A DNA stretch of 64,000 bases from Trichoplax adhaerens (lineage: Eukaryota; Animalia; Placozoa): the NCBI RefSeq assembly GCF_000150275.1, contig NW_002060943.1:11966878-12030877 (forward strand), written 5' to 3'. Under the pieces are notes generated by a model. That model was not told where the DNA came from and did not search any database. It worked only from the letters and a program-made list of their open reading frames with translations. Made by a program: the position numbers and the translations under genes. How positions within the stretch are numbered: position 1 is the stretch's first letter; each line of letters starts with the position of its first letter. Shown here piece after piece: positions 1-64,000 of this stretch.

Positions 1-3000
1 TCCTGCCTGTGGTTACAAAGCATACAAAATTATTCTAAAGCAATTTATAAAATTTATTTTTATGACCTTCTGTGATTCACGTCAGTATAAGCTGGCAAAA
101 ACCGTTTTACAATTAATCCAAATATTACTTTTGATAGATATTTTGGACATAAAGCCATAAAACTTAATTTTATATTTCTATCCTATCTTATTTGGTGACA
201 CTTTGTGACAGATTGAAATATCGGTATGCTGGAATTGATTGCTATTATTGAAAGTGATGGAAATAAGCATAAGACTTAGAAACTCCATTGGGATAAAAAT
301 CACTTTATTCTGGCTTGACCGAAATCCATGTTCTTGTTACATGCAACAAGTTGCTTATTAATTACAATTAATTAATACCGTACCTATAACTTACATCGAG
401 ATGCAATATAACATTTAAGCGAATAATAAGGTGCAGAAATCTTAGATAGTATAGTTGTAGTCTTTATACGAATGTTAGAAACATTGGCACGATTTCGAGA
501 GGATTGTTGCTCGTAATTTGACAAAAATTCTACGTGAATTCAAATTTAAACCCCTTGCTTGTTAGTTTCATATTTTGCGTTACGTAAATTCCATACAAAT
601 GCCTAAAAATATTGTTATTACCGTATTTATCATTTTACATTTATTCAGAATAAGCTGCTGGATTGTAAAATTTTAACAAGTGGTCTATTCTTGATAATAC
701 TAAAATGTAGCAAGAAGACGAAAATATCTTAATTTCTGCTTTAGTATTATAATCAGGATTATAGTTTAGTTGGTTGGGTAAATACCCGTATACTAGACTA
801 CTATATACATTTCACTTTGTTTTAGGTAAAAGAAGGATAGTAGCATCACAGGATTCGTATTAGCCTTCAGCTTAAGTTAATTCGTAATTATATTATTTCT
901 AGGTTTAGATCCTAATTACTTATTCATCTGCAATAAATTCCATTAATTTAGTTGATTTAAACGTAAAAAGGAAAGATCTACAGTCTGAAGTAAAGCACGC
1001 TATTTATTGCCCTGATAAAGTGGTAAAATAACTGTTATAATGGAATCAAATGCAACGGTAGCCTATATATCGCTTCTTGATTGTTGATAGAATCATTACG
1101 TAAAGTGATTATTAGTTGATGATCAAGCATTATAAGATAATGTTAGAATACATATGCAATCAGCTGATTACAAATTGCAAATAAGGTTTCTTGACAATTC
1201 ACCAGTAAACACTATATTGATATATTACATTTCTTGTATAGATTAAAAGATTTAAAGTTGAAAACTATCAATACGAACAGATTTGTTTATAGTTGATACG
1301 GTTTATAAACAAATACTATTATTATACATTTATTTGGAATAGCTGAATGTAATAGATGTCGTTGGATCAATTTATTAAGGTTGCAATATATTAAATTAAA
1401 CTACGTATAAGAACTACTAGGATGGCCTGAAGTTTTCTTAAAACTAGAATGTGAGGCTTTAGTAGTACAAAAGAGGTATTTGACCGATGTAAAAAACTGG
1501 GTATGATTAAACATTATTTTATCTTGCTGATCAAATTATTCTGTCAATCAGTTTTCTAAGTAAGTCAAACCAATCAGATAAATTGAACTAGATATTTCAC
1601 TGTTACTAGTTATTATATAACAAATGTTTGCTCTTGTGTATAAAAAGCTTCAACCCTTTTACAATTGCTAGTGGTTAAAGTTGTGAGCATTATGATTTGA
1701 TAAAGGGATAATTGCTCCACCCATTTTTTGCTGTATACTATTTTACTTGTTCTATCGTTCATGAATTTTGAGATACTCTAGATACAGAATATGAACCTAT
1801 GTGTTTGAAGAGTTAATTTAAAGTATAGCCGTATCAATTTGCTACAGTAAATCATTAAATTGCTGATAGTCACTCTGCAGTATGTCTTCACATCACATCT
1901 CTGAAAACACTACAATATTACTATTATAGGTGGAGCATTCCTTCATCTCTTTCATTGATCAATCGAGATTAACAGATTTTAAGCCATTTTGATTATGAAA
2001 AGATTGAAAGATAAAATTAGTCAATCGTCGAAATAATGTTGAGCATCTTGATCAGTACTATAGCTTGGAATGTTATCATTTAACTGCTAAAGTTACGAAA
2101 ACGAAGTTTAGATTTAGACATTAATTACCAGGGTGATTTTGCCGCACGTACTGTAATATTCATAGTTCCGAGCATAATCCCTAACATTTAAATAACAATC
2201 TCATGCTTACAATAATGTTTGTTAATGAATAGAATATTTCTTAGTAACTAAAGCAAATAATAACAATATTAACATCATTCCCGCAAGCTATTGTCCTAGA
2301 ATGCCCGCTTCGCATTCCGTAGCTTGAAAAGCTTATTTGGAACAATTGTGAAATATTTACAAACATTATACAAATAATGCATTGTAAATTAGCGAGAGAC
2401 TGGTAGATGATTACCCGTAAACGTCACTTTTGCACGTAACATAATTTCTGAAGCTTGTGTCATAAATGAAGCCAGTAAGCTAATATATCCGGACGAACGG
2501 AAATAAAAGCAATTTCATCGCATTAACTTTTGATAAAGTATCTCGCTGGCGGTGCATGGTGATCATAATCTTATTAAAACATGCAACACCTGGTATGATT
2601 TAGTGTTTGAGAATATTCGTATAGTATTTTGGATTGAATAACGAAGCTAATAGGGTAAAGAACGCTAGAAAGACGGCAACTACGATGTGTTCTGTAACCG
2701 TTGCTGTATTACGTGTATGTGCAGTAGTTATTGTCGTACTGTAGTTGATATATGTACTTGATAGTGATATGAAATATATATATATGCATATCTACTATGT
2801 TACAATTAAGGCAGTACTCCGCACTAGTTTAATTGGGTGAGCTGAATATATTGAATTAGGTGCCAGGGTACCGCATGCATCGAAACATTTCTATCAATCT
2901 ACATAAGGTATACCATCAAATGCTTAAAATAAAATAAAAGCAGCATAACAGTATCGTTTATCCTATAGTTAAATAGCTCCATTCGCGCAAGAGCGACACA

Positions 3001-3750
3001 TCCAATGCAGAAATACTTGTAGAACTCTATTAAAAAATGTTGGTATGATCAAAACTAATATTTTTTATTAGCTGAGCTGATAGAAATTTGGTATTTAATA
3101 AATTTTGTACACTAGCATACGTAACTGATGTTAAACAAATAGTTATGCAACATATACTCGTATATGAAAATGGAGTAGACTATGAATATTTTCCATCCAA
3201 AATGTATTGGGAGAAAAGTTGCTTAAAAATACAGGAGATTAAACTAGTAATAAAGAGTTATCTACGAGCTGTAATATCGTCAATTATTATTGGCAATTTA
3301 TAGTTTGATTATAATTCTTTATATTAGATATCGAGTAATTTCTCTAGAACAGTATCGAGAAAGATGAAGCGTTAAGGGTCTCTAATTTTATCTTTCTCAT
3401 AATAACCGTTTAATATAAAGATTACGTCAACGATACGTATATAGTTCGAATCTAAGATTTTAGAATTATTTCCTGTACAGTCTCATTTACATTCATGTAA
3501 TAATCTAGACATTATCTGGATGCTTCGATACATTCAGAAAGAATTTGAAATTTTTACATTGTACTGTATTTTACAGATTAGCTTGACTCTACCAGCTAAT
3601 GATTATCAAGAATATATTACAAAACGTGAATATAGCATTAATAAAAGTTGTCGTAGAGCAACCCGTAAAACCAAGCATGTAGTCTACGATTCTCTAAATG
3701 GCCCTCAAATCATCTCATACAGATATCTTATCATTGTGGCAGGCGCTACT

Positions 3751-6700
3751 TTACGATTGAGATCCTGGCTCACAAAATTTACTCGATATTGTGCTGGTGG
3801 CGTATTGATCATATTCGTTATTTTCTCTTCCATGACTACTTGGTACATCAGTAAAATAGCTTTGGTATCTATTTTAAGTAAAAATCGTATTGAGTGAATT
3901 TATATTTTAGTAAACTACATACGTACGTAATATCTGCCACTATAAGAGCGAAATACACTTACCTCGCATACTGAACGGACGGGTTAATAGGGTAATCATC
4001 GTCATCCAGAAAAGCTTGCTGGTCATAATTAAATGTGTTGTAATGATTTTCATACGCAGAATTGATAACGAGGTTCTATTAGAGTACAAGGGGTGTGCAT
4101 TAGTATAAGTTCATAATTAATGTGTGTATATGTTTGTTAATGGCTATACCATTTTAGGCTAATAGTAATAATCCCGTGAATTTTAGAAGGCAATTAACTA
4201 ATGTCATCATCACGTATCCAAATACGAAATTGCAAGTATTTTTTGCTGCTCAAATCGATTTTAATGTAACGCCTTAGGGGCAACTTCTAAAACATCGTTT
4301 CGTAACAAACCTTATTGTAAGGCTTTTTAACTCTAAATAGCCAGACCACAATAAACGTAGGAAGAACTTCCCAAGCCAATAAAACGCAAACGAATGAGAT
4401 ATATCCGTAACCATGTGCAGCATAGAGATCAGCCTATACGGTGTTAATAAATCAATTAGTGGCTGAGATTTAGTAGTCATAGTTGCGATCTTAAGCTATG
4501 CGTATTATAATAAATAGATGATAGCGATGAACGGCGAATTAAGAATTAAGAATTGAACGTACAATTGAACGTAGAAGTACAAAACTCTATTTGCTTACTT
4601 GATCGGTTACGTTAATCCAGCCATATCCAAAAGTAGGTACTTTAGTAGGACTAATGGCTATGATGTTATAGATGGCTCGGGATACATATAAAGCAACAAT
4701 GATACCGCTGCAAATCACAGCTTGCAACATGGACATTTCCTATAAATTGGAGTAAACGAACTCTATCAATTTCATACTCCATATATTAAAGCTTAATGTA
4801 TAAACTCTTAATCTTATTGGGTAGACTAACTACGTGGAGTCGATTTAATGATTGACATTACTAGGAAACTGTCTTACAGATCTTGACGAATACAGGTTAC
4901 TGTAGGGATAATAACTATTTAAGGGTAGTTTATGAGGCGAAGAAATTCAGTGATCGCTACATACCTGGTTCTCATCAACTTGCAACTTGGAAGAAATGCC
5001 AGCTCTTTTCATCTATAAAGGGGAAAACGTTCCATTTACATATAAGTAGATGGCGATGATCAATTGAGTATTCTTGTTATATTTAATTATCGATTCAATT
5101 TACCTGAATTAAAAAGTAACAGAGAATAATAGCCATGACCACAAAGAGTAATCCATCGATCATCACTCGTACCAGTAGTAACAAGTGAGGAGGTGATCTT
5201 CCAGTAGCGGTAACTTTTCTAATTAATATTGCACAGATAATGTTGACGCTGACGAAAGCGCTGGTCATAATCATGAATGAGACAACCAAGGTTCGATGCC
5301 TATAATGAAATTCATACCAAATCATGATAAGGCAAATTAATAAGATTTAGTCTTCACGTCAATATAGACTACAGTAGATAACAAGTATTAATATACTTGT
5401 TTTAGTACAGACAGGGTAAAGTGTTGACAATAATTGATATATGATGATTTATGAAATAAACAATAGAACAGATTCAAGTCACTAATTTATGAAATCCCAG
5501 TAATCTATTTATTAATAGCCATCGTTGGCAAGTAGCTGATAAAAAAATATATAGGATACGCAATTAAAATAAACATGGCATAAGTTATCATGTACGAGAT
5601 TGTTACCGCATGAAGTAAAGTTGATTGCCTTTCTCGATCAGTTGATAATAAACATGCCGACAATATTTTTACATTGTTTGAATTAACGCAATTTGATATG
5701 TACTGTAGATGGAAATTAATTACCAATCACCATCTAATCTGCTACAATTAACAAACTATTTGATTAATCTATTTTCAGTAAAAGCTGTCCGCATTTAACA
5801 ACATATAATTTAATATTATATAATTGATGGTAGCAACGATCGGACTGTTTAAAGGAGAGCTATGGGAATGATACAGTTCGACTTTAGACAGCTCTCCTAT
5901 CTAGTGTCACTCGTGCTGGCATAAATAGTCAATAGTAAGTTGATATTACTATATACAGTACTATGAGTAGTATAGTATTGCCGCACCATACACCAGTCAA
6001 TAATATTGACTGTGAATTAAAGCGATAAAATGGAAATTCTCACCAGTAAATAAGGAGAAAACGGGTGAATAAATACTCAAAAATAGTCTATAATCTACAA
6101 ATTGCGAAGTGAACTATCGTTATCAAGTCAAGTGTTTCGACTATCAACAAATCAAAACAGGCCTATCATGATACGAACGAATTACTACTGTATAATGAGA
6201 AGTGTTTACTCGAGGTGCAATATGTAATCGGGTATGGATGAAGTTTTATTTATTAATAATCTACGCATGATCTCATGATACGGGAATTGGATTCTAGCCC
6301 GATCAAGAAGTTTTGCACTGCCAGCGGTCACAAAGTGGTCAACTGATCCTTTACTCTACTTTCTATTACTATTGTTTACGAAAAAGAAACAAGTTGACTT
6401 TTTGACGGGTTCTTACCGATGATTTGGAGATATTCTCATGGAATTGATGACATTGCGGCGACCTTTTATGTAAGCCTAAAGTTCCAATTCAAAAAAGAAA
6501 AGAAAAAAGGCAATTAAAGATGCTAGACGAATTACCAATCAAGAGCAAAACAAATCACTGCTGTGTCATTGGGGACTGGCCAGAAAAAAAAGGCCGCTGA
6601 GTGATACATAAACTACCGAAAACATCGAGCCCAACAATAGGAGTTAACTCAGTCGAAACGGTCGATTCCTTCGTCTACATACTGTACTGTACTGTGCACT

Positions 6701-7115
6701 TGCACTGGTTGAATCTAGTCGCGTAGCTTACCTTGCCGAAGTAGAAAGCCAATAAAGTCAAGGTTATAAATTGCAAACAGACTGGTAAGCAATAGAGCAA
6801 CCAGTAAAAAAATGTGGGGAGCGTATTGGCCAATTGGCAATTACGAAAATAAAAGGAGAATAAGGTGATCCGTAAGCTGGCCCATATCAGACATAAGAAG
6901 AGGAAAACTGATTGAAATGATAAACGTTTATGGCCATAGCGTAAGATGAAAAATAACTGAATATAAATCAGGATGAAGAGCAAGGAGAAAATAACCGTAA
7001 AACCAACGGTTAAACCAAGATGGACCGTTGCTGGTATCGCCGGTAATTCTGTAGCGACATGCGGTAGGGTAGTATGCTCAGGCGGAGAATCAGTAGAAGG
7101 AGAAAGCAATGCCAT
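3751..7115 (-). CDS. GPR137: GPR137/TM7SF1-family lysosomal 7-TM integral membrane protein, 8 coding exons
   Basis: Exons (minus strand): 7115-6732, 6475-6417, 5299-5104, 5012-4965, 4739-4599, ~4433-4311, ~4075-3963, ~3840-3751, all GT-AG and phase-consistent. Family motifs: [84 protein letters not shown]. Stop TAA at 3753-3751. Confidence 0.9.
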
Positions 7116-8584
7116 GATGGAAAAGCAGTTGATTTTCTTTCTTTACATCAACATTGCCGATGGTGGCAATTGGTAATTCTAACTGAAGGGGAAGGCCAGT
7201 CGACTTGAACAGTTCTACAGTACGTCCAGTCCAGTTCAGTACAGTATTGTACTTTGTACTGTACCGTACAGTACGTACACCTGTTTACTGTACTGTAATT
7301 ATACAGTACAGTACAGTACTGTACAGTACAGTACACCTGTTTACTGTACTGTAATTATACAGTACAGTACAGTACAGTAGTTTTTTTACTCGATGCTTTG
7401 TACTGTACTACACTGTATGTACTGTAAAGTAGAAAACCGCGACGCTTGGCCAGTTTTCACGTGCGGCACCATTCGATTCGTAGAGATATCACATTGGATT
7501 ATTCTCTTCGATCTGGCCTACTAACTGAAGGCACTGTTCCTTTTGAGTTTTTCTGCTCAGGTAGAAATGCAGAAGGGTAGACCTAGCTTATTGGTGCGAT
7601 GGGCTAGTCATATTTCGTCATAAGACTCCTACCGATGTGTAGTCATAGGCTCATAGCCCATAGTTACCTGTGCCTGAGTCTGCGCTTAATTAATTTTAAT
7701 TTTAGTCGCTGAGTAATATCCTAGACAGTACTGTACAGTGTACAGTACAGTAGTGTACAGTACTGTACACTGTACATTACAATACAGTACTGTACTGTAT
7801 GTTTATTTTCCTTTCCAACTTTTGGATGGCAAAGTACATAGTAATTATGACTATGTACTTCGACTGTTCTAGAGACATCATGGTATAAAGTCTAGTTCTT
7901 TTACCATACTGTAGTTTCAGTAATATTTTTTCCCTTTTTCTGAGTCTGAAAAGAAAATCAACACATCGTCGATTGAGTATAGTATAGTACCAAGACCGTA
8001 AACATGAACCCGACTGACATCCACCCTCTTTGGCATCATTGGTATGTAAACAAATTCTTCAGCGGTCAACAGTGGATACCGTCTGTACGTCCACCTTGTC
8101 TGTACCCATGCCGTCAATCCGAGTCACACCATTCAGAGATCAAGTTTGCGTGTTGTACAGTGTACAGTGCATCACACTACAGTACAGTACTGTACTGTAC
8201 AGTATTGATTTTTTACAGTGCATTTCAGTACTGTACTGTATTGTTGTTTCTGTATGAATATTTTTGGTTATTGTCTTGTTCCTATTGTGTGCTTCAGCAT
8301 GCGTCCAATCACAAGCGGTTGCGTGTCAGTGTACAGTACAGTACTCTAAATGACTGGACTGTACGTACGTGATGTAACAATTTAAAATAGTACAAAAGTC
8401 GATTGAGAGGGGCAGAAGAGAATCGACCCTTTGATTTCTACCTCAAGGATTGGAGAACTTTCCGCGTACACTTGGATTCTCGGACAAGTTATCCCTGTCT
8501 AAGGTGGATGCAATCATTTCTTTGCATTGCCAGACTTGTGTACATTCTTGCTGCTTTCTTCGGTAGCTCGTCTGCTCATGAAAA
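7116..8584. promoter_or_regulatory. Divergent (head-to-head) promoter region of GPR137 and ERO1
   Basis: Start codons at 7115 (-) and 8585 (+) face away from each other, 1.47 kb apart. Transcription start sites were not determined. Confidence 0.6.
7215..8370. repeat. Clusters of (ACAGT/ACTGT)n pentamer repeats with inverted arrangement in the GPR137-ERO1 divergent intergenic region
   Basis: Dense tracts at ~7215-7430, 7725-7800, 8150-8240 and 8330-8370. A ~40-bp direct repeat CACCTGTTTACTGTACTGTAATTATACAGTACAGTACAGTA occurs at ~7278 and ~7333. Confidence 0.85.
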
Positions 8585-11500
8585 ATGCTCTACTGCAAGG
8601 TAGCGGTGATATTATTGTGGTCGATCACGAGCTGTTGGTGCTTATGCAAGGTACGTTGGGTTGATGTTCGTTGATGAATGATATTGATTGCCATGCAACA
8701 GATTGATTTAAGTCATGGCAACGATTGATCGTATACAGCAATGGATAAAGTGGACTACAGTAGTGAATCACTACTATAAGAAACGATAAATTTCTGTTGA
8801 CAACAACGATTACCAATCCAGACGTCAATTATTTATTTACGTACTGTGCAAGTTGTTGACATGATTTCGATTTGCTACTCGATGATCAATATATTTTCAT
8901 GATCAATATATTTTGATGATGATAGCTAGTCATACGCATTCGACGTTGTGATTCCACAAGACACAGTAGAAGCAGGATATAGATGTTTCTTGGATTAGTC
9001 TACAATAGAGAGATGAAACTGTGTTGATAGATGGAATGCAATCGATGCTTTTATTGCTTTTTGACTACTTTGTCTTGAAATTAATCTTTGCCTTATTTAC
9101 AGTTGGAAGGCCAAGTGGAAGATTGTCATTGTCAAGTAGAAACGGTCGATAAAGTCAATAATCTCAAAATCTTTCCGTTACTTCAAACTTTGGTGCAGTA
9201 TAATTACTTTAAGTTTTATCCGGTAAGTGACAACAATAACCATGTTCTTAAATTAATATTGTAACACAATTAGTGTTACAATATACAGAATGGGCTGTAC
9301 ACTGGGTGCACAATTAGTTTACTTGTTGATGTCATGCATGATGCAATGCTAACCAAAACATTCTTCTGCTGGTATTCTTTCTTTACTGATCATCATCATG
9401 ACTTAATTGATTGCAGTGGTAATGATATTAATAGGACAGTCTACTAAATTGACGGTATCTACGCCCTTTCATAAATACAGTTATTTGATACAGTTGTCGT
9501 CAATGGCCTAAATCCAGAAATGATATTCTAATAATGGCCATACGCGTATTTATCGTAATTGTACAGTCATCACTACTATATTTCCAACTGGGCGTAGACG
9601 CACAACCATTTCCATATTTTTAGCTATCATCATTGAACTAACTTGATACACGACTTGCAGATACGATAAAACTTTACCAAAGCTATTGTCAAACTGATTC
9701 TGTCATGTTGATAGGTCAATTTAATAAAACCTTGCCCATTCTGGCATGATGATAATCGATGTGTACTACGCCATTGCTCCGTCAATGAATGCAAGGAAAC
9801 TGAATTACCAGCAGGACTTCGAGGCAAGCCACGCTTACTCAATAAAAGTAAAAGGTAATTGAATGCTCGTAACATGGATAAATTGTTCAATCATGCTACG
9901 TTTGAGTTCACAGGGAATTTCATAAACTATCATCGCAATAAGCAATAGAAAAGATTGCATTGAGGTTTTTATTTATTTTCATGACCAACAAATTCGATCG
10001 ATATGAAAATAAATTGTAATTATTTTGCTTTTAGTGCAGAAGGAAGCTCTAACGATATCGACAATGATGTCGATTGTAAAAAATATGCTGCTGAAAATGA
10101 TGTTTTAGGCAAAATCGACTCCACTTTAACCGATCAAGACAAACGTGCATTTGTAGGATGGAAACAACATGATGACTCAGGGGATAATTTCTGCGATATC
10201 GACGATGAAAATGCATCCGACGTAAAGTATGTCAATCTACTACTGAATCCTGAACGATTCACAGGATATGGTGGCAAATCGGCTCATCGAATTTGGAAAA
10301 CTATTTACAACGAAAACTGCTTTACGTAAGAATCATTCAGGAAAATTGTTATAACGTAAAAATGCAGTTGCCATTCTTTTCCTGTTATTTCATTTTCTTC
10401 AAGATCCCTTAAATTAGCACGTTTACTTCATGTTATACTATAGTCCTGCAAAGTCTTACAAAGACATTGCTATATCAGGATTTACGCAAGGTAAAATAAT
10501 TTGGATCATTTACTTTAACGTTATTATCATCAACAAATCGCACTACTGTATTTTGAAGATTACATGGCAAGGCGTGATAATGATAATAATAATTTTGTGC
10601 TTTACAAGGACTCTGTCTTGAAAAGAGAGCTTTCTTTCGATTAATTTCTGGTATGCATGCCAGCGTAAATATCCATTTATCAGCTAAATATCTTTTACCA
10701 GGTAAACTAATGCTCGCACTGGGTTAATAATCCAGTTACTAACATTTGTTAAACTTACCGTCTTTATTTACATGTTATATTCGTATGTATGAGCATGAAC
10801 TAATAAAATAGTCTTTATAATAGTCCATGATATGAGTAACGGCAATTTCTTACATTGGCGCCGACATAAACAAGACAATGATAACTTTAGCCAATATTTA
10901 CTGCCATTACAGACACAAAAGCTACTTTTATGAGAGGTAAAAGTTCTTTTCGTTGGGGACCTAATGTACATGAATTTCAAAATCGTTTCTCTTCTGAAAA
11001 TACCAATGGAGAAGGTTATTTGTAGAAATAAATTATGTCATCAATCAGCTAGTGGAAGTAGCCAATGTTAAATATATCTTACTATTGATATCGTTTAATA
11101 GGTCCATTGAAATTAAAGAATCTCTATTTTGCCTACCTGGTGCTATTAAGAGCTGTTACGAAAGCTGCGCCATATTGGGAAAAAATGGATTTTTACACTG
11201 GCAACACCACCGAAGATGAAAGTGTTAAAAGAATAATACTAGATATTGTATCCATAGCAAAGTAATTTCTTACATCATTTAACTGCTTGAAAGAAGTTAA
11301 ACAACATTACCATTATTTTAAGAAATTCTAATACCAATCATTTAAATCTATAGATCAAACTGTAATGGATCTTTTGATGAAACTGAGCTATTTGCTGGAG
11401 AGCCAGAAAAAGCTCTTGCGTTAAAGGTGGTATAATCTATTTTGTACGGTATATCTACATTATAGCTAACCACCTTTGCGTCTGATCTTATTATAGAAAG

Positions 11501-11985
11501 AATTTCGCGATCACTTTCGGAATATCTCCAAGATAATGGATTGCGTTGGATGTAATAAATGTCGCTTGTGGGGAAAGATACAGGTTTGCCATGTCGCATT
11601 TGTTTCATTGTATTTCACTATTGGTATCTTCTTCGCAATAGAGTGACACTACCTGGATAACTAACTAATTCGTTCTTGTATTCAGGTCCGTGGTATCGGT
11701 ACGGCATTAAAGATCCTCTTTTCAGTGAAAAATGAAGCTTTAAATAACGCAGATAAATTTCATTTGAAGCGTCCTGAAATTATATCATTAATTAATACAT
11801 TAGCAAGGTACTACCTGAGCAATTTTAAATTTATTGACTGTAGACATCGTTTGCAATGCAATCAATTATCAATAGGATACAGTAATGGTTGTAAGTAAAT
11901 CAATGCTTACATATCTGTGTTTAGATTCTCAGAAAGCATAAGAGAGATCCACAACTTTAAAGAACTCATGAAGGGCCGTAAATGA
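8585..11985 (+). CDS. ERO1: Endoplasmic reticulum oxidoreductin 1 (ERO1-like), 12 coding exons
   Basis: Exon 1 (8585-8650) [22 protein letters not shown] is signal-peptide-like and splices in phase 0 to [16 protein letters not shown]. Further motifs: [11 protein letters not shown]....[62 protein letters not shown] (active-site CxxCxxC), [10 protein letters not shown]. Stop TGA at 11983-11985. Confidence 0.95.
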
Positions 11986-13046
11986 AAACGAGATACGTGC
12001 GAATCCGTTTATCTAATATACATACGCGTATTTTTATTACGTGCTTCGTGCTTTTGTGAATAGCATATAGCCTGCGATATCAAGTGCCTAGGACCGTAAC
12101 ACATTGCAGTCACTTAAAAAATTTATTTTGCGCCTGAAGTTATTTGTTAATGGTCAATGTGCTCTTATCTGTATTTTTAAAATAGTGCTTGTTATATTGC
12201 TACTAAACTTAGTTATTACATAGTAACGATGAAAAAGTGAAAGCAATTGAAGATACTTTGGTAAATGCTGCTATAAGACAACTCATTAACAGTGATAGTG
12301 CTGGCATTTTTATTGATTAATTATATTTCGCTCCTACTGATAGTTTGAAGAGAAAATGTTTTTAAACACAATCAGACAAAAGCGCCTTACAATGCTAGTA
12401 AAATAGTTTATTAATATTTTCTTTGTAATTAATCCTTAATGAAATCGAATTGTAACGCTCTATTGATGGAGCTCTAGGCAAATAGTTGACATTACACATG
12501 TTCGCAATACATTATTATACATATAGACAGAATTCGAGCTATTGACCGTAATTAGTAGTAATAGCATATGGCATCTTCTTTCTTTTGGATAAGAACCATA
12601 CAGATATAGACAAAACAGAAAATATTTGCATATTCTATTCCTTAATATCTACACAAACAATAAGATTCCGGATGCTACACCGTTGTTTAATTACAATATC
12701 ATATTTCACTTATTGAGATACAAACTACTGTAGAAGCAACAGAGTAGTTATCATATTTTACAAAAGTATGATTGTATTTTGATGAATATATTTGATACAG
12801 TTAATATATATATATATATAATTATATCTGTATACAGTATACGAAAAATGTATCTATATACCAATTATATGCTACCTGTAAGTTGTCCAACGGATTAATA
12901 TAAAATTAGATACCCTTAATAAAAATTAAGCAGTCGTTAAAAGTAAAATCCATTACGTAGATTTTTTCTCGACGGATGCTTTTAAAATTTGTAGATAAAG
13001 TAATACACTGGTAAGGTAGTAATAAACAACATATATTTACGCTATA

Positions 13047-16000
13047 TCACGAGTCGTGGCTTTGATCTAATGCCTTTTCAGCCAAAGATATTAGAATTCC
13101 CGCAACCTCCGATGTTTCTGGAGGGTTCGATAAAATCCAGCAATCGTCAACTCCTCTTGAATCCCTGCATAAAGGACACGATTGATTTTGTTCGAACCTG
13201 TAGTAGCAATATTTAAAATTTAATTGAATCATTTTAGGTCGAGGATTGAAATAATACAGGATGTAAACCTCATTGATATTCTAATTCGAGTAATGACAAT
13301 ATGACTAGCATGATGACGATCATTAGTTATTGCCATATTACAAACGCTAACCAAGCATTAATGCATTCGTGACAATAGCTATGCATGCATGGTAATGCAA
13401 TGTCTGATTGGCTATCCATACAAATGCAACACTCATCCTTGTAATTGTTTTGATCGAGTTCACGGTGACAGCTGTGATATTGAAACTGCAATCAGTATGA
13501 TTTAACGTACAAAGATAAGATATAGGATTTTAAATTAAATGGAACTTACTCCGAAAAAATAACGGAAGCTGACAAGTCCAGAGGTGCATTCTAAAATAAA
13601 ATTATAGATAACCTTTTTTATTCAATTTACAGTTTGTATGGACTAGCAGGCTTCACGCGGTAATTAATAAATTAGACACTGCAATGTCGTAACCGTGTAT
13701 AGAGTACAATTCTTGGTGCTATTTTGTAATAAGCAATATTATGAGACCACCAAAATATACGAAGTCTAGCTCTATATCACAATTTTTACATTGTCAGTCA
13801 AGATATCTTGAATACATCGAATCGATAGCATTTTAAACGATAGATATTTCAATAATTTTTTGATAATGCAATAGTTAACACTAATTTAGTGTAGTAACAA
13901 CATGCCTGACTGTGTAACTAACTTTAAGCATACGCCATCGACCGACATAATTATTATTTCATTAGTATACATATAGCAAACAATGAGTACATATTTCAAT
14001 TGTATAGGTATCAGTAATACGCAGAATACTCGTACAAAGTGCACGATAGCAAAAACTAAGTCACTAGGCAATAACATCGATCAAACGAATTCACTATCAT
14101 CCAACAGCACTCTACCTGATTAGATTCTTGCTTTGCGAGGACCAATTTTTCCATAATATCTTGACTTAAGTAAAGAAATTGCTTCAAATTCAGTTCTTTT
14201 ATACTCTCCACCACACCATTAATCTTGTTATACTAAATTGTACATAAGAAAGCAGATTTCACGTGAACAAGGGGCATACTATAAAGGTAAACTATAAATA
14301 TGAGATAAGTCTGATTTAATGCACTTGAAGTTATATCCATCAAGTAGCAGGCGATCAGTGTTACTCTGAAAAAAGGCTAAGAGTGTTTATAATCTTGACT
14401 ATTGCAACACGATATCATTGTAAATGTGTACAGTATATAATAAATACTATGTATAAGTTATAACTCCATGTAATTCACTATCTAATCGATAACGCTGAAA
14501 TATGAGTATCATCGCATTGTTGAGTTATCTTTGATTAGATAGTGTTGGTTATTTCAATGCTATCATCATCGCTAGTGAATAATATGAATTTAGGAAATAG
14601 TAAAAGAACTGGTCACGCAAATGACAACTTATCAACTATAGCATATCGATGTCATGTTGCATTTCGAATGTTATGCGCATTATATACATTTAAGCATACC
14701 TTATTACAAATTATTTGTATTCTAGACTTTGAAATCGTACCAGCTCCACACGTGGTCGAGGTGTCATCATCATCGCCGCTGTTTTCTTTTTCTACTTGGT
14801 AAAACATTAACTGCTTCCCGCCTTCGTCGGCTAAGTTTTGTAATCTATCGTATAAACATCACATCAAACATACGAATCAGCAACTTCAGCGATCAGAAAA
14901 ATAGTGATAACTATGATTATTGCATTAGCGGACATAGGATATCCGGTCAAGGCTCATTACAGTATTCATTAAGAGTAGTCGACGAATTATCGCAATTTTG
15001 AATTGAATATACAGTAATTAATTAAAGTGACTGTTTCAAATATCGATATGTTGATAATCATAGTTAGGGTTAGGGTTAGCTATTCATTACAGTCATGCAT
15101 GTCTTTGATTTATGACTGATCACTGATACGACTTCATGTAAGACAGAATTCAGTTTTAAGTTTTGCAATCTATCGTATGAACACCATTTCAGAAATGCCT
15201 ATCAGTAACTTAAGCGATCGGAAACATAATATATCAACATATCGATATTTAAATTAGATGCTCCATAATTAATTAATTTAAAATCTTTATGAGTTGTCGC
15301 CTACTTTTGATAAATACTATAATGAACTTAAACCGTCGTCCATGTTGTAGTGTAGAAGTCATGCTGAAGTAAGTTAGCAGTCGAGCAAAGTACAATATAA
15401 AATGGAGGCTACTGATGACACTTCTCATGGGGCTAGTACACCACATATATCTTCGATCTATTACTGATCACTGATATGATTCATGCAAGGGATAAGTTAC
15501 CCAACTGCTATTATGCTCCCTATTTTACTTCATGCTCTACAGCCTATGGGTTTGTTGAATGGTGTTCAAAACAATATAACATTGACACCTCAAATAACTA
15601 ATTTAATTTCGCCAGTTTGAGAGATAAACTTACTCTTCGTTTAACTTGTTGATTCGATCTTGAGATGATGAATCCATTATAAAAAAATGCAAAAGTGAAT
15701 TTAGCGGTTAGAATAAATTAATTATTTATGATACATATTCAAGCAGAGACCAAGTACTGTACATTCATTCCAAAGTAATCATTCTTCACATTAAATAATT
15801 TATTCTAGACTATGCGATACTTTAGTGATTATCATGATGGCCTATATAGATAATTACTTAATCTAATTACTAAATGATGAACTCTTTTAGAGTCAATTGA
15901 CTTCGTATAGTGTGTAATAAATAGTTAATTCCGTATTTACAGTAGCGCATTACGTTTATTCTCAATATGGATGCTAATTAAGGAATGACGGCCTATGTAT

Positions 16001-17448
16001 TTATATACTGGATAAAGGTAAAGATAATTTGGTAGATTAATCAAACATAACATCATTCATCAGGTAGCATGATTTCGTACAAGAATTACGCTAAAAAGGC
16101 CTTTAGTGAGAGTTTACACATAAATTTCTGTATCTTGGGTTGAACAAAGTGAAAGAGAGGAATTCGAAAGTACCCTGCTATCTCAAGGGCGATACCGGTA
16201 CTACTAGACAAAAAATGGTTTAATTTCCCTGACGAAATGATAATTGTACATGTAATTGCTATCTGTGGAATTTTCCCTATGCCAGAAATTAATTCATATT
16301 AAAATAAATGCAAGGAATTACTCTATTCTATTTACACTTAGTCAAAAATGGCTAATTAAGAAATGAATTTCAGGTGCCGTTAGTTTATTACTAAATCGAG
16401 CGGTTGGGAATCAGTTAAGGCTATGATGCCTCCTTCGTATCTTCGTGTATCATTGTAGAGAACTTATCATGAATACTTTCTGTATAGCTATTTTAACCTT
16501 GCCAAGGTATAGAATACAGGCTTTCTAGCGTATTTGTGAAGTAGAATCGTTAAGAATGTATGTGTATACTACAAGATCTTCCTTTTGTGATAATTTTCGA
16601 AAGCGATGATGCAATTATTTCGATCCCTTATACAGTAAATTAAGTTTGCTCTACATTATACTTCAATAAATCCTCTCTAGGACTACAGGACAGGTTGACC
16701 TTTTAATGTTCATGATGAAAGAAAGCTATGATTCCAAATGTATTTCTACATCAGCAGAAAATAAGTACATGCATACTGCAATAGATCAAGGCATATTGTC
16801 GATGCGGTACGACTTTCTACACGAGCTATGGCTATAACTTTCAATCTTGATCAAGTTTCAAAACTTAAAAGAGTTACCGGTTCAATGGCAAGGTTGTCTA
16901 AATTATGTGTTACACAACATCTACGATATTATTTATTCGCATGACTGCAAGTTGTAAGTTAGTAAAATTACGTTCCAGTTTACTGTTTCCGAAATGAACT
17001 GAATTATCGAGTCGAAATTCAGATGAGGCAGTTACTAGCCTACCATTGTAAAACGGTGGTCTTATAAATCAAGAAGTAAATAATCGTTTGGATCGCACGT
17101 CGCGGTCGGTAGTGACATGAGCTTCTACAGCGATTAATTAATTAATTGTACTGTATAACCTGACGACATAATAAGCAATATGATAAAGACAAGGATTAGA
17201 TTTAGACGCATATAGTCCTATGAAATTTTCTCTATTTTGTACCGTTTCGATTGCTGTCAATGCTCCCGAATACATCTCGGCGAGACCGACATAATAAATG
17301 TAGATATCAAGCAAGCTGCTATGCTGAGCTTACCTGATAATTTTTCTTGATTAATTTTCATCATTTCGCGGAATATTAAGGCATCTTTTTCCTCTTTACT
17401 TCGGTAATATTGGGAAACTATCTTTTGCCTACTCGGTCCTTGACCCAT
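13047..17448 (-). CDS. RNF141: RING finger protein 141-like (N-myristoylation-type MGQ start, C3HC4 RING), 7 exons
   Basis: Exons: 17448-17334, 15658-15634 (25 nt), 14844-14700, 14232-14116, 13590-13550, 13471-13352, ~13197-13047, phases consistent. Protein MGQGPS...[22 protein letters not shown]...[39 protein letters not shown]...DDCWILS matches RNF141 architecture. Confidence 0.85.
15091..15169 (-). other. Candidate duplicated, mutually exclusive alternative exon 3 of RNF141
   Basis: Acceptor region and first 13 nt are a copy of the real exon 3 start (both encode LQNL). The 79 nt are open and end at GTAATG in phase 0, like exon 3. Confidence 0.4.
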
Positions 17449-19355
17449 AATGGATTTTGGGATTCTTGTTAACGATTGGGTACGCGTAACAAGTAAAAAA
17501 TATTCTCCTTTGCCGGGATGCTTTGGAAGTAATCCACTCTACAGGCAGTATTCTTTCTGGAAATACAGTATAATTCAGTCAAGAAGTGGTCGTTGCACTG
17601 TATATTGGATCTCTATCTATCGTAAACTACTACTAGAAACCATCAGAAGATGATCCAATGCTCCAGAACTGAAAAATGTTTCTTTCAATGCCACTTGACG
17701 ATGGCTGGTAGTCTGCAAGTTGGGAAATTGCACAATATTTCTAGGTGTCCAGTAATAAAAATGGGAAGGACCCCAATAGGACATGGGGCGCAAACTCGAT
17801 ACTAGCGCATTCATACTGTGCAAGCCATCAAGGCTGATTTGATACTGTAGTATAGAGACTCTGCTCTCTCATGCGACACTCGACAGTATGTCCTGTTGAC
17901 AAATCTTGCGTAAACGAAAACAACAACCGATCGAGGATTTTGTTTATTAACCGGAAATTATCGATCTAAGGATAAGACTTATATAAATCTTCCATGTTAT
18001 GCATTGGACAGCTACTCGTATGTTAACTATTCCTGTAGACTCTAAACTAGTCTACAGTCACGTTACGAAATCTTGACTCTTTCTTTCGGATTAACGCTCA
18101 ACTGAATGGATAGTTTCTAGTGATCATAAGGTAGAAAAGTAGGAGGCTGTCGAATTGCAAATTCCAACCGCACCACAAATGATTATTTTAGGGTAGCAGT
18201 ATACAGGATGAATTTTTACTGCAGAAAGTAGCAAAATAAAGTACAGTACAGGGAAATTAACGGAACGGAGGAGAGGATATCACGTTATAAGTTACCACCA
18301 CAACTGCGACAGGTGTTGTTGGTTACTTCTTCAAGGGTACTAAATAAAATACCTTGCATTCTTTTAACAGGCAAGTACATCATCGATCACAGAAATGGTT
18401 ATATGCGTAGTGATATGATGCATCCTAATACTCCTTTATTTCATATTCTTATACTAGTAAATATGTTATAGATTTTCTAATCAGTATCAGCTTATTTCGC
18501 TATTTGCAATGTTGATTGAATCGGCATGACCTACCCGATGGATACAGTAGTCTATTTTTGAAATCCATCTTTTTGCATCGATGGCAGCATAAAAATGGAA
18601 CACGAAAGAGTTTCATAGGAGATACATCCGTGCAAATAAGCCCCGTCTAGATGCAGTGAATAAATTTATTTATTCATTTTGTATAAATGCCAATTGCTCT
18701 TCGATCTTCTATATCTATGATGATAATGGCACTTAATCTTATTTCATGAATTATTGAATGAATACAAGTGAAGGTAATTCCATTAACTCGATACAAATTA
18801 TCATACCAATGAAATTAATATTAACATGATTTTGTCATTAAACATGGACAGTATGGTCCATCAAGGCAGTACAGTACTACATTTAGATAGTATAAAATAG
18901 ACTCCAGTTTAATTTAAATTCCTTCTTCGTACGATATAATCTTCCGAGATCATGATTGAACTATCTTTCACTTTTTGAGGTTCTTACTATCCCACAAAAC
19001 AAACTATGTCAATTTATATATCAAATTTTGGATGATGTATATATATAATATATATATCATTTATCAAACAACAATGAATTAATATCAGTAGGTCTGAAAT
19101 TGATAGGGTGCATCAAAAATACTGTACAATATATACACACAGGGCTATAAGAATTGATATATCACGAGTTTACAGAATATTGCAGCGTAACATCAGAGCT
19201 GAGCTTAGAAGCTTGTAAGGCGTACACAAGTCTTTAGTAAGTTGGAATAGAATAGAATCAAAAGCAATAAGCTAACGAGAGCATAAAACAGAACAGTGTT
19301 TGGGCATACTCTCCCTGTATCTTATGGCTTTCATATCTAATACATCTTTGGAGGA

Positions 19356-20539
19356 TTACGCTCTATTAGGTATCATTTTGCGGTATACAGTATTTAATTT
19401 CGTATATACAGTTAAGGCTAGTAGATAGAAATTCTTTTTGTACCATTCCCTATTTCAACAGTTAAAAGATGAAAAAAGAATATTAATTTTGAAGTCAATT
19501 CCACAAGCATGCTACATTAGGTTGACATTAACATTTTCTACTTTACTACCACTTAGAATAGCGTACATTTATATGATGTCCATGAACTCAAATGTCAATC
19601 GTATTGCAAATTGACTGTATAGTTAAGGATGACTGGTTTTAATTGCAAAATCATGGTAAGATACTGAAATCTCATGGATTGGGACATGAATGATGTTGTT
19701 GCTAGGAATCCGTTACGGTTAGCGTAGATTTAAACGATGGCTTATTGAAAAATTAGTACCAAGTATATGTGAAATATTTGCAATGGTAAGCATGATCTAC
19801 GACTAATGCAGGCAGGCTGGAGAATACATCTAAGTTTGCAATAACCTTGATTGATGTAGCTTCTATTCATTATGAATCATATGGTGTTTAGCAGAATGTT
19901 GTATAGCAAGCATGAGAACATGATCAAGGAATAATGCAGACAGGCAGGAAAACACATTTAAGCTTGAGTAACGTTAGTTGGTGTAGCTTCTATAATTATA
20001 GTCGATACAGTAGGATGTTTGCATACCAAGGTTGATGACATAATCTACAAATAATTATCATGGAAGCCTGCTAAAAGATGCGTATAAACTAAACTAATTG
20101 TGCTCTGCGACTGCGAAAACATTAGCTGATGTGGCTTGTATTGTAAATATATATACTGTATATATACTAAATCCAGTACGCCCATTAAATATCCTTACTT
20201 GTTATAATTGATATGGATCTTGTAATTATCGTTTAAAAATTGGCCATAAAATTCTGCAAGTTCATCAGCATGTAAATGCGTTTCTTCATCATTACTCTCT
20301 TTCATCTTACAATTAGCATCTCGCTTGGCAATGTATTCTTTCTTGCATTGTTGAAAATTTATATTTTGCTCCCGCCAGAACTGATGATTCCATTCTTGTA
20401 CATCTCTTCGCATCTGCCTTAAATATCTTTCACTTGGGCTTTCAAGAGACTTTTCTCTTAAAATGAAAGGTCTAATATTCGATTGAGGATCTGGTTGGCC
20501 GACGTCGTCATGGAAATTCCAGCTTACCGGTGCTTTCTT
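19356..20539 (-). CDS. COA8: Cytochrome c oxidase assembly factor 8 (COA8/APOPT1); first exon unresolved (probably within 20600-20800)
   Basis: Exon 20539-20199: DDVGQPDPQSNIRP...EWNHQFWREQNINF...DELAEFYGQFLNDNYKIHINYN. It splices in phase 2 to exon 19449-19356: KEWYKKNFYLLAL...*. These are APOPT/COA8 family signatures. Confidence 0.85.
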
Positions 20540-21642
20540 CTGAGTTTATCATATTGAAATAACGTTCAACAACAACGAAATAGGTTAAAATGTTATCAAA
20601 GTAGACTTTGCACGCTGCAGTATTAGCGTTGGATAGTACAGTACGTTTAAAGCAGATATGGAATCCAATCTACACTAAAGAGAAGGATGCCTATTAAAGT
20701 TTTTGTGTTCAAGATAGAGTGCAATGGAAATTGTACAGCAAGCAAGTAGAGTAGACGTTGAACAACTTTAAGGTGCCATATTTTGCCCATGGAAGCATAT
20801 GATTGTAGACTGTACAGTAGTCACTTTTGATATGGATACACAAAGAAGACAAGCAAGCTAGCGGCAAGTGGTGACCAGTCTAATGATAAAACTAAATCAA
20901 TTTACTGCAGGTTTCTTCGAATATCGACTTGTTTTCGTGGTCGATATTTTGCTCTACTAGACTAGTTTATTGGCTCGACTTTTAATCACGCTGATCAGCA
21001 ACATAAGGGGGTACGACTCGTATTCGCTTACCGGCAACTTGAGTCCGGAGAAGTAAGATTGCCGACGGATGATTAGATTACGTATTATCCTTGGTACTGC
21101 CATCCTATCCAGCTACTGTAAAGAGAGATAAGTGATAATTATGAGGTAGAAATGCTCTCCAATGCCATCGCCACTCGACGACTAGCAACAGCAGGCAAGA
21201 GGACGTGGAAAGATTGCCGAGGCTTTTGGCCAATGTGCACTAGTACAGACAGGACGGTAGTACAGGCTGTCATAGCCTATGGCACCTTGGTAGTATACTT
21301 GGAACCTTGTATTTCTCTCTCTACTAAACGCTGTTGCAGCCTCCGGTTGGAAAATTGCGTTTGATTGAGTACCGAGAGTAGATTACTCGGACATGAAATT
21401 GCAATAGCAAAAAACGCATGGAGAACGATTTCTATTGGCAGCTTGCAATAGACTTGTCAATAGTAGGCGATTTTCAAATAGCTTTTAGCTTTTATGCAAT
21501 ATGAAAAGCAAACTCAAAAAGTGTTTCACAGCTTGAAGTGGAACAATTTCTTCGCAATAATACAGTATATGAAGACTAGTCGATCCTTTGCATAATATAC
21601 TGTACTTGAACTTTTCTTTTTACATCAATCGCACGGTATTAT

Positions 21643-23115
21643 GAGATCTTAAACAGACTTCATTAATGCTGTGCGATGGCAATATAAGAAAATAGACTAG
21701 TTTTAGGTTGTGGCAAAATTGTTCAGTAGTAAAGTGATGTGTACGCGTCTATTGATTTCTCGGCTTTTGCTATGTTCAATGCTGCTAAAGAAGATGTAAA
21801 ATGCAGGCCGGATAATTACTCCTACTCGATTTATACTTTGCATAGTTCACTTTATATCGATAGCACTACTTTATAAGATCTTGAACAGACGTAATTAATG
21901 CTGTTGGGTGGCAAGATAAGAAATTAGACTAGTTTTAGGAGGTGGCAAAATTGTTCATTAGTAAAGTGATGTGTACGCGTCTACCGATTTCTTGACTTTG
22001 AATGCTGCTAAAGAGGATGTAAAATGGAGGCCGGATAATTACTCCTCACTCGATTTATACTTTGCAAAGCATACTGTACTTGTACTTTTCACTTTACATC
22101 GATAGCACTATATTATAAGATCTTGAACAGACGTAATTAATGCTGTTGGGTGGCAAGATAAGAAATTAGACTAGTTTTAGGAGGTGGCAAAACTGTTCAG
22201 TAGTAAAGTGATGTGTACGTGTCTACCGATTTCTTGGCTTTGAATGCTGCTAAAGAGGATGTAAAATGGAGGCCGGATAATTACTCCTTACTCGATTTAT
22301 ACTTTGCATAGTTCACTTTATATCGATAGCACTATATTATAAGATCTTGAACAGACGTAATTAATGCTGTTGGGTGGCAAAATTGTTCATTAGTAAAGTG
22401 ATGTGTACGCGTCTATCGATTTCTTGACTTTGAATGCTGCTCAAGAGGATGTAAAATGGAGGCCGGATGATTACTCCTCACTCGATTTATACTTTGCATA
22501 GATCACTTTATATCGATAGCACTATATTATAAGATCTTGAACAGGCGTAATGAATGCTGTTGGGTGGCAAGACAAGAAATTAGACTAGTTTTAGGAGGTG
22601 GCAAAACTGTTCAGTAGTAAAGTGATGTGTACGCGTCTACCGATTTCTTGACTTTGAATGCTGCTAAAGAGGATGTAAAATGGAGGCCGGATAATTACTC
22701 CTTACTCGATTTATACTTTGCATAGTTCACTTTATATCGATAGCACTACATTATAAGATCTTGAACAGACGTAATTAATGCTGTTGGGTGGCAAAATTGT
22801 TCATTAGTAAAGTGATGTGTACGCGTCTATCGATTTCTTGGCTTTGAATGCTGCTCAAGAGGATGTAAAATGGAGGCCGGATGATTATTACTCCTCACTC
22901 GATTTATACTTTGCATAGTTCACTTTATATCGATAGCACTATATTATAAGATCTTGAACAGGCGTAATGAATGCTGTTGGGTGGCAAGACAAGAAATTAG
23001 ACTAGTTTTAGGAGGTGGCAAAATTGTTCAGTAGTAAAGTGATGTGTACGCGTCTATCGATTTCTTGGCTTTCGCTATGTTGCATGCCGCTAAAGTGGAT
23101 GTAAAATGGAGGCAG
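21643..23115. repeat. Tandem array of ~7 units of 190-242 bp with higher-order (short+long) structure
   Basis: Units begin (A/G)AGATCTT(G/A)AACAG at ~21643, 21875, 22117, 22341, 22531, 22755 and 22948. Identity between units is high and the ORF track shows no ORF here. Confidence 0.95.
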
Positions 23116-23746
23116 AAATTAGCGACATTAGGGTTCAACGGCACGGAGATAGGTAGATCGATCCCTTGCTTTTTGTAATAGTAAAAGCGATTAAAATGGA
23201 TGTCAAATAGCGCTTTACCAACGTAAAAAGCTCTTCAGCAGTGATCCATAAATCATCGTCTGCTGTAAAATATACAAGCTGGGTCAATCGATCCTTTCAT
23301 TTTCTCTAGACTAAAAGCAGCTTCAAATTATCCTATCCTGTTGGATGGACTGCTGGAGAGAAAGCTGGTAGACAAGACGCCAATAGATGCGCTCAACTTG
23401 CTTAACTTACTCTAGACTGAGTCAAGGGAGGGAAAAATTGGCTCAGCATTGAGTAGAGAGGCAAGGAAGAAATCGATCCACGCGACTACCAAATAGTTTC
23501 CAGTAAGGTCTACAGTGGTCTATCGACGTGTTGATACTAAATCCAGTCAAAATCAGTCCTATTGGAAGGCTTGTATAGGGATTAGACAGGCTAAAACGCT
23601 GCATTGACATACTGTCACAGGACAGACGTTTTGACTGCAGTCAAGAGCGGCAAAATTAAGATTGCAACGAAAACAAGTACTAGCAACATTGGCTAGCCAC
23701 AATCGAGAAGCTATCCTTGAAAATTGCAATCGCTTCCTTCTTAGCC

Positions 23747-26700
23747 ATGCTGAATTCAAGCAATCGCAAATTAGATGCTCCATCGTCGTTGAGGCCTTCC
23801 AGAGGATCGAATACGAAAGGAAAGGGGAAATCGTCGTTGTTGGTGGGACGTAGTAGCAGTAGACGGTAGGCATCGCAACGGTTGGAAATGATTTCAGCTT
23901 GTCTTCAGCTTGCTAGTGTTGTATTGCATCAAGAGTTAGGAGTTATTGTAGGAGGATTACAGCTTGTCTATTGGATAGTGAATAGTCGAAAGAGTAGTTA
24001 GAAATAGGTTTACTTTTTATCCATTGGTGTACTATCAATATGTGTTGAAATTACTGTCGACAGGAGTGACCGATACTGCAGACAGATTGAGCTTAATGAT
24101 GTTCATCAAGTAGATCATCGTGGATAGTATGGGATAAGCTCGACTTGCTCGTGAGAAAGGGTTCAATTTCAATCGATTAAGCATCTTTATGCTGTAGTGT
24201 TGGATGACGTGTTATGTCCTACTTTACCTTTGCAATAAAGTCGAGTCCAATGCTGATAGAGTAGGAATAGGCATGTTATTAGCATCAGTCCTTGCAATGG
24301 CAACCCAATACTGACTACCATTGATCAATAACCTAGATCAACGCCATCCAATCAACATAAAAGACGTATTTTATTTGAAACCAATGAATTCACCATTGAA
24401 GATGTGGGCACACTACCTGTACAGTTATCCGAACGTTTAACAGCCATGAGAGGTAGGTCGAAATGAATATCAATGGCCATAAAAGTATTATTCACCTGCA
24501 GTACAGTATCAATGGATCGTGCAGACATGGACTACGGTACAAGATGTTATGAGTGAAGGATTTCTTGTCAAGGTAACCTATTGCAATCGTTTGTTGTTAG
24601 GTTCTGAAAATGTTACCGGTCGGATTACTCCTTCTGGTTGGTCATACATCATCTTCAAGAATAATCTCTTTGTTTGGAAGCAAAGTGTCATCGACAAGCA
24701 GGTAGACTGGCTAGGCATTCTACATTCTCTTTGCTTCGACATAAGGACAATGATACTCAGTTCCTGTTTTAATCAATCATGTCATGCGAGTAAATAGGAA
24801 TCACCACTGTAATAAGGCATGCTTGACTAGAGTAATGATAATATTGAGATCTCCAAAAATGCGAAATTTTGCAATCATAGTAAATATCAATCAGTAATAA
24901 TGAATAGCATTTTTAGTTCCAGGAAGGGGAAAAATGAGATATTTTACTCCATTACATTATAAACTGCTTGTTTCCTTGACAAGTATCCTATTCACTTAAC
25001 CAAATGTGTGTGTGTAATCAGTAACCGAAAATAGATAATTTTGGTGATAGATTTTCGACAGTATCAAAATGGTTGAACTATTTTAAGTGTGTTTTTCCGA
25101 CGTTTATAGTGACAGTTACCGTTGGCACCTTTACTCGTAAAGTGGACTAGTACTTTTAACATATCCACATTAGACAATCATTTTTGTGCAGTATAGCAGT
25201 GCTTCTAATGAGATACAGATATTTCAATGGTAACACTTTGTTTTCTTTGCAACGGTAAAGGCAACCAATCTTTGTCACCAATTCCCCTTGGCTCCTACAA
25301 ATTATTCTTACTCTGCCAATTTAATTAGCATTCTTACTGTGGATACAGAAAACAGTGTTTCTATCGTCGCGGTTTCTCCTGATGGTAAGTCAATAAAGCT
25401 ACAACGTAATACCGTATCATCAATAAAAGTGATCCGTTATACTGTTTCTTCTGCCTATGAATTATCCACAATCAATAAAGCGACTTAGCTTGTGTGTGTT
25501 TGAGAAATGCCTATGTTAGGCCAAAGAAGGCAGTAACTGAAGTATAACTGCCGCTAATCTAAATTATCAACCAACACTTCGTAGGTTTAGTCTCCTCTAA
25601 CTCAAAATCCACTTTTATAGGTATTGTGCGCTATTGGCCTAATTTTATGCAGCAAGCGACCTACTTTGAAATGAAAATCGTAGAAATTGGTGAAAATGAT
25701 TGTTGCTTTATGACTGTGATTAATGTGAGTGATTTCAAGCTTACAACAATTACCTCAAGTTAAACTTTTCCAAGATGGTAATGACTGCTTATTTGTATAG
25801 CCTTTTGGATGCATTTTATCTACGAAATCCAGCAAATTATTTCTATTACAACCCTCTTCTGTTGGTATGAAGGTATGCAAAATAGATATTTGAATTGAAT
25901 AAATAGTTGAACACACTGCCAATGACCAAGATATGAAATGGGTGATATTATGTAGCTAAATGTAACTTATCAAGAGTTGAGAAAATCAGTTGGACTTTTC
26001 GCTGGTATTGGCCGCCGAATTTCTTCATTTTTTACTTCAAGTGATGATTCTGTATCTCTGGTAAGCAATCAATTGCAAGTAAAGTTGCCTCTAAGTATCA
26101 TTCCAAGTAGAAACTGTACACTTTACGAATTATACTTTTAGGTGAAATCTCAAATTCTGGATGGATTTCAATCAAACAAAGATAATTGGTACTTTTAGTT
26201 ATTTTCTGTTGCTTAATATTGTTTAATTGGAATTGACTCACAGCGATCGAATATATGTGCTTGCAGTACCTTCTATACTATTGCAAATAGCAGACTGTTC
26301 ACATGGAGAATATTCTATGATGGTACTGAAAGGGTAAAAAATTACGTTGTAACTTGCTTACGTGCATGTGACTGCATGCTGTAAATTTATTACCGTAGGT
26401 TAACGTCGACACACGGTATAAGCTTAATTTAGATTGAAAAGTATGTCTTAATAATATCTACAATATCCTTGAAATATCACGTTTATAGATAATTGATGAA
26501 TGCGATTTATATCAAATGTTTGCTAATGGACCGGCTAAAGAGATTTTGGTAATTACGATGCATTGTTCATCCTATCCGTAAAGCGATCACAATGTCCTTT
26601 TGTAGACATTTCAAATTTTTACTAAATCGTATGTTGTGCTAAATGGTTTTTAGAGTACTTTTTCTGATACGGATAGATCAAATATCTACTTTACTGATGT

Positions 26701-29700
26701 AAGCAAATACCGGTAAGTATATATTTAAATTTTTGTTACTTTGTATACAATGAACATTAAAAGTAATCTTTCATCCATTGGTATATCACACTTGATATTG
26801 TAACATACGCAATGTTACTGTTATCATATATCTACATGTGGTATGTATGCCGTTATCTAGTTCCGGTTTGTTAGTGTTAGTACATATAACTTCAACTGTA
26901 AATGGAATATCCTACGAAGATGGACTGGCATTGTGTAAGTTTAATCTATATTCATATCGTTAATAGTTTAACAATTAGCTTGATCAGTACAAGTCATATT
27001 CATAAAAAGTCAATAATGATCAATGTCTAGCATAATACAGTATGTTCCTATTAAACTTGTAAGTAGTTGAATATATCATTTATTATTGTTATAGTCCGCA
27101 TAATTTTAAAGGATGATGTTCCGTACGATTGCAACATTGTTTCCACTTTGCAATTATCAGAAAATGCTCCTAAACCGGTATATAGAGATTCTTATATTGG
27201 AGCAATGATACTTAGTTTCTCGTAGCTAATAATGCTACACTCCTAGTAAAAACTATCAACAACTTCAAATTATTCAATAGGTTTCCTCCGAAGATAATGA
27301 ATGGACTTTACATATTTCTACTGGAAATGCTGGAGAATTTGTTTTTATTAGGACAATTGATGACATTTATTATTTATTCGGTAATGAAATAAAGTTAAAG
27401 CGGTAGATTACCATCAACAGACATTTTATCATCATTATTTTCGTATAATTCGCTTTGATAGAAAGCAATATCATTCCAGTAGTGAATTTATCGCGTTACG
27501 AACTCATTCTTGGTTCTGGTAAGTGCTTTACCCTGATAAAACTACATGTATTTCCTTCCTCATTTATATAACGTAATATGATGGTTGTTTCATTTAGGCG
27601 CAATAAATGGTGTATTGCTATATATTACTAGCCGTGGGGCAGTAAATGCCTTATTTCCTAAAGCAACAAGTTTAATCAGGTATTTCAGCACGGGGATTCA
27701 TAGAATCATTGAAATGAAATTATAGACCTGTGTTCAACTATACAATGCTGTAATTATGACATTTACTAGTCTAACAAGTTCGAAACATGAAAATGCTTCA
27801 AAGCATCCAAATGTGGAAACATCAATCAAGTATAAGGTAGTGTCCGGAAGAAGTGTACTGAGTTTGGTTCTGCATTAAAACGTAATAAATGTCTGTAATT
27901 GTTGGTATATGTGTTATTTTAGGGAGACTATTCTTCCATATTGAACGATACGGAGGGTGATATGCCTGGTATCTTGCGAGCGGCTTTTATTCAATACACA
28001 GGAGACGATTTTGTAATAAACAAATTTTTTTACTTTAAAATTTATCGATTAGATATTTTTGACAATGCTAACTCGATGTTATATGGAATGTATCTGTACC
28101 GGCTTACATTTTTAATCAAATTAAGTATTAATAATTTTCTTGTCAGGATACTGCTGAACAAATCTGCAATGATATTTTTCCGACTACTGTTGGTCCAGTT
28201 TTAGACAATTCAATAATCGAAGTCAGTAGGAAATTAATCGACGAACCTCCTTCGGCAGATCCAAGATGGGCACATTCTTTGACTCCAGGTAATTTAAATA
28301 TGAGTAGCTTCATTGATAATGCACAACTGATGCAATAATTTAACGTTGGCAATAGATTTTTAATCTTAAACGCCTAATATTTGAGCTATGATTTCTCTAT
28401 TCAATAACTATATAGAAGGGACATCTACCAGCTCTGTAATAATAATCCATCAATTAGAAGATAAACTACGCACGCATAGTCATTATCTGGAGTTTTTGTC
28501 CAATTTAAATCTTCTAAGTAGAGTAAGTCAATGGTATTGTAACTGCGTAAAATGCTAATTTTGAATTATTTCAGTTCTTCAAAGCAAAATATGAATTTAT
28601 TATATTAAGAAACTTTCATTATTGTATACTGCAGGTCACAGTATGTAATGTTAATGATCGAAAAATTTCAACCCTCCGAAGTTTGTGCGAGCACGCCGAA
28701 AAAGTTTGTGCCGCGGTTGCCCTACGAAGTTTACATATAAAGTGCGATCGTACAAACAATAGCCATCACTTAAAATATTGTACTGTAAAGTAGTGACAAT
28801 TCTGAAGGCATTCTGGTTAAAATGATATCGCATTAACTATTTGCTTTCTTGATTCGATAGAAATCCCGAATTAATCGACACTGTCATTAAGCTGATCATG
28901 CAAGATCGTGGTCTGAAGTCTTCAGTGATTTTGACATGGCAAGATTTATTTTATAAAGATGTAGGTGTTTGATTGTCGGACGTGAAGTGTACATGTTATA
29001 AATAAATATTCCTTAAGATGCTGTTATGCTTACGATGATAAGTAGAAATTTAACCGATATTTTTAAACTATTAGTTTCAATCGCTTTCGATCATATCAAA
29101 AAGACTCATTTCGTTCTTTAGGTTTCTATGATTGATGACGTCTTGCCATATTTAGTAAATTATGAAATGGAAATGTGCCAATCGCAACTAAAGCAGCCTG
29201 AAAAAATAGGCCAGCTCGTAGATGACATAAGTTTTATTATTACGGTAACATCAGATAGCACATTATTACGGCTATCATTGAAAACCTATTTTATCGCATA
29301 TTAATAATATTTATTATAGGAAGTGCTACAGGATGCTTTAAGATGTCGTAGAAATTTTGAAGCTAAATATATTCAAGATTCTTCATATCAACAGTTAGAA
29401 TATATTCCTTGGACAGGTAATGCTAACGTTATATTATCAAAGCTTTGGCGTAAAATTGTATTGGTTTCTTGGATGTCTTTAGTAATTGTTGTTATTATAA
29501 CTTAGCTTCTACTGGTTTAAAAGGAGCTAGAACTACATTTTTACAACAGGTACTTTTATCTTTTCTAAATTTCTAACTTAACGATAGTTAAATCTAATAA
29601 CTGACTTATTGAACTTGCATTTCAGCATGCAATTATAGTAGAAAGAGTCTTCGATCAAGACATAGGACCACAAGTTCGTTTTTTATTAGTAATGTATTAA

Positions 29701-32010
29701 TCATCAAATTAATAGTTATGCATGCTATTGCTTATGTTTGTTTGAAATTGAATTCACAGATTAGGGATAGCTTATTTACTCGCTTAGTGGATTTGACTAC
29801 TCTAATTTTGACAGGTTACGAAGATCAGTTAAATTCTTTGAGGTGAGTTTATTTATGTGAATGTTAAATTGCGATGCATTAAAAGTATTGAATGCTTCTT
29901 CCATGATCGATTTATGTAGATTTTGCAATAATAAAACCAGAATGAAGGAGGTGCTGGAATCTTTTGAGAAGGATCGTTGCACGCTTATCAGGCCTCTTTG
30001 TTAGTTAAAATATTATTGCTTATGCAACCGTCTATAGAATATAATAGTTTAGTTATATTATCGTCTAGTGGATGGTAAGCAAACCGTAAGAGCTGCAACC
30101 TTGGCTGAGAAATTTTACGATTTTGAATCGTTGGTTCGATTATGCGAAGAGGATAATAATAAAGATCAGTTGCAAGAATATATGATACAGTTTGCACAGC
30201 AGGTAAGATATTTGTATTCTTTAGGCCTATTTTTGACTTTGCGAAATGTTTTACAAAATGTCGATAAATCCTCTTTATTTCCCACTACCTCCTCGTAGGG
30301 TTTTCCACAGTTTGTCTTCCAATGGTACTTGAGTAGAGGTAAATAATAGCTATTAATTCCAATAGCAACTAGCAGCAACTGTATTGCTTATTGTATTTAC
30401 TGTATACTATAGGTGAATATCGTAAGCTCCTGGAGTTACATGATTCTCAGGATGTAAATTTAAAAAACTTTTTGAGATCTCGACCCAATTTGAGCTGGAT
30501 TCACGATGTAAAAATTGGCGCATTTACGGATGTAAGTAAATGTTACACTGTATCTAAGATACTCCCAAAGCTGTTATAGACACGGTATATTAACTTACTG
30601 GCCCCTTGATTGCGTGATAATGTAGGCGTCACATACATTAAAAGAATTAGCCGAAAACGAAAAGGACTTACTGTCAAGAAAAGAAGTAAGTAATAATCTT
30701 TTCAAAATTCCTTAATGGTTGTGCGCTTACTATTTCATCATGTTATAAAGACATTTCTTAGCTTAAGTAAGCTATCTCTTCTGGCATCATCGGAAGAGAA
30801 TAATGCAATGGAATTAGCTGGAAGGCTGAAAGGTAATTACTTAATACTTTATCAGTGGAAATCAATTCTCATCGATTGCTATCTTACGTATTGTCTTCGA
30901 AATATAAGGAGCTCGCATATTCTTAAGTGTCGGTCTTCATATTTTTATAGCAACAAATACTGAGCTAGATGTGGTCAATTACCAAATGGTATTACCAGAA
31001 ACGGTCGTCCAGGTATGTCTTCGATGTTATTGCAAATTAGAACTGTTCATATTCGCATTTAAATGTAGAATTTCCGCACTATGTAGGAATTATTCGGATC
31101 TCCAGATTCTATGCCACCCTTAACAGTTCCAGACATAATTGAGGTAAAATTATCATAAATAGTTGTTCATTACTACAAAAGATTTTTAATGGTCAATGTT
31201 GATTTCATCTCTAATTCAGGGTTTTGTCGGAGATAAAAATGAAGATGCAAGTGAATATGACTTCAAAAACGCACTGGACCTACTGGATCTTCGCGGGGTC
31301 AGTTCTATATTTTTGTCTTTAAGTATTGGTTATTAAAGCAAACGCGCAGTAATATTAGTGAACATAGTGCCAATATTGTACTTTAAAGTAGCTATAGTTT
31401 GCTCGGCACATACACTGTGAAGTTGCAATATGTGACGGTTTATTATTTACACAGTATTTTAAAAATAAAAAACAATACCTTGCGATAGTGTTAGAATTAC
31501 ATTCGGTGTTTTTTGTCAATTTAGCTTGATACCGATGGCCACCAAAAACTACGACTCTATATATGGTCGAAAGCTATCCTTCGAGACAAGTACAGCATAT
31601 TTACTTGTAATTTTAGACTTGCTTTATTCAGTCATCGACGTATTTAATATTTCCTTAACTTGGTCCTTTGAGCAGATGGACGGAAATGGAAAGTAGTGAT
31701 CCATTACTTGTTGCACAAGAAACAATATTCTTCAAAATAATCCAACTTGGTTATGAGCAAGGTATTCGTGTAAATGTTTGACATTTTGGAATAAATTTAA
31801 AAATTTTTAAATACATCACTTTGGAAACCAATTATGTTCTTCGAAAATTAAAATCGCTTTCTGCCTATAGGAATTTCACTAAAGGATTTTGTCCCTACGA
31901 TCGATGAATTGAAAGGAAGCGATTTGCTGATTTCTGCAAACCTGTCTTTTAATCCAAATTTTCAATTCTTAATTCAGGCTGTGTACGAATACATTTCGCA
32001 GGCTTGCTAA
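23747..32010 (+). CDS. NUP133: Nuclear pore complex protein Nup133, ~39 coding exons
   Basis: GCC-ATG at 23747 (MLNSSNRK...). Motifs: GTLPVQLSERL, GWSYIIFKNNLFVWK, GIVRYWP, GIGRRISSFF, LIDEPPSADPRWA, HQLEDK, LCEHAEK, YIPWT, LAEKFYDFESLVRLCE, LSWIHD, TFLSLSKL, IWSKAILRD. C-terminus NPNFQFLIQAVYEYISQAC, stop TAA at 32008-32010. Confidence 0.93.
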
Positions 32011-32124
32011 TAATATTAACACCTGAAAAATGTAATGCTACTGTATACTTAACGAATGTTTATACTGTAATAATTTGATTTCGAGGCTCAATCGTAAATC
32101 TGTATCGAAATTATTTGTATTTTA

Positions 32125-32130
32125 AATAAA
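32125..32130 (+). terminator. Probable polyadenylation signal of NUP133
   Basis: AATAAA 115 nt after the stop codon, followed by T-rich sequence. Confidence 0.45.
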
Positions 32131-32833
32131 TTAGAAGTACCTTTGCATTTGTTATTTTTGCATCTGCTTAGACTATTCTATTCCTTAAAGTATCTTTGTT
32201 TGTAAAGTATCTTTGTTAATGAAATGAAAAGGTAATAAATAAAGTAAATTATTACTGTAATATATAAGATGACTGTTTTGATAGGTTAAAGTATACAGAG
32301 CTTTGACCTTATTTTACAAAGTGCTTACAAGAGTACTCGCATAATCTATTCGAAATATTTTGTGCATGATAAGGGCCTCATTAGAGTAATTTTTCTTATT
32401 TGCTTTTCGTTATAGACTGGAAAATTTGGGAGAAAGCTAAAATTGTTAGATACAAGTGAATCTAACTAGCAGTTTTACTTTTTTACATAGTGTAATTGTA
32501 AAATATTTTAGAAGTTATCAGACAGAACTCTGATTGGCTATTTCCAATACCATATTTGTAGTCTAGAATTAGCGGGCTTGTGAGGGTACTTATAAGATTG
32601 TGAACTGCTAGATTTCAGTGGGGTGTGATAACTTTGGTACTGAACTGCTGTTCTTTGCAAGCAAACAAAGCATGATAGGTTGTAAATGATTTATCTTGTT
32701 TTAAATTGGCACTAGTACATTCTTTTGTTGTATTTTTACTTAAACTGAATCATCGGTGTTGTCTTACGAGCTAGTGAACAATTCTATGAGTAGCAGTGTT
32801 TTTGAGAAACAAATAATCACCAAATCCTAGCGC

Positions 32834-32896
32834 TCACGGATATGGTGCCTGTGATGGAGGGTTCGATATCTCAGAGGATTGAGATTTAGTCGCCAT
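32834..32896 (-). CDS. Candidate 20-aa small ORF (MATKSQSSEISNPPSQAPYP) of an unannotated short transcript
   Basis: It is the first ATG downstream of a TATA/Inr pair and has a strong context (taaATGG). No recognisable homology. Confidence 0.3.
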   Translation of the reverse strand: MATKSQSSEISNPPSQAPYP

Positions 32897-33056
32897 TTAC
32901 AATTATTACAACAAAGAGTTTATAAAAGTTATGCTTATTGTAGGTTAGTAATGTGAAGTACAGTGAGGTAGTTACGGTAGATCGCGTGCAAGCTGTCGTG
33001 AGTAACGAGTAGAAGTATTAGACTGTGAGAGACTAACTAGAAGACTAACTGAGAGG

Positions 33057-33093
33057 CTAATGAAATCTGAGGTAGAAATCGCCGGTATTTATA
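33057..33093 (-). promoter_or_regulatory. TATA box + initiator core promoter
   Basis: TATAAATA at 33093-33086 and an Inr-like TCATT with its A at 33061 (32 nt spacing), followed by a pyrimidine-rich, ATG-free leader. Confidence 0.5.
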
Positions 33094-34548
33094 GTTTTAA
33101 AGATAGAGCACATGCAGAGAATAAGATTGTGGAATTAGATACAACATATACCATAACAGGTTACAAAATAGCAGATGATTGTAGAAACAGCGAGTACCGT
33201 AATAACTAAATACAGTAGTCTATATATGAATGTAGAGTAAATCGTAAGCACGGATAAGAAATAACTTGTACACTCAGACACCAAAAACGCGCTTATTACA
33301 CGGTATAGAGTTACCGAACCTCTGACAGGTCTACGACAAATGGTAATATACTATCTGTTAAATGAGCACATTATCGTAAACCGTCGGCAAAGCGACGGGA
33401 GTTTGCACTAGTCTTAATTAATTCAATAACAGCTGCAATATGCAATGCACAATAAGGTACCAATTACAATTAAATCATATATTTTTTTATTTCATTTTAA
33501 GCATAAAAGAATTCAAGAAATTTATTCGTTTAACGATTTGCTTGACAATTTATCACGCATCCTTAGTTGAAAGCGAGGTTGAAGTTGCAATTTATGAGCA
33601 TAAAGTTGTAATTAAGATTTCGTCATTTTCATTATTGTTATATAAAAAATCAGTATGTAGAAAGATCAACTTTAATGCAATAAAACAAACATTTGAAAAT
33701 AAACAAGAAGATATTACACGCTAGCGACTTAAACACATTACACAGTAAAACTGACTAAATGATACCAATTAAATAACTTAACTTATAGCGCTTGCTAATA
33801 TCATGTCAATTTTTCTATATTGCGTCACTGTGCTAATTGTAATTTGATACCATATGCATGTCATATAAATATTACAAAGAATCACTTACAAAATAAGATT
33901 ACGTTCATAGGAAGGCTTTCTTAAAACAATCATATACAGCTATTATTAATGCTCCTTATTCATTTATCAGCATAGAATAGATATTACAAATACTGTATGT
34001 GTTCAATGACATGTGATTTATCTATATATATATATATGATTTTACGTTATAGTGCAGCTAAAACCTGTTCAGTATCATAGATATATAAGCTTTTATCGAT
34101 ATTATATACCGGATTGTCGAAGATTTAAATCGGTCAGGTAATTATGAGCTCGAAAAAAATAGGTAATGTTATATAAGATTTCGCACAGTAAATTGAATCC
34201 AATACGATACAATTAAACCATTGTGTTAATACCATTTTTTAAATAAACATAATATAAGCAATGCATATCAATTGTCGGTGCCAGAATTATCGCAAGACAA
34301 CAAACGAAATTCCCTATTTACTTCACGTGTTAATACTTACAAAGGTATAGTTAAATGGATAATAGTATTGGTGAGCAATTATCGGTACTGAAAATAAGGG
34401 CTCGTGTATTTTAGTGTTATTAATACATAATTAATTTTAATTTGTCATTGCGAAAAGTGCTCCAGTTGATAGTAATATTATCCTAAAGCTAAGTAGTAGA
34501 AATACTAGTACTGCACAACTTAAAAATATAGCATGAGCATAAATAAAT

Positions 34549-37500
34549 TTACGTATTATTTACAAGAAGTTGCTGTTCTCGTTGGTACTGATCTCTAAAA
34601 CAGTCACCAACGGGGAAAAATTCCCATCTTCTCTGTTGATATAAACCCCATACATAAGATTCCTAACACAAAAAGTTCGTATCAGAGTTGCAACAGAAAG
34701 CTACAATTATTTTCTCTACGAATAAAATAGAGAATACAGTTATTCAAGTATTGCTCATAGATAAATTTACCTGCCCAGTATATTCCGTTTCGGGTTTTTC
34801 AATCAAGTGTAACAAAAAAAACCTGAAACCAACAAAGCATATCACTATAGGGGTCTCATACATCAACAAACGATGTCATAATTAAGTAAATTCGGTAACA
34901 AGACACTTACATATAGTTAGCGAGATTGTGCTCTTTCTCTACATGAATATCAAACCCATGTGGTACTTTGTCAAAGTGTTCTTTTCCGATTCCACAAATG
35001 AAACATTTATTCTAAAATGTGTGTACCATGACATAGTCAACAGACTTGTAAATGTCATTAATTGTAACAAGTAATTGAAATAATAAGCACCTCTAGGTCT
35101 TCTTTGACAGATTCTTGTTTATCACGAAGTTCGCCAAAAGCATCAATAATTAAACCTATAATTGTATGTGGTTCCAATAAAAAAAATTATCAATAACTTG
35201 ATATGACTCACGTAAGAAATTTAATATGAAAGTTTTCAGTCATCCTTATACGTAATTGCTTAACCTTGCACAATAGCTAATAGAATAACGATTACAAAGA
35301 AGAAGAAGGTAAAATCAAAAGCGATTCTTTCATATTCGTATAAGTCACCATCAGCAGGATCGATCGTATCACCTATAGTTTTCAGACATTTAGCATAGGT
35401 ATGTGTGTAATAGACGTAAAAATTCGATGCAAATTTGTAATGTAATTTTATCAATTAATTATAATTTCATCTACAGTTAGATAAACTTACCAATTCCACC
35501 GCCAGATCGTAGACCAGAATTGAGATGAAACATAAAACACTACAATGAAGAATAAATAAAGGACCAAGATAGTGTTGAGTAATTGTCTTATAGCAGTATC
35601 ATGGAACTTGCTAGTTTTTGCATACCGTAAACATGTGATCACATTTGTACTCTGGTCTGCCTCTAATTTCTCTACTGTAGTACTGGCGGAAGAAGTTAAA
35701 TGCTACCACAGCGTAAATATAAATCACCACAGCCATCATTAACAGCGTCATTATTAGCTAAGATGATAAAAAAATGAGATATGTTGAAAAATTTGAGTAA
35801 TGAATTATTAGTAATGAGTAAAATATTTCGTAGGCTATACGGATTAACATTACCTGCCGGCCGTGATGAGTAACAGATTGCAATACGGTACTCAGAGTTT
35901 TATTACCGAAGCCAAAGTCGATCAAGTGCACGGCGAAGAAGAAATTATTCAAACAATTTCCAAGTAAGGAAAACAGCAAGTAAAAGAGTAGATAGATAAA
36001 ATTCTAGGATGCAACGAAAAAATAGTTTTAATCATTTTAAAAGGAATTTTTATACCTAAAAGGTAATTTTCATTATTAGCCGTTTACCCTGTCAGTACAT
36101 ATTACTCCAATCCTCCATATCCAGTATTTTAAATCCAATAATTCAGCCCTATATGGTACAATGTTAGTATTTGTGGTATGATAAAAATCCTTCATATTGG
36201 CCTTACTTTTCGCTCATTGAAATCACAAACTTACATCTTCTGTATCCGCCCCTTTTCAGAAGCGTTCTCGTCGTCTTCAATATTCAATATTTGTGTTATA
36301 CGATGGTAATCATTATCGTGTTCACTATATTTATCTCGTACCTATAGTATTATAATAGCAAATCAATTAATAATAAAAATTTATCTCTATTGCTTCTTTG
36401 TGATATTTCAGTATCTAGACAAACAGCATGAAGCTACTTACTTTGCGTTTTATAAACTTATCCCAATACATTGACGGAAATGATCTTAAATATAAAGGTA
36501 TACATATAAATTCCTAAAGGTTAGCCTGCGAATGATTATCTGTTTAGATAAACTCATTATTCCAAGGGCCTACCCGCAATTAATGACTATACCATCCCAC
36601 CAATCGCGATAATCCTGACTACGAGACTTTGTTACCCAGTAACCATCAAATTCTAACTTTCGAGCAATTTCTTTTTCTCTTTTAAATATGGCCAATGGAA
36701 CCTACACAATTATAAAATAAATTGGATAAAAGATATATACCAGAGGCCATCACTTAATGTAGCTCAAGCCGGTATGCAATATCTACATTGTCTGCTATCC
36801 AGTAAAATGTATAACCTTTAAATTCCAATAAGCAATTAGTGTTGCAATGGATGCAAGAAGATGCAAAATTGGTAGTATGATTAATGCCAAATCTAGGTAG
36901 TTATTGCTACTATCCAAAATAATACTGTTGCCCAAAGATGACAAAGTTTCATTCTTTTCAGTAACAGGTGTGACCTAAAAATCAAAATGGAAGATGATAG
37001 AATCAGATACCCTACATCCTACCTAACCAATCATACATTTTACTCCTAATGGCTATAAACTTACTTTACAAAATAGCAAGATAATATTAATTCCAAAAGC
37101 TATTAATAGAGCAATTATTCTCGATGCGTAGTAGCTTCTTGCAAATAAAGACTAAGAATACACCGTAGACATTATTAGTAGTTTTACGTTCTTATTATGA
37201 AGATATATGAATACTATGTACTAGTCCAAAATTTAACTTATTACCAAAATCGTTTGTTTCGCTGCTGCTATTTTCGGTTTATAAGAATGTTTGCCTTCAC
37301 CATCTTCCTCGTTATCCCAATCAAATTCAATCATTACATTTTCACTACTACTACCCATTATATTACTGAACGATTTGATAGTAAAATTGGCTAAATGAGT
37401 TAAAAGAAAACTGATCGCTTTGCTTCTTTTTCGAACATCAGTAAAGCTAAAAAGGCTTTTAAATTTTTGTAGATGAGGGAATATAAATTCCACACGGCTA

Positions 37501-40500
37501 GCTTTAGTATCTTTCTTAGCTAAATTACTAAAATTTAATGTGTGACTGTAATAATGTAAAGAAATGGAAAGTAAATTTAGAACACTTATTGAATTGAAGG
37601 TCAAGTAATCAAGAAAAAATAGGCGATAATAATTAATATGATGCAATGTGCACGTTACTTACTTGATCCAAATCCATAAAAGCATAAGAAATCGAGCTGA
37701 AAAGCTTATAGGTAAGATCACGCAAAAAAGCATTAATTTTAAAAAGGCTAGAGGAGAAACGGAATTTTTTATGGTTTTCCAACTTAGTTTTTTCCGTATT
37801 GACGATAGAAAAGGTCTACATAATGAAAAAATCAAGATTTTCATTACTTCAGTAACTTGATCTAGTAAAAATTAGGATTAAGCTTCATTATAAGAGTATT
37901 AGAAAGCTAAAATTTTGGTATCAATACTTTGGTGATGGAACATCAAAATCCCTTTCTCGCTTTTCCAATGCACGTTGAATCTGTTCAGCTTTAGCGGTTC
38001 CACTAATTCTAGCACCGTATTGCATCTAGTTTACGACGTACATATTACGTATATAAAGTTTAATAATTCGTTACAAGCTAGCAACGAATTTTATTTTGTA
38101 ACATTTCATTTTACAGCACACCTCAAAAATAGTATCTTCGCAAAAGCCAACGAAGTTTTCAAGTTTCTCTTTATCCGCATTGCCATTAGTCACTACGTCA
38201 CGTAAGAATGTCCGTTTCGAATCCTGTATTTAACGAAATATAATTGTCGGTAATCTTATAGCTTAATGATTTTGCAGCGGTTATTTCTTTTTAAAAGCAC
38301 GAAATTTTCTGTAATGTTTAGTGTTCGTATTAAAACATTTTAGCAACACAATACGCACTTGTATTTGTGGTTTCTGCCATTGATCAATATGTTCCGTTTT
38401 AATTTCGAAATACACTCTTTCAATTCTTTGACTCGGACCTAAGATTTCAATCCTCCCCAGACTTGATTCAAAATAAGTCATAATTCCTGAGATCAGGTCT
38501 TCCAGGTGGGCTAACCTTGGATCATCAGGAACATGGTCAGTTAGATTTGCAATTAAAACGGCTAGATTGAAACCAATTTCTTGAGCAGGCCTTTGAAATC
38601 TTTCAGTAAATTCCATATAATCTAATTTGCCATCATGATTGGTATCTGCGCATTTTAGTAAATAATCAATCTCAGTTGATGAATAAATTTTATGTTGTTC
38701 CATAGCTTTTTGAAATTCACTTGGGGATATCCATCCATCTCCATCTATATCAAATTCTTTGAAGGATTTAGAACTACCCAAATCATTTAATTTTAAAAAC
38801 ATGTTGAAAAATTTTAATATCATTTCGATGTATTCAGATGAATCTATGATCGTTTCCATTAATTGTTTAGCAATTGAGCCCGAATTAGCATTACTACCTT
38901 CTAACATACTCAATAACATGATCACCATCTCAGAATGCAATTTTAGCAATTCGCGCAATAATTCTAGATGGCAAGTCTCTTTAGATAGCTTCATTTGCAA
39001 ACATGCAAACACATGCCAAAAACCGCCTACAGCATCCCATAATCGACTATTTGACATAGTGAATTGATTAGCCACACATGGACCTTGTATATATTCAGTT
39101 AATGTCCGAAATACCTGTTTGGCTACACGAATAGCTTTACTAAAATTTTCTCTTCCTTGTATATCAATAATTTCTTTACTCGAGTAATGCCAATAGAAGT
39201 CACTAATAGATTCTTGTAAGCGCAATAAATAATCAACGGTGCAAACTATGATATTCACTGTAGTTGTATTTCCAGCCTGCGTTCGCAAATAATCTTGAAA
39301 TTTCAGATTATGACCCTCGCACAATAATTGTAGAAATCGAAATAATGAACAAATAAATTCGATATTATGGATAGCACTACCCGCAGCTACATCACTAAAT
39401 CCTAAGCCTAGTATTTCAGCTTTAGCGCTACGCTCATATGTATCCAAATCGAGAACACTACAAGATGTAGTCAATTTAGCTAAACTTGTAAAGAAATTGA
39501 CATTTCGTGTCGATTGCAAATATTTTAACATGATTTCTTGTACATTTTGATTACCACCTCGAAGTAAAGATATCCCTAACCGTAAGATACTAAGTATAGT
39601 AGGGCTTACAACACCATTACTTTCAGTTAATAGTATTAATACCATTTGTGCTGCATTGCGCTCGGCAAGTCTACTTTGCTGCTGATCTAATCGTCGTTTA
39701 GCTCTTTCACTTTCTTCAAATGTTGACGCTGATCCATCTTCAACATCATCATCGTCATCCTCTTCACTGAATTTGATACAACTCTCACTCATGATATCGG
39801 CGTAAATTTTATACAATTCGCTATCAGCGTTAAAGTCACCTTCGTGATTGCTAGCATCACGACAAATCGTTAATACCAATTGCGACAATGGATCGGACTC
39901 TAAAGGGTTGTCCTCATCTACTTTTATACTTGTTAAAGTCTCAACTAAAGCGTTGCCATCACACTTTTCACCACTTAGCCATAGCTCACGATAAACATCA
40001 ATAAAAACATTAACAGCTCGATATTTAGGCAGATTATACAATGGCACTCTAGTAAAGCATTTCATAATTGCTCGTTTGCGTTGTTGCGATAAGATTTTTT
40101 TCCATGACTTGGTGATTGTTTTTTGTGGATTATCCACAATATGTAACCGATGCAGTACACGAGAATATTCCATTATTTTTAAAGCAAGCTCTTTTTGAAC
40201 GTCATCAAATGATAATCCCAATATTAACGCAGCCGATGATGTTACAATCCGCTTAGCCCATCTTGATTCATCTCCCATCTTACGCACCTTATTTATTACA
40301 TAAAACAACACATCGCTGTCTGTTTCTTTCTGTATTAATTTTGACTTAGCTTCATGCATTAATTGTCTTTGTGCTAAATTAATAAAGTTAAGACCAACAG
40401 CTAACAGTTTTCTTACACAAACGATAACTAAGCTACTGTTGCTTTGATTGCCGTTACTGCTCTCTTGAAATAAATTATAAGATGTAAATCTGCTTCGGCC

Positions 40501-43500
40501 GACTTTTTGAAATGTTTGAAATACGCTTTCATTCAGTTGAGTTATTAAATCACTATTACTTTTACCCATAGTACTTGAATTGTATATTTGCTCTTCACGA
40601 CGAAAATTTTGAGACAGATGCCAACAACTGAACATATCAGCAACATATCGAAACAATTCTTCACCAGTCTTATTGCATCCAGTTATCCATGTTTGCTTAT
40701 GCCTATCTGTTAATTTAATTAACATTGGATAAAATGTTCTTACATTTTGAGCTAACTTGATATAATCTTCCATAACATCAACCTCATCTTGAGCATCATA
40801 ATCAGCCACTTTGGTTAATCTATCTTCGCGTCGATATAGATCGATTGCAAAATCAGTTAATTTTTTAGTTACTGGCAAGAAATGGGTATCTAGTAATGAC
40901 GCTGAACAGTGTTTGATTAAAGGTAAAGCGTAATCACCTATACGATATATCGTTGGAATATCGTGTGTTACAAAATTCGTATTAATAATACGCAGGATGT
41001 GACCTAGCAGGAAATTAGCATAATTCTCGTTGACTTTGCTACCTTCATCGGTAGTGGTTGTCGAATTCGTATATCTGTTACGTCCATTTATACAAATCCA
41101 ATGCGATATATAACTACATAACATTGGCAATATAACATCAGTAATATAAGACGATTTTTTGAATCCACAATTCGAATAAACGTAATCATCAACCATATTT
41201 AGTAATTCATTTAAATGCGGTAAATTAGAATGAGATTGAATTTCTGGGCTCTCGTCTATTGTTGGTAATGCGTAGCTATTACTAATTTCGCTCTCTGACA
41301 ACGACAGTCTTATATTGTCATTATGGGATTGCTCGTTGCTTGACTTTGCTAAGTTACCACCATGATTTGTACCAATGTTAATATCATTATAGTGGTGTGA
41401 TAAATGTTTGCTTTCAGCAGCTAAAACGTCTATATCGAAAGGGTCTGATGAAATCGGTCTAACAAATAAGGATAAATTAACAGTGGTATGATTCAATTCT
41501 AAGAATGGCATAGTAAATGAAGCCGATATTAAATTCAGGCAATTTCCAATATCAGCTAAATGTTTCTGATCTCGTATCTTGTCATTACAACCAAGTCGAT
41601 ATAAACTATTAATTATGCCGAAACATGCAGTTTTCACCTTGTCGTAAGAAAAAATTCCATTCACATCGTATTTAAATATTTGTCGAAATAATGAACACAA
41701 AATAGGTAGAAGTACGTCAAAAATATATCGCATAAGCTTTGATTCATAAGATATTACCACATTATTTAAATCTTCTGCAGCTGTCAATAGTAATTTCTGC
41801 AGATTAGATACTGAATCTTGAAACCCATGAAATATTAATGCTCCAATGTCTAGAACGGTTACTATAACTTGAATACAATCAACTACGATTGCTGGAGAAC
41901 CGAATAAATTGCAATCATTTCTAGCAATCATGGCTAATTTATAAAACAATGTTGCTACCATTTTTTTCTCTCTAGCAGTTGCTGCACCGTAGACAGTCTG
42001 CTGTTGATTTTCTGTGGCAATAAAATACGACTGATGTATTTCAAAGTAATGCTGTACAAGTGGTATGCATACTTTAGCATAAAAGTCGGTGTTAGCTACT
42101 GGATCGGTTGGGCTTTTACGCTGCTTTAGTTCATATTCTATAGGTCTAGTATAACCGATGATACTTTGTAGTAGGCAAAATGCAAATCTCTTTTCCGTTG
42201 TAAAGTATTGAGTTAATGTATCACCAAATATAGATGTACACCGATCTGCACGAGTACATTCAAATTTGAATAATTTCATGTAGCGAAGAAAGTCTCGAGT
42301 TTGGCTTAGGTATCGCTCTTTATCTTCATCAGGTAATATATGATAAGGTATCAGTATAACTGCTCCTTTGCCAGATGCTTCTAAGGCCTCAAATTGTTTC
42401 AATTGATGGGCATTATCAGCTAAAAATGCAGCTATATTTTCAGTTTCAGCACTTAATTCGATACTAGAGACGTCAAGTGGCGCTGGACAATAACCATGTG
42501 GCGATTGCGATACATTTGTATTGACGGCACTCTTTCTGTAAGGGATTAATTCTTCTTTCGTGATATCTCCATGACTTGTTATACTCCAGCCTGAGGCCAA
42601 AATTGTTCTGAGGCAATCATTCATATATTTATTTAAATGATATTTGTCCTTTTGACTTAACAAGTTATATGGAAGGAGTAAACTATCTTTTTTATCATAT
42701 TCATCGGATTCGAAACCAAAGGACCAACCTTCCGTAAATTGTTTATGTGCCCAAATGTCGTGCTTATTGCATGCGTACGAATGGATTAAGTGTTTTAATT
42801 CATCTGTTAAAATTACATTAACCGTATTAACAGGTTGCGGTATATAAATATCCTCAAAGTCGGTACTAAGGCTACGATGTAAAGATGCGGCCGGAGAAAT
42901 GGTTTGTCCTGGTTGAGAAAGGACGTAATCCGGTGATAGTGAACATGCACTACTAAACAAGCATGATAAAGCACAAGAAAATAATTTTTTCGAATAACTG
43001 CCTTTTGACAATGCTCCTAAGAGTTGTGTAAACAATACCATAGTTAACGTTTTTTCTTCTGCTGAAGCGGTACCCAGGGTACACCAACCACCGGATGAAT
43101 TATAGTATTTACCGCAACGCTCAAAATGGCTAGCAAGTATAGATAAACCTACAGAATTTTCCTCGATTAAAACCGGCATATCGTGCGCTAATATTCTCAA
43201 TGATTTAATCATTAGACTAGGCTTTAATTCACATGTAAAAGCAAGTAGAAATCCATTGACACTATCTTGACCAGCGGCATTTAAGAATGAACATTTTGAT
43301 AAACGATAACACACGTCAATAGTCTTAGCCATTAATTCTGGCTGGCTATCAGCACCATTGAATAAATGGGCGTGATTAGTTAGTAAACGCATAACACTAC
43401 CACTTATGTATCGATTAATAGCTGATATCATTTCTGTCGATAAAGGAACTTCATCCAAACTTATTGAATTAGTTAAATCAGGTAAAAATGCATAATTAAG

Positions 43501-46500
43501 CAAACGTAATAGAACCTCTTGACTGTCAACACCATAAACACGATCTAGAAATGTTACCATCGCGATTTTATGTGATGGTATCAAGCCTCTTGTTTCCAAT
43601 TCCATACAATTTTTATCTTTATTTGGCACAGGCAATGAAAATTCCAAACTGAGAACGCCAATGATTTCACGTAAAGGAATAAGACTTTGAAGTATAGCTT
43701 TAATTCGATCTCGAGTTTTAAGAGCCACCTTTCTATGGTCCGTACCAGCAATGGCTTTAACACGTATATCAGAAGGCACATACGAGTCGATAGGATTAGC
43801 GGATGAACATTTGGCAGCTAAATCTATCAGATTAGAGTAAAACGATAAAGTTTGAGTTCCAACTTCTGAACGTGATTTACCATTGACTGTAGCGGAATCG
43901 TCAGTGCTAAGAGACAACGAAATAGCTTCTCTGAATGCTTGACAGATACCCATTCCTTCACTACCCAGAGCAGGACCCAAGCATTCAGGTCGTCGTATTA
44001 GTAAGCGCACAACTAATGATGCATTTTCTTCTACAGACTCATTGTCCACCCAAATGGCATGACGAAGAAAATCAAGGTACCTTTCGCCTTCCTTAGGCTC
44101 CCAACCTGCGTCAAACATCATTTCTAGCTTACTAATAATTCTATTTCGTCTAGCTCTTAGCATCCGATTACTCCAAGTATTGGAACGATTCAGTAACGAC
44201 GACGACCTCGCTTTCGTAGATCCAGAGGTGAGCATATCAACTGCATCTGATATTGACTGTATTTTTGTACTCGGAGCAGTAAGTGCTAAAAGCGATACTA
44301 CACGCTCTAAATGATGTTTACGAAGTGCCAATACAAGCTCTAAATTATCTTTCATAGCTGCAGCGGCAACATCCAAAGGTGTTGCACCTACCATGCTTGT
44401 GCATGTAACACTGGTATCACTGTGAGATAATAAATAAGTCATATGTTCGAACATAGCACGCTGATTTTGTTGACTGGTACGACAAAAAAAGCATAAAAAT
44501 TTACAACATGCAGCTACCATAACCGGAGAGAGGCATTTTCTAGTTATCTCACTTTGTCCATCTGGTTTTGGAGAAGTTGATGCTGAAAGGTCCATAGTAG
44601 CACCTGCCCAAGATTGAAATTGCGAACCTTTTTGTTTTTCGACTTCCTTACCTAAAACGTTGACCATAACCTCCATAACTGTTTTATGTACCCCTAAAAC
44701 ACGCATTAAATCAGGATGCTGAAAGAAAATCGTATTGTTCATTAGTTCTTTCAATCCATTAGTCATTTGCATCTCTTCAGTCGCGCCCATCCTGACCGTT
44801 AAGAGCGACCTAACTGAACCTAATGCTTTCAGAAGATTTGTTACATTATCACCTCCAACATCATTGATAGTGTAGGTCTTTGTAATAGCTTCAGCAAGTT
44901 CTGCCATACCATCATGTAATCTGAACCATAAACGGAATATAGCTTTAATCAAAGCAACATCTGTAATACTTTGTTTACCCCAAGCTATTAAGACTTCAGC
45001 TAGAATTTCTTGCAATGTCGCTCTATTTGCATTAGTCAGTTGTAAATTTTTAGTCGATTTGCTACTAGACCATAACGATTTCTTTAATCTATCTATTACA
45101 GCGACACTTTCTGTAGTCTTAATGATTCCATTTCCTTTACCACAATGTTTCAGAACGTCTTTATGATAGCTTCTTAACGAGACTTGTAAATCTTTACTAC
45201 AAGGATTACTTTCCGCTGTTTCACGCGTCTTAAATGACAATAACATCAAAAGTTGAGTTCGTGGTGGAATACGAAATTCTCTTGTTTTTCTAGCAGTTAC
45301 CGCAACAGGATATTGACTATTTCTAATTTCGTTGTGCCTACGTCTTTGCTCCTTTTGCAGAGCATCGACGAAATTAGAAGTGTATGCAACCAAAGATTCA
45401 ACTCTATAACGTAGCTGGCAATCACATAAATGATCCAATAACTGACATAATTCCAATTTAACGGGTTCATCCAAGTCAGTCATTCTTAATAACCCTACTT
45501 CAAGGGTTGCCTGAGAGACAGTCATCTTCGATCCGAAATTTTGCGGATCTAGGAGTAACAACAATAGCTCCATGTCGCTTTCATCTAGTACTCCCATAAC
45601 TAACAAACAATCAGCGACTTTGAGTAACGGTACCAATAATAGACTACGACTTTCACGATGAGTTTCTTTACGACTACGATTAATGGCTTGCATATGATAT
45701 TGTAAAGTTCTAAAGACATGCTTTTTAAGTGGTGTTAAAGGAAAAAGAGGTTTATCTAACGAAGTATGCTGAATAGAATAAGACTGCGCTTGTGCGCCTT
45801 CAATTGTGCACGAAACATCGTGCGTAAGACCAGATTTCCTATGTGGGCTTAAAACCGTGCCGGGTAGGGGAGCTGCGGATAAGGAATAAGAGCCGTTACT
45901 TACTGTTGTATTATCACTTTTACTGGACGTAAAAGATATTGGTGTTGCTTTTTCCACTTTAAGAGGTAAGATGTATTCTCCTCTAGTTAATAATCTAGCT
46001 TTAGCATGTTCTTCTAAGTGTAATGATACTAATAAATCATAGTAACCAACGCGTACAACATCAGGCAGATCAAAACATTGAATACAATACATCAACTGCC
46101 ATTCATCGACGTAGTAACGAATTTTGTCAGCAACGTAAATATTACCATGAGAACACAAGGCACTGTATAATTTTAGTGTGTGGGTGTGAAAATACATTAA
46201 CTTTTCTTTTTCAATTAATTCTTGTAGATTTATACAACGATTTTCCTCGGGTATATTAATCATGACACTGTAGGATGGATCTTCGCGTTCAATTTCATAT
46301 CCATGACGCAAAGCTTTCTCGACTGTTACTAGCGAGCTTGTTTGCATTCTACACCAAGTATTTGCTTTTAGAGCTTGTAATACCGGTCGCTTAATTAGAT
46401 GAGTAGCATCGCTTTTTTGTGATAATTTATGTGAATTAGAAGTAAAACATACAGGAAGGCAGTCTTTGGAAATTCTAAATTCAATTTGAAAAAGATTTTT

Positions 46501-49500
46501 ATCATTATTAGGAGTACGAACATAGATTGCAGGATAAAGTTTGGCTCCTTCCTCAACGTCGAAATGAGTAAATTGGCAGGTAGATCCATTGAATGCGAAA
46601 TCAAGTTTACCCGTATTAACATTGGCGTAACAATCAATTAAAATATCACCTAACACGGCTGAACTTATCTTTCGTTTCCCTCTCTCTGCAATCAAATCAG
46701 AAACACGGGCCATATAGCACTCACGAGTTGTATCACTCCAGTAGGATGGAAGGGCATTGTGCAGTTTTTGCACTTGGGTAGCAGTATTAGTCGAGGATAG
46801 CTGATCATCCGAGTTGTCCGATTGTTTTTTCCAACCCTTCATAGTCGCTTTTCTCGAAGAATAATCTCCAAAGCTATTGCCGTAGTTATGTAGTTTAGAT
46901 GATATCCAACCTACATATATTTCGTACGGATCTTGTGCTTTAAAAATACGCAATGTAAAGCAATATTTTCCTAAAAATTTGGATTTTTTCCTACGGGAAC
47001 TGGAGACCATTGGTACAGTAAAATTAACTGGATAATTCAGGCGCAATAAATCGAACTTCTTATGACTTTGATCTGAGGAGTTTCGCAAGGGTTTACTATT
47101 AACTCGCAATGTTGGATGATCTCGGGTATGCATTAACCATTCAGTAACTTTAACAGTAGGGTGAGTATCGTTGATTGTTTCGAATGTAGCAATACCGCTA
47201 GCAAACCATAACGGAATACTATCAGATGTAACAATTCCAAATGGATCATAGTTCTCTTGATAGCCAAATATGTTGAAGTATTTAAATGAAGTTGGATCAT
47301 GACCAAAATTAATTCTACCACTTTGACCAACAGCCAAGCTACATGCAGGTAGATATCCAACGGTAACATCGATGTCTTCAAAAGCGTATGAGGACATTCC
47401 ATCTTGCAAAAGTTCACCATTCAACGTAAAGCTAATTTTACCAGTATCTAAATCAAGCAAGCATCCGACGATATCACCTTTATTCCAAGTCTTTCCAAAA
47501 CTTTCTGAACCGTGATTCCACTTTCGAGCTAAGAATCCGTCATAACTATATGAGTTACTACTACCACCAACTTCTTTTCCGGCTTCAAAGAACTCAGAGC
47601 ACCATCCAACTCTCATCATACCAGGACTATTAACGTGAAATTCGTAGTACCATTTGCCTCTACGAACAGCATACATCTTTTCAACACGAAAGGTCCTCAT
47701 GCTGCCGTTTTGGGCTCTATCTGTAACTTGACGTGACAAGCTTTTAGCTGAATCAACATTCAGATCGACTGCAGGCGAATCAATGGTACATCCAAATCCA
47801 ATAATGGTTCTAATAGTTTCACGGGCAGTATCGCGATTAGATTTCATAGACTGTTCATCAAGCTTTTCGTATGGTATTAACATAGGATTTCTTTTTCTAT
47901 CTCCATCTTTAGAAAGTCCGTATGACCAACCCTGTTGGATACGATCTTTTGCCCATACTTCATGAGCATTTTTAGCTAAAATTTCAACTACCTTTTCTAA
48001 ATGGTCGTTTAAAATTTCCTTTTGAGCTAGGTCTAACGGGTGGGGCTTATATCCATTAGATAAAAGGTATTTGCTATCAGGTAAATGTTGATATTTAGTA
48101 ACATTTTTACCTTCTCCAACAACGTTTATAACATAGCCTAATGCAACCAACGATTTTAACGTTTCCATAGCCATTTTAATGTCATATTCTTTTTCTTCTT
48201 GTGATAATTCAGTAAAAGGTCTCAAACAAGGATGCACTTTCAATGTATCACTTCTGTCCCTTCCAAACTTCCATCCAGCGTCTATTTTATTTCTAGCCCA
48301 GATATCGTGCATGTTAATAGCTAATTTATCGCGAAGATCGTTTAAATAAGTGGGTAAGGATACGTCCGTAGTATCGATAGGAGCTGGAATAAATACACTA
48401 TGTTCAGTTTGTGCTGTCGGACCGATGATTTCATAGCGGTAAGGGTTGCCAAGAACCATAGATTCTTGTACTCTAACCGATTCTCCATAGTCTAAGCCTT
48501 CATAAATGGGAGCATAGTGCCTTGAGTTATAATTAAATTCCCCGTAATCACCTCCTAACAGTAATCGGCATCGAACAGTGGAGGACATACTTATAGCTGG
48601 CGAGAAAAGTTGTTTGTCTATAGAAATATCTCTAAATTCACCAGTTATCAATTTCCCGTTTATGCTGAAAGTCATTGACTGCTTGCCTAAATCTAAATAA
48701 CATCCGATAACGTCGCCATTTCGAAACTGGTGAGGTGCTGTTTTCGCTGCTTCTTCATTTAATTTGTCTTCTTGAATAGATTGGTTCAATTCGTTATCTA
48801 CATCATTGTAAGAGTTATCTTCACTGTCAAAATCTGCCACACTAGAGCTTTCCATTGAATCGTCAAGGTCATCTTTAGCAATATTCAGTGAATGATTCAA
48901 TCCTAACTTTTCCTGGCCAATGAAGCAAAACATACTTCCACTTTTCTTCATTGTACGCTTAGCCTTGGAAACCGGCTTATTTTTAACTGATAGATATCGA
49001 CCGTTCGTCCACAAGTTGACGCCATCAAAACCATATGAAAATATACTATCCCCTATACCAGCACCACTCCAATTTTCACCGGCTTCAGCATGATGTACTT
49101 CCTTAATATTTCTCCAACCAATTCGTAAGTGACTGATAGGAGATGCAGCTTTATTAGCAACACATAATACCGAATCTTGGGATGGAGGTTCAACATGGTC
49201 AACAGCAACTTCAAAATACCACTTAGAATGTTGGGCAGAACCATTGAATAAGCCAACATAAATATTTGCAGTTACACTATATACGGTAACATAATATAGA
49301 TATTTTTTTCAAAATTTAGCGTTCGTAATGTAGTAAGTTATCGGGATAAACGTAAAATAGTACTTTGTTTATTCTATTTATAAATTAATCATACCTAGTT
49401 ATTTGATCTACTAATTTTGTTTGAAGTAGTAACTTCTGCTTTGGTAGTAGATTGTCACAAATAAGATTTTGATTTGCACGAACAGCAACGCCATTACATA

Positions 49501-52500
49501 CGCATATCCTCGATAGCATATCTAGAATCTACGAATACAGATTTTCAACTTTGTGATTAGAATAGAGAAATAAATTAGATAGACTAACGACGGCTGACAT
49601 AATAACACCAAAAAAGGTACCAACCCTATTATCGCGACCGTGTTTATCCAATAGATTGATCATACATTTTATATGTTGCTCTTTCACCTAAATTGGCAAC
49701 GTAAATCTAAAATTAAATCGAAATCTTGATATACGTAAACTACAGAAAAATTAAACTTACACTACTTAATGATTGCGAACTTTCCGTTAGAATACATAAA
49801 AGTACTTGTAAAAGTCCTAGACATTACAAAAAATAGTCTCATTTTTACAGTTTAAGAATTTTAACACAACATTACTTAGCTGATTCAATAGCAAGTGATA
49901 TTATACAGTCAAAAGGCATTCATGGGTTACCATCAATGTAATGTTCTCTTTCTAGCCTTTTCAGTAGCCAATCTAATGATATGGCCTCTACCAATTTAGT
50001 ACAATTGGTATGGTTCTCACGTATCATTGCAGCTACAAAAATTTAGGTATAGAAATAGTATATCATTAGAAGAGTTTAAAAATGGCTGCAGTTTTTGTAT
50101 GGGGATTAAAATTTAAATACCCTAATATCGTCTCTCTACCTAATAATTTAAATAATAGATCGTGAATTTTGAACCACATAGAGTCATTTTGAACGTCTTG
50201 AAAAGTTATCTTTGAATCGCCATCTCGACAAATTTTTCCAATAACATCAAGAACCAGGGAAATAACACCCTAATTAGAGATGAATCATTATTGCGCAATT
50301 ATAACATGGTTTATATATATATATATATTTATCGTTAAATGATATCAGTTAGATTATTTATTTTATTAATGGCCAATTCATTACCTCGTTTTGAAATAAT
50401 TCTTGGCGCTTTTTTAATGCGACCCTGTGTTTTTGCTTCACTTCATGAGCTAATCGCAACAGTAAAGAAGAACGATTTCAGTTTACATTATCACTTTACG
50501 GTAAAGTAAATCTAAGTTTGGTACCTAAATTTTCTTTTTGCCATGCAAAGTAACCAAGAAGATCGTTCAGTATAAAAACTATATATTCTAGAGCTTTGAG
50601 ATCAACATCCTCTGTCTCATGTTTGATTGTTAACTCATTATTATCATCGGAATTACCAGTACCTAAGGAACTATCACAGCAAACAAAGACAGCTTAGGTA
50701 AACAGCCAGTTGGATAAGGCAAAATATTTACCAGTCAATACGTGTAGGTATGTAAAATATTTACGTACATTTTTAATGTTTTTACTCTTACCTTAAAAAT
50801 TGATATAGAAGCTCAGAACAAACTTTGATTATGTGAGCAGTGCGAATTTCTTCAGTTTCCCCCCTAGTCACAGAGAGAGCACTGTCCATATGTCCTTCGA
50901 CTAAGAGGTGGACCTTAATGTCGGATGATTTTTTATTAGCGATAATATTAAAAGGAAATGGCTAAATTTCAAGTAGGACACAATATCAAAACAGCATTAA
51001 ACTTAGGCAATAACATTTTCAAGTTTAAAATTTTTTATGATCAACCTCTTTAATAACTTGCTTTCGCTGACCATGGGTTGTCTAAAATTTCGTAGGAAAA
51101 TACATGCGTTAATGATGCCATGGCCTACACTTTAATGGAATCACCAGCTATATACCCGTACCTGAGGACCGACCCATAAACCGGTTTTATAATGTCTAAG
51201 GAATACAAGAGAATCTCCAAACTTTATTTCTGGTATTCCCATCCCTTGGTTTATTTCATCTTTTTCGTCCCAAATACAAATATTATCCTAGTTTTGCAAA
51301 ATGATTTAATAAAATTCAGTCGGTGTAATTCGGCTATTACATTATTGTAGTAAGCTACTTTTATTGATGACAAAATCGGTAGATTGTATATATTTTATTC
51401 AATTACCTGAGAAGGTTGCAGACAAAATAATGCTGAATCTTCGGATTTCGCTGCCTCAGATGTTAGTAGACATAAATGCTTCTTATCATCTGACATACCG
51501 ATGTATTGGCCTATACATATAGCATGCAATACAGTATTACGTATTAATTTGTCAAACTAGAAGAATTTAAATGTCATCATTAAAGAATTAAGCGTATATA
51601 TTTATACCTGATATAACGTTACGCAATCGAAATGGTTGTCCCCATCGGATAAATGCGCTGCTCCACCTGAATTACATAATCGCAAAGTTAAACAAATACC
51701 CAAAGGTGCACAGTTTGCGTTGTCTATGTTACAAATATTGGATTAAATTTCTTAACGAGCCTTGGTCGTATAACTTCAATTCGCCATAGAGACTTTGTTT
51801 GACAAAAGTGATCTTGCATAAAATACAGAAGGCTACAAAAGGAAAATCTCACACTTAAATCTTTGCTTATCATCAGTGCATCGGCAGTGTAATAATTACC
51901 CAAAGTATGTTAGACGCATAATAAACAAGCTATATATCTAGTATAGTCATAGTGAGTTACCAATGCTGTTCTTCCGAGCCGCACTTATAATCATCAGGTA
52001 TCGATAAATATTCATCACCGCCGCGTATAAAGCGCATGACATCGCCACCGTTCAAGTAGCCTTGAAAGGATACGAACAAAAGCTAATAATTTAAAAATAA
52101 GATATTTCCATAACTTTTAGGAGTTATTTCAAACCTCGGCTTTTTGTTAACGCCCAACCACTCATGACAGGATTTACAATCCATACAGTTTGTTGAAATG
52201 ATGCTTGTACGGTTAAATCATTGGATGATGTCGATACATACTAATCAGAAAAGGGAATTAATGAATTAATTTAATGCAATACAACAGGTTCAGATAGAAG
52301 CAACAAAGTATGAAAAAGTTACCAAATAGCGTTCGGAATATACATTAACGAAAATAACGTTATCACCAAGTCGAACCTATACGTTTTATAGACGTTAAGA
52401 ATATATAAATAGCTTTTCAAATTGCAATAGCTAATTGACCGTAGACAAAGGAGTAAAACAAGAAGTTGCACAATGAAGTTGTAATATCTGTATATTCAAA

Positions 52501-53581
52501 ATTGATTAGCTATTACTTTTTCTCCTTCGGATCGATGATGTGACGCCGGGTGGATGGTCCACCAGCATGATTCATCTGAAAATGGAAAATTAACATTATG
52601 CCCCGAAACATAACTTTCTATGATGATGACAGACCTACGACAAATACATCGTTAAACATCGGATACAGTAATTTAAAGGCAGTTTAATGTGGTGTAATAA
52701 GACTTTTCTACTATTAATTAGGCATACAAGACCTAAAGATAAATGATCAATATATAGTACAATCATTTATTGATAAGTTCGTTAACAAAGTAAACGATCC
52801 TAACCTTGAGAATGCTGTTCCAAACCAACATCAAAAGCTAATTTGTCTGAAGTCGAACATGATGACAAACAAGATAGATACTAATAGAATTAAGAATTCA
52901 TTTTTAGAAGTATAATTGCTTTCTTTCCATTAAAAAATAGTTTCATGTTTATTAAGAAAATACATCGATAGCTCATAGGAACTTATTTTCAGAACTATAT
53001 TGCATTCATTGGGATTAAATAATAATTTCAAGTTAGTTAAAAATGGGAGTAGGTACATGATAAATACCTTTCTACTACTCGTATGGCGTAGCAGTACTGC
53101 ATGACCATATAATAGTGTTCTCCTACCAGCTTGGCTACCACTCTGTAACAATTATAAAATTAAGAAAATCAACGTTATTTCTTCTATACGGTCTTGTTCA
53201 TAACAATAATTATAATGTCGACATTACTATTGTGCACAGCTTAGAAGAGATTACTTACACCAGTAACGGAGGTAGTAGCCACGACCCTTTCTTGTAATGC
53301 TCTAACCGACATAGCTTGTTCCAAGATAAATACACATAGGGACATATTTGGTAATCGTTCCTAGTTTATTCAACAAAATCTAGGGTAAGCTTATCGAGCA
53401 GTTGAAGTTTTGAGTAAATTTCTTGCTGAAATAAAGGGAATGGAATTATTCTAACCGTATTAATCCAATGTTCTAGATGGCATAGTCTACTTCCAAAACC
53501 AACCGCAGCTAATATGGCGCGACATTGTTGTATACTATCATATTTATTTGCAAGATTGCATGATAAAGTAATAGAATCTTC
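34549..53581 (-). CDS. RYR: Ryanodine receptor (intracellular Ca2+-release channel), ~5000 aa, at least 40 coding exons; the short first coding exon is not resolved (upstream of 53581)
   Basis: N-terminal exons [46 protein letters not shown] (MIR domains). SPRY and RyR repeats, [22 protein letters not shown] and an EF-hand pair. Pore [11 protein letters not shown]6 [43 protein letters not shown]-terminal [14 protein letters not shown]. Stop TAA at 34551-34549. Confidence 0.97.
38359..49276 (-). other. Single 10,918-nt coding exon of the RyR gene
   Basis: Acceptor AG at 49278-49277 and donor GT at 38358-38357. The frame is continuously open (includes the 3577-aa ORF) from SPRY1 through the EF-hands. 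Confidence 0.9.
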
Positions 53582-56500
53582 CTAATCAATACAAAACAAA
53601 TGAGCAACATTATTCGTCATCAGCAATTTTTTATCCTAGTATCATATCGTTCAAATTATAACAAGCCCAACTTGACTAAAACATATTCGCAAATAATATT
53701 CTAGTTAAATGTAATCCTTAATCAGGATAGTGCGATCATTGGATTCCTCTTTTTAGATATTTGAAATTAAAGATGCTCATCTATTTTACTAGATTCATTA
53801 AATTGACAAGACCGGAGGAAAATTGCAATGGCAGCAGTTAGTAAAAATTTACGAATGTATTCATTCTACAAAGGGAAATGTGATGCTGTCCAGGCTAGCC
53901 AGATCTAACAACCATGATTACTCTCCTCTAGTTGCATAACAAGTTTTCGAGTAACAAGCATTAACCGCAGAAGACAATTCATTGATGTATCATACTATCG
54001 TTACTTATCGTAAAATTGTAAATAGGAAAATTAAAAAGACTACATGAAATATAACACTATGAGCCTATTGTCAGGTTTGTCCTCCTCGACATCAACCTAC
54101 AGTACGACTCAAATAACTGACGATCTCACCGTGGTTAGGAAGCACTAATACTAGTCTCTCTTTAGACAAAAGTGAATCCAAACTTTGTTAAAATGTCAGC
54201 CAATTTATAACAAATCTACATAAGCATTCATTATATAATTATTAGTTTATAGATAGTATTACAAAACTAAGCAGTTATCTATCTAAGTATGTATGTATGT
54301 ATGTATCTTTCATAGATAATGGTATTATCGCAATATCGCAAAGAATGCTATCTAACAAAAACAAGATCAGTAATAGTTTACGAAAGTACTGCTCGGCGAC
54401 ACGATGGAAAGTTGAAAAATCGAAAGTGTTACAACTCGATCCAATGGCTAGATTACAATTCTAAAAGGGGATATTATTTAAATAAGAGAGATTTCAATGG
54501 AAATATCAATTATTATTGATATAAGACGATTCTACAATTGAACATGGCATCTAATCATCTGATTTTGCATTCTTTGTCTGTTAATGCAATTTTTAACCTA
54601 TTTGTAGATTGGTTTCAATGCCAGGTGTGACTTACTATCTCAAGCAAGTAAAATAAAACTGATTCCATATCACGCGTGCACTACTTTACTTTGGCTTTAT
54701 ACGGCTTCAATTACTACAATGGGCACGCGTAGATTGAAAATGTAGGGTAGATTTTGTATTATAATAGTATTAATTATAAAAGCATTAATACGAGCGAAAC
54801 CTTTATTGTGGGGAGTCATTTCCACTTTAGAGGTGTTTGGAAATTGACTAGAATGTTAATTTAGTCCACAAAGGCAATACAAGATTTCTACAACGGGAAA
54901 GCAGAGCTAGTTGTTTCTACTCGGTACAGAATAGCTTCGATACAGTACATCGCTATTTTCTAGAATATTTTTTGAACTCTTCCTAGTTTATCTACCATGT
55001 TGAAGTTATTTTTCAACAACTATGTTTGATCAGACGTTATTATCGTAGTAAGAAATTAATATCCCCTTGATATGATATTGTTCCATTAGATGGAACAATA
55101 ACGTCATTTTCATCCTGAAATAAGTAATGCATGATATATTTCGGTATCTCCAGGGGCTACCAATGGAATCCTTTAATGATGATTGATTAGTTTTATTAAG
55201 CCCGAAAAATAAAGCCATCCTTTTATTCATCTGTCAGAGTATTCAATGGCGGCGATAGCAATAACTATTGCAGCAAGTCTTAGACCGGAAATGGATTAAG
55301 AAAGCAGCAATCCATTACTAAGCAACATGGGCTTGATCATCAAGAATTGATATTTGTACAAGGCACATCATTCATATCAAGGACAATTTGTCAGCTTTAT
55401 GAGGTAATGATGCCATTGATCGATTTCTGTCGTCTGCCGATGATGATGACGATACCATCATGTAGATACGACACTGGAGGATAAAATTAACCGCCCATTT
55501 TTTCTCAAATAATTTCATGTTTCTACGGTAAAAACAGTCGTGACAACCCTTTTCATAGATCAAGTTAGCTTACCATGGAATCTATGGAGGCCTATTGCGA
55601 TTTGATGACATCAACTGTGATCATTACAAGCGCTTAAAACGCTAGTAAGAGTAGTCTTCACATAACGTTGAAATGCTAGGAAAGTGTAGAAGTAGTTGAA
55701 TGATAGGCTATAAATTAAGTCGATCAATATTACACCACCGTTAATCTACAGTACGTATACTTGAAATTAAATTAAGATTTGGTTACATTGCTAACCATCA
55801 TTCAAGCCTATTGGCGACAAATTTTCTTTTCTCTTGAGTAAATTGAAAGTAGTGTACAATCCGTACTTGTATTTAGTATCATGGTAGAAAAGGAATTGAG
55901 CAAGATAGCAAGTCATGGCGCTAATTAACGACTTAAAATGAAGCCATGAACCCTTGACTCAAACGCGCTTACAAATTAACCGGTAAATTGCGGCATGCGT
56001 TGTATAAATTAAATTATTATATTATATAATTAGAATAACTTTAAAGTGTCCAGTAGTCTCGAAGTTTGTCTATCGTCTAGAAAGTTATTATTGAGAATAT
56101 GAAAAGTAGAAAATCAACCGAAGGGAAAAGAGGATGTCAAATGAGTTGTTGAAACTTGCCTCAAAGTGAATGGTTTTCATTTCTACCGTAATCTCCTAAA
56201 GACAAATGTTCATTATATATGTTTTATTGATTGGGAATCTCTCATTTCAGTATAAACTAGCTCATCTGGCGCTTTATTAATTAAAATAAGTGCCACATGG
56301 TCATTATCCGTAACCCACAAAAGCGAAATTCACAGTAGTTATTAGATATACAGTGCTGTAGTTCAAGAAATAGAATAGAAAGACCTTCGAACACATGGAT
56401 GAAATTATTTGACATCATGAAGGATACTTGCTCTACCTTGAGTAAACTTCATTCTCGAATAAATGTAAAAGAATTGAGATTACTGTACATAAGGCGATAC

Positions 56501-57099
56501 GAGTTGAATCTGAATCCATCTTCTACTTTGCGAATTCTGTCACTGGAAAACAAGTGTTTCCCGATCCAGGGGTATCATTGACTGTCAGTTTGGGTGTAAT
56601 CAAAAATTAAAAGCTAAAAAAAATTTTCTTTCTTGACTTGAGTTGATGTAACAGAACTCTATGATGGACTATGAAAGAAGACGATAAAACTGGAATTGGC
56701 ATTGATGAAATTTATTGTCAACTTTTAGCTTATAATGATGCTGTAAAATAACAGTTGCCTTTATTTCAAGCTATTCCATGGTCCGGTAGTATCGATTAAA
56801 TGATTTTCTTCCGTCAAGACATGAATGTCATTTATAATTTCGAGGGAAAATTAATTAATACCAAAAGCATACAGTGTAGAGTTCGGGATGGTTTTACATT
56901 GCATACACAGGCAATCATTTTCCCCTATTTTGAGTTGCAATTCGATAGCGATTTTGATGATATGATCGAGTATGATCAACGCCGAAATCAATCCTTGACA
57001 AAATTAAATTAAATTGAATCTCTTCAGCCATTGAAAAGAATCATTGGGCAGAATACCGGTAGAAGTAATTAATACTGATGATGCAATTCGTTAACACAG

Positions 57100-60000
57100 G
57101 TAGATGAAAAACTTTCTAATCCTCCATTCAAGGATGACTAATCTAAAGGATTAATTGGGATTAGATATATTCGGTAAGGTGGCTCAAGTGCTGTATGGTC
57201 TGATACAATATTACTGGTGATTAGTCATCAATCAAGGCAAGAAAAGCTTCAAGGCTATGACTAATCTTGTCTTGTACGTATAATTACATTTAATGACAAA
57301 ATTTATTCTTATTTAAAGTTCGAATCATGACATTGTTCTTGATTTGGTCTAGAAATGTCCCCCTCCAAAAAAATAATATTGATCTGTAAATACCGTAAAT
57401 CAGAGCGACTTGTATTCAAGTTAATTTGAGCATGTTCGCATTGCTTTCATCTCTTTTGAAGTCGATTTCATGGCTATCCTACAGTAGATCGATGACTACT
57501 ATGCCTATCGGTCAAGAAACATTTGTTCCTTGTACAATATCAATGTGGGGTAATAGCAATATTTCTGCTCATCACTCTCATCGCTTGATACCTATCCACG
57601 AAGAGAAAAAAGTGGATATCGAATCTTTTATTTGCACAACGAATGGCATGACCTTGATCGAGAGGATAATGACAATAAGTCAAGGTGTCGTAAAAGATGC
57701 CATCTCGGCTAGATGAGGTATTTTCATGAAGGAGAGCGATGTATCCTATTCTATCTGATTAGAAAATCAATCTATTTTCAACAGCAATACTACGCTGCTT
57801 TAATTAACCTTTCATCGTTCCAAGAATGGGTATGATCTAAAAAAGGATTTCCCCTAGGAAAGTAGCTCGAATCAGGGACTACGCATATGTCGTATGGTGA
57901 TAGTTGTATACCACTGGAGAGGGCATGGGATATTATCTTTGTCACACCGATATCTAGTGTATCTAAATTAGTTGTTGTACTGCAAATGGTGCCTTAGCAA
58001 GCCTATTCCACTGGACTATTTTCTTGATGAACAGTGTGTAAAGTAAATCCACTTTAACATCGAAGGCAAAAGCAGGTAGCACAATGTCAAAATGATGGAG
58101 AAAGGGGGCGACTTTGTTGGGATAAAGAAATCCATTCAAACGATTTTATGGTGAGAAAACATGCTAACACGAACTAAATCTAAAATATGGAGGATAAAAA
58201 TTCGCTGTTTCATTGTACACTCAATGAACAGCATGAATGCTTGCTGTGATTCATCGTTATTCTAAAGGATAATACTACATGGTGTAGAAGACAGATGGAA
58301 GCGAAATCCAATTCTCAGCAGTTGGTTGTTGACCTGACCAATTGTCCATTCCTTGATTGGCAAGGAACGATGACCGCATCCTATCTGGCTGATGATGCCA
58401 ACTCAATTCATGACAACAACTTCATGTTGACGAGTGATAAATTCACTAGATTACCAACCCTGTTTATCATAACTTGATGTAAATTCTACTTTAATGGTGT
58501 CGTCGAGCATGACAGGGATTTACTATGGCTTCATAAACTAAACTGTCGATTAGAATATTGAATTGGGATAACGGATGGTGGGGGGCCCTGGCAAACAGGC
58601 AGTGCACGACATGATTTGAATACATCCTTGTATATCAACGCTAAATTTGCATACGTTCATGTTATTGAAGAACATAATCCTATCATCGCATCATCATAAG
58701 ATGGAAATAGAGGATTTCAACTAGGGTTGATATCTTCGTTTTAGGTGGTAAAATGGAAAACACTCGTACCCACCGATGAAAATGAACCATTTTATCGTGC
58801 TCAAGGAACCCCAAAAAGAGAGCCTAGGAAGAAAATCAGGTAAGACGATGGCAAAAAGACTGTTCTTTTAGCGATAAAGGGAGATGGACGTTTGGGAATA
58901 ACCGATCACGAATTATCGATTTCATCTACTTTATCGAATGCTCGATGGCTGGAAATAGCGATCAAGAACACTCTCTTCAAAAGCATAGTTTAATCTCACC
59001 CAATTTCAATCGGCAGGCTTACGAGCAAAAATAGAATTATGTAGGATTAAGAGACGTCCTTTCGACAATATCATTGCATTATGATGGATGGTTGAAACAG
59101 TGGCGCTATTATTGACATTGTCATTGAAAAGTTGGGAAAACAAGACCGTTTTTACAGCAATAACACGAGCAGGAAAATGACTCTGATTGATGAACCATTG
59201 TAATACAGTATCTTCACTTCCTACTGGAATATATCATCATTCATCAATCTTCAATTATAACATGATCATCGTCAATCAGTGCATGGCAAAAAAGGCGCTT
59301 GTAGAAAGAATGACGGATTACAATCATTCTTTTTCCCCTGATGGTATTGACTGCTACAGTATCATCATCTTGTTGATATAATAATGGAATCGATGCCATC
59401 AATTACAGTACTTGGTGCTATTCTCGTGTATCCTAGGCCATTGGAAAATGTTCAATAAGCCTGACGATGATTCTACTTGATGTAGAAGATTACAACTGGA
59501 TCTATTCAACGAGCGTACATTGGCTCGATCGTTGGGCAATGAATTGTTATCATGAGGGGGCATGGTATGATTGACTTACCGTTCTAAGAAAGGAAACATC
59601 TTCACCTATATCATCGCTTTTACGAGCTGCTATCGATGTCGATGAAGTCGTCATCTTGAATGGTGATTATCACTAACAGCAATAAGATCAATTCACACGA
59701 TCAAGAGGTGCATGAATTGTGAGGAGAGGAGTGGAATAATTTTCCAGTCACGGTGATTGCCCCCCCAAAAAAACAACTTGTCCTATCTATTATCAATCAA
59801 GAGAAGAAGAAGAAAAATCAACTACTGATCGCTCAACGCTATCCACTCGATTGATTCATGGTTGATTGAAATTAGCACTACATTAAATCGAAGTGAAAGC
59901 ATCCATTACTTACTAGACAATCCTGTCCATCAATCGATCCGTACAAATAGGCAAGAGGACATGCCAATTCGACAAGGCACCAAGAAGAAAGTGTTGGCGT

Positions 60001-60790
60001 TCAAATGTAGACCATCCATCATCAAAAGCAACAAGAAGAACATCAACTCGATAAGCAAAACCTTAACCTACTACTGTCTACCAACCATAGATTAAGTTAA
60101 CGACTCAATAAGATCACTTACTAGACGATGGCTTGACTTATTGGATAAGTAAAAGGATTGAATGTAGAGAGTAGAATTCCTCCAGAGCAGGAGAAGAAAG
60201 TGCTAACGTGATTGATCGCCAAGGCTTAATGAGGGCCGAGTGCAGTATTGGTGTCGAATATAGTCGCTCAGTCGGATCATGGCAACAGGCAAAAGTGCAG
60301 TAGTGTAGCGCTTCCATCCATAGTGTTGTATAGCATTTCTATGGCTGGCAATGCAGTGGCGATGCTATGACTACCTTGGCTACCAAGGGCGTGAGAAAGT
60401 AGACAGCATGACGTCAAGATTGCCAACATGGCGAATGGCAGCAGCAGTGATGGAGCTTTGAAAATTGGTCTAGTACTAGTCTAATAACCATGAACGGAAT
60501 GAATGTGCTACTGCATCACTTTATGTTGATGTGCTATCGAATGATTTCAATGGTGAAAGATCATTCAAGGCTAGTCTACAGACTCATCGTACCATCGATA
60601 GCGAGTCGTAGATGGTAGAGGCGATTTCCTGCAGGGTTTTCTGTCCCTGGAGGGGAAGGTAAAATGGAGGATGAATAGTAGACTGTTAAAAACAGTCTAG
60701 TGTAATGGCAATGGATAAAACGATGCAATAGGTTCTTGGACGACTTTAAAGATGTGCTATGCACGACGACTCTAAGCTACTTACGAATAA
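57100..60790 (+). pseudogene. Highly diverged, frameshifted, compacted NUP133 paralogue/pseudogene
   Basis: More than 15 short translated segments resemble the NUP133 protein at 23.7-32.0 kb in the same order, e.g. ASLFHWTIF~SRLFTWRIF, SRIID..SNARWLE~SRKLID..ADPRWAH, HLYHRFYEL..ILNGDY~SLFTRLVDL..ILTGY, LTYWI~LSWI, DYLGYQ~DVVNYQ, DSMT~DSMP. Many stops and frameshifts. Aligned by eye only. Confidence 0.6.
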
Positions 60791-60872
60791 GGAGCGAAGT
60801 ACTCTGCTGTGAAGGGTAGCTCATAGATCGGTTGTGCTATTTACAGGATATCCACTTGCAGATGATGAGTAC

Positions 60873-61770
60873 GAGCTCTAGTAGCGTATTCATCGTCCGA
60901 TGAGTACCTGTTCATGGTGCAACACAAAATGGCCTATGCAATAACTGCATCTCCAAGACTTTTAGTTCTATGGCAAAGGATGGAACGATATAGTGTGCAT
61001 GAATACTTTACTAGCTCCAGCTTTATTGATCGTACGATGAGTACAAAGTGAAATAGAAAATGGCCTCTGCAAAAACAGGATCGCCTAGCCTTTTAGTTCC
61101 ATGACAAAGGTTGGAACGATGCAGTATATGAATACTCTACGAGCTCCAGTAATATGAATCGTCCGATGAGTACAAGGTGAAATGGAAAATGGCCTATGCA
61201 AAAGCAGGATCTCCAAGACTTTTAGTTCTACGGCAAAGGATGGAACGATGTAGTGTGCTTGAATACCCTACAAGCTCCAGCAGTATTGATCGTCCGATGA
61301 GTACAAGGTGAAATCGAAAATGGCCTATGCAAAAACAGGATCTCCAAGACTTTTAGTTCCATAACAAAGGTTGGAACCATGCAGTGTGCATGAATACTCT
61401 ATGAGCTCCAGTAGTATTGATCGTCCGATGAGTACAAGGTGAAACAGAAAAATGGCCTATGCAAAAAACAGCATCTCCAAGACTTTTAGTTCCATGGCAA
61501 AGGATAGAACCATGTAGTGTGCATGAATACTGTAGAACTTTATTTTTATATGCTAATGTTAGGTAGTAGTTGATGACTCTAGCATAGTACGGAATGGCAA
61601 GCTAGAACAGTCCATCTATCCTTAGTGGCATCGTTGTCAGCTCATGGCTACGAGCTCCAGCAGTATTGATCGTCCGATGATACGAGGTGAAACAGAAAAT
61701 GGCTTATGCCAAAAATGCACAGTCTGAAAACTGTCTAGTCCAATAGCAAGGGATAAAATGATGCAATGTG
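60873..61770. repeat. Tandem array of ~131-bp units (5 contiguous copies plus 1 degenerate copy after a ~115-bp spacer)
   Basis: Units start (G/T/A)AGCTC at ~60873, 61012, 61141, 61272, 61403 and ~61652. Consensus GAGCTCCAGTAGTATTGATCGTCCGATGAGTACAAGGTGAAA...AAAATGGCCTATGCAAAAACAGGATCTCCAAGACTTTTAGTTCCATGGCAAAGGATGGAAC... Confidence 0.95.
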
Positions 61771-64000
61771 CGACTCCTTGGCTTTATTGGTGTGCTATGG
61801 TCGACACATAGTACCAAATGATGGCTACCAGGAGTCTACAGAGATGTGCAACAAATTATATCCCTCCATTTTTCCATTGTAAAATGTTGTTCAAATTGAA
61901 AAATCTTGCATAATTTCAGCAATTTCAGCAATGGCTAATAAAGCGTGAGGGCCATAATAGCATACCGCAAAGGATGTACTGTCGATATCTTTGGCAAACC
62001 GATACTTGTACAATCTTATAATTCATTGTCGGATAGCATTTCAAGCTTTTATAACTGAAGAATTGTATACTGCATTGGTTGTATGCCTCAATTTGAATAC
62101 ATCAAGTCCAATCTATTAGCGGAATGACAGCGAGTTGATGCAGTATAAATTATATGATTATTTAGTAACGACGATGAATCAAAGGCACAGGAAATGCCTA
62201 CCATTGGTTACGATGACCTTTCTTCCGCATCTTCGATTTATACTGTAAAACACCTTCAAGTTTGTAGCATGAAATGTCTTGTAAATACTATAAAAAGACT
62301 TGCAATTTTCTCCTTTAACTTGACTTAATCATACTCTATAAATCAACTTTCTGCCAGTATCATCTCCATTTATCTCTGGTGCTACTAGAATTAATTAATA
62401 ACCATCATCGCTAAATACAGACCCGGGACCCGGTAGTGTAACTATCTTTCGTGAATAGCCACTTGTTTCGGGGTTGCAGTAGCTTTTCTACCTCAAGAAT
62501 TATTCTGTGCTCGTACTGCATATTTGTTACTAATTTTAAAGGTGTCAGAATAAATTGATCGGATTGAAATGAGAAGGACATTTTACCGCTTATCAATCAC
62601 GATTACTAAAAAAGCGCCAAAAATTCGAAAATCAGCAGTAAATTGTTTTCAAGCCTACAAGGCATTTAATAATTATCTTTGGCACGTTTATCAAGTCTAT
62701 CTTATTCTAGACTTGAATCCTTGTTCCACTTTATTGCCTAAATTAGTTGCACAATTTAGCACTTGTTGTAATAATAATAATGCCATCTATTCGCTAAAGT
62801 TCTGTATTACAGAACTGATCACATCCGAGAGATCTCTTCGAAGAAAAGACACTGAATCTAGCTTATACCCATGATCGAACTATGATATACTATTGCAAGC
62901 TTGGATACCTTAAGAGGAATAAACAGTATTTACTACTTAATACGCATTGAAAGTATAGAAAAATGCCCATGGTTGTTGATAACCTATCGATCGAAATTCT
63001 CACAAGTACGCAACTTCCACACCTCAAGACTAATAATTAATTAATTGGTTTAGAATGGAATGGATATACACGCATTGCAAAGGACTACACAAAAGGCTTT
63101 TAGCCTAGTAGACAACAGGTCGATATGATATCACATTCGCTAATTTAATTGAGAACATTCGTCGGCTGCTGTTATCCCATTCTCTATCTCTATTCGTACT
63201 GTATTGTCATGTTTGGCCTATGGCAATAAGGAGAGCAGATAATTGATTTATAACGTTAATGATGCTGCTATAAAAGATGAAAAGTCACGAGTCATCGCCA
63301 TCAGAATGAATATTTAATTAGTTGTGGTGGACGAGAGAAAGTCTTCCTGTGCGTTGTGTTTCCACGCTTAGTCGTTGACGTTGGTACGAGGGACTTTGAT
63401 ACATTTCACCTAGTAGGCTTTCTAGAAATCACTTTTTATTTAGGATTTACTCCATTTAAATAAGTTATCGTATCACAACACATTCGGTGCAGCACAACAG
63501 GTTACTTTATTCTTCCTTATATAACACTCTGTACAATCCAACACCAACCAGGTTCCATGCTGCTCTAACGTAACTACCGTATTTTGACACCGATTGTAGC
63601 CTACTCCAAATATTTCAATTCTAGTTAGCAAACTATTTTCTCTACGGCTTCCATTAATTAATGGAGTATTTTTAGAACATACGCGTACGTAAGAAATGAA
63701 ATGAAAGAGATTTTCACCCTGGAAATAATTCAAGCAATATCGCATAGAGCGAAGTCAGTCAATTGGAGTAGATTAAATACGAGTATGTACAATTTTAAAT
63801 TAATTTTATTAGGACAAGACTTCGTGTCGTTTTGCTCATCGTCCTCTCTGATCAGAATTGTTAATTTATTATCCAATTTCACTCGAAATACAGTGAGATA
63901 GAACTACCTCATAGGGAAGATTTGAAGTAACAAACTTGCTAGTAGATCAAAGGCTTTCGTAAATAAACATCAAGTTAACATATTCTATTATAGTAGAAGA

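What the first reader, a model, noticed from the sequence alone, without database searches (positions are those of the whole stretch)
38359..49276. A 10.9-kb intron-free block in the middle of an otherwise intron-dense ryanodine receptor gene
Seen: 21 small exons in ~4.2 kb, then one 10,918-nt exon encoding ~3640 aa with no stop codon, then 18 small exons in ~3.7 kb. The neighbouring genes (NUP133 ~39 exons, ERO1 12) are also finely split. Known: vertebrate RYR genes have ~105 exons and this segment (SPRY1 to EF-hand) is split into many dozens of them. Inference: dozens of adjacent introns were erased together, as expected from recombination/gene conversion with a long reverse-transcribed mRNA copy. 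The 3'-most introns are retained, which does not fit simple poly(A)-primed, 3'-biased loss and points to internal priming or a double crossover with a >11-kb cDNA.
Basis: partly seen in the sequence, partly recalled or inferred. Interest (0 to 1): 0.8.

Follow-up and report, generated by a model that had tools for sequence, protein, structure and literature searches.

The report
Giant intron-free exon in Trichoplax RyR
The ryanodine-receptor calcium-channel gene of the placozoan Trichoplax carries one real 10.9-kb exon where fish, sea cucumber and annelid genes have dozens of introns, a clear and very large case of many neighbouring introns being removed together, and the same is seen in other giant genes of this genome.

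Summary
The window is Trichoplax adhaerens. The public RyR model (TRIADDRAFT_52741, 4949 aa) maps as 21 small exons, one 10,918-nt exon (49276-38359, minus strand) and 18 small exons, all GT-AG. An independent Trichoplax sp. H2 assembly has the same structure.

Intron maps of fish, sea cucumber and annelid RyR genes show that 26 of the 39 Trichoplax introns sit at the same position and phase as a bilaterian intron. Both borders of the giant exon are among them.

Inside the block, at least 66 fish, 10 sea cucumber and about 19 annelid introns have no Trichoplax counterpart. Ten of these are shared by fish and annelid. Most sites align without gaps, so the introns are precisely absent. Fisher tests give p = 3e-15 and 1e-5.

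The mechanism is inferred, not shown.

The block is not unique. At least ten dynein heavy chain genes and two spectrin-repeat genes of this genome hold open frames of 1,856-3,633 codons.

This is a new and extreme member of a known kind ("extraordinarily large exons"). Not done: a sponge or unicellular outgroup, other placozoans, and RNA evidence.

The parts
34552..54668 (-). Coding span of the ryanodine receptor gene (TRIADDRAFT_52741, 4949 aa, 40 coding exons)
   Evidence: Exact mapping of public protein P0001 onto the window. All 39 junctions are GT-AG.
49395..54668 (-). 5' flank: exons 1-21 (aa 1-640), each 33-170 nt, with 20 introns among them. Ten of the 21 introns from here to the block border are at fish positions.
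49277..49394 (-). Intron 21 (118 nt, phase 2 at aa 640), the 5' border of the block. Ancestral: same position and phase in fish and sea cucumber.
38359..49276 (-). Giant exon 22, 10,918 nt, aa 641-4280 (SPRY1 to the EF-hand pair). GC is 0.365, the same as the small exons, and GC1>GC2>GC3 holds throughout.
38284..49308 (-). Full stop-free frame (3,675 codons) that contains the giant exon
48763..48996 (-). 78-aa Trichoplax-only acidic insertion. It begins three codons after Gly732, the site of the ancestral phase-1 intron (codon G|GT at 49002-49000). It is coding, not a live intron.
47779..48393 (-). RyR repeats 1 and 2 (Pfam PF02026) inside the giant exon
42256..42846 (-). RyR repeats 3 and 4 (Pfam PF02026) inside the giant exon
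39025..39369 (-). RIH_assoc domain, unbroken here. Fish and annelid both have introns in it, at aa 3965 (phase 1) and aa 3995 (phase 0).
38224..38358 (-). Intron 22 (135 nt, phase 0 at aa 4280), the 3' border of the block. Same position and phase in the annelid.
34552..38223 (-). 3' flank: exons 23-40 (aa 4281-4949, channel domain). Counting the border intron there are 18 introns, and 16 are at bilaterian positions.

Best explanation
The central 10.9 kb of the Trichoplax RyR gene is one true exon. It arose in the placozoan lineage when a run of roughly 55-75 ancestral introns was removed precisely. The most likely route is gene conversion or a double crossover between the gene and a long cDNA copied from spliced RyR mRNA, in one or a few long-tract events. 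The exchange points lay in the short exons just inside two ancestral introns (aa 640 and aa 4280), so the 21 introns upstream and the 18 downstream survived. The gene's remaining introns are about 100 nt long and are presumably recognised by intron definition, so an 11-kb exon does not disturb splicing. Shown here: the exon is real, bilaterian orthologues have introns all through it, and the flanks are ancestral. Inferred: that the placozoan ancestor had those introns, that a cDNA was the agent, and that the events were few.
For: The exon and gene model are exact, and a second assembly agrees. In the flanks, 10 of 14 fish introns at the 5' side, 10 of 12 at the 3' side, 15 annelid introns and 3 of 3 sea cucumber introns share position and phase with Trichoplax, including both borders. 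In the block, Trichoplax has none against 9 + 57 fish, 10 sea cucumber and about 19 annelid introns. Ten of these are shared by fish and annelid (aa 3687, 3724, 3756, 3805, 3888, 3913, 3965, 3995, 4038, 4100), and six by fish and sea cucumber. Fisher tests give 2.8e-15 (20/26 against 0/66) and 1.1e-5 (9/9 against 0/10). The introns are precisely absent, with no gap within 5 columns at 38 of 52 and 9 of 10 sites. Composition and codon periodicity match the small exons, so the block is neither foreign nor hiding introns. The genome holds only one RyR gene. Dynein heavy chain genes of the same genome show 5' introns always spared and giant frames that often run to the 3' end. That is the classical pattern of cDNA-mediated loss, with internal cases alongside. 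Concerted loss of adjacent introns that yields abnormally large, often internal exons is described in PMC2614967 and PMC2395259.
Against: No outgroup to placozoans plus bilaterians was mapped, so the presence of these introns in the placozoan ancestor is inferred from the behaviour of the flanks. No RNA evidence was obtained. No reverse transcriptase source or processed pseudogene was looked for. The loss is internal rather than 3'-terminal, which the simplest poly(A)-primed model does not predict. One event cannot be told apart from several. The only other placozoan available, H2, is nearly identical, so the event is undated.
Confidence: 0.78

Rival explanations
1. Ancestral intron poverty. 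The common ancestor of placozoans and bilaterians already had a giant central exon, and the bilaterian stem lineage later filled it with introns.
For: No non-bilaterian outgroup was mapped. Introns of the IP3R paralogues in the shared RIH_assoc domain are not at the RyR positions, so they give no older anchor. A long exon offers more room for new introns than exons of about 100 nt.
Against: It needs at least 66 gains in the block against at most 6 fish-specific introns in the flanks. That is about 4 times the density per residue. It also needs 10 gains in the bilaterian stem within aa 3640-4280 and none in the equally long 3' flank, where 9 of 9 fish+annelid introns are also in Trichoplax. Giant frames recur in many unrelated long genes of this genome, which points to a process in the placozoan lineage.
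Confidence: 0.07
2. Real loss, but gradual. Many separate events (single-intron cDNA repair, microhomology-mediated genomic deletions) happened to clear a contiguous block, perhaps under selection against splicing load in a gene of about 100 introns.
For: The number of events cannot be read from one lineage. The 78-aa insertion exactly at the aa 732 intron site could mark an intron handled differently from the rest.
Against: The borders are sharp: none of at least 66 positions is kept inside the block, against about 77% kept immediately outside. Independent losses would leave stragglers inside and gaps outside. Genomic deletions rarely remove introns exactly, yet most sites show no indel.
Confidence: 0.13
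3. Artefact: cDNA contamination, a mis-assembly, or unannotated in-frame introns hidden inside the open frame.
For: No transcript data were examined here.
Against: Two independent assemblies agree base for base, and the flanking introns are contiguous with the block. The block has 3,675 codons without a stop in DNA of 36% GC, and exon-like codon periodicity in every 900-nt slice. The only large lineage-specific insertion has a non-functional donor and no in-frame stops, against 6 and 12 in the other two frames.
Confidence: 0.02

Closest known systems
Extraordinarily large exons from mRNA-mediated concerted intron loss (Niu, Hou & Li 2005, as cited in PMC2614967 and PMC2395259)
   Same: A run of adjacent introns is missing precisely. 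The resulting exon is internal and far longer than its neighbours. Orthologues keep the introns.
   Different: The scale is much larger: at least 66 vertebrate intron positions and 10.9 kb in one block. It also lies in a genome and a gene whose remaining introns are highly conserved with bilaterians. No such description of this gene turned up in the searches.
Internal intron loss in Cryptococcus (PMC2395259)
   Same: Simultaneous loss of adjacent introns occurs mostly as internal islands that spare the 3'-terminal intron. The explanations offered there are internal crossover, self-priming, or recombination of a 3'-loss allele with a wild-type allele.
   Different: Those events remove a few introns over at most about 4 kb in a fungus and were seen between close relatives. 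Here the event is old, undated and roughly ten times larger.
Vertebrate and other bilaterian RYR genes
   Same: They are orthologous proteins with the same domain order. 26 of the 39 Trichoplax introns are at identical positions and phases.
   Different: Bilaterian genes are split all through SPRY1 to EF-hand, about one intron per 55 residues in fish. Trichoplax has none there.
Dynein heavy chain and spectrin-repeat genes of the same genome
   Same: They hold stop-free frames of 1,856-3,633 codons next to finely split 5' parts.
   Different: [quoted passage not shown] Loss of ancestral introns was not tested for them here.

Membership tests
Ryanodine receptor (RyR) family | Four RyR repeats, three SPRY domains, junctional solenoid, RIH and RIH_assoc domains, EF-hand pair | tested here: met
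   Pfam scan of the giant exon: RyR 4.5e-99 (4 stretches), SPRY (3 stretches), Jsol 3e-89, RIH 5e-41, RIH_assoc 1e-30, EF-hand_7 2e-12.
Ryanodine receptor (RyR) family | N-terminal Ins145_P3_rec/MIR domains and C-terminal RR_TM4-6 plus Ion_trans channel domain in the same protein | tested here: met
   Precomputed Pfam domains of P0001 include PF08709, PF02815, PF06459 and PF00520. These parts map to the small-exon flanks.
Ryanodine receptor (RyR) family | Closest relatives are bilaterian RyRs over the full length | tested here: met
   The best hits are hemichordate, mollusc and echinoderm RyRs at about 36% identity over 79% of the exon. Identity is 0.39-0.52 in all three gene parts.
mRNA-mediated concerted intron loss (extraordinarily large exon) | Orthologues carry introns at many sites inside the exon | tested here: met
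   At least 66 fish, 10 sea cucumber and about 19 annelid introns map inside aa 641-4280.
mRNA-mediated concerted intron loss (extraordinarily large exon) | The introns were present in the ancestor (loss, not gain elsewhere) | tested here: inconclusive
   Support is indirect: flank retention is 20/26 and 9/9 against 0/66 and 0/10 in the block. No non-bilaterian outgroup was mapped.
mRNA-mediated concerted intron loss (extraordinarily large exon) | Exact removal, with no residual or missing codons at the old junctions | tested here: met
   38 of 52 fish sites and 9 of 10 sea cucumber sites have no gap within 5 alignment columns. The exception is the 78-aa insertion at the aa 732 site.
mRNA-mediated concerted intron loss (extraordinarily large exon) | The lost introns are adjacent, with sharp borders | tested here: met
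   Every mapped position between aa 640 and aa 4280 is empty, and both borders are conserved introns.
mRNA-mediated concerted intron loss (extraordinarily large exon) | 3' bias expected from poly(A)-primed cDNA | tested here: not met
   18 introns in the last 2,007 nt of CDS are kept. Internal blocks are nonetheless common in the literature on this kind (PMC2395259) and among this genome's dynein genes.
mRNA-mediated concerted intron loss (extraordinarily large exon) | A reverse transcriptase source and processed copies in the genome | not tested
   No RyR retrocopy exists: all four RyR-domain hits in the genome are in this exon. Reverse transcriptase genes were not surveyed.

The most novel reading that the evidence does not exclude
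Placozoans have, or had, an unusually long-tract pathway that replaces genomic DNA with spliced-mRNA copies and strips introns in blocks of 6-11 kb, mainly from their very longest genes. Here that means RyR, at least ten dynein heavy chains and spectrin-family genes, in a genome that otherwise keeps most ancestral introns. This would point either to a highly processive reverse transcriptase or RNA-templated repair, or to selection against the splicing load of genes with 80-100 introns.
Probability: 0.3. Interest if true: 0.65.

Novelty: new member of a known kind. Interest (0 to 1): 0.5.

Why it matters
Trichoplax is a standard reference for conserved animal gene structure. This gene shows that the same genome can also erase some 60-70 consecutive introns over 11 kb while leaving the neighbouring ones untouched. 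That makes it one of the cleanest and largest natural examples of concerted intron loss. Together with the dynein and spectrin-family blocks, it gives a tractable set of loci for three questions: how long conversion tracts can be, why 5' introns and sometimes 3' introns escape, and whether very long genes are under pressure to shed introns. On the practical side, intron-based phylogenetic characters and exon-count statistics for placozoans should treat such genes separately.

Tried and rejected
1. Other placozoans. Three word searches returned only T. adhaerens and the near-identical H2. No Hoilungia or other lineage was found, so the event could not be dated.

2. Full-length bilaterian loci. 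Lottia and Ptychodera proteins exceed the 5,000-aa limit of the look-up. The Anneissia and Parambassis genes exceed 100 kb. Several isoforms were not on record. I therefore tiled the gene with partial models. Fish coverage lacks about aa 1150-1650, and protostome coverage exists only from aa 3640 onward.

3. IP3R paralogues as an internal outgroup. Their RIH_assoc introns lie 8 nt and 7 codons away from the RyR positions, so they are not shared and not informative.

4. Hidden in-frame introns. Only one 90-nt window has GC of 0.22 or less, and it lies in conserved coding sequence. The 78-aa insertion was rejected as a live intron.

5. A second RyR copy or retrocopy as a conversion donor. None exists in the genome.

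6. The value 3821 in the open-frame column is an artefact. The real frame is 3,076 codons.

7. With the DNA look-ups exhausted it could not have yielded outgroup introns.

Full-length comparisons used the public protein P0001 by id, and window sequence was sent only as single-exon references. No human or primate locus was fetched.
Full report
**What is there.** The window is from Trichoplax adhaerens. The translated block is 100% identical to the public protein TRIADDRAFT_52741 / XP_002109077 (P0001, 4949 aa), which UniRef labels "Ryanodine receptor 3". On the minus strand a frame of 3,675 codons runs from 49308 to 38284 without a stop. The next longest stop-free frame in the whole 64-kb window is 155 aa. 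Its 3,639-residue translation carries four RyR repeats, three SPRY domains, the junctional solenoid, RIH, RIH_assoc and an EF-hand pair.

**Gene structure.** I mapped P0001 onto the window by exact matching. This gives 40 coding exons: 21 small ones (aa 1-640), the 10,918-nt exon (aa 641-4280) and 18 small ones (aa 4281-4949). All 39 junctions are GT-AG. The small exons have a median length of 102 nt and the introns a median of 100 nt. At the flank density of 39 introns per 3,929 nt of CDS, about 108 introns would be expected in the block (Poisson probability of zero = 9e-48).

**Is it an artefact, or does it hide introns?** Trichoplax sp. H2 is an independent assembly. It carries the same 40-exon gene with the same giant exon. 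The two loci are 99.86% identical over 26 kb, and the proteins differ at 2 residues. The giant exon has the same GC content as the small exons (0.365 in both, against 0.29 in introns). The coding pattern GC1>GC2>GC3 holds in every 900-nt slice.

- Only one 90-nt window falls to a GC of 0.22 or less, and it lies in sequence conserved with the annelid.
- The only large Trichoplax-specific insertion is 78 aa (window 48996-48763). It has no in-frame stop against 6 and 12 in the other two frames, and its would-be donor is GTCGAT. C at donor position +3 occurs in none of the gene's 39 introns.
- I therefore take the exon as continuous. No RNA data could be reached.

**Comparative intron map.** Full-length invertebrate RyR loci could not be fetched because of protein-length and gene-length limits. 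I tiled the gene with partial gene models and their own genomic loci:

| Model | Region of the gene | Protein / locus |
|---|---|---|
| Pampus (fish) | N-terminal | P0125 / L004 |
| Apostichopus (sea cucumber) | SPRY1-RyR12 | P0122 / L005 |
| Pleuronectes (fish, RyR1b) | middle | P0207 / L015 |
| Tetraodon (fish) | C-terminal half | P0281 / L002 |
| Paralvinella (annelid) | C-terminal third | P0282 / L003 |

Each protein was mapped on its own locus to get intron positions and phases. These were then projected on P0001 by pairwise and multiple alignment.

**The flanks are ancestral.**

- In the 5' part, 10 of 14 fish introns share position and phase with Trichoplax (aa 11, 112, 137, 175, 408, 479, 522, 556, 596, 640). 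All 3 sea cucumber introns there do so as well.
- In the 3' part, 10 of 12 Tetraodon introns and 15 annelid introns do so.
- In total, 26 of the 39 Trichoplax introns have a bilaterian counterpart.
- Both borders of the giant exon are such conserved introns. The one at aa 640 (phase 2) is shared with fish and sea cucumber, and the one at aa 4280 (phase 0) with the annelid.

**The block is empty only in Trichoplax.** Between the two borders Trichoplax has no intron. Pampus has 9, Pleuronectes 57 (all between aa 1653 and 4100), the sea cucumber 10 (aa 731-1223) and the annelid about 19 (aa 3638-4280).

- Six positions are shared by fish and sea cucumber.
- Ten are shared by fish and annelid (aa 3687, 3724, 3756, 3805, 3888, 3913, 3965, 3995, 4038, 4100). 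These ten therefore date at least to the bilaterian ancestor.
- Fish introns also found in Trichoplax: 20 of 26 in the flanks against 0 of 66 in the block (Fisher p = 2.8e-15).
- Fish+annelid introns also found in Trichoplax: 9 of 9 in the 3' flank against 0 of 10 in the adjacent, equally long end of the block (p = 1.1e-5).
- At 38 of 52 fish sites and 9 of 10 sea cucumber sites there is no alignment gap within five columns, so the introns are precisely absent.

**Loss or gain?** No outgroup to placozoans plus bilaterians could be mapped. According to PMC7582152, RyRs are absent from cnidarians and ctenophores but present in sponges, choanoflagellates and Capsaspora.

I tried the IP3R paralogues of Trichoplax itself as an older anchor. 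Their introns in the shared RIH_assoc domain lie 8 nt and 7 codons from the RyR positions, so they say nothing.

The case for loss therefore rests on the flanks. Gain in the bilaterian stem would have to put at least 66 introns into the block while adding at most 6 to the flanks. It would also need 10 stem gains in aa 3640-4280 and none in the next 669 residues. I put this rival at about 7%.

**Mechanism.** A contiguous run of precisely removed introns between untouched neighbours is the recognised signature of recombination with a reverse-transcribed spliced mRNA. The literature describes such concerted losses, the abnormally large exons they leave, and the fact that these exons are often internal (PMC2614967; PMC2395259, which cites Niu et al. 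2005).

The retained 3' introns can be explained in three ways:

- crossover points inside the gene;
- self-primed or internally primed cDNA;
- a 3'-loss allele that later recombined with a wild-type allele (PMC2395259).

The data here cannot choose among them, nor between one event and a few. The introns that remain are about 100 nt long. This fits intron-definition splicing, under which long exons are tolerated (PMC2614967).

**Genome context (new).** The genome has only one RyR gene and no retrocopy. The IP3R paralogues are finely split, with open frames of 93-143 aa. Probing other very long genes shows that the RyR block is not unique.

- Dynein heavy chain genes sit in stop-free frames of 3,621, 3,316, 3,102, 3,099, 3,076, 2,872, 2,792, 2,674, 2,245, 2,144, 1,856 and 889 codons. 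Five of these I checked directly on fetched DNA.
- The N-terminal tail domain of these genes is always in small frames.
- About five of the dynein blocks reach the C-terminus, two keep one last intron, and four keep several 3' introns as RyR does. About five dynein genes remain finely split.
- Two spectrin-repeat genes hold frames of 2,445 and 3,633 codons.
- BEACH, PI3K-like kinase and myosin genes are mostly finely split, with maxima of 812-1,390 codons.

The always-spared 5' ends and the frequent 3'-terminal blocks are what a pool of poly(A)-primed cDNAs would produce. This supports the mechanism for RyR. Loss of ancestral introns was not tested for these other genes.

**An odd detail.** The 78-aa acidic insertion in SPRY1 starts three codons after Gly732. 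Its codon G|GT lies exactly at the phase-1 intron site shared by fish and sea cucumber. It may be an exonised remnant of that intron, or an ordinary loop insertion at an old exon junction. This is unexplained.

**Verdict.** This is a very large and very clean new example of a known kind of event, set in an otherwise intron-conservative gene, and it is one of a set of similar blocks in the longest genes of this genome.

Full-length work used the public protein by id.
- No human or primate locus was fetched.
- The large representative-protein search was left unused.

Noticed in passing
G000: C1413:6578807-6589669 (-), C1400:925422-935369 (+), C1414:9552210-9561506 (-), C1410:655307-664534 (+), C1411:1204384-1212999 (-): Dynein heavy chain genes lie in stop-free frames of 3,621, 3,316, 3,099, 3,076 and 2,872 codons. 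Seven more dynein genes have frames of 889-3,102 codons. The N-terminal tails are always in small exons, and about five dynein genes remain finely split.
   Followed up: partly
G000: C1386:380798-387916 (+) and C1393 near 791524-791829 (-): Spectrin-repeat genes with open frames of 2,445 and 3,633 codons. Another spectrin-repeat gene, at C1403:1048422-1056566, is finely split.
   Followed up: no
window 48763-48996 (-): A 78-aa Trichoplax-only acidic insertion in SPRY1 starts three codons after the codon (G|GT, 49002-49000) that holds a phase-1 intron in fish and sea cucumber. It is coding, not a live intron, and may be an exonised intron remnant.
   Followed up: partly
G000: C1410:2346310-2346710 (-), C1411:1109371-1109544 (+), C1400:1112671-1112874 (+): Three IP3R-like loci carry RIH_assoc in small exons. 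In the C1410 gene the introns lie after ...NLDLQ and after ...CHENQ, which is 8 nt and 7 codons from the bilaterian RyR intron sites, so they are not shared.
   Followed up: partly
   Followed up: partly
proteins P0225, P0201, P0268: Metagenome-derived RyR fragments were called as single long ORFs: 2,687 aa on a 17.9-kb contig, 2,546 aa on an 8.7-kb contig and 1,400 aa on a 312-kb contig. They could be transcripts, or unknown eukaryotes that also have very long RyR exons.
   Followed up: no
window 53582-54635 (-): The first intron of the gene model is 1,054 nt, ten times the gene's median. It follows an 11-codon first exon, and its position matches the first fish intron.
   Followed up: no
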